From contig JABMQJ010000004.1 of NCBI GenBank assembly GCA_013203315.1, positions 1 to 39,938 on the forward strand: a stretch of DNA of 39,938 nucleotides, written 5' to 3'. Below the pieces are notes generated by a model, which ran no database searches, was not told where the DNA came from, and worked only from the letters and a program-made list of their open reading frames with translations. The translations under genes and the position numbers were made by a program. Of the stretch, positions 1 to 39,938 are shown piece after piece; the stretch's first letter is position 1, and every line of letters begins with the position of its first letter. The DNA is from Candidatus Omnitrophota bacterium. Lineage in GTDB: Bacteria > Omnitrophota > Gorgyraeia > JABMRN01 > RBG-13-46-9.

Positions 1-27
1 GCTCTAACCAAATTGAGCTATGGCCCC
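1..27 (-). tRNA. 5' portion of tRNA(CAT) (Met/Ile2), running off the window edge; probably the restored gene at the island junction
   Basis: Minus strand GGGGCCATAGCTCAATTTGGTTAGAGC = acceptor 5' strand plus D-arm; identical to 5982-6008. Anticodon inferred from the other copy; 3' half not visible. Confidence 0.7.
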
Positions 28-31
28 AGAG

Positions 32-1111
32 TTATAACGTTTTATTTTTCAAAGAGTTATGAGAATCACGTAAACTATCGAAAAAGTTTGTTTTACTCGT
101 TGGTGTCCAAAAAGTGTCCATCTGAAGTCCAAAATTCTCCATTGCTCGGCGTTTATGGTCTCGTGACAAGTGAGAATACCTCAGCGTCATTTTGATGTCC
201 TTATGGCCCAACAGTTCTCTCAAAGTATTTAGTTCACCGCCTGCCATCATAAACTGAGATGCGAAAGTATGCCGCAGGTCGTGAAATCGAAAGTTAAGTA
301 TACCAGATTTGTTTAACGCTTGCAAGAAACTTTTATCCAATTTCCCGTATGGTTTACCGTTCTTCCTGCAAAAGATAAAAGGGCTATTAGGGCGTTTCTC
401 TGTTTTTATAAAGATTTGCTTTACGGTATCGCACATTGGGACTTCTCGTGCCTCGTGGTTCTTCGTTCTTAATACATATATAATACCTTTATTTATATCT
501 ATGTCTCTCCATTTCAAATTGAGAATCTCTCCCCTTCGCATTCCTGTGGATACTGCGACAACCAGAACGGGCTGTAGTGTGGCGTTCGAGTTATCGATGA
601 GAGTTTTTATTTCTTCCTTTTCGAGGTAGCGAAGGCGAGCGTTGTTTTCCCGAAGTTTCTTCACCCTATGGGCTGGATTGATTTCAACCTTCCCCCACTC
701 TATTGCTTTGTTAAACATATGTTTTAAACTAGATAATTCTCTATTAACCGTTGCAGGTGAGACGCTGCTTAATCTCTTTGCCTTATATTGCTCAACTTGC
801 TCCTGAGTTATTGTATGCAATCTTGCGTTGCCGAAAAACTCTTTTGAACGCCTTTGATGAAGTAAGTCAGACCTACGCCAGTCTCTCTTGTTTGGTTTAG
901 CATGAAGTTCAATATAAAGGTCACACAGTTCATAAAAGGTTGTTTTGGATGCTTTCTTAATATCAAGGAAGCGATTTTCTGCCATGGCGAGTTTTCGTTT
1001 GGCAAGCACACTTTCGGCAAGTTTTCGACTTGGGCCAATCTTCTCTCTTTTGCGCTTGCCATGAGCGTAATAATCAATATAATAACTTTTTTCTTTTTTA
1101 TAAATGCTCAC
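32..1111 (-). CDS. phage-type tyrosine recombinase/integrase
   Basis: Catalytic R (TGMRRGE), K (RTKN), HxxR (HDLRH), H (LGH), Y (RYSH); N-terminal arm-binding-like segment (YYIDYYAHGKRKREKIG) and SAM-like core-binding domain (SPATVNRELSSL); GTG start behind AAGGAG. Confidence 0.97.
   Translation of the reverse strand: MSIYKKEKSYYIDYYAHGKRKREKIGPSRKLAESVLAKRKLAMAENRFLDIKKASKTTFYELCDLYIELHAKPNKRDWRRSDLLHQRRSKEFFGNARLHTITQEQVEQYKAKRLSSVSPATVNRELSSLKHMFNKAIEWGKVEINPAHRVKKLRENNARLRYLEKEEIKTLIDNSNATLQPVLVVAVSTGMRRGEILNLKWRDIDINKGIIYVLRTKNHEAREVPMCDTVKQIFIKTEKRPNSPFIFCRKNGKPYGKLDKSFLQALNKSGILNFRFHDLRHTFASQFMMAGGELNTLRELLGHKDIKMTLRYSHLSRDHKRRAMENFGLQMDTFWTPTSKTNFFDSLRDSHNSLKNKTL
101..120. repeat. 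tandem TGGACAC direct repeat pair, putative integrase arm-type binding site (inside int 3' end)
   Basis: tggtgtccaaaaagtgtcca; 19/20 identical to 5828-5847 and similar to 9579-9598. Confidence 0.65.
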
Positions 1112-1158
1112 CTAAACATCTCCTTTACTTTGGTGGTACTTTCAGAACCGTTCCTTAT
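1108..1158 (-). repeat. cassette-junction site J1 (integrase-proximal) plus a degenerate second site ~31 bp upstream
   Basis: Minus strand AAAGTAAAGGAGATGTTTAGGTGA (1108-1131) is a 24-bp exact match to 2592-2615; TAAGGAACGGTTCTG (~1143-1157) resembles the J6 variant TAAAGGAACAGTTTA. Confidence 0.85.
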
Positions 1159-1406
1159 TTTCCAATTTCCTTAAGATCTCTATCTGGCAAATAAAGCATT
1201 AACAGCCCGATAATAATCCCTCCAATAGCCAACGGCAAATGATTGTCTTGAAAAATTAACGTGTCAAAGTAATCAAGAACATACCAAATACCTCGCCAAA
1301 TTAGAACTATGGCAATAACAACAGTAATGTTCTTAGCAAAATAACGAATCGTTTCAAAGATATTCTTTCTCATTATTATCCTCACCTTTCTCTCAAATAC
1401 CTGCAC
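1155..1406 (-). CDS. small 2-TM membrane protein (start may be ATG at 1373)
   Basis: ORF track; two hydrophobic segments, WRGIW motif; AGGTGAGG RBS before ATG 1373. Confidence 0.75.
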   Translation of the reverse strand: MQVFERKVRIIMRKNIFETIRYFAKNITVVIAIVLIWRGIWYVLDYFDTLIFQDNHLPLAIGGIIIGLLMLYLPDRDLKEIGK

Positions 1407-1430
1407 CTCTGCTAACCTGTATCTCCAAAA

Positions 1431-1462
1431 TAAAAAGCAACCCCGTTTTATACAGGATTGCT
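1431..1462 (-). terminator. intrinsic terminator within the array
   Basis: AGCAATCCTGT-ATAAA-ACGGGGTTGCT stem-loop (with G:U pairs) followed by a T run on the minus strand. Confidence 0.7.
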
Positions 1463-1507
1463 TGTCAAAAATTCATTATGCTTTCGCCATATTTTCTTCT
1501 CCATCAT
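1448..1507 (-). CDS. 19-aa mini-ORF MMEKKIWRKHNEFLTSNPV (truncated cassette or leader peptide)
   Basis: Same GGAGGAATGATGGAGAAGAAA start as 2007-2237; stop lies in the terminator loop. Confidence 0.35.
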   Translation of the reverse strand: MMEKKIWRKHNEFLTSNPV

Positions 1508-1540
1508 TCCTCCTATTTAAACTGCTCTCTTACTTTGGGG
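1492..1540 (-). repeat. cassette-junction site J2
   Basis: Minus strand CCCCAAAGTAAGAGAGCAGTTTAAATAGGAGGAATGATGGAGAAGAAAA; 1492-1522 is 30/31 identical to 2222-2252. Confidence 0.85.
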
Positions 1541-1936
1541 CAACATAAACTTTTTCTCATCATAGGTTTTGATTGTGTCGAGTGTTAAAAGTTTTTTAGA
1601 TTTTATCCATACAAAAATTGGTATTACCATTCCAGGAAGAATTAATCCCCCCGTTAGAATGATTTGACATACAATAAAAATCCAAGGCTTAATCTTTATT
1701 ATATCATTTAATTTTAATATTTTTGTCGAGCTATGTAGATACCAAAGAAAAATTATATATATTACTCCAATAAGAAAACCTATGGCAACTATAATCGAGT
1801 CGCCTTTGATACTACCAATACCTTTTGTGTGTAAATTTAAAAATGCCGGCCGAGAAAGTATCCCTACAAGTTGATAAGTTACGATAATTATAAACAAAAT
1901 CTTAAAGGTTTTAATTTCTTTGGGTATTTTTGCCAT
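1517..1936 (-). CDS. hypothetical membrane protein (3-4 TM)
   Basis: ORF track; hydrophobic segments; C-terminus PQSKRAV* is read through site J2. Confidence 0.75.
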   Translation of the reverse strand: MAKIPKEIKTFKILFIIIVTYQLVGILSRPAFLNLHTKGIGSIKGDSIIVAIGFLIGVIYIIFLWYLHSSTKILKLNDIIKIKPWIFIVCQIILTGGLILPGMVIPIFVWIKSKKLLTLDTIKTYDEKKFMLPQSKRAV

Positions 1937-1947
1937 ATTTATCCTCT

Positions 1948-2026
1948 TATCTAAACATCTCCTTTATTCTTGTGCTCCATAAACTGTCGCACTACTTTGG
2001 GACGGGTCATCTAAACACCTTCTTCA
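1948..2026 (-). repeat. cassette-junction cluster J3: three stacked sites
   Basis: GTTTA cores at 1952-1956, 1980-1984 and 2012-2016; tactttgggacgggt (1993-2007) is identical to 3154-3168. Confidence 0.8.
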
Positions 2027-2237
2027 ACTTCTTTGGGTCTAAATAATTGTTTATAAGATACCATAAGCACGTACTGCAATCTTTAATGGGTAGTGTTCTT
2101 TTAAACAAATCTGAGCAATTAGCAATGAACCAACACCTATTGCCATAATTGTGTTTATAGACTTTGCACTTATTTCGTTTTGAAACGGAGCAATGCCAGA
2201 AGTCCCAGCACTTTTTAGACTTTTTCTTCTCCATCAT
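2007..2237 (-). CDS. small Cys-rich two-CW-type domain protein
   Basis: CWDFWHC...CKVY...GNRCWFIA...CSTC pattern. Confidence 0.75.
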   Translation of the reverse strand: MMEKKKSKKCWDFWHCSVSKRNKCKVYKHNYGNRCWFIANCSDLFKRTLPIKDCSTCLWYLINNYLDPKKLKKVFR

Positions 2238-2267
2238 TTCTCCTATTTAAACATCTCCTTTGCTTCG
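2222..2267 (-). repeat. cassette-junction site J4
   Basis: Minus strand GAAGCAAAGGAGATGTTTAAATAGGAGAAATGATGGAGAAGAAAA. Confidence 0.85.
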
Positions 2268-2286
2268 TTTTGTAGAGAGGGTCGTA

Positions 2287-2595
2287 TTATTTCCTTTTCT
2301 TTAGCTTCTCCTTAACTTTTATGCTTGGATAGACAAAGATCGTAAAGATTGTAAGGAGTATAGCGAAAGGTATGATTAAGGGTATAATCGCACTAATGAG
2401 CCATGATAATAAAGTTAAAACAATCAATCCTATAAAAGAAGTAACAAGAAAATTAGAGAAATGTTCTCCATATCCAATATGTTTTTCTTGCTTCACCTTT
2501 TTACTTGGCGTAGTATTAATCAGTGGCTTTCGGCAGCGTAAACAGACTTCCCAAGTATCATCATAGGTTTTGTCACACTTCGGACACTTCTTCAC
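2287..2595 (-). CDS. zinc-ribbon (CPKC...CLRC) membrane protein
   Basis: Two CxxC motifs followed by two TM segments; GTG start supplied by site J5. Confidence 0.8.
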   Translation of the reverse strand: MKKCPKCDKTYDDTWEVCLRCRKPLINTTPSKKVKQEKHIGYGEHFSNFLVTSFIGLIVLTLLSWLISAIIPLIIPFAILLTIFTIFVYPSIKVKEKLKKRK

Positions 2596-2624
2596 CTAAA
2601 CATCTCCTTTACTTTATAGGACGG
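2592..2624 (-). repeat. cassette-junction site J5
   Basis: Minus strand CCGTCCTATAAAGTAAAGGAGATGTTTAGGTGA; contains the stop of 2609-3130 and the RBS/start of 2287-2595. Confidence 0.9.
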
Positions 2625-3130
2625 AGGCATATTTTCAAATGTTCCGCAGGGAAAATATATGCCCAAAACTTTTCATAAGTCATTGGGAAAAGATTAAACA
2701 GTTTATGCAACAAAATTCTTCTGAAAGCCCGATGAAAAGTAATCTCTCTCTTTAATAACTTAAATTTCTTCCCCGTCATCCATTTAATTATTCCGTTTTC
2801 AATGTATCCATCAAAAGCAAAATAGTTAAACCTTAGTTTGTGTTCGGGAACATTTGCACACCACGATGTGTGATGAGGAACTTCTATATAGATGTCGCCA
2901 TCTGGGTCACATATTCTATGCAGTTCAGACATAACGGGAGATAAATCATTTAGATGTTCTAAGATATGATGGCAAACGATTTCCTCAAATTGATTATCTT
3001 TGAATGGCAGAGGTATTATATTCAAATCGTGCACAACATCTGGACTATGTTCTGGGCAAATGTCTAAAGTTATTGAATCTGCGGTTTCTCTGCCTGCACT
3101 TCCCAATATAAGCTTTTTCTTCTCCATCAT
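2609..3130 (-). CDS. class I SAM-dependent methyltransferase (Methyltransf_11-like)
   Basis: LILGSAG motif I, DVVHDL, LPFKDNQFEEI, HILEHL, ELHRI. Confidence 0.85.
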   Translation of the reverse strand: MMEKKKLILGSAGRETADSITLDICPEHSPDVVHDLNIIPLPFKDNQFEEIVCHHILEHLNDLSPVMSELHRICDPDGDIYIEVPHHTSWCANVPEHKLRFNYFAFDGYIENGIIKWMTGKKFKLLKREITFHRAFRRILLHKLFNLFPMTYEKFWAYIFPAEHLKICLRPIK

Positions 3131-3168
3131 TCCTCCTGCTTAAACTGTTCCTTTACTTTGGGACGGGT
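3121..3168 (-). repeat. cassette-junction site J6
   Basis: Minus strand ACCCGTCCCAAAGTAAAGGAACAGTTTAAGCAGGAGGAATGATGGAGA; contains the stop of 3153-3932. Confidence 0.9.
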
Positions 3169-3932
3169 GAGGTAGCTGGAATTATAAACAAAAATAACAC
3201 GGCAAAAGCTATCAAATATACGACAGAAATAATCAACCCTGCCATAGCTAACGATTTACCCCTTAATAACCCATTGCTTTGTTTGATGTCATACAATACT
3301 CTGCCACATACGTAAAAACAGATAATTTGCCCTATAACAGGGACAACAAATGCAACAATTGATAATATTAAAGCAAAAATAGAGGCTCCTGCCAAACGAG
3401 GTTTTCCTTCTTGACGAATTTTTTCAATAGCTTCTTCTACTTCTTTGCTTATAACAAATGTTTTGCAAGCTCTATCGTGCAGCATTCTCCTGTATTTATC
3501 AGTTCTTCCAATGATGGCTGATATAATCAGAACCAAAAAACCGATGTTTTCTAATCCATAAAGTATGTAAAACAAAGACCTTACAAATGCTTTTTTATAT
3601 CCTATGATATTACCCTCTACATCGACAACCTTTACACCCATGATTTTCTTACCGGGGGTTTGGCCTGTTTTTCCAATAAAATAAGTAAAGTACGATAGGA
3701 TGATAAACCACAAGATTATTTGAAGAGGTATAATTTTCTTTATACTTTCATTCTCAAATATTTGCGGAAGGCTCGAAAAATTTCCTCCCGATATTATAAA
3801 GAAATATACAAATAAGACTACAAGAGTCGGCAAAAGCAATACAAATCCGTCAGCAATGTATGCTATGGTTCTTTTCCATAATTTTCCTGTTTGCGTAAAT
3901 TCTCCTTGAAACAATTTTGATTCCTCCATCAT
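3153..3932 (-). CDS. RDD family membrane protein with C-terminal DUF4190-like domain
   Basis: WKRTIAYIAD, GQTPGKKIMGVKVV, MLHD RDD motifs; C-terminal ALILSI...GKSLAMAGLIIS. Confidence 0.9.
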   Translation of the reverse strand: MMEESKLFQGEFTQTGKLWKRTIAYIADGFVLLLPTLVVLFVYFFIISGGNFSSLPQIFENESIKKIIPLQIILWFIILSYFTYFIGKTGQTPGKKIMGVKVVDVEGNIIGYKKAFVRSLFYILYGLENIGFLVLIISAIIGRTDKYRRMLHDRACKTFVISKEVEEAIEKIRQEGKPRLAGASIFALILSIVAFVVPVIGQIICFYVCGRVLYDIKQSNGLLRGKSLAMAGLIISVVYLIAFAVLFLFIIPATSPVPK

Positions 3933-3960
3933 TCCTCCTTTGGTAAACTACCTTCTTCCT
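3924..3960 (-). repeat. cassette-junction site J7 (degenerate, array-distal)
   Basis: Minus strand GAAGAAGGTAGTTTACCAAAGGAGGAATGATGGAG; right half conserved, left half weak. Confidence 0.6.
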
Positions 3961-4267
3961 CAAGTATAGTCTTGAATATCTGGCCAAGCTCAAGGCCGAT
4001 GTAGTCAGGGTTCTGGGCTAACACGTTTTTTAGAATGTATACGTATTCAGGAGAGTTTAATTTGACCTTCACACCTTGTGCCTTGTATCGGTTAATGATG
4101 TTCTCTACTAACTGGATTTGTTCATAATCGTGGAGGTTTAGAAAGGCTTCGGTTGAGGTCTTAGCGTTATACTGTTTGAGAATTCTTTCTCTATCTTCTT
4201 GGGTTTGGGCAAAGGTGAGAGAGGAGATTAAAAGCAGGGCTATAGATATGACTATATACTTCCTCAT
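3929..4267 (-). CDS. secreted hypothetical protein (start MRKYIV at 4267)
   Basis: Signal peptide ending TFA-Q; AAGGAG RBS and promoter upstream of ATG 4267. Confidence 0.8.
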   Translation of the reverse strand: MRKYIVISIALLLISSLTFAQTQEDRERILKQYNAKTSTEAFLNLHDYEQIQLVENIINRYKAQGVKVKLNSPEYVYILKNVLAQNPDYIGLELGQIFKTILEEEGSLPKEE

Positions 4268-4294
4268 ACACCCACTCCTTTGTAGGGTAGACAT

Positions 4295-4323
4295 ATTATA
4301 ACATTACCATGTGTTATTGTGAA
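4295..4323 (-). promoter_or_regulatory. sigma70 promoter facing into the cassette array
   Basis: TTCACA-17 bp-TATAAT; homologous block at 11090-11118. Confidence 0.75.
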
Positions 4324-4364
4324 CTAGGAAATGGGTAGGTTATCTTTTGGCTCTTTAAGAACTA

Positions 4365-5525
4365 TTAGTCAGCCCAGAACTCGTCGTAGAGGCTTGAGCC
4401 AGTAAGCTCGTCGTATAAATCAGAACTATATGTTATCTTTCCTGAAGAATTATAAAGTGCCCATTGCTCCTCTTTGGGTTGTATAGCATTTTCGAGCTTA
4501 TCAATTATGGTTGTATCGCCACCTATAGTTGGTATTACCTCTACCTTAAAGATGTATTCGTCATAAACCTTTTCACCATTCTCGTCTCTCTCAGGCTGTA
4601 TTACGCCAAGAGTTATTATCCATCCACCCTCTTCATCTTCAACAACTTCCAGAGCTTTGCTATTAACTTTCTTTTTATCAGAACCAGGCGCTAATAGAGC
4701 ACTGAGAGCGTTTTTGGCACTTTTTTTGGCCTGGGCTTCGTTCTTGGCAGGGTCAGCGGTAAGGTATGGGGGGTCGGTTGGAACGTCTGATATAACCCAC
4801 TCTGGATTACCATATGCGACACCATGGTGGTTATTGCCCGATATGTCATTAACTGTATCTCCACTACCTTCGTCAAAGTTCCAGCCAGCAACCAAATTTG
4901 ACTCTGAGCCGATAGCCCGTTGATACATCCAATCATTTATTTCTTGCTCAGTCATTCCGTAGTTCCAAAATCTTAATTCATCCATATAGCCATTAAGACC
5001 ACTGCCTAAGCCGCCCCCAGAATCATTTCCAATCTGAAGAGGTGTTTCTAAATCAACTACGGCACCGTCATAGATTCCTTCTGTAATGGTTTGAGGGGCA
5101 CCATCAATCAATATGCTCCAATCGCTAGTTGCTATTCCACGCCTTACCACAGCTATATGATACCAGGTGTCGAGAACGGGCAAATCCCATGTGCACTTAA
5201 CATAGCTTTCATACGGTGGACTCTCCATCGAACCAAAAAAAAGATAGGGTGTTGCTGCACCTTGAGAATGAAACATTCTCATTCTTTGACTAGAATCAAC
5301 CCATTGTCCCAAAATACCAGAATTCCATGAAGACGGCCCTGGAAGGCTGCTAAAATTAATCCAAAAATCTATTGTAAAATTGTTCATCCCAAAAGCCCAA
5401 TCGCCACTATCAGGGACCTCGATATAATCGTCTAATGCATCAAAGCTCATCGCATAGTTATCTTGTGCATACACATTAACTCCAAACAAAAGAACCACCG
5501 CTAATACTAAAATTAATCTTTTCAT
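4365..5525 (-). CDS. secreted LamG/concanavalin A-like (pentraxin-type) domain protein
   Basis: Signal peptide; FTIDFWI, WYHIAVV, LQIG, GYMDELRFWN, WNFDEGSG motifs. Confidence 0.9.
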   Translation of the reverse strand: MKRLILVLAVVLLFGVNVYAQDNYAMSFDALDDYIEVPDSGDWAFGMNNFTIDFWINFSSLPGPSSWNSGILGQWVDSSQRMRMFHSQGAATPYLFFGSMESPPYESYVKCTWDLPVLDTWYHIAVVRRGIATSDWSILIDGAPQTITEGIYDGAVVDLETPLQIGNDSGGGLGSGLNGYMDELRFWNYGMTEQEINDWMYQRAIGSESNLVAGWNFDEGSGDTVNDISGNNHHGVAYGNPEWVISDVPTDPPYLTADPAKNEAQAKKSAKNALSALLAPGSDKKKVNSKALEVVEDEEGGWIITLGVIQPERDENGEKVYDEYIFKVEVIPTIGGDTTIIDKLENAIQPKEEQWALYNSSGKITYSSDLYDELTGSSLYDEFWAD

Positions 5526-5630
5526 ATCAAGCCTCCATTAAATAAAAAAAACAACCATTTTTCTGGTTGCTTAACGTTATTATAATACACTGCCCCATAA
5601 TTCATAAACCACTCCTTTGTGGTAGGTATT

Positions 5631-5660
5631 ATTCTACGCTCATGTCATAGTAACTGTCAA
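5631..5660 (-). promoter_or_regulatory. sigma70 promoter at the distal end of the island
   Basis: TTGACA-18 bp-TAGAAT followed by a CTACCACAAAGGAGTGG leader similar to the one at ~4272-4290. Confidence 0.65.
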
Positions 5661-5827
5661 GGGGTTTCTAAAAAAGTGGTATCGGCGGGGAAATCGATTC
5701 TAATACATAGATATAGTGAGCAGTTAAGTGGGGTGGCTACCCTTTTTTACTCCAGCTAAAGACTTCCTTTTGTATGTATGCTACAGGAATGGTTTACCAA
5801 AATCTGGCTTCGGCGTGGAGTGCTATC

Positions 5828-5965
5828 TGGTGTCCAAATAGTGTCCAGTCAGCATCCAAAAAGGCCCTAATTGACCCTAATTGAGCCTAATTGAAAATTG
5901 TCGTAAGTCTTTATGGAATAACGTAATTAGGTGAGATTATTGAAGTTACAGAAATTGGCTTTTTG
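5828..5965. repeat. island end (att arm): TGGACAC pair plus three tandem 10-bp CCCTAATTGA repeats (5865-5894)
   Basis: Seen directly; the whole block is paralogous to 9579-9720. Confidence 0.75.
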
Positions 5966-5968
5966 GGC

Positions 5969-6008
5969 TTATGAGTCAGATGCTCTAACCAAATTGAGCT
6001 ATGGCCCC
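5969..6008 (-). tRNA. tRNA(CAT) 5' half fragment, interrupted after the anticodon loop (att site)
   Basis: GGGGCCATAGCTCAATTTGGTTAGAGCATCTGA-CTCATAA then GCCCA instead of the expected TCAGA; no T-arm; lacks the initiator GGG/CCC stem, so elongator Met or Ile2. Confidence 0.85.
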
Positions 6009-6084
6009 AAATTCGCGAAGCGAATTTGATCCTGCGGAATGTTGCAAATCCAACCCATTGGAGGATTTGTTATTCCGAAGGACC
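6009..6084. repeat. palindromes adjacent to the tRNA fragment
   Basis: CAAATTCGC-GAA-GCGAATTTG hairpin followed by a nested CGGAAT..CAAATCC....GGATTTG..ATTCCG hairpin. Confidence 0.55.
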
Positions 6085-6233
6085 TTAAGATTTGCCGGGG
6101 GACACCTTTAAGTTCAGATTCGTGGACAGATTGAACGGAGAATCGCAAACGGTACAAGATCGTACAAAATTATACATCAGATAGGAATTGCAAGGCAGGT
6201 GTAAGTTTACTGCGGGAACCATACCGAATAAGA

Positions 6234-7835
6234 TTAATTCCTGGTTGATGAATTAATCTTATCAGATACATTAATAAATTTAAAGGGGCGTTTCTTAATT
6301 GACAAATAGCTTTCATCCTCCAATAAGTCATATTGGGCGCCAAAATATTGATTGAAAATTACCCTGAATGTATTCACGGGGGTTATAGAGTCGTACAGGT
6401 GTCTATAATCATTATCGGAAAAAAAATACGCATTAAAAATACAAAATAAATCTTTTAAATCGACATTATTGACATCATCCTTTTTAAGCGATATGAAATT
6501 AGATCCGTGATCGGCTTGCAAAATAATAATACTGGGTCTCGACGATTCAGATAATATCCTATCGATTATTAGTTTAATCTTGCTATTGATGAAAATAAGC
6601 TGTTTTAGATAAAGTCTTCTACCTTCGCTTTTCTCGTATAATAGCGATACAAGGTGACTACCGCTAATTGAGAACTCTTCTGCTAAATCAAGTTTTTCAT
6701 CATCTCTACCAAATATGAAAGGTGGATGTGGACAAATGATATGCGAAAAAACAAAGACAGGTTCTTCGCTTTTAGCAACATCGGCAAGATGGTCTAGCGC
6801 ATATAAAATCTTCTTTTTATATAAATTAAGCGGGTGATATCTTCTAAGCCTTCGGAAATACCGGTTACTATTCGACAGCATGTCGATCACGTATGGAAGG
6901 GGGGTTGTGTTAACGAGGGCGATTGTAAATTCATCCCAGAATCTTACGGGTTCTATATACATATCAGCGTTTTTGATTTCCGTAATAGAATAACCGGAAG
7001 CAAAACTTATAAACTTATACCCGCGCTCTTTGAGAAAACGAACAACTTTACTATCATTTAACAGGTAGTTAAGTGGCCTGATAGAGTCTGACTCAACGTC
7101 TATCCTGTCAAGCAGGTTATGAATAAAATCACTGTTAAGTGACGAGGCGAGCGATAAATGTGTTTTGCAATAATTTGATCTGCTTCTATTCGCTATATAA
7201 AAGCCTTTTTGTTTTAGGTATTCCAGAAACGCCGCATTATCATATTCATACAACTCCTTCAGGATATCTTCTCTCGCATATCCGTCTAATATAATATAAT
7301 ATATATTCGGTAGCACGTCTCTATTATTTATATGCGCTCGAACTGTCCGGTTCTTTTTTATGAGTTTATTACTTTGCGAAATGATTCTTGTTTTAAATTC
7401 ATAAGTACTAATATTAACCAGAGAAATCGCGACTATTGAAATCGCCGATATATTTAAGAATTTTGTAAAACCGTGCAAATCGCTTCGCGTTTTTACAGTA
7501 AAATAAGCGCTGCCGACAAACAAAACAACCCACGCAAAACTAAGAAACTGGTGACAACCAATTATAAAACCCCACACGTGCCATCCTTCTATCAGAACGT
7601 ATACAGTACGATACGAAAAAAACGAAATCCAAAAAATAGTTATAATAATTCCTGCCTTTTTGGCATTTTTGAGGAACAGATACAACAATAGCATGGCCGT
7701 AAACGTCATACCCAATACAACCAAAAGCGGCACAATAATTTGGTGAAATGACAGCTGTCCAATGTTGAAAGCAAAGAGAAATAAAACGGGGGATATTGCA
7801 AATAAGAATGGGTGGATAACGCGCATTTTCTTCAT
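6234..7835 (-). CDS. membrane-anchored sulfatase/alkaline-phosphatase superfamily (LTA synthase-like) protein
   Basis: N-terminal TM helices; PNIYYIILDGY, SNY.KT, HIICPHPP, QADHG metal-binding motifs. Confidence 0.85.
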   Translation of the reverse strand: MKKMRVIHPFLFAISPVLFLFAFNIGQLSFHQIIVPLLVVLGMTFTAMLLLYLFLKNAKKAGIIITIFWISFFSYRTVYVLIEGWHVWGFIIGCHQFLSFAWVVLFVGSAYFTVKTRSDLHGFTKFLNISAISIVAISLVNISTYEFKTRIISQSNKLIKKNRTVRAHINNRDVLPNIYYIILDGYAREDILKELYEYDNAAFLEYLKQKGFYIANRSRSNYCKTHLSLASSLNSDFIHNLLDRIDVESDSIRPLNYLLNDSKVVRFLKERGYKFISFASGYSITEIKNADMYIEPVRFWDEFTIALVNTTPLPYVIDMLSNSNRYFRRLRRYHPLNLYKKKILYALDHLADVAKSEEPVFVFSHIICPHPPFIFGRDDEKLDLAEEFSISGSHLVSLLYEKSEGRRLYLKQLIFINSKIKLIIDRILSESSRPSIIILQADHGSNFISLKKDDVNNVDLKDLFCIFNAYFFSDNDYRHLYDSITPVNTFRVIFNQYFGAQYDLLEDESYLSIKKRPFKFINVSDKINSSTRN

Positions 7836-9232
7836 CGTGTTTGAACCCGGCGTTTCTCCATCAAATATAAAATCCTTTTGGAATCCCGCAGTGGCACTGA
7901 ATCCCGCATGATAAAGTATTGCTCAAATTCCCTTTCGAATATTTGTTGTGTGTAATCTGAGAAGATGTCTTCCCTAGTTGACAGAAGTTTCTGTGCCTGA
8001 TAATCGCTTTTTGGAATAAATTCAATGATAAGCAATCTGCAGACCCTGCTGAAAAAACTGGCTATTTTATTAAATGGCAAGTTGTTGGAAATCGCCAGAT
8101 GATGGATTAATGCAAGAGCTAACGCAATATCCGCGGGCCCACGCTCTATCAGGGAATTTCTTTCCTGATTCTCCCAGCCGATGCCAGGACTCGGATTAGT
8201 AATATCAAGTAACAATGGAAAATTTCTGGTTTCATTCTTATTTTTACATTCGAGATAATTTTTCTCAACAGCGCTACTATCAATGTCAAAAGAGACGGTC
8301 TCTATCCCCCTGCTGCTTGAAATCCGACTAAACACTCCTAAGTTGGCTCCAAAATCCCAAACTGTCTTGGGGTTTAACTTATTCAAGAACTGATCTATAA
8401 CTTTTTTTTTGTGGTTCTGTGCTTCTTGAGAATAGCTCGTTTCATTATAGTAATCGGACCACCCTGTGCGCGGGGAACGCCATTTAAGCTTCTGTATGGC
8501 AGATTCCAAATTATCAATGATTCCAAGCAAAGCCAGTCGGTTTGTTTTATATCGTGCAGCATGTAGCCGTCTATCAGCAAAATAGCCTTGGCTAGCAGCG
8601 TGCATGTGAATATGAGAAAAAATAAAAAATGAAAAACGGGAACAAAAAGGTAACAGGCGACTGGCCAGATCTAAGGGGATTCCGTCCAGATATATTCGCA
8701 GCAAATGGGACAGACGAATATCGGTATAGCACATTATCGCCAATGGAGCAAGAAAGTGCTGACAAAATTGCCTGTAAGCAACCCACGGCTGTCCTTCGCG
8801 GTACCTCTCAAAAGAAAGCGTATCGATAAATATAGGCTTACCATCCCTAAATTGTATATTGTAGGCACTGCAGTCTTTAAGGGATAGATCGAATTCAAGC
8901 GCTTTCTTTTGAATTTTGAGAGTTGTCAAAGCAGCATCTTTAAATTGGCTGAAACACCATTCATACGGATATGATATAAACGGTATCCGTTCGGGCATTA
9001 TTATCTTATATGCCTTCTCGTTATTCAAAAAATCAATATCAACCTCTTTATGCGGTATCAACAGACCGGCAGCCGTAAGCGATTCATAAAGTCCGGAATT
9101 CATTAAATAATCGTAATTTTTTTTGTAGCATATATTTATTTGGCGATAAATTTCTCCATTTAGATGAAAAAGAAAACCGCTTGGATCACGAAATGAACTT
9201 GGCATACGTTTGTAGGTTTCTGCTTTATTCAT
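7832..9232 (-). CDS. NoeA-like protein: kinase-like N-terminal domain fused to a SAM methyltransferase
   Basis: SFRDPSG start, ISYPYEW, LKDCSAYNIQF, FIDTLSF; C-terminal VWDFGANLG motif I and LALIHHL. Confidence 0.85.
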   Translation of the reverse strand: MNKAETYKRMPSSFRDPSGFLFHLNGEIYRQINICYKKNYDYLMNSGLYESLTAAGLLIPHKEVDIDFLNNEKAYKIIMPERIPFISYPYEWCFSQFKDAALTTLKIQKKALEFDLSLKDCSAYNIQFRDGKPIFIDTLSFERYREGQPWVAYRQFCQHFLAPLAIMCYTDIRLSHLLRIYLDGIPLDLASRLLPFCSRFSFFIFSHIHMHAASQGYFADRRLHAARYKTNRLALLGIIDNLESAIQKLKWRSPRTGWSDYYNETSYSQEAQNHKKKVIDQFLNKLNPKTVWDFGANLGVFSRISSSRGIETVSFDIDSSAVEKNYLECKNKNETRNFPLLLDITNPSPGIGWENQERNSLIERGPADIALALALIHHLAISNNLPFNKIASFFSRVCRLLIIEFIPKSDYQAQKLLSTREDIFSDYTQQIFEREFEQYFIMRDSVPLRDSKRILYLMEKRRVQTR

Positions 9233-9450
9233 GTTTTTTTTCGCCTAGAAAATAGTTTTTTTAAAAAAAATTCTATCTTCTTCCAGAAAATTTTCATTAC
9301 AAATAGTCCTCCGAGAAAAAACCCTATAATAAGCTGAAAAATATAACTCCCCGTACCTAGGTCAAGATAAGCATATGCTTTCCTTGAAAAAATCAAACAT
9401 AATACAACAACAATGTTTAATATTTTAAACACATATCTGAAAATAGCCAA
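9229..9450 (-). CDS. small membrane protein of the YxDxGTGS type
   Basis: AYA-YLDLGTGSYIFQ followed by a TM helix and basic tail; overlaps the next start (ATGA). Confidence 0.8.
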   Translation of the reverse strand: MAIFRYVFKILNIVVVLCLIFSRKAYAYLDLGTGSYIFQLIIGFFLGGLFVMKIFWKKIEFFLKKLFSRRKKT

Positions 9451-9531
9451 TTTCTGTCCCCTTTTTCTACAACTGCAAACGGTGCAAAATTAAACAAAAC
9501 ATAGAGCGCACGATTAACTCATTTATCTCAA

Positions 9532-9560
9532 AATATACACTTAAATTCAAGAATTTGCAA
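9532..9560 (-). promoter_or_regulatory. sigma70 promoter of the three-gene operon
   Basis: TTGCAA-17 bp-TATATT. Confidence 0.55.
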
Positions 9561-9578
9561 GGTTTTGGGCTAAATTTC

Positions 9579-9720
9579 CGGTGTCTGAATAGTGTCCGGT
9601 CTACATCCAAATACATCCAAATTCCCAGTAATACACAGTAATTGAAATTTAACGTAAGTCCTTATGTAATAACGTGATTAGGTGTGATTGTTGAAGTTAC
9701 GGAAAATGCCGATTTGGCCT
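9579..9720. repeat. second, diverged copy of the island att-arm end
   Basis: ggtgtctgaatagtgtcc and aattgaaa..cgtaagtc.ttatg.aataacgt.attaggtg.gatt.ttgaagttac.gaaa align with 5828-5960. Confidence 0.8.
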
Positions 9721-9754
9721 GCTTAAATCGCTAAAGAAGAATTGCCTATAGGGT

Positions 9755-10153
9755 TTACTTTTTAACCCTAAAGCTCCATCGGTTGTCTATGCCCCAGAGA
9801 CGTGATTTCCGGCCGCGCTGTTTGACCTGCCAGGTATACTCACCGCCGTCTTCAAACATATCTACAGGGGCTTTTATCGAGTAAACCTTATGGCCCAGCT
9901 TTTCGCTCGCAAGGACTTCATAGCCAAAGCCTTTATATAGGTCAAATTTATAGACGCTTCTTCCACCGGACGGAGCGGGCGTGCTTTTCCATTTAAATTC
10001 AAGAACTTCTTTACCGGCAAGGTCTACAATCGAATCGTTTCTTGGTGTAGTATACCGCACATTAGGGACAATGCGCCTGCTATCGCTTCCCGCAAAAGTG
10101 AGCGTTGTTATTGTTATTACGAATATTAATACAATCACGCATAGCTTTTTCAT
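9755..10153 (-). CDS. secreted beta-sandwich (FN3/Ig-like) hypothetical protein
   Basis: Signal peptide; FKWK...Y.F.L...GGEYTWQVK...WSF pattern. Confidence 0.75.
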   Translation of the reverse strand: MKKLCVIVLIFVITITTLTFAGSDSRRIVPNVRYTTPRNDSIVDLAGKEVLEFKWKSTPAPSGGRSVYKFDLYKGFGYEVLASEKLGHKVYSIKAPVDMFEDGGEYTWQVKQRGRKSRLWGIDNRWSFRVKK

Positions 10154-10221
10154 GTCACTTCTCCCTCACCGTTATAAATGATGCAAGTCTGATTGTTTTT
10201 TGTTTTGCGGATAAGTGTCAT

Positions 10222-10416
10222 TCAACAACTCATCAATAGTATGAAACTTAACAATACTGCTATCACGGCAATTACTATAATTATTCTTGGCGTAGGATAT
10301 TTTATCTTGCCCATAAACCCTATACTACGTTTCAGATTTTCTCCACAGTAAAGACACAGCAATGATTCATCATCATAGGTAGGCTTTCCGCAGTGTGGGC
10401 AAATATATTCGGACAT
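10222..10416 (-). CDS. small zinc-ribbon membrane protein
   Basis: CPHC...CLYC then one TM; RBS from the junction-type site. Confidence 0.8.
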   Translation of the reverse strand: MSEYICPHCGKPTYDDESLLCLYCGENLKRSIGFMGKIKYPTPRIIIVIAVIAVLLSFILLMSC

Positions 10417-10440
10417 TTACCTAAACATCTCCTACTTGTT
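10417..10440 (-). repeat. orphan cassette-junction site J8
   Basis: Minus strand AACAAGTAGGAGATGTTTAGGTAA(ATG); contains the stop of 10432-11064. Confidence 0.75.
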
Positions 10441-11064
10441 TCTACCTGAGTCCTTCTTAAGGTCTGCAAGAAACGCAGAATCAACATTTCCTCCCAGCGC
10501 TTCTACTTTATGAACATCCTCCCAACATTTGTCATATTCTTTTCTATGGAAATACATAAGTGCCCGGTTATAATAAGGAAATAGTAATTCGGGATTGATT
10601 TGTATTGCTCTATCAAAATCAGAAAGAGCTTGGTCTATATTGCCTTTATGATAATAAGCAAGCCCTCGGTTATTATAGGCAATAATATAATCTGAATCAA
10701 TCTCTATTGATTTATTAAAATAAGCGATGGACAGATCGACAGACCCGAGGGTTTTGTAGATATTCCCCAATCCATTATAGGGCTCGGCATAATTAGGATT
10801 AATTTCAATTGCTTTGTTGTAGTCAGCAATGGCAGCATCAAGATTACCCTGATCCTCGTAGGCGGCACCCCGGCCATAGTAGGCTTCGCTATGGATAGGG
10901 TTAGACTTGATTGCCTTGTTGAACTCGGCAATTGCCTCCTCATGCATGCCTTGTCTTCCATAAATTATGCCTTTTTGGAAAGCCTCTTTATCCGCTTCCT
11001 GGGCATTGGCATAGAAAGCCACTATTAGCGATACTGCCAATACTCCTAGAGAATGTTTATACAT
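10432..11064 (-). CDS. secreted TPR repeat protein
   Basis: Signal peptide and repeated AY..RG..Y...G....AI.DY.KAI.INP units. Confidence 0.92.
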   Translation of the reverse strand: MYKHSLGVLAVSLIVAFYANAQEADKEAFQKGIIYGRQGMHEEAIAEFNKAIKSNPIHSEAYYGRGAAYEDQGNLDAAIADYNKAIEINPNYAEPYNGLGNIYKTLGSVDLSIAYFNKSIEIDSDYIIAYNNRGLAYYHKGNIDQALSDFDRAIQINPELLFPYYNRALMYFHRKEYDKCWEDVHKVEALGGNVDSAFLADLKKDSGRNK

Positions 11065-11089
11065 ACCTACTCCTTTTTAGAATAGGCAT

Positions 11090-11118
11090 ATTATATCAAT
11101 ATTTTACGGGAGTGTAAA
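11090..11118 (-). promoter_or_regulatory. sigma70 promoter (paralog of 4295-4323)
   Basis: TTTACA-17 bp-TATAAT then AAGGAG RBS. Confidence 0.75.
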
Positions 11119-11134
11119 CTGAGAAGTGGGTAGG

Positions 11135-11983
11135 TTATCTTTTGGTTCTTTTTCGCCTAAAAAAGCCTGCTCCTAAGAGACCTGCTCCAAATAGAAGTAT
11201 GGTAGAGGGTTCGGGGATAACAGTGTTGGGAGGAATAACAATGCTCTGTTGCAGGACAATGCGATCAGAGAATGCGCTGGAGAGATACCTTCTTTTTGAT
11301 ATATCCATAGGTACTTGGTCATTCGCAGAATATCCGAGAGATAACATTGTCTCCGTTCCGTCCGGAAAGGAGGAACTAAGTAGAGCCCTATCAATTATTC
11401 CTTCGAGAATATAGGTATCGCCTTCGCCTGGTTCCAGCTCTCCTGCATTCTTATAGGATACATCGCTGGATCCTTTATTCGTACCGTGCATACTTACTGG
11501 GTAGCCATACTGCGTAAGCCAGGCAACGCTTGGTATCTTTGATGGGTAGCCAAACATCGTGATCCATGTAGGATCCTCTAACAATGGAACTTGCTGAATA
11601 CCGGCTGAAGGTGATAAAGGAGTAATATCCAATCCAAAATTATACTGTCCATCCGTTCCATATATATCAATCTTCAAGTCTGACGCATTCAGACTTGTTT
11701 GAGCTTGGGAACTTACCAAAGCAAAATACATGGAATTCGCGTCCATGTCCAGATATAATGCCTCGTGATCATCTCCTAGACTGCCCCATATCGGGCCCCC
11801 GGTATATGTAACGCCGTCTTGCACAGTATGTTTTGCTGTAGGACTGTCCGGATCCCAGTCGACAAAGGGTGTTACCCCCCAATCGCCCAGGTCGCCGTCT
11901 ATAGCATATGCAAATGCCTGCGTACTGCCTGCAGATAACAATAACATGAAAGCTAACATTATCGAAAGAAATATTTTATTCAT
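11135..11983 (-). CDS. PEP-CTERM sorting domain protein
   Basis: Signal peptide; C-terminal VIPEPSTILLFGAGLLGAGFFRRKR. Confidence 0.95.
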   Translation of the reverse strand: MNKIFLSIMLAFMLLLSAGSTQAFAYAIDGDLGDWGVTPFVDWDPDSPTAKHTVQDGVTYTGGPIWGSLGDDHEALYLDMDANSMYFALVSSQAQTSLNASDLKIDIYGTDGQYNFGLDITPLSPSAGIQQVPLLEDPTWITMFGYPSKIPSVAWLTQYGYPVSMHGTNKGSSDVSYKNAGELEPGEGDTYILEGIIDRALLSSSFPDGTETMLSLGYSANDQVPMDISKRRYLSSAFSDRIVLQQSIVIPPNTVIPEPSTILLFGAGLLGAGFFRRKRTKR

Positions 11984-12040
11984 ATTTTCCTCTTTTGTTT
12001 TACTCGCTCTTCTAATAACTATTATCCTACAGTATATATA

Positions 12041-12056
12041 AGCAAGAAGTGTGCCA
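12041..12056 (-). promoter_or_regulatory. sigma54 (-24/-12) promoter of the PEP-CTERM gene
   Basis: Minus strand TGGCAC-ACTTC-TTGCT, canonical consensus, ~58 bp upstream of the start. Confidence 0.8.
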
Positions 12057-12242
12057 GAATTATTGGCTGCTTTTGAATACGATGTGTATGACAGACCGTG
12101 ACAGGGCTGTTGTAGAAATGCGTGCGCAGTGTTTAATTTATTGAGCAGAACTTGGCGCCCAAATCGCGCCCGGTTTAAAATCGAGAAGATCCTAGAGAAC
12201 CCTGATTGAGCTTAATTATTATTCAGGTAGGTAAATGCCTGG

Positions 12243-13136
12243 CTATCTTATCACGTAGCGGTCGCCGCCCTTTGACTTGGCTTCATAAAGCGCCCTGTCG
12301 GCTTCCTTGAAGACTTCTTCTATTTTTGCTTCCTTGCCTTGCTTCGGTTCTACTATGCCCATACTGAATGTGATGCTTATCTTGCTGCCTTCTACCACGA
12401 TAGGTTTCTTCATGGCTTTTTTTAATCTCTCCGCGACAACGCACGCATCTGTAGCTGTTTTATACGAAAGCATAATCATAAACTCATCTCCGCCAAAACG
12501 GCCTATGAGGTCTGTTTTTCGTACCATTTTTTTTAAGCGTGCGGCAAATTCGCGTATAACCTTATCGCCCGTCAGGTGTCCCAGGGTATCGTTTATCTCT
12601 TTGAAATTGTCTACGTCCATTAAAATAAAAGTTAAAGGGATTTTATTTCGAAGACATTTAAAAAGTTCCTCTTCTGCCCTCCTTAAAAAATAGACTTTAT
12701 GAAAAGCGCCTGTCATCCAGTCGAAAGTTGCCTCTTTCTTTAATTTGTCGTGTTTTTCCTTAAGAACTAAAAAGTTTTTTATGCGCGCTATAAGCTCATC
12801 GTGGTCTACGGGTTTTACCAGGTAATCTACCGCGCCTCCGTGAAGCGCCCTCAGCTTATCGTCTATCTTTATACTCGCGGTCATGAATATGACAGGGATA
12901 TATTTTTCGCCGGCAAAAGCCCTTATTTTATCAAGGGCCTCAAGGCCTGTCATGCCCGGCATTGATACGTCGAGTATAATAAGATCCGGTAATTCTTTTT
13001 TAAAAATACTGACCGCTTCCTCTCCGTTTTCCGCCGTAAGAACATTATATCCCTCCGATGTCAGTATCGTCCTTACTACCTCGAGAATGCTCCGGTTATC
13101 ATCGCACGCCAGAATTTTAGGTATTTTTTTATCCAT
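12243..13136 (-). CDS. response regulator diguanylate cyclase (REC-GGDEF)
   Basis: REC (DD, LDVSMP, KP); intact GGDEF and RKTD I-site. Confidence 0.95.
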   Translation of the reverse strand: MDKKIPKILACDDNRSILEVVRTILTSEGYNVLTAENGEEAVSIFKKELPDLIILDVSMPGMTGLEALDKIRAFAGEKYIPVIFMTASIKIDDKLRALHGGAVDYLVKPVDHDELIARIKNFLVLKEKHDKLKKEATFDWMTGAFHKVYFLRRAEEELFKCLRNKIPLTFILMDVDNFKEINDTLGHLTGDKVIREFAARLKKMVRKTDLIGRFGGDEFMIMLSYKTATDACVVAERLKKAMKKPIVVEGSKISITFSMGIVEPKQGKEAKIEEVFKEADRALYEAKSKGGDRYVIR

Positions 13137-13145
13137 CCGGTACCC

Positions 13146-13286
13146 TTAGCGCCTTGTTAACGCAAACACTGCTATGGCAAAGATGAAAAACAAGAAAATA
13201 TTCGCCTTGTTTCTTCTGGCGATTCTTCTGGTTTTTATCTGCACCTTAAACCTTGTCCTGCATATCCTGCTATCTATTAATTTCAT
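13146..13286 (-). CDS. 46-aa basic membrane peptide (below the ORF-track cutoff)
   Basis: GGAGGTG RBS; MKLIDSRICRTRFKVQIKTRRIARRNKANIFLFFIFAIAVFALTRR*. Confidence 0.5.
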   Translation of the reverse strand: MKLIDSRICRTRFKVQIKTRRIARRNKANIFLFFIFAIAVFALTRR

Positions 13287-13365
13287 AGGACACCTCCAGG
13301 ACCACCTGGTTAACAGTTGCCTATATTATAGCGCCGAAAATATGCGCTGTAAACATCAAAAAACT

Positions 13366-13986
13366 TTACCCCCACCTGAGGACGCCAAAACCGGCCCCTT
13401 TTCTTATGCTAACGTCCGAAGCGTCAAATGCATTATCACCGAATTGCTTTTCTAATTCGCTCCACAACCTTTTCATATCATCGCATTGCCTGATATCATC
13501 CAGGACTACATAGCGGGGCTTAAGTTTGCCTGAATAAATATCTATATTCTTTTTTGTATGGCCGTATTCATGCAATGAATCGATATAAAGAAGATCTATG
13601 TCTTTGTCAAAAAAGTTGACTGCTTTCTCTATGACCCCGCCATCCAAGGAATCACCCTGTATTCTTTTGATGAAGGGGTATTTCTTGAAGCCTTCGTCAT
13701 TTTTACGAATTATATCCACAGTTGCCAGCCGACTTACTGTGATGTCATCCTCGCAAAGACCATTGTAAATTGACATAATCGATCCACCGCAATTTGTCCC
13801 AATCTCAAGAACATGGGTAAGCCTTTGTAATCTTACAAATCCGGCAAGAAAAAAGTAGTACTTAGTGGGGCGTTTTACGAAAGAGCACGGCCCCGTTGTC
13901 TCGCCATAAGGGCAATCGGTTAAGTCGATGCCCATACCTATGTCCATAGCCCGTTGGCAGATTTCTTTTAAACCGGTAGCGTTCAT
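13366..13986 (-). CDS. class I SAM methyltransferase (Methyltransf_24-like)
   Basis: VLEIGTNCGGS, GDS, IDLLYIDSLHEY, VVLDD. Confidence 0.88.
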   Translation of the reverse strand: MNATGLKEICQRAMDIGMGIDLTDCPYGETTGPCSFVKRPTKYYFFLAGFVRLQRLTHVLEIGTNCGGSIMSIYNGLCEDDITVSRLATVDIIRKNDEGFKKYPFIKRIQGDSLDGGVIEKAVNFFDKDIDLLYIDSLHEYGHTKKNIDIYSGKLKPRYVVLDDIRQCDDMKRLWSELEKQFGDNAFDASDVSIRKGAGFGVLRWG

Positions 13987-14062
13987 TTGCCAGGCCCCTC
14001 CCTGACTTATTAATATACACGTATAAGCTTAAATTTGCAAGGCTCACACGGCGCCAAATGGG

Positions 14063-14091
14063 TTGCAAAATAGGCCTCGCTATAATATAAT
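14063..14091 (+). promoter_or_regulatory. sigma70 promoter placed for a leaderless transcript
   Basis: TTGCAA-17 bp-TATAAT, 6 nt before ATG 14098, no SD. Confidence 0.65.
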
Positions 14092-14097
14092 ACTCCT

Positions 14098-15375
14098 ATG
14101 AATAAAATCGAGCTCGGCAAAAAGTTATTTAATAACGTTTTTGTATTCATTGCTGTTTTTTTAATACTTTCAACCGCGGCCAATCTCTTTTATCTGGACA
14201 AAAACACATCCGGTAACCCCGGCTCCAAAGGCTGGGATGGCTACCCGGACTTCAGGGTATTTTGGCGCGCTGCGGGTAATTTTAACAGATTTTTTCTCGA
14301 TTCGCAAAAAAATGATATACTTCAATATCCTATATACAACCGCAATTCTAAATTCTACCATTTCAGGTATTCTCCTACCATAGCGCTTTTCATGGTTCCG
14401 TTCGGTAAAATACCCTACCCTAAGTCCGCACTTTTCTGGTGGTCACTCCTCTCTACGCTTGCCTTACTGGCAGCTTTTCTTTTAATGCGAAGGCTTATTT
14501 TCCGCGATTTCGATCTTTCAGACACCAAAAGATCGATTGTTTTATGGGGCACTTCTCTGGCAACCCTTAGATATTATCTCATGATTCTAGGCCAGGGGCA
14601 GACAGATGCGATCATAGCTTTTTTTTGGGTATTGTTTCTGGTGGCTTATTTAAAAAATAACGAAATCGCTTGTGGTATAATGATCGCGCTTATAATACAG
14701 ATAAAGCCATTCTTCCTGCCGGTGCTCCTATATTTCCTTTTGAGAGGAAAAATAAAGCTAATCATATCCACGGTCATAGCTTTTGCGGGGTTCTTGCTTC
14801 TTCCCTGCATTGCGATAGGATGGGATGCGACAATCGCGTTGCTCGGGGAGTGGAAAGAAATTCTCAGCATGTCCATACCCTCGCAATTGTTTAATTTCAA
14901 AAACCAGTCAGTTCCTTCGGTAACAGGAGCTCTCCTTTTAAAAAATGGCGCGATAAGAGGATTGATCGCTCCACAAAATTTGATTTATTCGATAAGCGCG
15001 ATGCTGACACTATGCACCTATGCAATGGTCATTTGGATTTCTAAAATTAGCGGAGCAAAAAATGGAAATAAATGCAAATATTTCGAAGTCTCAGCACTCG
15101 TCATGGCTTCACTTGTCTTCTCACCCATTGCATGGGAAGCTTACTTCGTGAATCTTTTGATTCCGTTTGCTTTTACGGCACTGCTTATATTGCAAAGCAA
15201 TAAAAGAAATGCTCTCTATGCGGCGCTTGCGGTTTATTTTGTTTTAAGCTGTGTGGTGGGAACGGATATTACGAAGTTTATACCCGGGGTAAACTCTTTT
15301 CATTTCATAAACATATCTCTCGGAACCATCGCATTGGCCTTTGCCATGATGCGTTCCTACAGGCAAACCTCTTAA
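14098..15375 (+). CDS. GT87/DUF2029 family membrane glycosyltransferase
   Basis: DFRVFWRAA, FRYSP, GQTD, IKPF, NQS, SPIAWEAY motifs; multi-TM. Confidence 0.88.
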   Translation: MNKIELGKKLFNNVFVFIAVFLILSTAANLFYLDKNTSGNPGSKGWDGYPDFRVFWRAAGNFNRFFLDSQKNDILQYPIYNRNSKFYHFRYSPTIALFMVPFGKIPYPKSALFWWSLLSTLALLAAFLLMRRLIFRDFDLSDTKRSIVLWGTSLATLRYYLMILGQGQTDAIIAFFWVLFLVAYLKNNEIACGIMIALIIQIKPFFLPVLLYFLLRGKIKLIISTVIAFAGFLLLPCIAIGWDATIALLGEWKEILSMSIPSQLFNFKNQSVPSVTGALLLKNGAIRGLIAPQNLIYSISAMLTLCTYAMVIWISKISGAKNGNKCKYFEVSALVMASLVFSPIAWEAYFVNLLIPFAFTALLILQSNKRNALYAALAVYFVLSCVVGTDITKFIPGVNSFHFINISLGTIALAFAMMRSYRQTS

Positions 15376-15384
15376 AGTAGATTT

Positions 15385-16821
15385 TTATTCCAGATTCCCT
15401 GAGGCCGGCAATAAATCATTGTAAAAGTCTAACGATGATTTTTTCAATAAGCGTCTTTTATATGCCTGCAAAGAGGTATTAATATCGCTTGAAAGATTGC
15501 TCGTTGTATTCTTTTTATTGCCCTTGCCGGGATTCTCCTTGTCTTTACCGCCGCCGCTACCTCCCGATCCCCCGGAAGAAGTGACAAATAGTTCGGACCC
15601 GGATTTAATAACCCTGTTTGTTGAGCGATCGCTGGGGTAATAAACCCCAAAATTGTCATAGTCAGGGTAGCTGTCGCCGTACAGAATCCAGAACCCCACG
15701 CCGTTAGCGCCCGAGCTTGCCGCTGTATTATAGATATTTCTATATAGGCCATCCCTGGCTTTTGTTTGAGTGCGGACATCCGGCGCGCTCCTGTCAACCA
15801 TCTTGCCGAATTCACCTATATATACGGGTTTATTGAGAACGTTCTGCGCATCTGAAGCCCTGTCCCTTATCCACTGAAGCGCCTGTTCATCCGATAGATT
15901 GTAATAATCGGGAAACAGGTGGAATGTAGCAACGTCTACATAGGGAGAGCTCTGGCTTTCTATGAAATCGACTCCATCGCTATATCCATACCACCCTTCA
16001 ATACCGGTAGAAAGTAAGTGATTCGGGTCAACACCTTTTACGTACTCGGCCATTTCGTTAATCCAGGGGTTGAGTGTATCACCCGTTGAATCACCATAGG
16101 CCCTTGGCTCATTTCCAAGCTCCCACATCAAAACCGTGGGATCATCCTTGTACGCAATCCCGGTATAGGTATTCGTTCTATTCACAAAATAAGTAACATA
16201 GTCCCTGTACCAGTCTTTTATGGTTTCGTTTGTGTAAAAAAGATCGTGCTCAGAATATGACGGTTGTCGACCCAGAAACCATTCCACGTATTGATTGATA
16301 CCACCAAAGTCATCCCAATTATTTACAAAGGGTATTATCAATTTCATATCATATTGCGCGGCCTTGTATAGAATGTAATCCATCTTGAGAAAGCCTGTTT
16401 CGTCATACACGCCATAGGATGGCTGGAACGAAACGCCTTCCTTGTACATGCCGTCACAGAATCCCCATGTTCTTATGGCATTTAGGCCCAATCTTTGAGC
16501 ATCTTCAAAGATCTCATCAATCATGTAATCCGGTTTATAGAAAAGATAGTAATTGTTGGCGTGGGAAAACTTATACTCCTGGCCGTCAACGTAGAGACCT
16601 GTGTCTTGCGCAGTAACAAATCCGGCGCTTAACGCCTCTGCAATAGCCTGCTGTGTTTCAACAAGTGATTCTGCAGAAGACTGTCCGGATATTAAGTCGT
16701 CTACGGTACTGCCGCCGGGATTAGAAATTTGCTCACCGGGCAAGACTGGCTCCTGAGCCAGACAGATATTAGAACTAAGAAAAAATACTATGGTCAATAT
16801 TGCAAAGATTTTTGTTTTCAT
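15385..16821 (-). CDS. secreted GH5 endo-beta-mannanase-like glycoside hydrolase (start MKTKIF)
   Basis: IRTWGF, NNWDDFGG, WELGNEP acid/base, IGEFG nucleophile; GGAGG RBS before 16821. Confidence 0.92.
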   Translation of the reverse strand: MKTKIFAILTIVFFLSSNICLAQEPVLPGEQISNPGGSTVDDLISGQSSAESLVETQQAIAEALSAGFVTAQDTGLYVDGQEYKFSHANNYYLFYKPDYMIDEIFEDAQRLGLNAIRTWGFCDGMYKEGVSFQPSYGVYDETGFLKMDYILYKAAQYDMKLIIPFVNNWDDFGGINQYVEWFLGRQPSYSEHDLFYTNETIKDWYRDYVTYFVNRTNTYTGIAYKDDPTVLMWELGNEPRAYGDSTGDTLNPWINEMAEYVKGVDPNHLLSTGIEGWYGYSDGVDFIESQSSPYVDVATFHLFPDYYNLSDEQALQWIRDRASDAQNVLNKPVYIGEFGKMVDRSAPDVRTQTKARDGLYRNIYNTAASSGANGVGFWILYGDSYPDYDNFGVYYPSDRSTNRVIKSGSELFVTSSGGSGGSGGGKDKENPGKGNKKNTTSNLSSDINTSLQAYKRRLLKKSSLDFYNDLLPASGNLE

Positions 16822-16978
16822 AATTTTACCTCCATGACAATATTCTATCACATGCTTAGGACATTAAAGCAATAGAGGAGTAATAGGCTTGTAACACTTG
16901 TGTAACAAATTACTCGGTATGCAATGCTTGCGCTTATTTTGTTTTTAAGCCGTGTAACAGGAACAGATATTGTCAAGC

Positions 16979-17590
16979 TTACTTCAGGCGCTTCTGCTTA
17001 TCCAGAATTAACCACGCCACGCTTACGAAGAAAATAAAAAGATAGGCGTACATGGTTTGCCACAGGCCTTTTCCGATGACTATTTGAATAACAAGGTTTG
17101 AAAAATCAGCTGTATAAAGATTGTAGAGCCCTCCTATGCATACCGCGCCGCTTACTGCTAACATTGCAATAACGGCCTGTGTAGACTTCAGCCCCATCAC
17201 TGCCAAAGCTGCAGAAACAAAAGCAAGTAGCGGTAAAACATAAACTAGATAGCTCTTTAACCCCAATCCTTCCGTACCCTTAAATAAAATTTGAGCAAGA
17301 GACAGGGCAACCTTTGATGTCTTACTATTTACAAGCCTGGGGATATCATAACCACGCACGGTTGTCTTTATATTTATGCCTCCGAACGCGTCTAAAGCAT
17401 CGGTCGCTTCTCTAATTTCGCCTATAATTTTGCCGGCAAGGGGCGCGTCTTTAAGAGGCCCTGCTTTGTCTGTCAGACTCCTTGCGACTTTTGTAACAGA
17501 GGCTTTCACGTTAGCCCACGGCATAAAGAAACTCCATACAATAATTGCCGAAGCCACGACAATAAGGGCCAGTAAAATTCTTTTATCCAT
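16979..17590 (-). CDS. hypothetical membrane protein
   Basis: ORF track; FFMPW motif; 4 TM; AGGAGG RBS. Confidence 0.8.
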   Translation of the reverse strand: MDKRILLALIVVASAIIVWSFFMPWANVKASVTKVARSLTDKAGPLKDAPLAGKIIGEIREATDALDAFGGINIKTTVRGYDIPRLVNSKTSKVALSLAQILFKGTEGLGLKSYLVYVLPLLAFVSAALAVMGLKSTQAVIAMLAVSGAVCIGGLYNLYTADFSNLVIQIVIGKGLWQTMYAYLFIFFVSVAWLILDKQKRLK

Positions 17591-17610
17591 GTCCCCTCCT
17601 TTTGAGGCGC

Positions 17611-17844
17611 TTAGTCCTGTTCGCGCTCTTCTTTTAATGTCAGAATTGCCCAGAAAAAGAAATGCAAAAATTGATATAATACATAGCCGCCTATTGAAGT
17701 CAGAGCTATAAGGGCTCCTATGCCGGAGGCTGTATAGCTAACGTTTGCGAACTTGGTCATGAGAAAACCGATAAAACACGCCGCGGCAAATCCCATTACG
17801 ATAAGCCCTTCCCTGGCTATGGCCCTCTTAACAACATCGCTCAT
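17611..17844 (-). CDS. small membrane protein
   Basis: ORF track; 2 TM; AAGGAG RBS. Confidence 0.7.
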   Translation of the reverse strand: MSDVVKRAIAREGLIVMGFAAACFIGFLMTKFANVSYTASGIGALIALTSIGGYVLYQFLHFFFWAILTLKEEREQD

Positions 17845-17879
17845 TTTATCTGCTCCTTTCGCTTGGTAGCGTCAATTTT

Positions 17880-18236
17880 TTACGCTAAAATTAGCATTAT
17901 TCCGATCGCTATAATAAAAAGAGCCCACGCTCTAAAAAAGAGCAAGGGCTTAGCCTGTAACCAGTCGGTTATTTTCCCTGATCCCTTACGGGTAAGCATT
18001 AGAATCCCCTTTATCACGATAATCATCCCCGCAATACCAATAATTTTAGGCAGAAGGCCCGGAGTCCCTATTACGCTGCCGATAATCATAAAGCCAAATA
18101 CAATAATGAACCCGTACACGATGAACATCAGCTTACGGTTCATTTTCTTTTTTACGCGATTTTTTAAAGCCTCCGGCTTAAGAAGCCAAAATAGCCCCGT
18201 CAGGATGCTTATAACACCTAACACATTAGATAGCAT
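17880..18236 (-). CDS. hypothetical membrane protein (start MLSNV)
   Basis: 4 TM; AAGGAG RBS before 18236. Confidence 0.75.
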   Translation of the reverse strand: MLSNVLGVISILTGLFWLLKPEALKNRVKKKMNRKLMFIVYGFIIVFGFMIIGSVIGTPGLLPKIIGIAGMIIVIKGILMLTRKGSGKITDWLQAKPLLFFRAWALFIIAIGIMLILA

Positions 18237-18258
18237 AAAACAAACGCTCCTTTTCTTT

Positions 18259-18621
18259 TTAGAAAGACGCCGGAAGCCTGAGGTCACCTCTCATGAAACT
18301 TCGGATAACGTCTTTACTCTCATTGCTTATCTCAAGAAATTGATTTCCAACCTCGTAGTCTTCACCAATAGGTAACTTTTTTACCCAAGCGATCTTAGAA
18401 ATGACTTTTATGGGTTTTAACATTGTAGGGATTTCGAGTTCTACGGCTAGATGACAGGCCAAGGCGATAAATTTTTCGCTCTGAAATCTTACCCCACCTT
18501 CACTTACGTCAGCAGAAATAGCAGTCCTGAATTTTTCGGTAGGTTTGGCCAGGTCTTTATATCGCAGCGTAAACCGACTTTTACGCCGCGTGAATTCTCT
18601 TCTTTCCAATAGTTTTGCCAT
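18259..18621 (-). CDS. PilZ domain c-di-GMP receptor
   Basis: RREFTR (RxxxR) and DVSEGG (DxSxxG). Confidence 0.9.
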   Translation of the reverse strand: MAKLLERREFTRRKSRFTLRYKDLAKPTEKFRTAISADVSEGGVRFQSEKFIALACHLAVELEIPTMLKPIKVISKIAWVKKLPIGEDYEVGNQFLEISNESKDVIRSFMRGDLRLPASF

Positions 18622-18646
18622 TGTAATTCACCAGCTACAGTATATG

Positions 18647-19228
18647 TTAATCAATTTTAAATTTTGAGAGTTCGGAATCTATTCTTTCAATATTAGCCTG
18701 TAGGACTTTTTTTTCTTCCCCGTCTTGTGTTTCCGACTCCAATTTAATCAAATTCGACCTTATAGAATCCCACTCTTCCTTCACGGCGGAAATGGAATCT
18801 TTCATTTCTACGCGCATTTCTTCAAATGACTGAGCCAGCCTTTGCGCCTGGTCTCTGCCCCTTACGCGTATTGGGCCTCTTAGATCGCCTCCTTTTAACT
18901 TGTCCAGGTCCGTCTTTATCCTGTAAAGGGGGCCAGCTATTTTATGCGAAGTGAATAGCGCTACGGCTACCGTGGCAATCCCGACCAAAAGCGTAACCCC
19001 CATCATGATTTGTAGCATCGCTGGTAAAATGAAATCGGCAGTTGATTTTACCACAACCTTCAAATTCTCAAAAGCCACGGTGGTAGTTTGACGGTTAAAA
19101 TAATAAATAAGGAATACGATTAAAGCACTTGCTAAAACAGTGATCAGGCAGAATCGAGCAATAAATGCAATCTGGAAACGTGCATCAATAAAATACTGAC
19201 TTCTTCTAAATTTGTTTTCCCCGCCCAT
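18647..19228 (-). CDS. 2-TM HAMP domain protein
   Basis: SHKIAGPLYRI...GDL...RGRD HAMP signature. Confidence 0.85.
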   Translation of the reverse strand: MGGENKFRRSQYFIDARFQIAFIARFCLITVLASALIVFLIYYFNRQTTTVAFENLKVVVKSTADFILPAMLQIMMGVTLLVGIATVAVALFTSHKIAGPLYRIKTDLDKLKGGDLRGPIRVRGRDQAQRLAQSFEEMRVEMKDSISAVKEEWDSIRSNLIKLESETQDGEEKKVLQANIERIDSELSKFKID

Positions 19229-19246
19229 GATTCACCTCCTGAAAAT

Positions 19247-19822
19247 CTATTCCAAGCCCAAGGCCTTTTTGTCAATTTTTATATTCGCCTGGTTTTTCAG
19301 ATTGTTTACCCAGGCATTAAAAGCGAGCTGCTGTTTTCTTTTTGATATCTGCCACTTGATAAGCTCACGCACGTCATCGAAACTTTGAGCGTTCCCCGGG
19401 TGATCCTTTGCCCACTGGTTATAGAAATCCAAAAGCTCCTCTTCTGTTACGCCCACTGTACTGTCAAGCTCTTTGGCTCTTTGGTCTATAACAATTTTTA
19501 GCAGGGCCTGCTCCCACAGGTTTTCGATGCTCCTCAAAAAACTCCTTTGCTTATCGATTTCTTCTTTTTGTGCTTCTTGTAAAAGTAATTTACGGATTAT
19601 AAGATTGTCTATGAATTTCTCGCGCGCTTTTGGCGTATCTTCGGCAACGCCGGATTCCGCGTAGATCTCGCTAAACTCATCCGGGGTAAGGGTATATTCG
19701 TTTATCCTGACAACTATCTTCTCGGATGGCCCACTTCCGCTACAGCCGGAAATCACAAAGCAAAGTAGAAAAATCGATATCGCATTTATAAAATAAACGC
19801 TATTTTTCTTGGGCGAGCGCAT
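19247..19822 (-). CDS. SurA N-terminal domain-like lipoprotein
   Basis: Lipobox ISGC; VVRINEY.LT, LLLQEA, VTEEE, LKNQANIKI. Confidence 0.8.
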   Translation of the reverse strand: MRSPKKNSVYFINAISIFLLCFVISGCSGSGPSEKIVVRINEYTLTPDEFSEIYAESGVAEDTPKAREKFIDNLIIRKLLLQEAQKEEIDKQRSFLRSIENLWEQALLKIVIDQRAKELDSTVGVTEEELLDFYNQWAKDHPGNAQSFDDVRELIKWQISKRKQQLAFNAWVNNLKNQANIKIDKKALGLE

Positions 19823-19838
19823 CGCATCCTCCTTTTTA

Positions 19839-20384
19839 TCAGCGTACCTTAAACTTGAATATCTCCATTAACCCGCTCAGCAAATTCTTAAGGTGCTGTT
19901 CGGGCGATTTTACGTACTTGTTCAGGTCCCTGTACGGGACAAAGTGTATTATATTGCCGTCGCTTAGCTGCATATAGATCCCGGCCACATCATCGTTTCT
20001 GACGGGACTGTGGGCGTGAATAATTATAATGTCTTCCGGCTTTAAGAGCGGGCTATTTTTCTCGCCACCCGTATTGACCTCCACCGTTTCAAGGCCTAAA
20101 ACATAGGCTTTGCCGTTTTTTCCAGCTGCCTCAAATCTAACACGATTGAAATCAATAGTTTTCCCGGAATTATTCTTAACAAAAATTTCTGCCATGTATT
20201 CGCCGAAGGGCGGAAACACGGTTTCGCTGAATTCTATCACACCCTCCACCGGAAGAAGTTTATAGGTGTAATATTCCGAACCGGCAATTTTTTCAAAATT
20301 AAACAGCGTGCCGCGCTGGGCATAGGTAAGTGCTGAGAAGTTAATCAGAAAAACCGCACAGAGTAAACACAGCACTTTCTTCAT
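19839..20384 (-). CDS. secreted hypothetical protein (start MKKVL)
   Basis: Signal peptide; starts immediately after the upstream stop. Confidence 0.75.
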   Translation of the reverse strand: MKKVLCLLCAVFLINFSALTYAQRGTLFNFEKIAGSEYYTYKLLPVEGVIEFSETVFPPFGEYMAEIFVKNNSGKTIDFNRVRFEAAGKNGKAYVLGLETVEVNTGGEKNSPLLKPEDIIIIHAHSPVRNDDVAGIYMQLSDGNIIHFVPYRDLNKYVKSPEQHLKNLLSGLMEIFKFKVR

Positions 20385-20385
20385 T

Positions 20386-20772
20386 TTACTCTTTCTTGGT
20401 TTTTGAAAGATTAAGCAATATCCGTATGTTTTTCGATAGGCTGGCAAGCTCTACGGGTTTCGTAACGTAAAAATCGGCCTCTTCGTCATAGGCCTTTTTG
20501 ATCTTCGCGAAATCATCGACAACTGTCAGCATGACAAAAGGAACGCGTATATCTGTTTCCTGCCTAAGGTTTTTCAGAACCTCGAAACCGTCCTTCTTCG
20601 GCATCTTCACGTCGCATATGATTAAGTCAGGATTCCAGGTTTTTGCTTTTTGAAGACCGTTTTCGCCGTCAAAAGCTGTTGTAACATCATATCCTTCCAG
20701 CTTAAGCCTTTCGCCTACCAAATCCAGAAAGTCCTTTTCGTCATCAATGATTAAAATCCTGTCTTTATACAT
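20386..20772 (-). CDS. single-domain response regulator
   Basis: IIDDE, CDVKMP, T, KP receiver motifs. Confidence 0.93.
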   Translation of the reverse strand: MYKDRILIIDDEKDFLDLVGERLKLEGYDVTTAFDGENGLQKAKTWNPDLIICDVKMPKKDGFEVLKNLRQETDIRVPFVMLTVVDDFAKIKKAYDEEADFYVTKPVELASLSKNIRILLNLSKTKKE

Positions 20773-20773
20773 A

Positions 20774-22384
20774 TCAACCGAATCCTACGCTTAAGAAATT
20801 CTTTAACTTACGCGCCCTTGTGGGGTGCCTTAATTTCTTCAAAGCCTTTGCTTCTATCTGTCTTACCCTTTCTCTTGTAACGCTAAATATTGAGCCGACT
20901 TCTTCGAGCGTGCGTGGATAGCCGTCTCCTATTCCGAATCTTAAACGTAAAACCTTCTTCTCTCTTTCGGTAAGGGTGTCCAAGACGCCCCCCATCTGCT
21001 CTTTAAGCATCGTGTAAGCAGTAGCGCTGGCCGGTGAAACAGCGCGCTTATCTTCGATAAAATCACCAAAATGAGTATCACCCTCATCGCCGATAGGCGT
21101 TTGTAAACTTATCGGTTCCTGTGCGATTTTTAATATGGACCTGACTTTGTCCACGGGTATCTTCATCTGGCCGGATAGTTCTTCGGGAGTAGGCTCCCTT
21201 CCTGTTTCCTGTACCAGCGACCTTGAAACGCGGATGAGTTTATTGATTGTTTCGGTCATGTGCACAGGTATTCTTATGGTACGCGACTGGTCAGCAATAG
21301 AGCGGGTAATGGCCTGCCTGATCCACCATGTTGCGTATGTGGAAAATTTATAACCGCGCTTGTATTCGAATTTATCTACCGCCTTCATGAGGCCGATATT
21401 ACCTTCCTGTATCAAGTCTAAAAACGAAAGCCCTCTATTCGTATATTTTTTAGCGATACTCACAACCAGTCGTAAATTTGCAGCGACAAGCCCTCTCTTG
21501 GCCTTGTTAAAATTGGTTTCTTTAACCCTTATAAAACGATACTGCTTCCTAACGCTCTCGGGCTTTTCGCCTAATTCATGGCGCAAGGCTCTTAGTTTTT
21601 TAGTTAACTTTTTTTTCTTCTTTTGCTGGGCTTTCGTTGTCCTGCGTATTTCTCTTTCTGTGCTTTCGATTTTTTCTATTATTTCCCGAATCTTATGGGA
21701 AATCTGCTCTACAACATAAATCGCAAGCCGCATATCCATTAAAATCTTTGCAGCGCGGTCTTTTGCCTTTGTTTTTTTGAGCTTCTTTAGCAGTTTTAAT
21801 ACTTTTCTCCTTACTACGTATTCCTTAATATTGGGATCGAGATCCATAATTTCGTCGAGGTTTATATTTTTTTCAAGCGCATTTTCCGAAACCTCAATTA
21901 CGACGTTTTTGGCAACATTCATCCATAATACATTTTTTCTAAAGAGGGCTTCGGCTTCTTTTATCTTCTCGGCAATGGATATCTCCTGCTCTCTCGTTAA
22001 AAGCGGTATCTGCCCCATCTGCCTCAGATACATTTTTACGGGGTCGTCTACCTGGGTCACCCTTGAGGTTTCATCGCTTTTTGCGCTGCTTTTTCTAGCT
22101 CGTGTCTCCTGCGGCAGCACATATTCTTCCTTTTTCTGGTCAGAGATTAGGATGCCCTCTCTGTCAAGAACATCCATGACACCATCGATCTCCTCGGGAG
22201 AGAACATGTCATTCGGAAGAAGATTGTTGATTTCCTCATAGGTCAGGCGTCCCCTCTCTTTTCCCAGGACTACCAGCCTATCAATAACCTTACGCTTAGT
22301 AGATTTCTTGAGGCTACCCATTTTTCGTGCGGCGGACTTGCGCCTCTTTACGATTTTTTTCTTTTTTTTCTTTTTAGCGGTCAT
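20774..22384 (-). CDS. rpoD: RNA polymerase primary sigma factor
   Basis: Regions 1.1, 1.2 (DPVKMYL), 2 ([26 protein letters not shown]), 3 and 4 (TRERVRQIE); follows dnaG. Confidence 0.98.
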
Positions 22385-22398
22385 AGTGTTTTGGAGCG

Positions 22399-24192
22399 TT
22401 ATCCCTTAACGCTTGTTCCGTTCTTTTTGAATTCCTTAATGAGTTCACTGTATTCGGCGATGAGCCTGTTTATCTTATTAGTATCGAAAGCGTTTTCAGC
22501 TTTTTTAATCTCGGATTGAAGGTTGTGAAGAGTAAGCTTCTGGCTGTCGCCCTTTATGCGTTTTACACAATCATTCAGCGCTTTTTCTTTATCTCTTATA
22601 ATCTGATTCATGCTAACGGCTTCCGAGATAATTTCGCTGGTTCCGGCACCTTTCAAGTGACATATTAGATGCGAAGGATTTACTTTTTTCCCTTCTTTAC
22701 GAAGTTCGGTTATTTTTTTAAAGATAGCCGCTATAGATTCATCCTTAAAGTTTTCTCCGCCCAGTTCTTCTTTGATTTTTTCAAGATATTCCGCATCATC
22801 TAATGCGATGGCAAGAAGTGTAATCTCTGCTAGGCTAGCAGGGCTCTTCTTATGCTCTTTTACCGTCTCAAGTGAAATGGAATAGGGAGCTAGAGAAGCC
22901 CTGAATTCCGGCTTCACCTTTTCAAGCTCCGCCCTTACGGCTTTTTCATCAATCGAAAGCTCCTCTGACATTTTCTTTAAATATCCGGCTTTTAAAACTG
23001 CGTTTTTTATCTTTGCCAACGTAGGAAGCATTTCCCCTACGATTCTGGCTTTGCCTTGCGGACTGTTCTTTTGGAACTTTGCGGTAAGCACACCTAGCTT
23101 ATAATCAAAAAGGTCTTTTGACTCTTTCAAGAGTTTCATAAACCCGGGCCTTGCCTCTTTCCTGACAAAGCTATCCGGATCTCGGCCCTTGGGCAATAAG
23201 GCTATGCGCACATTCATCTCCTCCGCAATTAAAAGATCAAGCCCCCTAAGCGTGGCGGCTTCGCCGGCTTTATCGGAATCGTAAATCATTATCGCATTTT
23301 TTGTAAAGCGCTTGATCCCCTGGACCTGCGCAGGCGTCAGGGCAGTACCGAGAGTGGCCACGATATTTCTTATGTCATTCTGAAACGGAAGTATGAGGTC
23401 AAAATATCCTTCGACAATGATAACATAATCCTGCTTCCTTATGTATTCTTTTGAAAAGTTCAAGCCGTAAAGGTGCTTTCCCTTTGTATATATGTGCGTT
23501 TCCGGTGAATTCATATATTTAGGTAAGTCTGTACCCATCGTACGGGCGCCAAAACCAAGCACCCTATTTCGCAAGTCAAAGATCGGAAAGATTATGCGAT
23601 TCCTGAATCTGTCATACCAGTTCTTCTTATCCTCTCTTTGTAGCACAAGCCCTGCTTTTTGCAGTGTTTCCAAATCAATATTTTTACTCTTGCAGTGATT
23701 GATAACCCCCTGCCAGGAATCTGCGGCATACCCCAACCTGAAATGCTTTATCGTGCTCTCAGTAATGCCTCTTTGAATAAAATATCTGTAGGCGGTTTTA
23801 CCGTCTTCTTTTGTGAGGTTTTCCCGGTAAAGGTCGCACGCCATGTTATTCACGCCGTACAATTTATCGGCGAAAGAGGACTTACCCCTGTCTGCCTGAC
23901 TCTGTCGGGGCAGCGCAATATTCGCTTTATCAGCGAGCATTGTTAATGCATCAAGGAACTCCATCCTCTCGTGTTTCATGAGAAAACTAATCACATTTCC
24001 TCCGGCGCTGCATCCGAAACAATGATATATCTGCTTTGCCGGGCTTACGATAAATGACGGTGTCTTTTCTTCATGAAATGGGCATCGGCCCTTGAAATTC
24101 TGGCCCGCCCTTTTCATGGGCACATAACCCGATATGATTTCGACGATATCGGTTTTATCCAGTATTTGGTCTATAATTTCGTTCGGTATCAT
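22399..24192 (-). CDS. dnaG: DNA primase
   Basis: [11 protein letters not shown] zinc finger, [27 protein letters not shown]. Confidence 0.98.
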
Positions 24193-25142
24193 CTCTTTAC
24201 TCTGACAAATCCTGAGCAGGGTATAATGTTAAAATTCGTACTTTTAGTAAGTTCGTCCAGAATCAAATTAAGCCCCAAGTTGTCGCTGGCAATGTGGCTG
24301 GCTATGACAATGTTTAAGAACTCGGCTTTTGCGGCTTTAAAATGCACGTCGTCAAGATGCATCGCTACGATTGTACCGACGCCCGCCTGTGAAAGCCGCG
24401 CAAAAATCTTATGAGAACCTTCGGTTCCGCCGGTCATATCGACAAAAATTTTACCGGCCTTGTTCTTTTCTTTTCCGGCTATGAGGCGCGGGCCCGTACC
24501 GTTTTGCATGGCGTTTTGATATTCAGGGATTGCTTTTAAAAGATGCAGTACGTCGCCTGCCTTCTTGGGTTTTTTTCGTTCATACAGCTTCTGCAAAAAA
24601 TGCGCAACATGGTTATCGGCCGGTGTGTGAACACACATAAGCGGCACGTCCATTAGCCTGGCGCTATCAGCTGCCCTTTGGTGGTTTCTGGGTAAAATCC
24701 TCCTGGCAACCTCTTCTATGCGCTCTTTCATGAGGGACTTCGCAACGTCCGTATCCACCCCTGCGTGTTTTAGAATATCCGTTTGCACATGCATAACATA
24801 ATGAAGGCCCGCCAAGGCCTTGCCCGAGGGATGGTGCGACATGACAAGGTCTATGCCGGCTCCCTTTTCGTTTAAAAGATACGCCATTAGAATCTCGCTT
24901 ACTTCTATGTCAATGCCAACCATGATAGTGCGTATAGTTTTTTTCACGTCTCCGCACAAAATCCTGGTATCCGCAAAAGGGTGCCTGAGTTTTTCCTTGT
25001 CATAATATTTTTTGTCCTGACGCCTTAAAGCCTTGTATTCTCGGCGAACACGGCCGAGTTCATCTTTTAGTTCCTTCTTCTTACGCGGATCCTTCTCAAG
25101 GCCTTTTTTAATAACAAATTCATAAATCTCTTGCAGCTTCAT
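24189..25142 (-). CDS. NIF3 (NGG1p interacting factor 3)-like protein
   Basis: GIDI, SHHP, HTPADN, DMTGGT, HIASD..G.N motifs. Confidence 0.85.
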   Translation of the reverse strand: MKLQEIYEFVIKKGLEKDPRKKKELKDELGRVRREYKALRRQDKKYYDKEKLRHPFADTRILCGDVKKTIRTIMVGIDIEVSEILMAYLLNEKGAGIDLVMSHHPSGKALAGLHYVMHVQTDILKHAGVDTDVAKSLMKERIEEVARRILPRNHQRAADSARLMDVPLMCVHTPADNHVAHFLQKLYERKKPKKAGDVLHLLKAIPEYQNAMQNGTGPRLIAGKEKNKAGKIFVDMTGGTEGSHKIFARLSQAGVGTIVAMHLDDVHFKAAKAEFLNIVIASHIASDNLGLNLILDELTKSTNFNIIPCSGFVRVKR

Positions 25143-25158
25143 TCCTTACCTCCGTGTA

Positions 25159-25803
25159 TTAAAATTCTTCTTTGTAAAATCTGGATTTTTTACGCTTTTC
25201 GTCCGACTGAAACAGGTAGCCTTCTTTTTTTCCGAATAGTTTCGACATTTCTTTTTTATATGTTACCTCGTTATTTTTCAAGCCCAAATTTACCCCCAGG
25301 GTATATGCTTTGACATCCATGCTGATAATAAACCGTCCAAGAAATGAGTTTCTTACGCTAGACTCGGCAAATTTAACCGGCACGAGCAAAAATGCAATGA
25401 GAACTAAGCCGATTATAAGAAAGGAGCGTGGGACGCCAAAAATTATGCCGCCAATTTTCTCAATACCGCCTGCTTCAGTTTCAGTCGAAAACAGGGCCAT
25501 GCCTGTCATGCGTATGATAATACTGTAGATGATAGAAAACACAAACGCCATAAGCGAGAAGCTTAAAAATTTGCAAACAGATGGCATGAAAGAATATCGG
25601 CCTATGAAAAAAGAGGCAACAGTTTCATAATTATACAAAGAGATTATTAATATTAGCGCTAAAATAATAAGGGGAAGGATTTGTTTACCAACGCCTATGC
25701 GCGAAGACGCATAACCTATTTTAATGAAAAGGATTAGGGCAAATATATCAATCCAATTTACCCTACTTAATAGATCTGACAACTGCCCACCACCTTTTGA
25801 CAA
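25159..25803 (-). CDS. CvpA family membrane protein (start uncertain)
   Basis: NWIDI...GY...G, EKIGGIIFG..R, S..G pattern. Confidence 0.8.
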   Translation of the reverse strand: MSKGGGQLSDLLSRVNWIDIFALILFIKIGYASSRIGVGKQILPLIILALILIISLYNYETVASFFIGRYSFMPSVCKFLSFSLMAFVFSIIYSIIIRMTGMALFSTETEAGGIEKIGGIIFGVPRSFLIIGLVLIAFLLVPVKFAESSVRNSFLGRFIISMDVKAYTLGVNLGLKNNEVTYKKEMSKLFGKKEGYLFQSDEKRKKSRFYKEEF

Positions 25804-25819
25804 AAGTGTTCAAAGTATA

Positions 25820-27169
25820 TCATATAATTATAGCATTGTCAATATCTGGGCATGCATTAAAGCGGGCAAAAGCGGTATTTCCATCACGGTCTACGTTTGT
25901 TATTTTAACCGGCACCAATTCATTTTTGATTTTGTCCGGGCCTTCGCCAGAAACGCGAATGTACCTATCTGTGTACCCGGTTAGAAGCCCTGTAGTTTTA
26001 TGCCTGGTGTCTTCTATAATCACATTCTCATTCTTGCCGATAAAGCGCTTTGCAAATTCAAGCGAAAGCTTCCTGCCAAACTCAGTCACGATCTTTACGC
26101 GCCCGGCTAGCTCCTTCTCACCCAAACCATCCTCAAGCTTTGCCGCAAGAGTGCCTTCTCTTTTCGAATAAGGAAAAACATGCATCCTGGAAGGCCTTAT
26201 GTCTTCGATAAATTTGAGTGTTTTGCGAAAGCTTCGATCATCTTCTCCCGGAAAACCAAGCAGTACATCCGTAGTGATGGCCGCATCCGGAATAGCTTCT
26301 CTTATCCTTTTTATTATTTGCCTAAATCCTTTCACCGTGTAGGGCCTATTCATAAGTTTAAGAATCCTGTCGTCCCCTGACTGTAACGGCATGTGCAGGT
26401 GTTTGCATAGTTTTTCTTCATTTTTCATAAGAGTAACAATATCTTCGGTAACATATAAGGGTTCGATCGAACTTAAGCGGATTCGAAACCTTCTGGGAAT
26501 AGCGGAAATTTCTTTTATTAATTCTGTCAGCATTACCATCTTTCCATCTCTTCCCCATGCCCCCAGACAGATACCTGTTAAAACAATTTCCTTGAAACCC
26601 GCTGTCACGAGATGTTCGGCTTCACTTCTAATTTCTTCGGTGCTCCTGCTCCTTGAATGACCGCGCACAAGGCTTACTTTGCAATAGGAACATCTGTGGT
26701 TGCACCCGTCCTGGACTTTGATGAATGCCCGGTTCCTGTTCTTAAAGTTTGTGATTTTTAATTTGTAATTTGGAATTTGTTCGTGATTTGTAATTTGGAA
26801 TTTGGAATTCAGGACTAAGAGCTTGGCAATTTCTCGCTTTTTATCATTCCGCACCAGGTGCGTAACCCCGGGAATGTTTTCTAAAAAACTGCGGTCCTTG
26901 TCTAATTCCGCGTAGCAACCCACTATCGCTATTTTTCCTTCAGGGTTTATCCTGTGAAAGTGCCGGATGAGATTACGCGTTTCTTTATCGGCTTTTTGCG
27001 TGACGGTGCATGAATTAATAATGTAAAAATCGCAGGGCTCCCTATCGGTTTTTTCAAGGAATCCGTTCCGGGTTAAATCCTCGCGCATGGCCTGGCTCTC
27101 ATATTGATTGACCTTGCAACCGAGGGTCTTAATAAAAAAAGTGGGAGGCTTCCTATGTAGAAAGTTCAT
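25820..27169 (-). CDS. mtaB: tRNA t6A37 methylthiotransferase
   Basis: TLGCKVNQYES, NSCTVT, VQDGCNHRCSYC radical SAM motif, RIRLSSIEP, HVFPYS; follows rsmE. Confidence 0.95.
   Translation of the reverse strand: MNFLHRKPPTFFIKTLGCKVNQYESQAMREDLTRNGFLEKTDREPCDFYIINSCTVTQKADKETRNLIRHFHRINPEGKIAIVGCYAELDKDRSFLENIPGVTHLVRNDKKREIAKLLVLNSKFQITNHEQIPNYKLKITNFKNRNRAFIKVQDGCNHRCSYCKVSLVRGHSRSRSTEEIRSEAEHLVTAGFKEIVLTGICLGAWGRDGKMVMLTELIKEISAIPRRFRIRLSSIEPLYVTEDIVTLMKNEEKLCKHLHMPLQSGDDRILKLMNRPYTVKGFRQIIKRIREAIPDAAITTDVLLGFPGEDDRSFRKTLKFIEDIRPSRMHVFPYSKREGTLAAKLEDGLGEKELAGRVKIVTEFGRKLSLEFAKRFIGKNENVIIEDTRHKTTGLLTGYTDRYIRVSGEGPDKIKNELVPVKITNVDRDGNTAFARFNACPDIDNAIII
26748..26809. repeat. degenerate heptamer tandem repeat inside mtaB
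   Basis: Minus strand units AAATTCC/AAATTAC/AAATCAC encoding NSKFQITNHEQIPNYKLKITN. Confidence 0.7.
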
Positions 27170-27887
27170 GATTTAAAACCGAAAGAATATAAAGGCCGGC
27201 TGTGTCGCTTTTTAAAACCCTTTTACCTAGTGATGTAAATTTACAGTTCGTATTGTCTTTTGCCATTTCAATTTCATCAGGCGTAAAATCACCTTCGGGG
27301 CCGATAAATACAATAATTTTTCCTGCATGAAAATCTGAAAGCGCCTCTTTGAAAGAAATTGTTTCTTCGGAAAGACACGCCATAAGTGCAAGGTCAAAAT
27401 TATTGACCTTGTCTACGGCATTATAAAATTTTTGGATATTTTTTATTTCGGGAACGTCGGTCCTGCCACATTGCTTGGCAGCGGCTTCCGCAATTCTTTC
27501 CCATCTCGTAATTTTATTATCCGATCTTTCTTCCGGGACTTTCACAACCGTTCTTTCGCTTATGATCGGTATTATGTTTTGCACTCCAAGCTCTGTCGCT
27601 TTTTCAATAATGTAATCCATTTTCTCTTTTTTGGGTATGGACTGTGCAAGCGTAATCTCGAGAGTCCTTTCGTGCTTAGGGGTCCGGGTGCTAACAATTT
27701 CCACGATAAGCGATTTCGATTTTACCTCTTTTATGAAGCCGGTATATTCGTTGCCCGTACCGTCGAAAACTACGACCTTATCCCCTTCTTTCATGCGCAT
27801 CACGGTTAGAATATGCCTTGCCTCAGGTCCGTCTACATAAATCAACTCTTCCCGGACGTTTTCTTTTGGCACAAAAAATCTAGACAC
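27153..27887 (-). CDS. rsmE: 16S rRNA m3U1498 methyltransferase
   Basis: H...VMR, EKATELGV, AAKQCGR, IGPEGDF, LGKRVLKSDTA. Confidence 0.96.
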   Translation of the reverse strand: MSRFFVPKENVREELIYVDGPEARHILTVMRMKEGDKVVVFDGTGNEYTGFIKEVKSKSLIVEIVSTRTPKHERTLEITLAQSIPKKEKMDYIIEKATELGVQNIIPIISERTVVKVPEERSDNKITRWERIAEAAAKQCGRTDVPEIKNIQKFYNAVDKVNNFDLALMACLSEETISFKEALSDFHAGKIIVFIGPEGDFTPDEIEMAKDNTNCKFTSLGKRVLKSDTAGLYILSVLNHELST

Positions 27888-27888
27888 T

Positions 27889-28440
27889 TTATTTCTCCTT
27901 CTCGCCGAACACTAGAGCTGTAAAGATATAAATATCACACTCTCCTTTTTTCCAGGCATCAGGAGGCATGCCTGCTTTCTGGCCACAAAGTGAATTCATA
28001 AATTGCTCACGACTCCATCCTGCCTCAATCGCAACCTGCGGCAGGTACACGCCGCTTCTAAATCCGTTTTTTACCAAAACTCCATGCGTTCCTGTTTCTA
28101 TTTTTTCCGGATCATCAATCTTTTCCATCGGAGAAAGAGCCGATATCTCGATGTCAATGTCTTTTAATTCTTCAAGCGTCACCGGCCTGAATCGCGGATC
28201 CCCTGTCGCGGCCTCCACTGCCATGTCACGCACCGTAAGATAAAAAGGCCCGTGGCCCTGTAGATTTCCGATACATCCTCTAAGCTGACCACGCTCATGA
28301 AGCGTTACAAATGCGCCCATTTCCGCATTTAATACTGAGTCGCTTTCTTTTATGTCTAATCGTTTTCCTGTTTCTAAATAATGCGTGATTGAATCTCTTG
28401 CTAATTTAAGTAGCTTGGTTTTTTGTTCACTATTTAACAT
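27889..28440 (-). CDS. amrA: AmmeMemoRadiSam system protein A (AMMECR1 domain; start MLNSEQ)
   Basis: GAFVTL, LRGCIG, DPRF, YLPQVA, KAG. Confidence 0.92.
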   Translation of the reverse strand: MLNSEQKTKLLKLARDSITHYLETGKRLDIKESDSVLNAEMGAFVTLHERGQLRGCIGNLQGHGPFYLTVRDMAVEAATGDPRFRPVTLEELKDIDIEISALSPMEKIDDPEKIETGTHGVLVKNGFRSGVYLPQVAIEAGWSREQFMNSLCGQKAGMPPDAWKKGECDIYIFTALVFGEKEK

Positions 28441-28488
28441 GTTTTTTGGTTTTAGAAGACCCTTCGGCGATGGAATTTGCCCTTCGTC

Positions 28489-28523
28489 AATGCAAATTGC
28501 TCCTTTTTGTCGCAATTTGCGTT
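28489..28523. terminator. hairpin downstream of tRNA-Ala
   Basis: AATGCAAATTGC-11 nt-GCAATTTGCGTT inverted repeat. Confidence 0.4.
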
Positions 28524-28554
28524 TTCCTCTGGACAAATTTCGCTTCGCGAAATC

Positions 28555-28630
28555 TGGTGGACCGAAGCGGAGTCGAACCGCTGACCTCCTCGTTGCGAAC
28601 GAGGCGTTCTCCCAACTGAACTACCGGCCC
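28555..28630 (-). tRNA. tRNA-Ala(CGC)
   Basis: 76-nt cloverleaf; CCTCG-TT-CGC-AA-CGAGG anticodon arm; G3:U70 pair; GGTTCGACTCC T-arm; encoded ACCA end. Confidence 0.97.
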
Positions 28631-30591
28631 GAAATTTTTGTAGACGCCTCCCGAGGACTCTGGCAAATACGATTCTTCCCTTCGCGTTTGGCTTCATAAA
28701 GCGCTTCGTCGGCTTTCTTTATCAGTAATTCCTTTTCGATGCCCGGTCCGTAACCGCTAATGCCTATGCTTACCGTAACCTTAAATTGCGCTCTATCCGA
28801 AATTCCGGATTTGAGAATTTCTTTTACCTTATCAGCTTTTGAAAATTCTTCCTCTATGCTGCGCCTTATCCTTTTGGCTGCTATGAGCGCCTTTTTGGTG
28901 TCGGTTTCGGGAAGAAGGGCGCTAAATTCCTCTCCCCCGTAGCGTGCGGCGATATCAACCTTTCTTAAGCTTGATTTTATTATATGCGCAATTCTTCGCA
29001 ATACTTCGTTACCCACCTGGTGGCCGAAGATATCGTTTATGTTTTTAAAATCGTCTATATCCATCATGAGGAGAGAAAGCGGTCTCTTATAACGCTTACT
29101 CCTTTCCAGCTCCTCTTCGATGCGCGACTGGAAATAATTATACCTGTAAAGCTTTGTAAGATCGTCTTCTATGGCATGAGTAAAAAGCCTTGCTTTATCA
29201 AGGCAAATGCTCACTTCTCTACCGAAAGCATTCAAAACATCCACATCTTCTTTGCTGTAGTCGGCATGATTTTCTTTATCGCCCAAATTCAGGAAACCTA
29301 CCATGTCGTTACTGCAATATAACGGCATACTATAATGCAAGGGTATGCTAAGCCTTACATTAACCTTGTTAAACACCTTTCTTATTTTATCCAGATTGTA
29401 GTCCTCGGCAAAGTCTTTGCTCTCACCTGATACAAAAATGTTTCCTTCCTTCAAAAAATTGATGAACGGGCTTGCGGGAGAAATGCTGTCCGCCCCCCGC
29501 AAGTCTACAGACTCGTTTCCTTTGTATATGACCATCTTAAATTTCGAGGTTTCCTCGTCTATTAAATAAAGCGAGGCACACTCTACGCCGATTACATTTT
29601 TAAGAGAGCCCACTATAAAAGACAAAAGAGCCTTTAGGTCTTTTTCCGTGTTGAGCATGGCGTTAAATTCTTCTAAGAACTTATAATAATCGAGTCTTTT
29701 TTCATATACAACGCGGTCGGCGAGCTTGTTTAGCTTGAACATGTCCCCGTAATGCAACGCAAATAAAAGGCACAGTAGAATAATGCAGCCTGAGAGCATT
29801 GAAGAGACAAGGTATTCAATTCCCACTACCCCGTGCAGAATGTACACAAGGCATATGTGTAAAAGTATGACAGCTAAAGCCCCATACGCGAAAACAACCA
29901 TTTTATTAATGACGACGCTGATCTCGGAAACATGGTATTTCGATACGATATAGGTTACAAGCCCGAGATAAGGAATGACAAAAAATAAGGTGACCGGAGA
30001 AAATGTAATTCTATATGTCGCCAGAAAGAAATCAAGCGGTGCGAGAATTCCTAGCAGCATGCCCCAAAAAAGCCACAGCCTCTGGTTTCTCTTGAAACTT
30101 AGATACTTCTTTTTGGAATAGAGAAGATAATAAAAACCGCAACCGATGAATCCTACGAAAATCAGCGCAAAGGCGTGGAAAAGAATTCCCGGCACGATAG
30201 TATATCTGAAATGCATGCCGCTGGCTACGTTTTTTATAAATTCCTGCGGTAAGGCAAAGGACGATGCAAAGATTAAGAAGAAAATTATATATATTCTTGC
30301 TATGATCTGTTTTTTAAATACTTCCCTATCAGAATAGATCGAAAGAAAATGCAGAAAAACCGGAGCCATGAAAATGAGCGCGCAAAGCGAGACGCGAAAC
30401 CAATACGTGGTTAGAGTCGTCGCCGGGTCAAGCGCTTTAAACAGAGAAAAACTCCATATGCAGAATAATATGTTATAGACAAGCCATACGGCATTCTGCG
30501 TTTTCTTTTGCCTCGCAAGATAAACGAATGCTCCTACAAGAAGTGTTGCAACGGCATTCACGACTAATATGGTTGATGTAAGGTTTGGCAT
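28621..30591 (-). CDS. membrane sensor diguanylate cyclase (multi-TM, GAF-like, GGDEF)
   Basis: N-terminal TM bundle, GAF-like segment, GGEEF with RKVD I-site. Confidence 0.93.
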   Translation of the reverse strand: MPNLTSTILVVNAVATLLVGAFVYLARQKKTQNAVWLVYNILFCIWSFSLFKALDPATTLTTYWFRVSLCALIFMAPVFLHFLSIYSDREVFKKQIIARIYIIFFLIFASSFALPQEFIKNVASGMHFRYTIVPGILFHAFALIFVGFIGCGFYYLLYSKKKYLSFKRNQRLWLFWGMLLGILAPLDFFLATYRITFSPVTLFFVIPYLGLVTYIVSKYHVSEISVVINKMVVFAYGALAVILLHICLVYILHGVVGIEYLVSSMLSGCIILLCLLFALHYGDMFKLNKLADRVVYEKRLDYYKFLEEFNAMLNTEKDLKALLSFIVGSLKNVIGVECASLYLIDEETSKFKMVIYKGNESVDLRGADSISPASPFINFLKEGNIFVSGESKDFAEDYNLDKIRKVFNKVNVRLSIPLHYSMPLYCSNDMVGFLNLGDKENHADYSKEDVDVLNAFGREVSICLDKARLFTHAIEDDLTKLYRYNYFQSRIEEELERSKRYKRPLSLLMMDIDDFKNINDIFGHQVGNEVLRRIAHIIKSSLRKVDIAARYGGEEFSALLPETDTKKALIAAKRIRRSIEEEFSKADKVKEILKSGISDRAQFKVTVSIGISGYGPGIEKELLIKKADEALYEAKREGKNRICQSPREASTKISGR

Positions 30592-30612
30592 AGTAAAAAA
30601 TTACTCCTTATG

Positions 30613-31518
30613 CTAATTAAAAATCTCGATTGCCGTCTTTATGGTATTGAACTGGATATCGACAGTATCTTCCCTCCGCGCGGCATAACCGCCGGCCAAA
30701 ACCACGGCCACCGGAACCTGGTAGTTTTTAGCCGTGTCATAAATAAAGAAGTCTCTTTTCTTAAGCCCTTCTTTTGTTAATGCGAGATTCCCTATCTGGT
30801 CGTTTTCATAAGGGTCGGCCCCTGCTACATACATGACAAGCTGCGGTTTGAAATCGGACAATATTTTTGGGATGTTCTCTTCTAAACGCATCAAGTATTC
30901 CTTATCTTTCGTTTTGTCGACAAGGCCAATGTCCATATCACTCTTCGGCTTATAGAAGGGGTAGCTATTCTCCTGGTGTATTGAAAACGTAAAAACCCTA
31001 TCCTCGTTGCCGAATATAGCCGCTGTGCCGTTTCCCTGATGCAAATCGCAATCAATTATAAGCGCTTTTTTAATACGCTTCTTTCCTATGGCTTTCTTAA
31101 CCGCAACCGCAATATCATTCAGAACACAAAACCCCTCTCCATGATCCGCAAAGGCATGATGAAATCCGCCTCCTAAATGTATTCCTATTCCGTCATCCAG
31201 GGCAGCCCATACGGCGCTTATAGTCCCTCCGCAACACAGCCTGGCCCCTTTTGCTAATTCTTTTGAATACGGCAGCTCCAGCGTAAGAATTTCTTGCGCG
31301 GACAATTTTCCGTATTTCAGCTTATCAAGATATTCGGCGGTATGGGCGCGCAAAAGGTCTTCATCCTGCGCTTCCTTCGGTTCAACAAAAAGAATTTTAT
31401 TCACAACACTTAAGTCGTTCGAAAGCCTATTTTTTATGAGCTTGTATTTTACCGTAGGAAATACGTGCGCACCAATATCAATATAATATTCGTCCGAGTA
31501 GACGATCTTCGTCTTCAC
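30613..31518 (-). CDS. histone deacetylase family protein
   Basis: HVFP..KY, GGFHHA, GFC, DCDLHQGNGT, GAD, GGY. Confidence 0.95.
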   Translation of the reverse strand: MKTKIVYSDEYYIDIGAHVFPTVKYKLIKNRLSNDLSVVNKILFVEPKEAQDEDLLRAHTAEYLDKLKYGKLSAQEILTLELPYSKELAKGARLCCGGTISAVWAALDDGIGIHLGGGFHHAFADHGEGFCVLNDIAVAVKKAIGKKRIKKALIIDCDLHQGNGTAAIFGNEDRVFTFSIHQENSYPFYKPKSDMDIGLVDKTKDKEYLMRLEENIPKILSDFKPQLVMYVAGADPYENDQIGNLALTKEGLKKRDFFIYDTAKNYQVPVAVVLAGGYAARREDTVDIQFNTIKTAIEIFN

Positions 31519-31557
31519 GTTATAGCTTGCCCTTATTGACTATCGACTAACGACTGA

Positions 31558-31827
31558 CTATGTCAGCTCGTTGATCATGCCTGTGACAGCATCTGTAATA
31601 AGTTCCCAGTCTTCCTGAGAATGTATGGCGAATTTTTGTTTTCTCTTCCACTTATCATCTCTTTTTTGCCATAAGTAAAAGCAAATCTGTTTTCTGCCAT
31701 AGCTTTCAAGAAGAACTACAGCTGACCACCAACCAAACCGCTTGTTGATCGTTTTATGCTCGATAACCTTAAGCGGCGCTATGATCGGAACGCTCTCGCT
31801 CTCTCGTCTCGTTGGCCTATCCATCAT
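31558..31827 (-). CDS. hypothetical protein
   Basis: ORF track; AGGAGG RBS; operon context. Confidence 0.75.
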   Translation of the reverse strand: MMDRPTRRESESVPIIAPLKVIEHKTINKRFGWWSAVVLLESYGRKQICFYLWQKRDDKWKRKQKFAIHSQEDWELITDAVTGMINELT

Positions 31828-31868
31828 TACCTCCTTCTTTTTTTAAATTTGAGATTTCTATTTGTAAT

Positions 31869-32072
31869 TTACTTTCTTAAACTGACTTTAAAATTAGGCG
31901 CCTCCCCAACCAACACCATGTGCCCTTCCCTCGCAAGCCATCCCAGGCTCATAAGAACAATATCTCGGGGCTTGTCGAGTGATTTCAAAATATCTTCGAG
32001 GTTCGCTGTTTCATTATTACTCTCGAGATAATGCCAAATCTCGCCGGCAGTTATTCCTATTTCGGTAATCAT
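31869..32072 (-). CDS. winged-helix DUF2582-like protein
   Basis: IGITAGEIWHYL...LGWLAREG signature. Confidence 0.88.
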   Translation of the reverse strand: MITEIGITAGEIWHYLESNNETANLEDILKSLDKPRDIVLMSLGWLAREGHMVLVGEAPNFKVSLRK

Positions 32073-32308
32073 AAATTACGCACCCCTTTCTTATTAATGC
32101 TCTTGCACCGCGGGCACCTGGCAAAATCTTCGTCTTTTTGGCCGAGGTACACGTATTTACAGACTGAGCATTGCCATACATTTTTCCTGCCTATCTTAAA
32201 AGCGGTAAATCGCGTCTTTCGCTCCATCCATATCCAAAGCGCAAATGTAACTATAACCGTACAAAACAAATAAATAAAAAGTGCTATTGAAATATCGAGC
32301 TTTATCAT
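32069..32308 (-). CDS. small membrane zinc-ribbon protein
   Basis: TM helix then CSVC...CPRC. Confidence 0.8.
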   Translation of the reverse strand: MIKLDISIALFIYLFCTVIVTFALWIWMERKTRFTAFKIGRKNVWQCSVCKYVYLGQKDEDFARCPRCKSINKKGVRNL

Positions 32309-32310
32309 TC

Positions 32311-33024
32311 TTATCTAACATCCACTTTTAATGCTACAACCCCCCATGTGGATTCATCTTTTTCGAGTTTACTCAAGGGAGAAAACCTCCATCTCTTAAC
32401 AAACCTAATCGCCTGTAGGTCAACTTCCGGATACCCGCTTGAGATAACAGGGTTTACGTCATACACGATTCCGTTGCCGGATACAAAAAATTTCAATTTA
32501 ACAAGGTGTTCATCAGTATCGTTGTAAAGTCCTCGCGGAATCGTGAGGCCTTTCGGTTTAAAAATAATTTCTCTTTCTCCGGCAGGGCCCTCTACTTTTT
32601 GCGAGAGATCTGTTTTTCTAACCTTATCGGGTTCGGTATATATCATCCGTATGTCTTCTGAAAAATACACCGGAACCTCTTTGGTATCTTTTACGTAACC
32701 ATGCAAAGAAAATGCGAATCTATCACGAATAGGGCCCGAGGTAAATTCTTTCAAGGTTTTTCTTTCCGGGCCTTCCGGCTTCAAATACACCTTGTCCGTG
32801 AAAACTGTTGACCGCGCATAAAGCGTCTCGGCTTGCGGTGTTACCTCCTCAACCATGATGTCGAATGCTGTTTTTTCAAGTATCGGGCCGAGAAAACTTA
32901 CTTCCTGGTATACGTTACTTGTCTGGATACTCGGAGTTATTATAATACCGATTACGCAGATCCAAAAAAAATGCCACACCGATGAAAATAGAATTGATAA
33001 ATTAAATTCCTTATTCCTAAACAC
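32311..33024 (-). CDS. TonB-like energy transducer (C-terminal TonB domain)
   Basis: N-terminal TM with S...H; C-terminal SSG...D..A......WRF; follows exbD. Confidence 0.8.
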   Translation of the reverse strand: MFRNKEFNLSILFSSVWHFFWICVIGIIITPSIQTSNVYQEVSFLGPILEKTAFDIMVEEVTPQAETLYARSTVFTDKVYLKPEGPERKTLKEFTSGPIRDRFAFSLHGYVKDTKEVPVYFSEDIRMIYTEPDKVRKTDLSQKVEGPAGEREIIFKPKGLTIPRGLYNDTDEHLVKLKFFVSGNGIVYDVNPVISSGYPEVDLQAIRFVKRWRFSPLSKLEKDESTWGVVALKVDVR

Positions 33025-33027
33025 CGA

Positions 33028-33426
33028 TTACCTCTTCTGGGTAGTGGCAATATTTATTTTCTGTACACCTTCTGTCCGGCATAAATCCCATATCTCGACA
33101 ACCTTGCCGAGAGATGCTTTCCTGTCAGCCTTTATCAGAATCGGCTTTTCCTCTTTTGCGGCAATTCCCATGCGCGAAGTAAGCTCTTCGGAATCGATGC
33201 GCCTTTCGTTTATATAAATAGAATTATCCGCAGTTACTATGATTATAAGGTTCTCTCTTTGAATAACTTCACTTGTAAGCGCCTTGGGAAGATTGATTTT
33301 TATTCCGGGTTGAAAAATGAAGCTCGAGGTTAGCATAAAAAATATCAAAAGTAAAAATACTATATCTATTAGCGGCGCAATATCGAGACGGCCTGTTTCT
33401 AAAAACACCTTTCTTTTAAATTTCAT
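33028..33426 (-). CDS. exbD: biopolymer transporter ExbD/TolR
   Basis: PLIDIVFLLLIFFM, INLP, IKAD. Confidence 0.93.
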   Translation of the reverse strand: MKFKRKVFLETGRLDIAPLIDIVFLLLIFFMLTSSFIFQPGIKINLPKALTSEVIQRENLIIIVTADNSIYINERRIDSEELTSRMGIAAKEEKPILIKADRKASLGKVVEIWDLCRTEGVQKINIATTQKR

Positions 33427-34049
33427 TACACGCCTCTTTGATCGGACAATAGATTTACAAGTTCCGTGGCACTTTTTTCCATAACCACCACAAAATTATC
33501 TACCCTGCTTACTAAATAATTATAAGCCACGTAAGTCGGGATTGCGACCGAAAGGCCCGCAACAGTCGTAATGAGCGCTTCCCATATTCCGCCGGCAAGA
33601 TCGCCCGGATTTACGGGGACCATGCTCGTCGCCTTTACTTCTATAACCTGAAAAGCCTTGAGCATCCCCACGACTGTCCCGAGAAGCCCCAAAAGCGGCG
33701 CGATGTGCGCAATAGTGGCAAGAACACCGAGATTTTTTTCAAGAAGCGGGGTTTCGTGGATACCTGCGTCCTCGATTGCTTCTTTTATATCTGCGCGGGG
33801 TTTGTCGTATTTCATTACGCCTGACTTTAGTATGCGCGCGATCGGCCCCCTTGTTGTGTTACACATATCCACTGCTTCCATCACCTTATTGCTCTTTACC
33901 TTGTTCGATATCTCCTGCATAAATTTTGAGGTATCGATCTTGGCATTTCTCAGATACCACATTCTTTCAATAAAAACCGCAAATGCCATTATTGAACATA
34001 AAATAATCAGCCCCATTATGGGTCCGCCCTTAGAAATAAATTCCCACAT
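33426..34049 (-). CDS. exbB: MotA/TolQ/ExbB proton channel
   Basis: APLLGLLGTV.GM, GIWEALITTVAGL. Confidence 0.93.
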   Translation of the reverse strand: MWEFISKGGPIMGLIILCSIMAFAVFIERMWYLRNAKIDTSKFMQEISNKVKSNKVMEAVDMCNTTRGPIARILKSGVMKYDKPRADIKEAIEDAGIHETPLLEKNLGVLATIAHIAPLLGLLGTVVGMLKAFQVIEVKATSMVPVNPGDLAGGIWEALITTVAGLSVAIPTYVAYNYLVSRVDNFVVVMEKSATELVNLLSDQRGV

Positions 34050-34066
34050 CTTTACCTCCGATTTTT

Positions 34067-34122
34067 GTACTCAAAAATCGTCCCGAATCCCGCCTCGCGG
34101 GACGAGGGGCAATTTTTCGTAC
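34067..34122. repeat. intergenic bulged palindrome
   Basis: GTAC..AAAAATCGTCCC-gaa-TCCCGC-ctc-GCGGGA-cga-GGGGCAATTTTT.GTAC. Confidence 0.55.
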
Positions 34123-34123
34123 G

Positions 34124-36583
34124 TTATTGCTTCGACTTAAGCCACTCGAGGCGCTTTTTTGCATATTCCGATTCTTTCACGCCCCTCTCTGCCAACCTCT
34201 CATACACCTTTACGGCTTGGTCTCGTTTCTTGGCTTCTTCCAAAAGGCTGCCGCATTTTAATTCTGCCCTTGCAGCCCAAAAGGTGTTTCGAGGATACAT
34301 ATAACTTATTTTTAAATATTCCACAATCGCATCTTCCACATCGCCTTTCCGCTCAAAAGACTGCGCTATGTCATATTGAATCTGCGCGTTAAAATCAGTG
34401 TCTTCCTGGGTCTGGGCTTTTTTGAAGCATTCTATGGCCTGAACAAAATCCCCTTTGTCCATAAAAATATGGCCTATTTTCCGATTGGCATTTCTTGCAA
34501 ACGGCATGTCCTCATGTTTATCCGTAATAAGCTTGAATTCGCCCAAAGCTTCATCCTGCTTACCTTGTTCAAGAAGGATGTCTCCCGTACGGAATATAGC
34601 CTCCTCGTACCACTCGCTATCAGGGTAATTCTTGTAAAGTGTCCGGAATTCTTCTACGGCGCGGCTGGGCTCGCCTTCTTCGTAAAGGGTCCAGGCTAAC
34701 CAGTAAAATGCGTCATCCACAAAATCAGAACGCGGATATTCTGAAACAACAGAATTAAAATACTTTTTGGCGTCTTTCAACTTTCCCTTGCCATAATAAT
34801 ACTCTCCGAACCACATCTTTACGCCTGCAGCAATATGCGCATCGGGATATTGTTTTAGTACAGCTTCGAATTCCTTGAGCGCTTCTTTATCCCTACGCAT
34901 CCGATAATAAGACCATCCGAGTTGATAGCGCGCTGTTTTTACAAGCTCTGTGTCTTTTTTATCTTTTATGATGCTTTTAAAAATAGGGATTGCCTCGTTA
35001 TATCTATTTGCATTATAAAGAGAGAGCGCTTCCTGAAAAAGCGCATTCTGCTTTAGCGGGCTCTTGGGAGTATTTTTTGTAATTTCATCGAACTGGTCAG
35101 CGGCTAAATTGAAATTTCCTTTTTTAAAATAAAGAAGCCCGAGTTGATATTGCGCTTTGTCCCGTAAATGAGAACCCGGGAAATGTGCCAGGAGATATTG
35201 AAACGCTAGAATGCTGGCATCGATTTTATCCGTTACAGAAAGGAGCCTTCCTACTTCATATTGCGCGTAGTCTGCCCAAACGCTTGTAGGAAATTTGTTC
35301 AATATAGCATCGTATGTTTCGATGGCTTGGTCATATCTCTTTAATTTTTCGTTTATTTCCGCCATCCTGCAAAAAGCACCTATAACGAGCTCGGTATCTG
35401 AGGAATTTTCTGCAACTTTTTGGAATTCCTGCTTTGCCTCATCCAGGTTGTTCTCTTCCCGTAGCGCCCAGCCAAGGTTGTACCGAATTTCATCGGTGAG
35501 TTCACTTGCGGGAAAATTTGCTGCGGCATTTCGGTATATTTTGATAGCGCCGGCAAAATCTCCTTCGCTGTAATACAACTCGCCCAGCCAATAGTAAGCG
35601 TCATCTGCCCATTTACTTTTTTTGAAGTCTTCGGCAATCTCAAGATACACCTTCTTTGCCTTATCGAGATCGCCCAATTTTTCGTAGGATTGTGCTGCGC
35701 CGAAAAGGCTTCCGGCAATCAGGTCGGGATCATAAAATTTTTCTCTGCATTTTCGGAAAGCATCAAGAGCTTTGTTGAAATCCTTTAATTCAAAATATGC
35801 CCTGCCTTTTTTGTAAAGGGCCATGCTGATCCAGCTCGCGTTTTTTGACATTGAAAGTGCCACGTCAAAGTTCCGTAACGCGTCTTTAAAATCTCCGAGA
35901 TAAAAACTCGAGTCACCCAACATGTAATATGCGTCGCTGACCTTGTCGGTGAGAGCATGCTTTTTCAGAAAGCTATGCAGCCTGAGGCGCGCCTTAGCAA
36001 ATTCCTGCTTTTCGTATAATATCTCGCATATTTTATAATTCGCCTTTACGGCTAATGTGTCCTTAGGGAATTTGGCTAAAACAATTTCAAAGTCCTCCAG
36101 GGCGCGGGCGTAATCTTTTAATTCATAGTAACACCAGCCGATTGAATAGTGAGCGAATACAAGATACGGTGAGTTTTCATATCCACGTATAAGCTTATTA
36201 TAATACTCTATGGCCCTTTGGAAATCCTGAGATTTAAAGTAAACCTCGGCAGTCCAGTAGAGCGCTTCGTCAATACGCTCGCCTGTTTCGGGACGTTCGC
36301 TCACCAGTTGGAACTCATATAGTGCTTTTTTAAGCTCCCCCTGGTTATAAAAACACTTGCCAAGTAGAATGTGAACCTGAGCTTTTCGCGAGGAATCGGG
36401 GTGTCTTTCAAGAAAGGACCGCAATTTCCTTTCAGCAAGGGCGTAAAATCCGTCATTAAACGCCTTTTTGGCAAAAAGGATATCGCCTTCCTCTTGTTGC
36501 GCATATAGGTGGCAATTAGAAGGATAGCTTGTGATGATTACACAAATGATAAGGATATATAACCGTTTATATATATACCTCAT
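34124..36583 (-). CDS. large periplasmic TPR protein (CpoB/BamD-like repeats)
   Basis: Many A.Y..G..Y......A...F......P.S repeats; signal-like N-terminus; upstream of exbBD-tonB. Confidence 0.92.
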   Translation of the reverse strand: MRYIYKRLYILIICVIITSYPSNCHLYAQQEEGDILFAKKAFNDGFYALAERKLRSFLERHPDSSRKAQVHILLGKCFYNQGELKKALYEFQLVSERPETGERIDEALYWTAEVYFKSQDFQRAIEYYNKLIRGYENSPYLVFAHYSIGWCYYELKDYARALEDFEIVLAKFPKDTLAVKANYKICEILYEKQEFAKARLRLHSFLKKHALTDKVSDAYYMLGDSSFYLGDFKDALRNFDVALSMSKNASWISMALYKKGRAYFELKDFNKALDAFRKCREKFYDPDLIAGSLFGAAQSYEKLGDLDKAKKVYLEIAEDFKKSKWADDAYYWLGELYYSEGDFAGAIKIYRNAAANFPASELTDEIRYNLGWALREENNLDEAKQEFQKVAENSSDTELVIGAFCRMAEINEKLKRYDQAIETYDAILNKFPTSVWADYAQYEVGRLLSVTDKIDASILAFQYLLAHFPGSHLRDKAQYQLGLLYFKKGNFNLAADQFDEITKNTPKSPLKQNALFQEALSLYNANRYNEAIPIFKSIIKDKKDTELVKTARYQLGWSYYRMRRDKEALKEFEAVLKQYPDAHIAAGVKMWFGEYYYGKGKLKDAKKYFNSVVSEYPRSDFVDDAFYWLAWTLYEEGEPSRAVEEFRTLYKNYPDSEWYEEAIFRTGDILLEQGKQDEALGEFKLITDKHEDMPFARNANRKIGHIFMDKGDFVQAIECFKKAQTQEDTDFNAQIQYDIAQSFERKGDVEDAIVEYLKISYMYPRNTFWAARAELKCGSLLEEAKKRDQAVKVYERLAERGVKESEYAKKRLEWLKSKQ

Positions 36584-36670
36584 AATAGCCTATTATACTA
36601 CCACTGAAGCCAACCCCGCGCAAGTGTTTTTCCTCCTAAGCCTCTTTTCTATTTTTGCGAGTCCTACCAA

Positions 36671-36843
36671 CTAGCGGAATGAGAGGGTATTAGTGAGGGC
36701 GGCATGGCACAATAACGGCGGAGCTCTTTCTTCTTCAAAAAATTGTAGTAAGCTGAATGTATATATTTGTAATTATGGAAAGAAAGGATCTCCTATAATC
36801 GGCAAAAAAAGCCGCCCTCACTAATACCCTCTCATTCCGCTAG
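36671..36843. mobile_element. MITE-like element with 33-bp perfect terminal inverted repeats
   Basis: 36671-36703 CTAGCGGAATGAGAGGGTATTAGTGAGGGCGGC is the exact reverse complement of 36811-36843; no transposase-sized ORF inside. Confidence 0.7.
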
Positions 36844-36853
36844 CTTTGGCTTC

Positions 36854-39655
36854 TTATTTTTTGTTTAGGATTGCTTTAAGGAATTGGCCGGTGTAGGAGG
36901 ATTTGATTTTTGCGACTTCTTCGGGAGAGCCGCTTGCCACAATTTTACCGCCTGAATCGCCGCCTTCGGGCCCGAGATCAATTATGTAGTCGGCTTGCTT
37001 TACCACATCGAGATTATGCTCGATAACTAAAACAGAGTTTCCCGCGTCAACAAGTCGCTGCAGGACGCCTAATAGCTTGTCTATATCGGCAAAATGCAGG
37101 CCTGTTGTCGGTTCATCAAGGATGTAAAAGGTCTTTCCTGTAGATCGCTTCGAAAGTTCCGTTGAAAGTTTAACCCTTTGCGCCTCTCCCCCGGAAAGTG
37201 TTGTGGCTGATTGGCCTAATTTAATATAGCCCAAGCCCACATCAAAGAGCGTCTGGAGTTTTGTTTTTACCGAAGGTATGTTTTCAAAAACTTCAAGCGC
37301 TTCCCGAACGCTCATGCCAAGCACATCAGCGATAGATTTTCCTTTATATTTTACGGCCAGGGTTTGTTCGTTAAACCTGGCACCCTTGCAGATTTCACAA
37401 GGAACGTAAACATCCGGCAAAAAATGCATTTCGATCTTTTTTATCCCGTCGCCGGAGCACGCTTCACACCTTCCGCCTTTCACGTTAAAACTGAATCTTC
37501 CGGGTTTAAAACCCCGCATCCTGGATTCCGGTAGGCATGAAAAAAGCGTCCTTATAGGGCTGAAAATGCCCGTATACGTAGCGGGATTACTTCTGGGGGT
37601 TCTGCCGATAGGAGATTGGTCTATAACAATAACTTTATCTATATGCTCTGTGCCTAAAATTTTATCATGAAGACCGGGTTTTTCTTTTGATTTGTAGAAT
37701 TTCTTGGCAAGCGCCCTATAGAGTATCTCATCGATAAGTGTACTCTTTCCTGATCCGGAAAGCCCTGTAATGGCCGTAAAAACACCAAGCGGTATTCTTG
37801 CGTTAATATTTTTTAAATTATGTTCTCTTGCGCCGATGATTTCAAGTAACTTTCTTTTTTTGTAATTACGTCTTTTTTTGGGAATTTTTATTTTTAATTC
37901 GCCCCTTAGGTATTTTCCCGTCGGGGATTTTTTTTCCTTTAGGATATCATCCAGGGAACCCGAAGCCACTATCTCCCCGCCGTGCTCTCCGGCGCCGGGT
38001 CCAAGGTCAATCAAAAAATCCGCTTTTCGTATAGTCGCTTCATCGTGCTCGACAACGATAAGGGTATTGCCCAGGTCGCGAAGCGCTGTAAGCGTATCCA
38101 GAAGTTTTGAATTGTCTCTCTGATGCAAACCTATGCTCGGCTCATCAAGAATATAAAGCACGCCGACTAGCCCCGCTCCGATTTGCGTTGCAAGTCGTAT
38201 TCGCTGCGCCTCTCCTCCCGACAATGTGCTGCTTCTCCTGTCAAGCGTTAGATAATCCAATCCCACGTTTGTCATAAAGGTCAATCTGGATATTATTTCT
38301 TTTAGGGCCTGATGTGCTATTAATTTTTCGGTTGGGGTAAGTTTTAAATTCGTAAAAAAATTCTTTGCATCTTTTATTGATAATTCCGTTATTTCGATTA
38401 TATTTTTTTCTGAAATCGTAACCGAAAGTACTTCGGGTTTTAGCCTTTTTCCGTAGCATCCGGGACATGGTAAAACGGACATATATTTATTAATTTCGGT
38501 TTTAATGTATTCCGACTGCGTCTCACGAAATCTTCTCTCGAGATTGGGTATTACGCCTTCAAAGTCTCCGCCACGATCTTCGTCACCGTAGAAAACGATC
38601 TTCCGCATATCCTTGGTAAGTTTTTTGTATGGCGTGTAAACATCAAAATCATAGTCCCTTGCAAGGGCCCTCAGATACCGCCTGAAATAGAGAATGAGTC
38701 CCTTGCCTCCCCTTCTCCACGGCTCTACGGCCTCAAGAAGCGGCCGAGATTTATTCGGAACTATGAGGTCAGGATCTATCTCCATTTTGTTTCCGAGCCC
38801 ACCGCACTGTTGACATGCCCCATACGGACTATTGAACGAAAACATTCTTGGTGCCAGCTCTTCAAAACTTAATCCGCAATCCGCGCATGCATTTTTCTCA
38901 CTGAAAAGAATATCCTTAGTTTTATTATTTTTGTCTGTAAAATTTGCGATTACAACGCCGCTACCCATGGCAAGCGCTGTCTCGACAGAATCGGTGAGCC
39001 TCTTTTTCACATTATCACCCATAACAAGCCTGTCAATTACCACTTCTATGGTATGCTTCTTATTTTTATGCAGCTTCACGTCCTTATCTTCCAAGTTTAA
39101 CACTTTTCCGTCGACACGGGCGCGCAGAAAGCCATCCTTTCGCAATCCGGAAAATAAATCTTTATATTCTCCCTTCCTCCCCTTTACGCGCGGGGCAAGA
39201 AGCATGATTTTTGCGTTTCTCGGAAGATCGAGAATTTTTCCCGTGATCTCTTGTGAACTTTGTCTTGTGATTTTTTTACCGCATTTCGGGCAGTGCGGCA
39301 CACCGATCCTCGCAAAAAGGAGCCTCAGATAATCATAAATTTCTGTTTGAGTTCCGACTGTAGAGCGTGGGTTAGAACCTGCTGAACGCTGCTCAATGCT
39401 TATGGCGGGTGATAGCCCCTCTATATACTCAACATTTGGCTTCTGCAGCTGGTCAAGAAATTGCCTGGCATAACTTGAAAGACTTTCCACGTATCTGCGC
39501 TGTCCTTCGGCATAAATCGTGTCAAACGCAAGCGAGCTTTTTCCCGATCCTGAGAGGCCTGTTACCACACACAGGGTGTTTCGCGGAATCTCCAGGTCTA
39601 TATTTTTAAGATTATGCTCTTTGGCACCCTTTATAAAAATAGTTTTCTTCTCCAT
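36854..39655 (-). CDS. uvrA: excinuclease ABC subunit A (start MEKKTIF)
   Basis: Two GLSGSGKS Walker A motifs, LSGGEAQR signatures, zinc fingers; the 30-aa ORF-track extension runs largely within the upstream inverted repeat. Confidence 0.98.
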
Positions 39656-39677
39656 AATTGCTATTATTTTAACATAT

Positions 39678-39938
39678 GTGCGCCAGAAGTCAACACTGCC
39701 TGCTCTACCAAAATAAGAAGCAAGAGATGCAATTCCTTTCCCCACGAAAATTTCTGCTTCGTAAAAACAAACCTTCGTCTTTTATCTCGATTTTCAGAAA
39801 GGATGCCTATCGACATCCTTGAGGAAATATCTAAAAATCTCGATAAAAGACTGAAATTTTATAAGAAAGGGGGCCCTTTGGAATTGCATCTCTTGCTTCT
39901 TATTTTGGTAGAGCAGGCAGTGTTGACTTCTGGCGCAC
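39678..39938. repeat. long perfect inverted repeat (at least 59 bp arms) reaching the window end
   Basis: 39678-39736 is the exact reverse complement of 39880-39938. Confidence 0.85.

Follow-up and report, generated by a model that had tools for sequence, protein, structure and literature searches.

The window, that is, the whole stretch of 39,938 nucleotides analysed from a Candidatus Omnitrophota bacterium, appears to open with a 5.9-kb integrative island at a tRNA-Met gene (29-5968), as its anatomy and arm sites show. The 5' part of tRNA-Met(CAT) lies at 1..28 (minus strand), where the contig start cuts the gene, and is the regenerated target next to the integrase. Its truncation keeps ARAGORN from calling it; the 28 nt agree exactly with the first 28 of the intact tRNA-Met found after homologous integrases in genomes G008 and G009, and are repeated exactly at 5982-6009. 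The adjoining tyrosine integrase (359 aa, 32..1111, minus strand; PF00589 E 9e-33, PF24624 Int_N E 6e-12) takes its GTG start from the junction motif described below, and is 76% identical to G008:C52:23100-24176 and 50% to its counterpart on G009:C145. A displaced 5' tRNA-Met fragment of 40 nt, which covers the gene from its 5' end as far as the anticodon loop CTCATAA, marks the far end of the island (5969..6008, minus strand), and in G008, which belongs to another genus, a 23.5-kb island (C52:674-24183) is flanked on both sides by this 40-mer. Two arm-type repeat pairs on the minus strand (TGGACAC-N4-TGGACAC) are found, a proximal one within the 3' end of the integrase gene (101..120) and a distal one at 5828..5847. 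The G008 island has GGTCACAA-N3-GGTCACAA at both corresponding positions, the arm repeats co-varying between the two islands. The two islands have in common the integrase and the distal arm (5904..5968, minus strand; 83% identity) but share no cargo. Moreover, a same-strand tRNA (Met, Lys or Thr) begins 8-75 nt past the end of the match in six of 11 loci with homologous integrases, and one likewise adjoins the integrase in G009. Most likely, judging from these sequence features, the integrase uses an attachment core of its own, located in the anticodon loop of tRNA-Met and distinct from the junction motif. This lambda-type enzyme would recombine at that core, guided by the repeats on both arms, and the island would supply the 5' half of the tRNA while the displaced 5' half is left at the far end.

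In front of the integrase, small genes are arranged as had been described from the sequence alone: eight genes lie head to tail on the minus strand, with the integrase last. The array starts with a secreted-looking protein of 121 aa (3929..4294), the end of which (3929-3962) represents only the right half of a junction (Shine-Dalgarno (SD) sequence plus ATGATGG). It is followed by an RDD plus DUF4190 membrane protein of 259 aa (3153..3932; PF06271 E 5.5e-26), which has no match at E<=1e-30 in any of 300 other class genomes, and by a class I SAM-methyltransferase-like protein of 173 aa (2609..3130; PF08241 E 1.3e-8). Next comes a Zn-ribbon membrane protein of 102 aa (2287..2595) ending in ...YPSIKVKEKLKKRK, an in-frame diverged tail at 2301-2319; its homologue in G001 occupies a different chromosomal locus and is likewise preceded by the motif. 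A Cys/Trp-rich (CW) protein of 76 aa (2007..2237) and a membrane protein of 139 aa (1517..1936) are both without family assignment, the latter showing an hhalign probability of 0.1% against the 4-TM family introduced below, and a 2-TM protein of 83 aa (1155..1406) ends in ...YLPDRDLKEIGK, again a diverged in-frame tail. A LamG/concanavalin-like secreted protein of 386 aa (4365..5525, minus strand; PF13385 E 3e-18) is further island cargo. The TTCACA-17-TATAAT promoter proposed earlier (4323 to 4295, minus strand) matches 11 of 12 positions and has a TG-extended -10, and together with a 39-nt upstream element (4318-4356) it forms a promoter-like region at 4295..4356, of which a paralogue lies at 11070-11151 upstream of another motif-containing operon. 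Within the array, a terminator-like hairpin with a 12-pair stem and a T run (1435..1463, minus strand) follows a 19-codon ORF (MMEKKIW...).

A motif of about 30 nt is present at nearly all junctions of this array between 1100 and 4000. The 19-mer AAAGTAAAGGAGATGTTTA has five matches with at most three mismatches in the window (1113, 1952, 2248, 2597 and 3141, all on the minus strand) against 0.04 expected from shuffles, and none of 100 shuffles reached five; copies at 1518 and 1980 need four mismatches or a position weight matrix (PWM) for detection. The repeated site noted earlier is therefore genuine and indeed longer than described, as 48 nt recur with 81-90% identity at three junctions (1492-1539, 2222-2269 and 3115-3162), and the copies at 2012 and 3944 are, as it had been put, degenerate. 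The individual copies, all minus strand, are read in different ways. The RDD gene enters J2 (3136..3165; PWM 34.8 bits) in frame 2 (...TSPVPK-stop), frame 1 giving SYLTRPKVKEQFKQEE-stop, and the methyltransferase gene enters J3 (2592..2621; 35.0 bits), likewise in frame 2 (...LRPIK-stop), the GTG of J3 starting the Zn-ribbon gene. J4 (2243..2272; 28.1 bits) is intergenic and of the type with a second SD and MMEKKK. At a triple junction (1947..2042) the diverged in-frame tail of the CW protein (...YLDPKKLKKVFR-stop) is followed by two relic copies (1975-2004 and 1947-1976; 16.3 and 35.0 bits), homologous as a pair to C23:41400-41460. The 139-aa gene enters J6 (1513..1542; 31.3 bits) in frame 3 (...PQSKRAV-stop), and J6 continues as a second SD plus ATGATGGAGAAGAAA. 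J7, from the 2-TM gene to the integrase (1108..1137; 43.3 bits), is intergenic, the upstream ORF stopping 20 nt before the motif, and its GTG is the integrase start. Outside the island, a degenerate copy (10417..10446, minus strand; 20.3 bits) lies upstream of a 64-aa Zn-ribbon gene that carries the motif in G003 and G013 too.

The motif is far from being spread evenly over the genome. A scan of 1.5 Mb with the 30-nt PWM at a threshold of >=14 bits gave 18 matches, 16 of which fall in C2:1108-3165 (plus one at 10417-10446) and C23:36602-47351, and a 24-mer of the motif is exact in four copies within the source genome. Since it is confined genome-wide to essentially two loci, the motif is not the general ribosome-binding site, the reading that the earlier note had named as its own refutation. 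The C23 locus holds eight of the 15 model matches in the genome, and C23 carries no PF00589 gene. Among relatives the motif was found in 12 of 14 genomes of the family and 27 of 121 of the class, and no match was found in viral contigs.

In its native frame the motif encodes the C-terminal tail ...YLTRPKVKE(Q/M)F(K/R)-stop of a 4-TM protein family, and the tail residues T, R, P, K, K and F are invariant in an alignment of nine such proteins. Across 11 in-frame tails Arg is written with four different codons, and Pro, Lys and Glu with two apiece; this synonymous variety indicates selection at the protein level. The Lys-Glu codons AAG-GAG are at the same time an SD sequence 8 nt ahead of a GTG or ATG, and the stop overlaps or abuts the next start (GTGA, ATGA), hence a ribosome could restart on the next gene. 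In G117, for instance, large ORFs tentatively identified by eye as gatA, gatB and ribBA have start codons that adjoin the tail stop or overlap it. Each copy in the window contains a stop in all three frames (TAA, TAG, TGA), so that a gene joined upstream would end within the motif in any frame; this fits the pattern in the window, in which the majority of copies, although intergenic or out of frame, still lead into the start codon of the following gene. Among 36 PWM matches the upstream ORF stops at +10 in nine, +23 in four and +27 in seven, while in 14 it ends ahead of the motif, by at most 31 nt.

Several motif-bounded units occur in differing gene contexts among relatives, and the cassette-like shuffling is therefore real. 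G011, G013 and G003 share a unit of motif, 94-aa gene and motif (316 bp) at 87-88% identity, its flanks in G011 being unrelated, and the 94-aa gene has four different downstream neighbours, while a sixth context has no downstream neighbour. Another unit, of 176 bp, matches a metagenome contig at 97% identity; the remaining matches between that contig and contigs of the source genome are 65-69% identical. Comparison of these units supports calling the array cassette-like in a descriptive sense, as units bounded by two motif copies recur in unrelated contexts. Of the integron-like capture and shuffling proposed earlier, this part stands, together with the unrelated cargo of related islands, but the link to the integrase and the reading of the motif as a recombination site are not supported. 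The source genome has three PF00589 genes, the island integrase and two Xer-like ones, and a close homologue of the former occurs in only three of 14 family genomes, against 12 with the motif. The enrichment beside homologous integrases that had been predicted was not seen: the 11 fetched stretches (L067-L077, up to 10 kb on each side of the integrase gene where the contig allows) contain no match. When 26 motif-bearing loci (175.6 kb) were searched by tblastn for the integrase and both Xer proteins, only L059 and L157 gave matches. The motif as substrate of the island integrase is hence not supported, because the enzyme has its own tRNA-Met core and co-varying arm repeats, and because the motif occurs at an integrase-less locus, spreads class-wide and is absent from those 11 stretches.

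We consider it rather probable that the junction site is a shared gene-end and translation-restart module of small Omnitrophota accessory genes, which lies beside a tRNA-integrated island with separate att sites. The module would be portable and belong to a pool of small accessory genes in this class; a gene joined upstream would terminate inside it whatever its frame, and the ribosome finishing there would restart on the next gene. Its role in translational coupling is deduced from sequence, and the reshuffling may have proceeded by ordinary recombination, aided by the 30-50 nt of shared junction sequence. However, the near-identity of out-of-frame and intergenic copies across genera exceeds what translational coupling alone explains. 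Furthermore, the strong conservation of units (97% over 176 bp, 87-88% over 316 bp, versus 65-69%) points to active exchange, for which ordinary recombination may not account. Both assessable islands with this type of integrase (the window and G008) bear motif arrays, and in G081 a motif copy directly adjoins an integrase that is more distantly related (28% identity).

Alternatively, the motif could be a true site-specific recombination site, with gene-plus-motif units excised and inserted by the island integrase, the two Xer-like recombinases or another enzyme. This would amount to an integron-like cassette platform without attC hairpins, which is the earlier idea with the enzyme left open. 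The motif-bounded units in different contexts with homology ending at the motif, the direct orientation of all copies with the genes, the patchy copy number (0 to 15 per class genome), an array of seven copies on a single 14-kb metagenome contig, the arrays on both assessable islands with this integrase, and the integrase gene that begins at the motif, exactly where homology to G008 stops, are all in its favour. Nevertheless we regard it as unlikely. Recombinase genes show no consistent linkage to the motif, the core and arms of the integrase are well defined and differ from it, different genera have copies at orthologous positions, and the coding and ribosome-binding explanation is sufficient. 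The TAAA-N7-TTTA inverted repeat that had been pointed out is present as 4 bp, but binding arms do not extend beyond 4-5 bp and folding lends it no support: single-strand DNA folds of eight junction stretches gave z-scores of -0.21 to +1.28 against shuffles, and RNAalifold found no consensus pair in 27 copies. Such low structure is in line with the expectation for initiation regions, and it bears out the observation that no attC-like hairpin is visible. Contigs of four runs contain no joint between motif copies apart from those explained by the paralogous C23 locus, although contigs leave room for rare events.

A shade less probable still is that the motif serves as operator for a trans-acting post-transcriptional regulator, an RNA-binding protein or small RNA, that ties the small accessory genes into a regulon, its conservation reflecting regulator binding instead of coupling. 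The motif is conserved at the nucleotide level regardless of reading frame, and at junctions with a second SD its own SD has partly decayed whereas the AAAG...GTTTA boxes on either side persist, which also speaks against a purely translational role; motif operons moreover lie near shared promoter elements and c-di-GMP riboswitches. On the other hand, the operator has no known partner, no Rfam family matches the motif, and no CsrA gene was found in the source genome (97% complete). In most motif-bearing class genomes, moreover, one or two copies are present, where they form the in-frame terminus of a single protein family. Very improbable is a recoding signal, in which a -1 slip at C_CCA_AAG-TAA in frame 2 would add the tail VKE(Q/M)F(K/R) and termination would follow on the TGA overlapping the next GTG: the heptamer CCCAAAG, a sequence prone to -1 slippage, is seen in 13 of 27 aligned copies (counted by eye), frame 2 is the frame in use in nine of 36 copies, AAG there being followed at once by TAA, and after a slip the RDD protein (...PKVKEQFK) and the methyltransferase (...RPIKVKEMFR) would regain the conserved tail, but half of the copies lack the heptamer, frame-3 and intergenic copies are unaccounted for, no stimulatory structure lies downstream, and RDD homologues elsewhere end shortly past the last helix without a tail.

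Compared with known systems, the island agrees with tRNA-integrated islands carrying lambda-type tyrosine integrases (Islander, PMC4383910) in that the integrase adjoins a regenerated tRNA gene, a displaced tRNA fragment in direct orientation is found at the far end, the anticodon loop forms the centre of the crossover, both arms have arm-type repeats, and cargo varies between related islands. It differs in that the displaced piece is the 5' half, with the island upstream of the tRNA (Islander has 159 islands with a 5' fragment versus 3760 with a 3' fragment; PMC4383910), and in that the cargo array ends with the integrase, whose start codon lies inside the junction motif. With integron cassette arrays (IntI, attI, attC) the array shares small, unrelated, co-oriented and mostly promoterless genes with a conserved site after each, units recurring in different contexts, and one promoter leading into the array. 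However, the integrase is not of the IntI type, as had been anticipated, scoring far below the cut-offs of integron-integrase models (TIGR02249 71.6 versus 265); it is promoter-distal and co-directional with the array, and the sites are about 30 nt, unstructured, partly coding and also found without any integrase nearby.

Mosaic phage genomes possess conserved boundary sequences between modules, and Acinetobacter plasmids carry pdif modules flanked by Xer sites. Both resemble the present case in having short conserved sequences at gene boundaries where modules appear to be exchanged, but our motif has no phage context, and its sites are in direct and not alternating orientation, with no convincing likeness to a dif consensus. 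Translationally coupled operon junctions share with the array the SD formed by AAG-GAG codons of the upstream tail with its 8-nt spacer, the stop that overlaps or abuts the next start, and the low predicted structure. What sets the array apart from them is that many unrelated junctions, across genera, reuse one near-identical module of 30-48 nt, which is read in all three frames or in none, with a stop in each.

The eight minus-strand genes read from 4294 to 32 encode, in this order, a secreted-looking protein, an RDD/DUF4190 membrane protein, a methyltransferase, a Zn-ribbon membrane protein, a Cys/Trp-rich protein, a 139-aa membrane protein, a 2-TM protein and a tyrosine integrase, and a LamG-type gene (4365-5525) lies upstream of them in a genome of 1.5 Mb and 42.9% GC whose contig C2 opens with the window. 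The earlier note had described a head-to-tail array of unrelated small genes with a conserved site at nearly every junction, and both the co-orientation and the repeats are confirmed: a 19-mer (up to 3 mismatches) occurs five times between 1113 and 3159, always on the minus strand (shuffled sequences, 0.04), and a repeat search recovered 48-nt repeats, 81-90% identical, at three junctions. The promoter-like site claimed at 4295-4323 is likewise present, running 4323->4295, and together with a 39-nt upstream element it has a paralogue at 11070-11151 that heads another motif-containing operon.

Several further features of the array and its surroundings were observed. The 39-nt element and its -35/-10 promoter are present twice in the window (11058-11151 and 4295-4356), each time at the head of a motif-containing operon, and a third copy is found in the sister species (G001:C46); the duplicated element may be a shared regulatory site. 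A 19-codon ORF (MMEKKIW..., 1450-1507), which lies downstream of a full junction and has a terminator-like hairpin at its end, may be what is left of a deleted gene. A repeat of ~100 nt (36743-36839) recurs in this genome and in the sister species (L162), many of whose contigs have it at or close to an end, and is probably a dispersed element breaking the assembly. The RDD gene was found in 0 of 300 class genomes searched (E<=1e-30); the possibility that it is a frameshifted tail-bearing gene was rejected, as 21 of its listed homologues end just past the last helix and none of those listed bears the tail.

In the class outside the taxonomic family of this genome, the motif is the 3' terminus of genes that encode a family of 4-TM membrane proteins with the N-terminus MxKKRSxG and the C-terminus FYLTRPKVKEQF(K/R); membership of the 139-aa protein in this protein family was rejected (hhalign probability 0.1%). 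The tail frame, CTC ACC CGC CCC AAA GTA AAG GAG CAG TTT AAG followed by a stop, gives LTRPKVKEQFK. Among 11 in-frame tails, Arg is written with four codons and Pro, Lys and Glu with two each, and this variety of codons indicates that the peptide is under selection. The Lys-Glu codons AAG-GAG constitute at the same time a Shine-Dalgarno (SD) sequence, and the stop codon either overlaps the following start codon or lies directly against it. As read from the sequence, an SD inside the end of the upstream gene, with the stop overlapping or only a few nt from the next start, recurs at the window junctions, in two relatives (G117 and G008) and on contig C23 of the same genome.

In G117, a pair of 4-TM paralogues ending in the tail module is located amid an apparent gatC-gatA-gatB series (G117:C34; L152:1901-6490), and a third such gene precedes an apparent ribBA (L156); the neighbours owe their names to their first residues alone. 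This placement suggests that small membrane genes have been inserted into housekeeping operons. In each of these cases the stop codon overlaps or adjoins the next start.

In the genome under study, the canonical in-frame tail is found on only one ORF. The RDD gene and the methyltransferase stop at the frame-2 TAA of the motif and the 139-aa gene at its frame-3 stop, three array proteins carry diverged in-frame tails (KVKEKL, KKLKKVFR and RDLKEIGK), and other copies are intergenic. Over 36 matches of a position weight matrix (PWM), the upstream ORF stops at +10 (n=9), +12 (n=1), +23 (n=4), +27 (n=7) or +36 (n=1), or up to 31 nt before the motif (n=14), and an upstream open frame of at least 48 codons exists in 28 of the 36. 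Because the upstream ORFs end at the motif in various frames, the module appears to halt translation in any frame and to offer an SD and a GTG; the motif GTG is the start codon of both the integrase and the Zn-ribbon gene. The junction site is most readily interpreted as a portable module for gene ends and translational restart, which also lends the genes shared homology.

The idea of a cassette array survives in part, since motif-bounded units do recur in different contexts while the integrase as their driver is not supported. The unit composed of motif, 94-aa gene and motif is 87-88% identical in three relatives (G011, G013 and G003), and in G011 nothing similar is detectable beyond its ends; over six contexts the 94-aa gene has four different downstream neighbours, the sixth context being without a clear one. 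Another unit, of 176 bp and containing a conserved 48-aa ORF, shares 97% identity with a metagenome contig, of which the further stretches that match contigs of this genome show 65-69%, and in the sister species the island Zn-ribbon gene, along with its motif and promoter element, is found elsewhere in the chromosome. The motif is present on both sides of every such unit. We regard the cassette-like behaviour as real. A more far-reaching explanation is that the ~35-nt module is the crossover site of an undescribed cassette-exchange system, which would let single small genes travel from one operon, island or genome to another in this class of Omnitrophota; the site would at once be a coding tail, a stop in three frames and a ribosome-binding site, and this would keep every insertion non-polar. 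The recombinase would not have to be linked to the array. We consider this explanation improbable.

The earlier note had proposed an integrase-driven integron without attC. The integrase contains PF00589 and Int_N and falls below the cut-offs of the Xer and IntI equivalog models; that it is not IntI, as the note expected, is borne out by its scores (TIGR02249, 71.6 bits vs a cut-off of 265; PRK15417, 38.1 vs 435). In integrons, attC sites are imperfect palindromes, 57-141 nt in length, whose single strands fold into hairpins. The expected lack of such hairpins was also found, as single-strand DNA folds of eight junction stretches on both strands gave z from -0.21 to +1.28, no better than shuffles, and RNAalifold on 27 motif copies returned no consensus pair; a lack of secondary structure is what initiation regions would show, unlike attC sites. 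Enrichment of the site beside homologous integrases, on the other hand, was predicted and did not appear: a model scan of 11 such loci gave 0 matches. The motif is present in 12 of 14 family genomes and a close integrase homologue in only 3 of the 14. None of the three PF00589 genes of the genome, two of which are Xer-like, is on C23, which bears 8 of 15 model matches, and the three motif copies within the G008 island are 12-13 kb from its integrase. Among the 26 motif-bearing loci (175.6 kb), two have a tyrosine recombinase, namely the G008 island and G081. In G081:C75 (L157:2326-3446) the recombinase gene, with 28% identity to the window integrase, converges on a 4-TM gene and stops right at its motif end. 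Xer/dif modules have a 28-bp site with XerC and XerD arms and a 6-bp spacer; a dif consensus found no match in the genome at up to 4 mismatches and only poor ones at 5, so that no usable dif site was found. A tie between motif and island integrase is not supported, and neither is the integron without attC, the motif being present without the integrase and the integrase being of the tRNA-island type.

Another explanation would make the motif the general ribosome-binding site of the organism. The PWM, built from 27 motif copies and run over the whole genome with a cut-off of 14 bits, was the check that the earlier note had asked for, and the site proved not to be spread genome-wide: 16 of 18 matches of at least 14 bits lie in C2:1108-3165 (plus 10417-10446) and C23:36602-47351. 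This concentration in two places argues that the motif is not a general ribosome-binding site. Across the class, it was detected in 27 of 121 genomes (E<=0.001), mostly in one or two copies with the present genome having the most, and a 14-kb metagenome contig holds seven copies in a single array. The 3' end of the 16S gene, sought for anti-SD pairing, is absent from the assembly, and a literature search found no description of the motif among the papers covered. A known RNA family (Rfam on 1-6200 at E<=1, no match at the junctions), a phage origin (0 viral contigs matched by a degenerate 25-mer) and CsrA-type regulation (no CsrA gene in the genome) were each rejected.

The second motif locus, on C23, has features of its own. 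It contains two riboswitches of the c-di-GMP-I class and one for fluoride (L001:7479-7579, 8168-8231 and 10161-10252, equal to G000:C23:37478-40251), and in the sister species, too, the motif-bearing cluster opens with a c-di-GMP-I riboswitch (L065:7040-7129). Repeats specific to the C23 locus are found at gene ends (L001:9955-10035, 10877-10932 and 12165-12195): a block ACGGTTCTCG..CCGATCTTACA, and a terminator hairpin whose copies have a 21-nt tail in common. ORFs at L001:12221-14724 (G000:C23:42220-44723) resemble a permease, two thioredoxin-like proteins and CcdA; this module is 91% identical to that of a different genus (G003) and only 83% to two sister-species copies, which suggests a recent transfer.

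As to the island (29-5968), window positions 1-28 (read 28-1) are the 5' end of tRNA-Met, truncated by the contig start, and the 40-nt 5' half of this tRNA, ending in the anticodon loop, has a displaced copy at 5969-6008 on the same strand. The intact arrangement is visible in G008, a different genus, where a 76%-identical integrase is followed directly by complete tRNA-Met and tRNA-Val genes and the identical 40-mer is 23.5 kb upstream; in G009 a 50%-identical integrase has the equivalent position, and a same-strand tRNA follows the match by 8-75 nt in 6 of 11 further loci with integrase homologues. What the window and G008 islands have in common is the integrase and a 65-nt stretch of distal arm, but no cargo. 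Both arms of each island contain a direct-repeat pair at equivalent places (TGGACAC-N4-TGGACAC in the window, GGTCACAA-N3-GGTCACAA in G008), and these co-varying pairs are taken as the signature of putative arm-type integrase-binding sites. Contigs of four runs break at the tRNA repeat, none of these contigs bridging an empty site or circle, and a contig joint 120->5898 (X4) extends for just 20 nt to one side. The joint 1133->2222 and loose ends at 1108 were rejected as window events because they come from the paralogous C23 locus, whose copies match the loose-end letters, and the joint that goes back from 6300 to 4318 is the 39-nt paralogue at 11113.

If the tRNA island and the gene-end module are indeed separate, the 'integron without attC' falls away, and one short sequence would serve four purposes: protein tail, universal stop, ribosome-binding site and shared homology between genes. 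Such a module, reused at many junctions of the accessory gene pool of an uncultured phylum, could explain how small genes enter operons, apparently gat and rib included, without polar effects, and would represent a short, naturally occurring 'insulator plus restart' part. If it were instead a recombination site, a new cassette-exchange system would be at hand.

Among known systems, the window layout matches the tDNA island as defined by Islander, namely an integrase, its target tRNA and a displaced 5' fragment of the same orientation upstream. Islander counts 159 islands with a 5' fragment vs 3760 with a 3' fragment (PMC4383910), and the window island is an ordinary tRNA island of this minority type. 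The array resembles an integron in its co-oriented, unrelated small genes with a conserved site for each; however, in integrons the cassette promoter and attI adjoin the integrase at the array head, whereas here the integrase is last and co-directional, with the promoter-like site 3.2 kb off at the opposite end. In sequence, the junctions themselves have the layout of translational coupling junctions.
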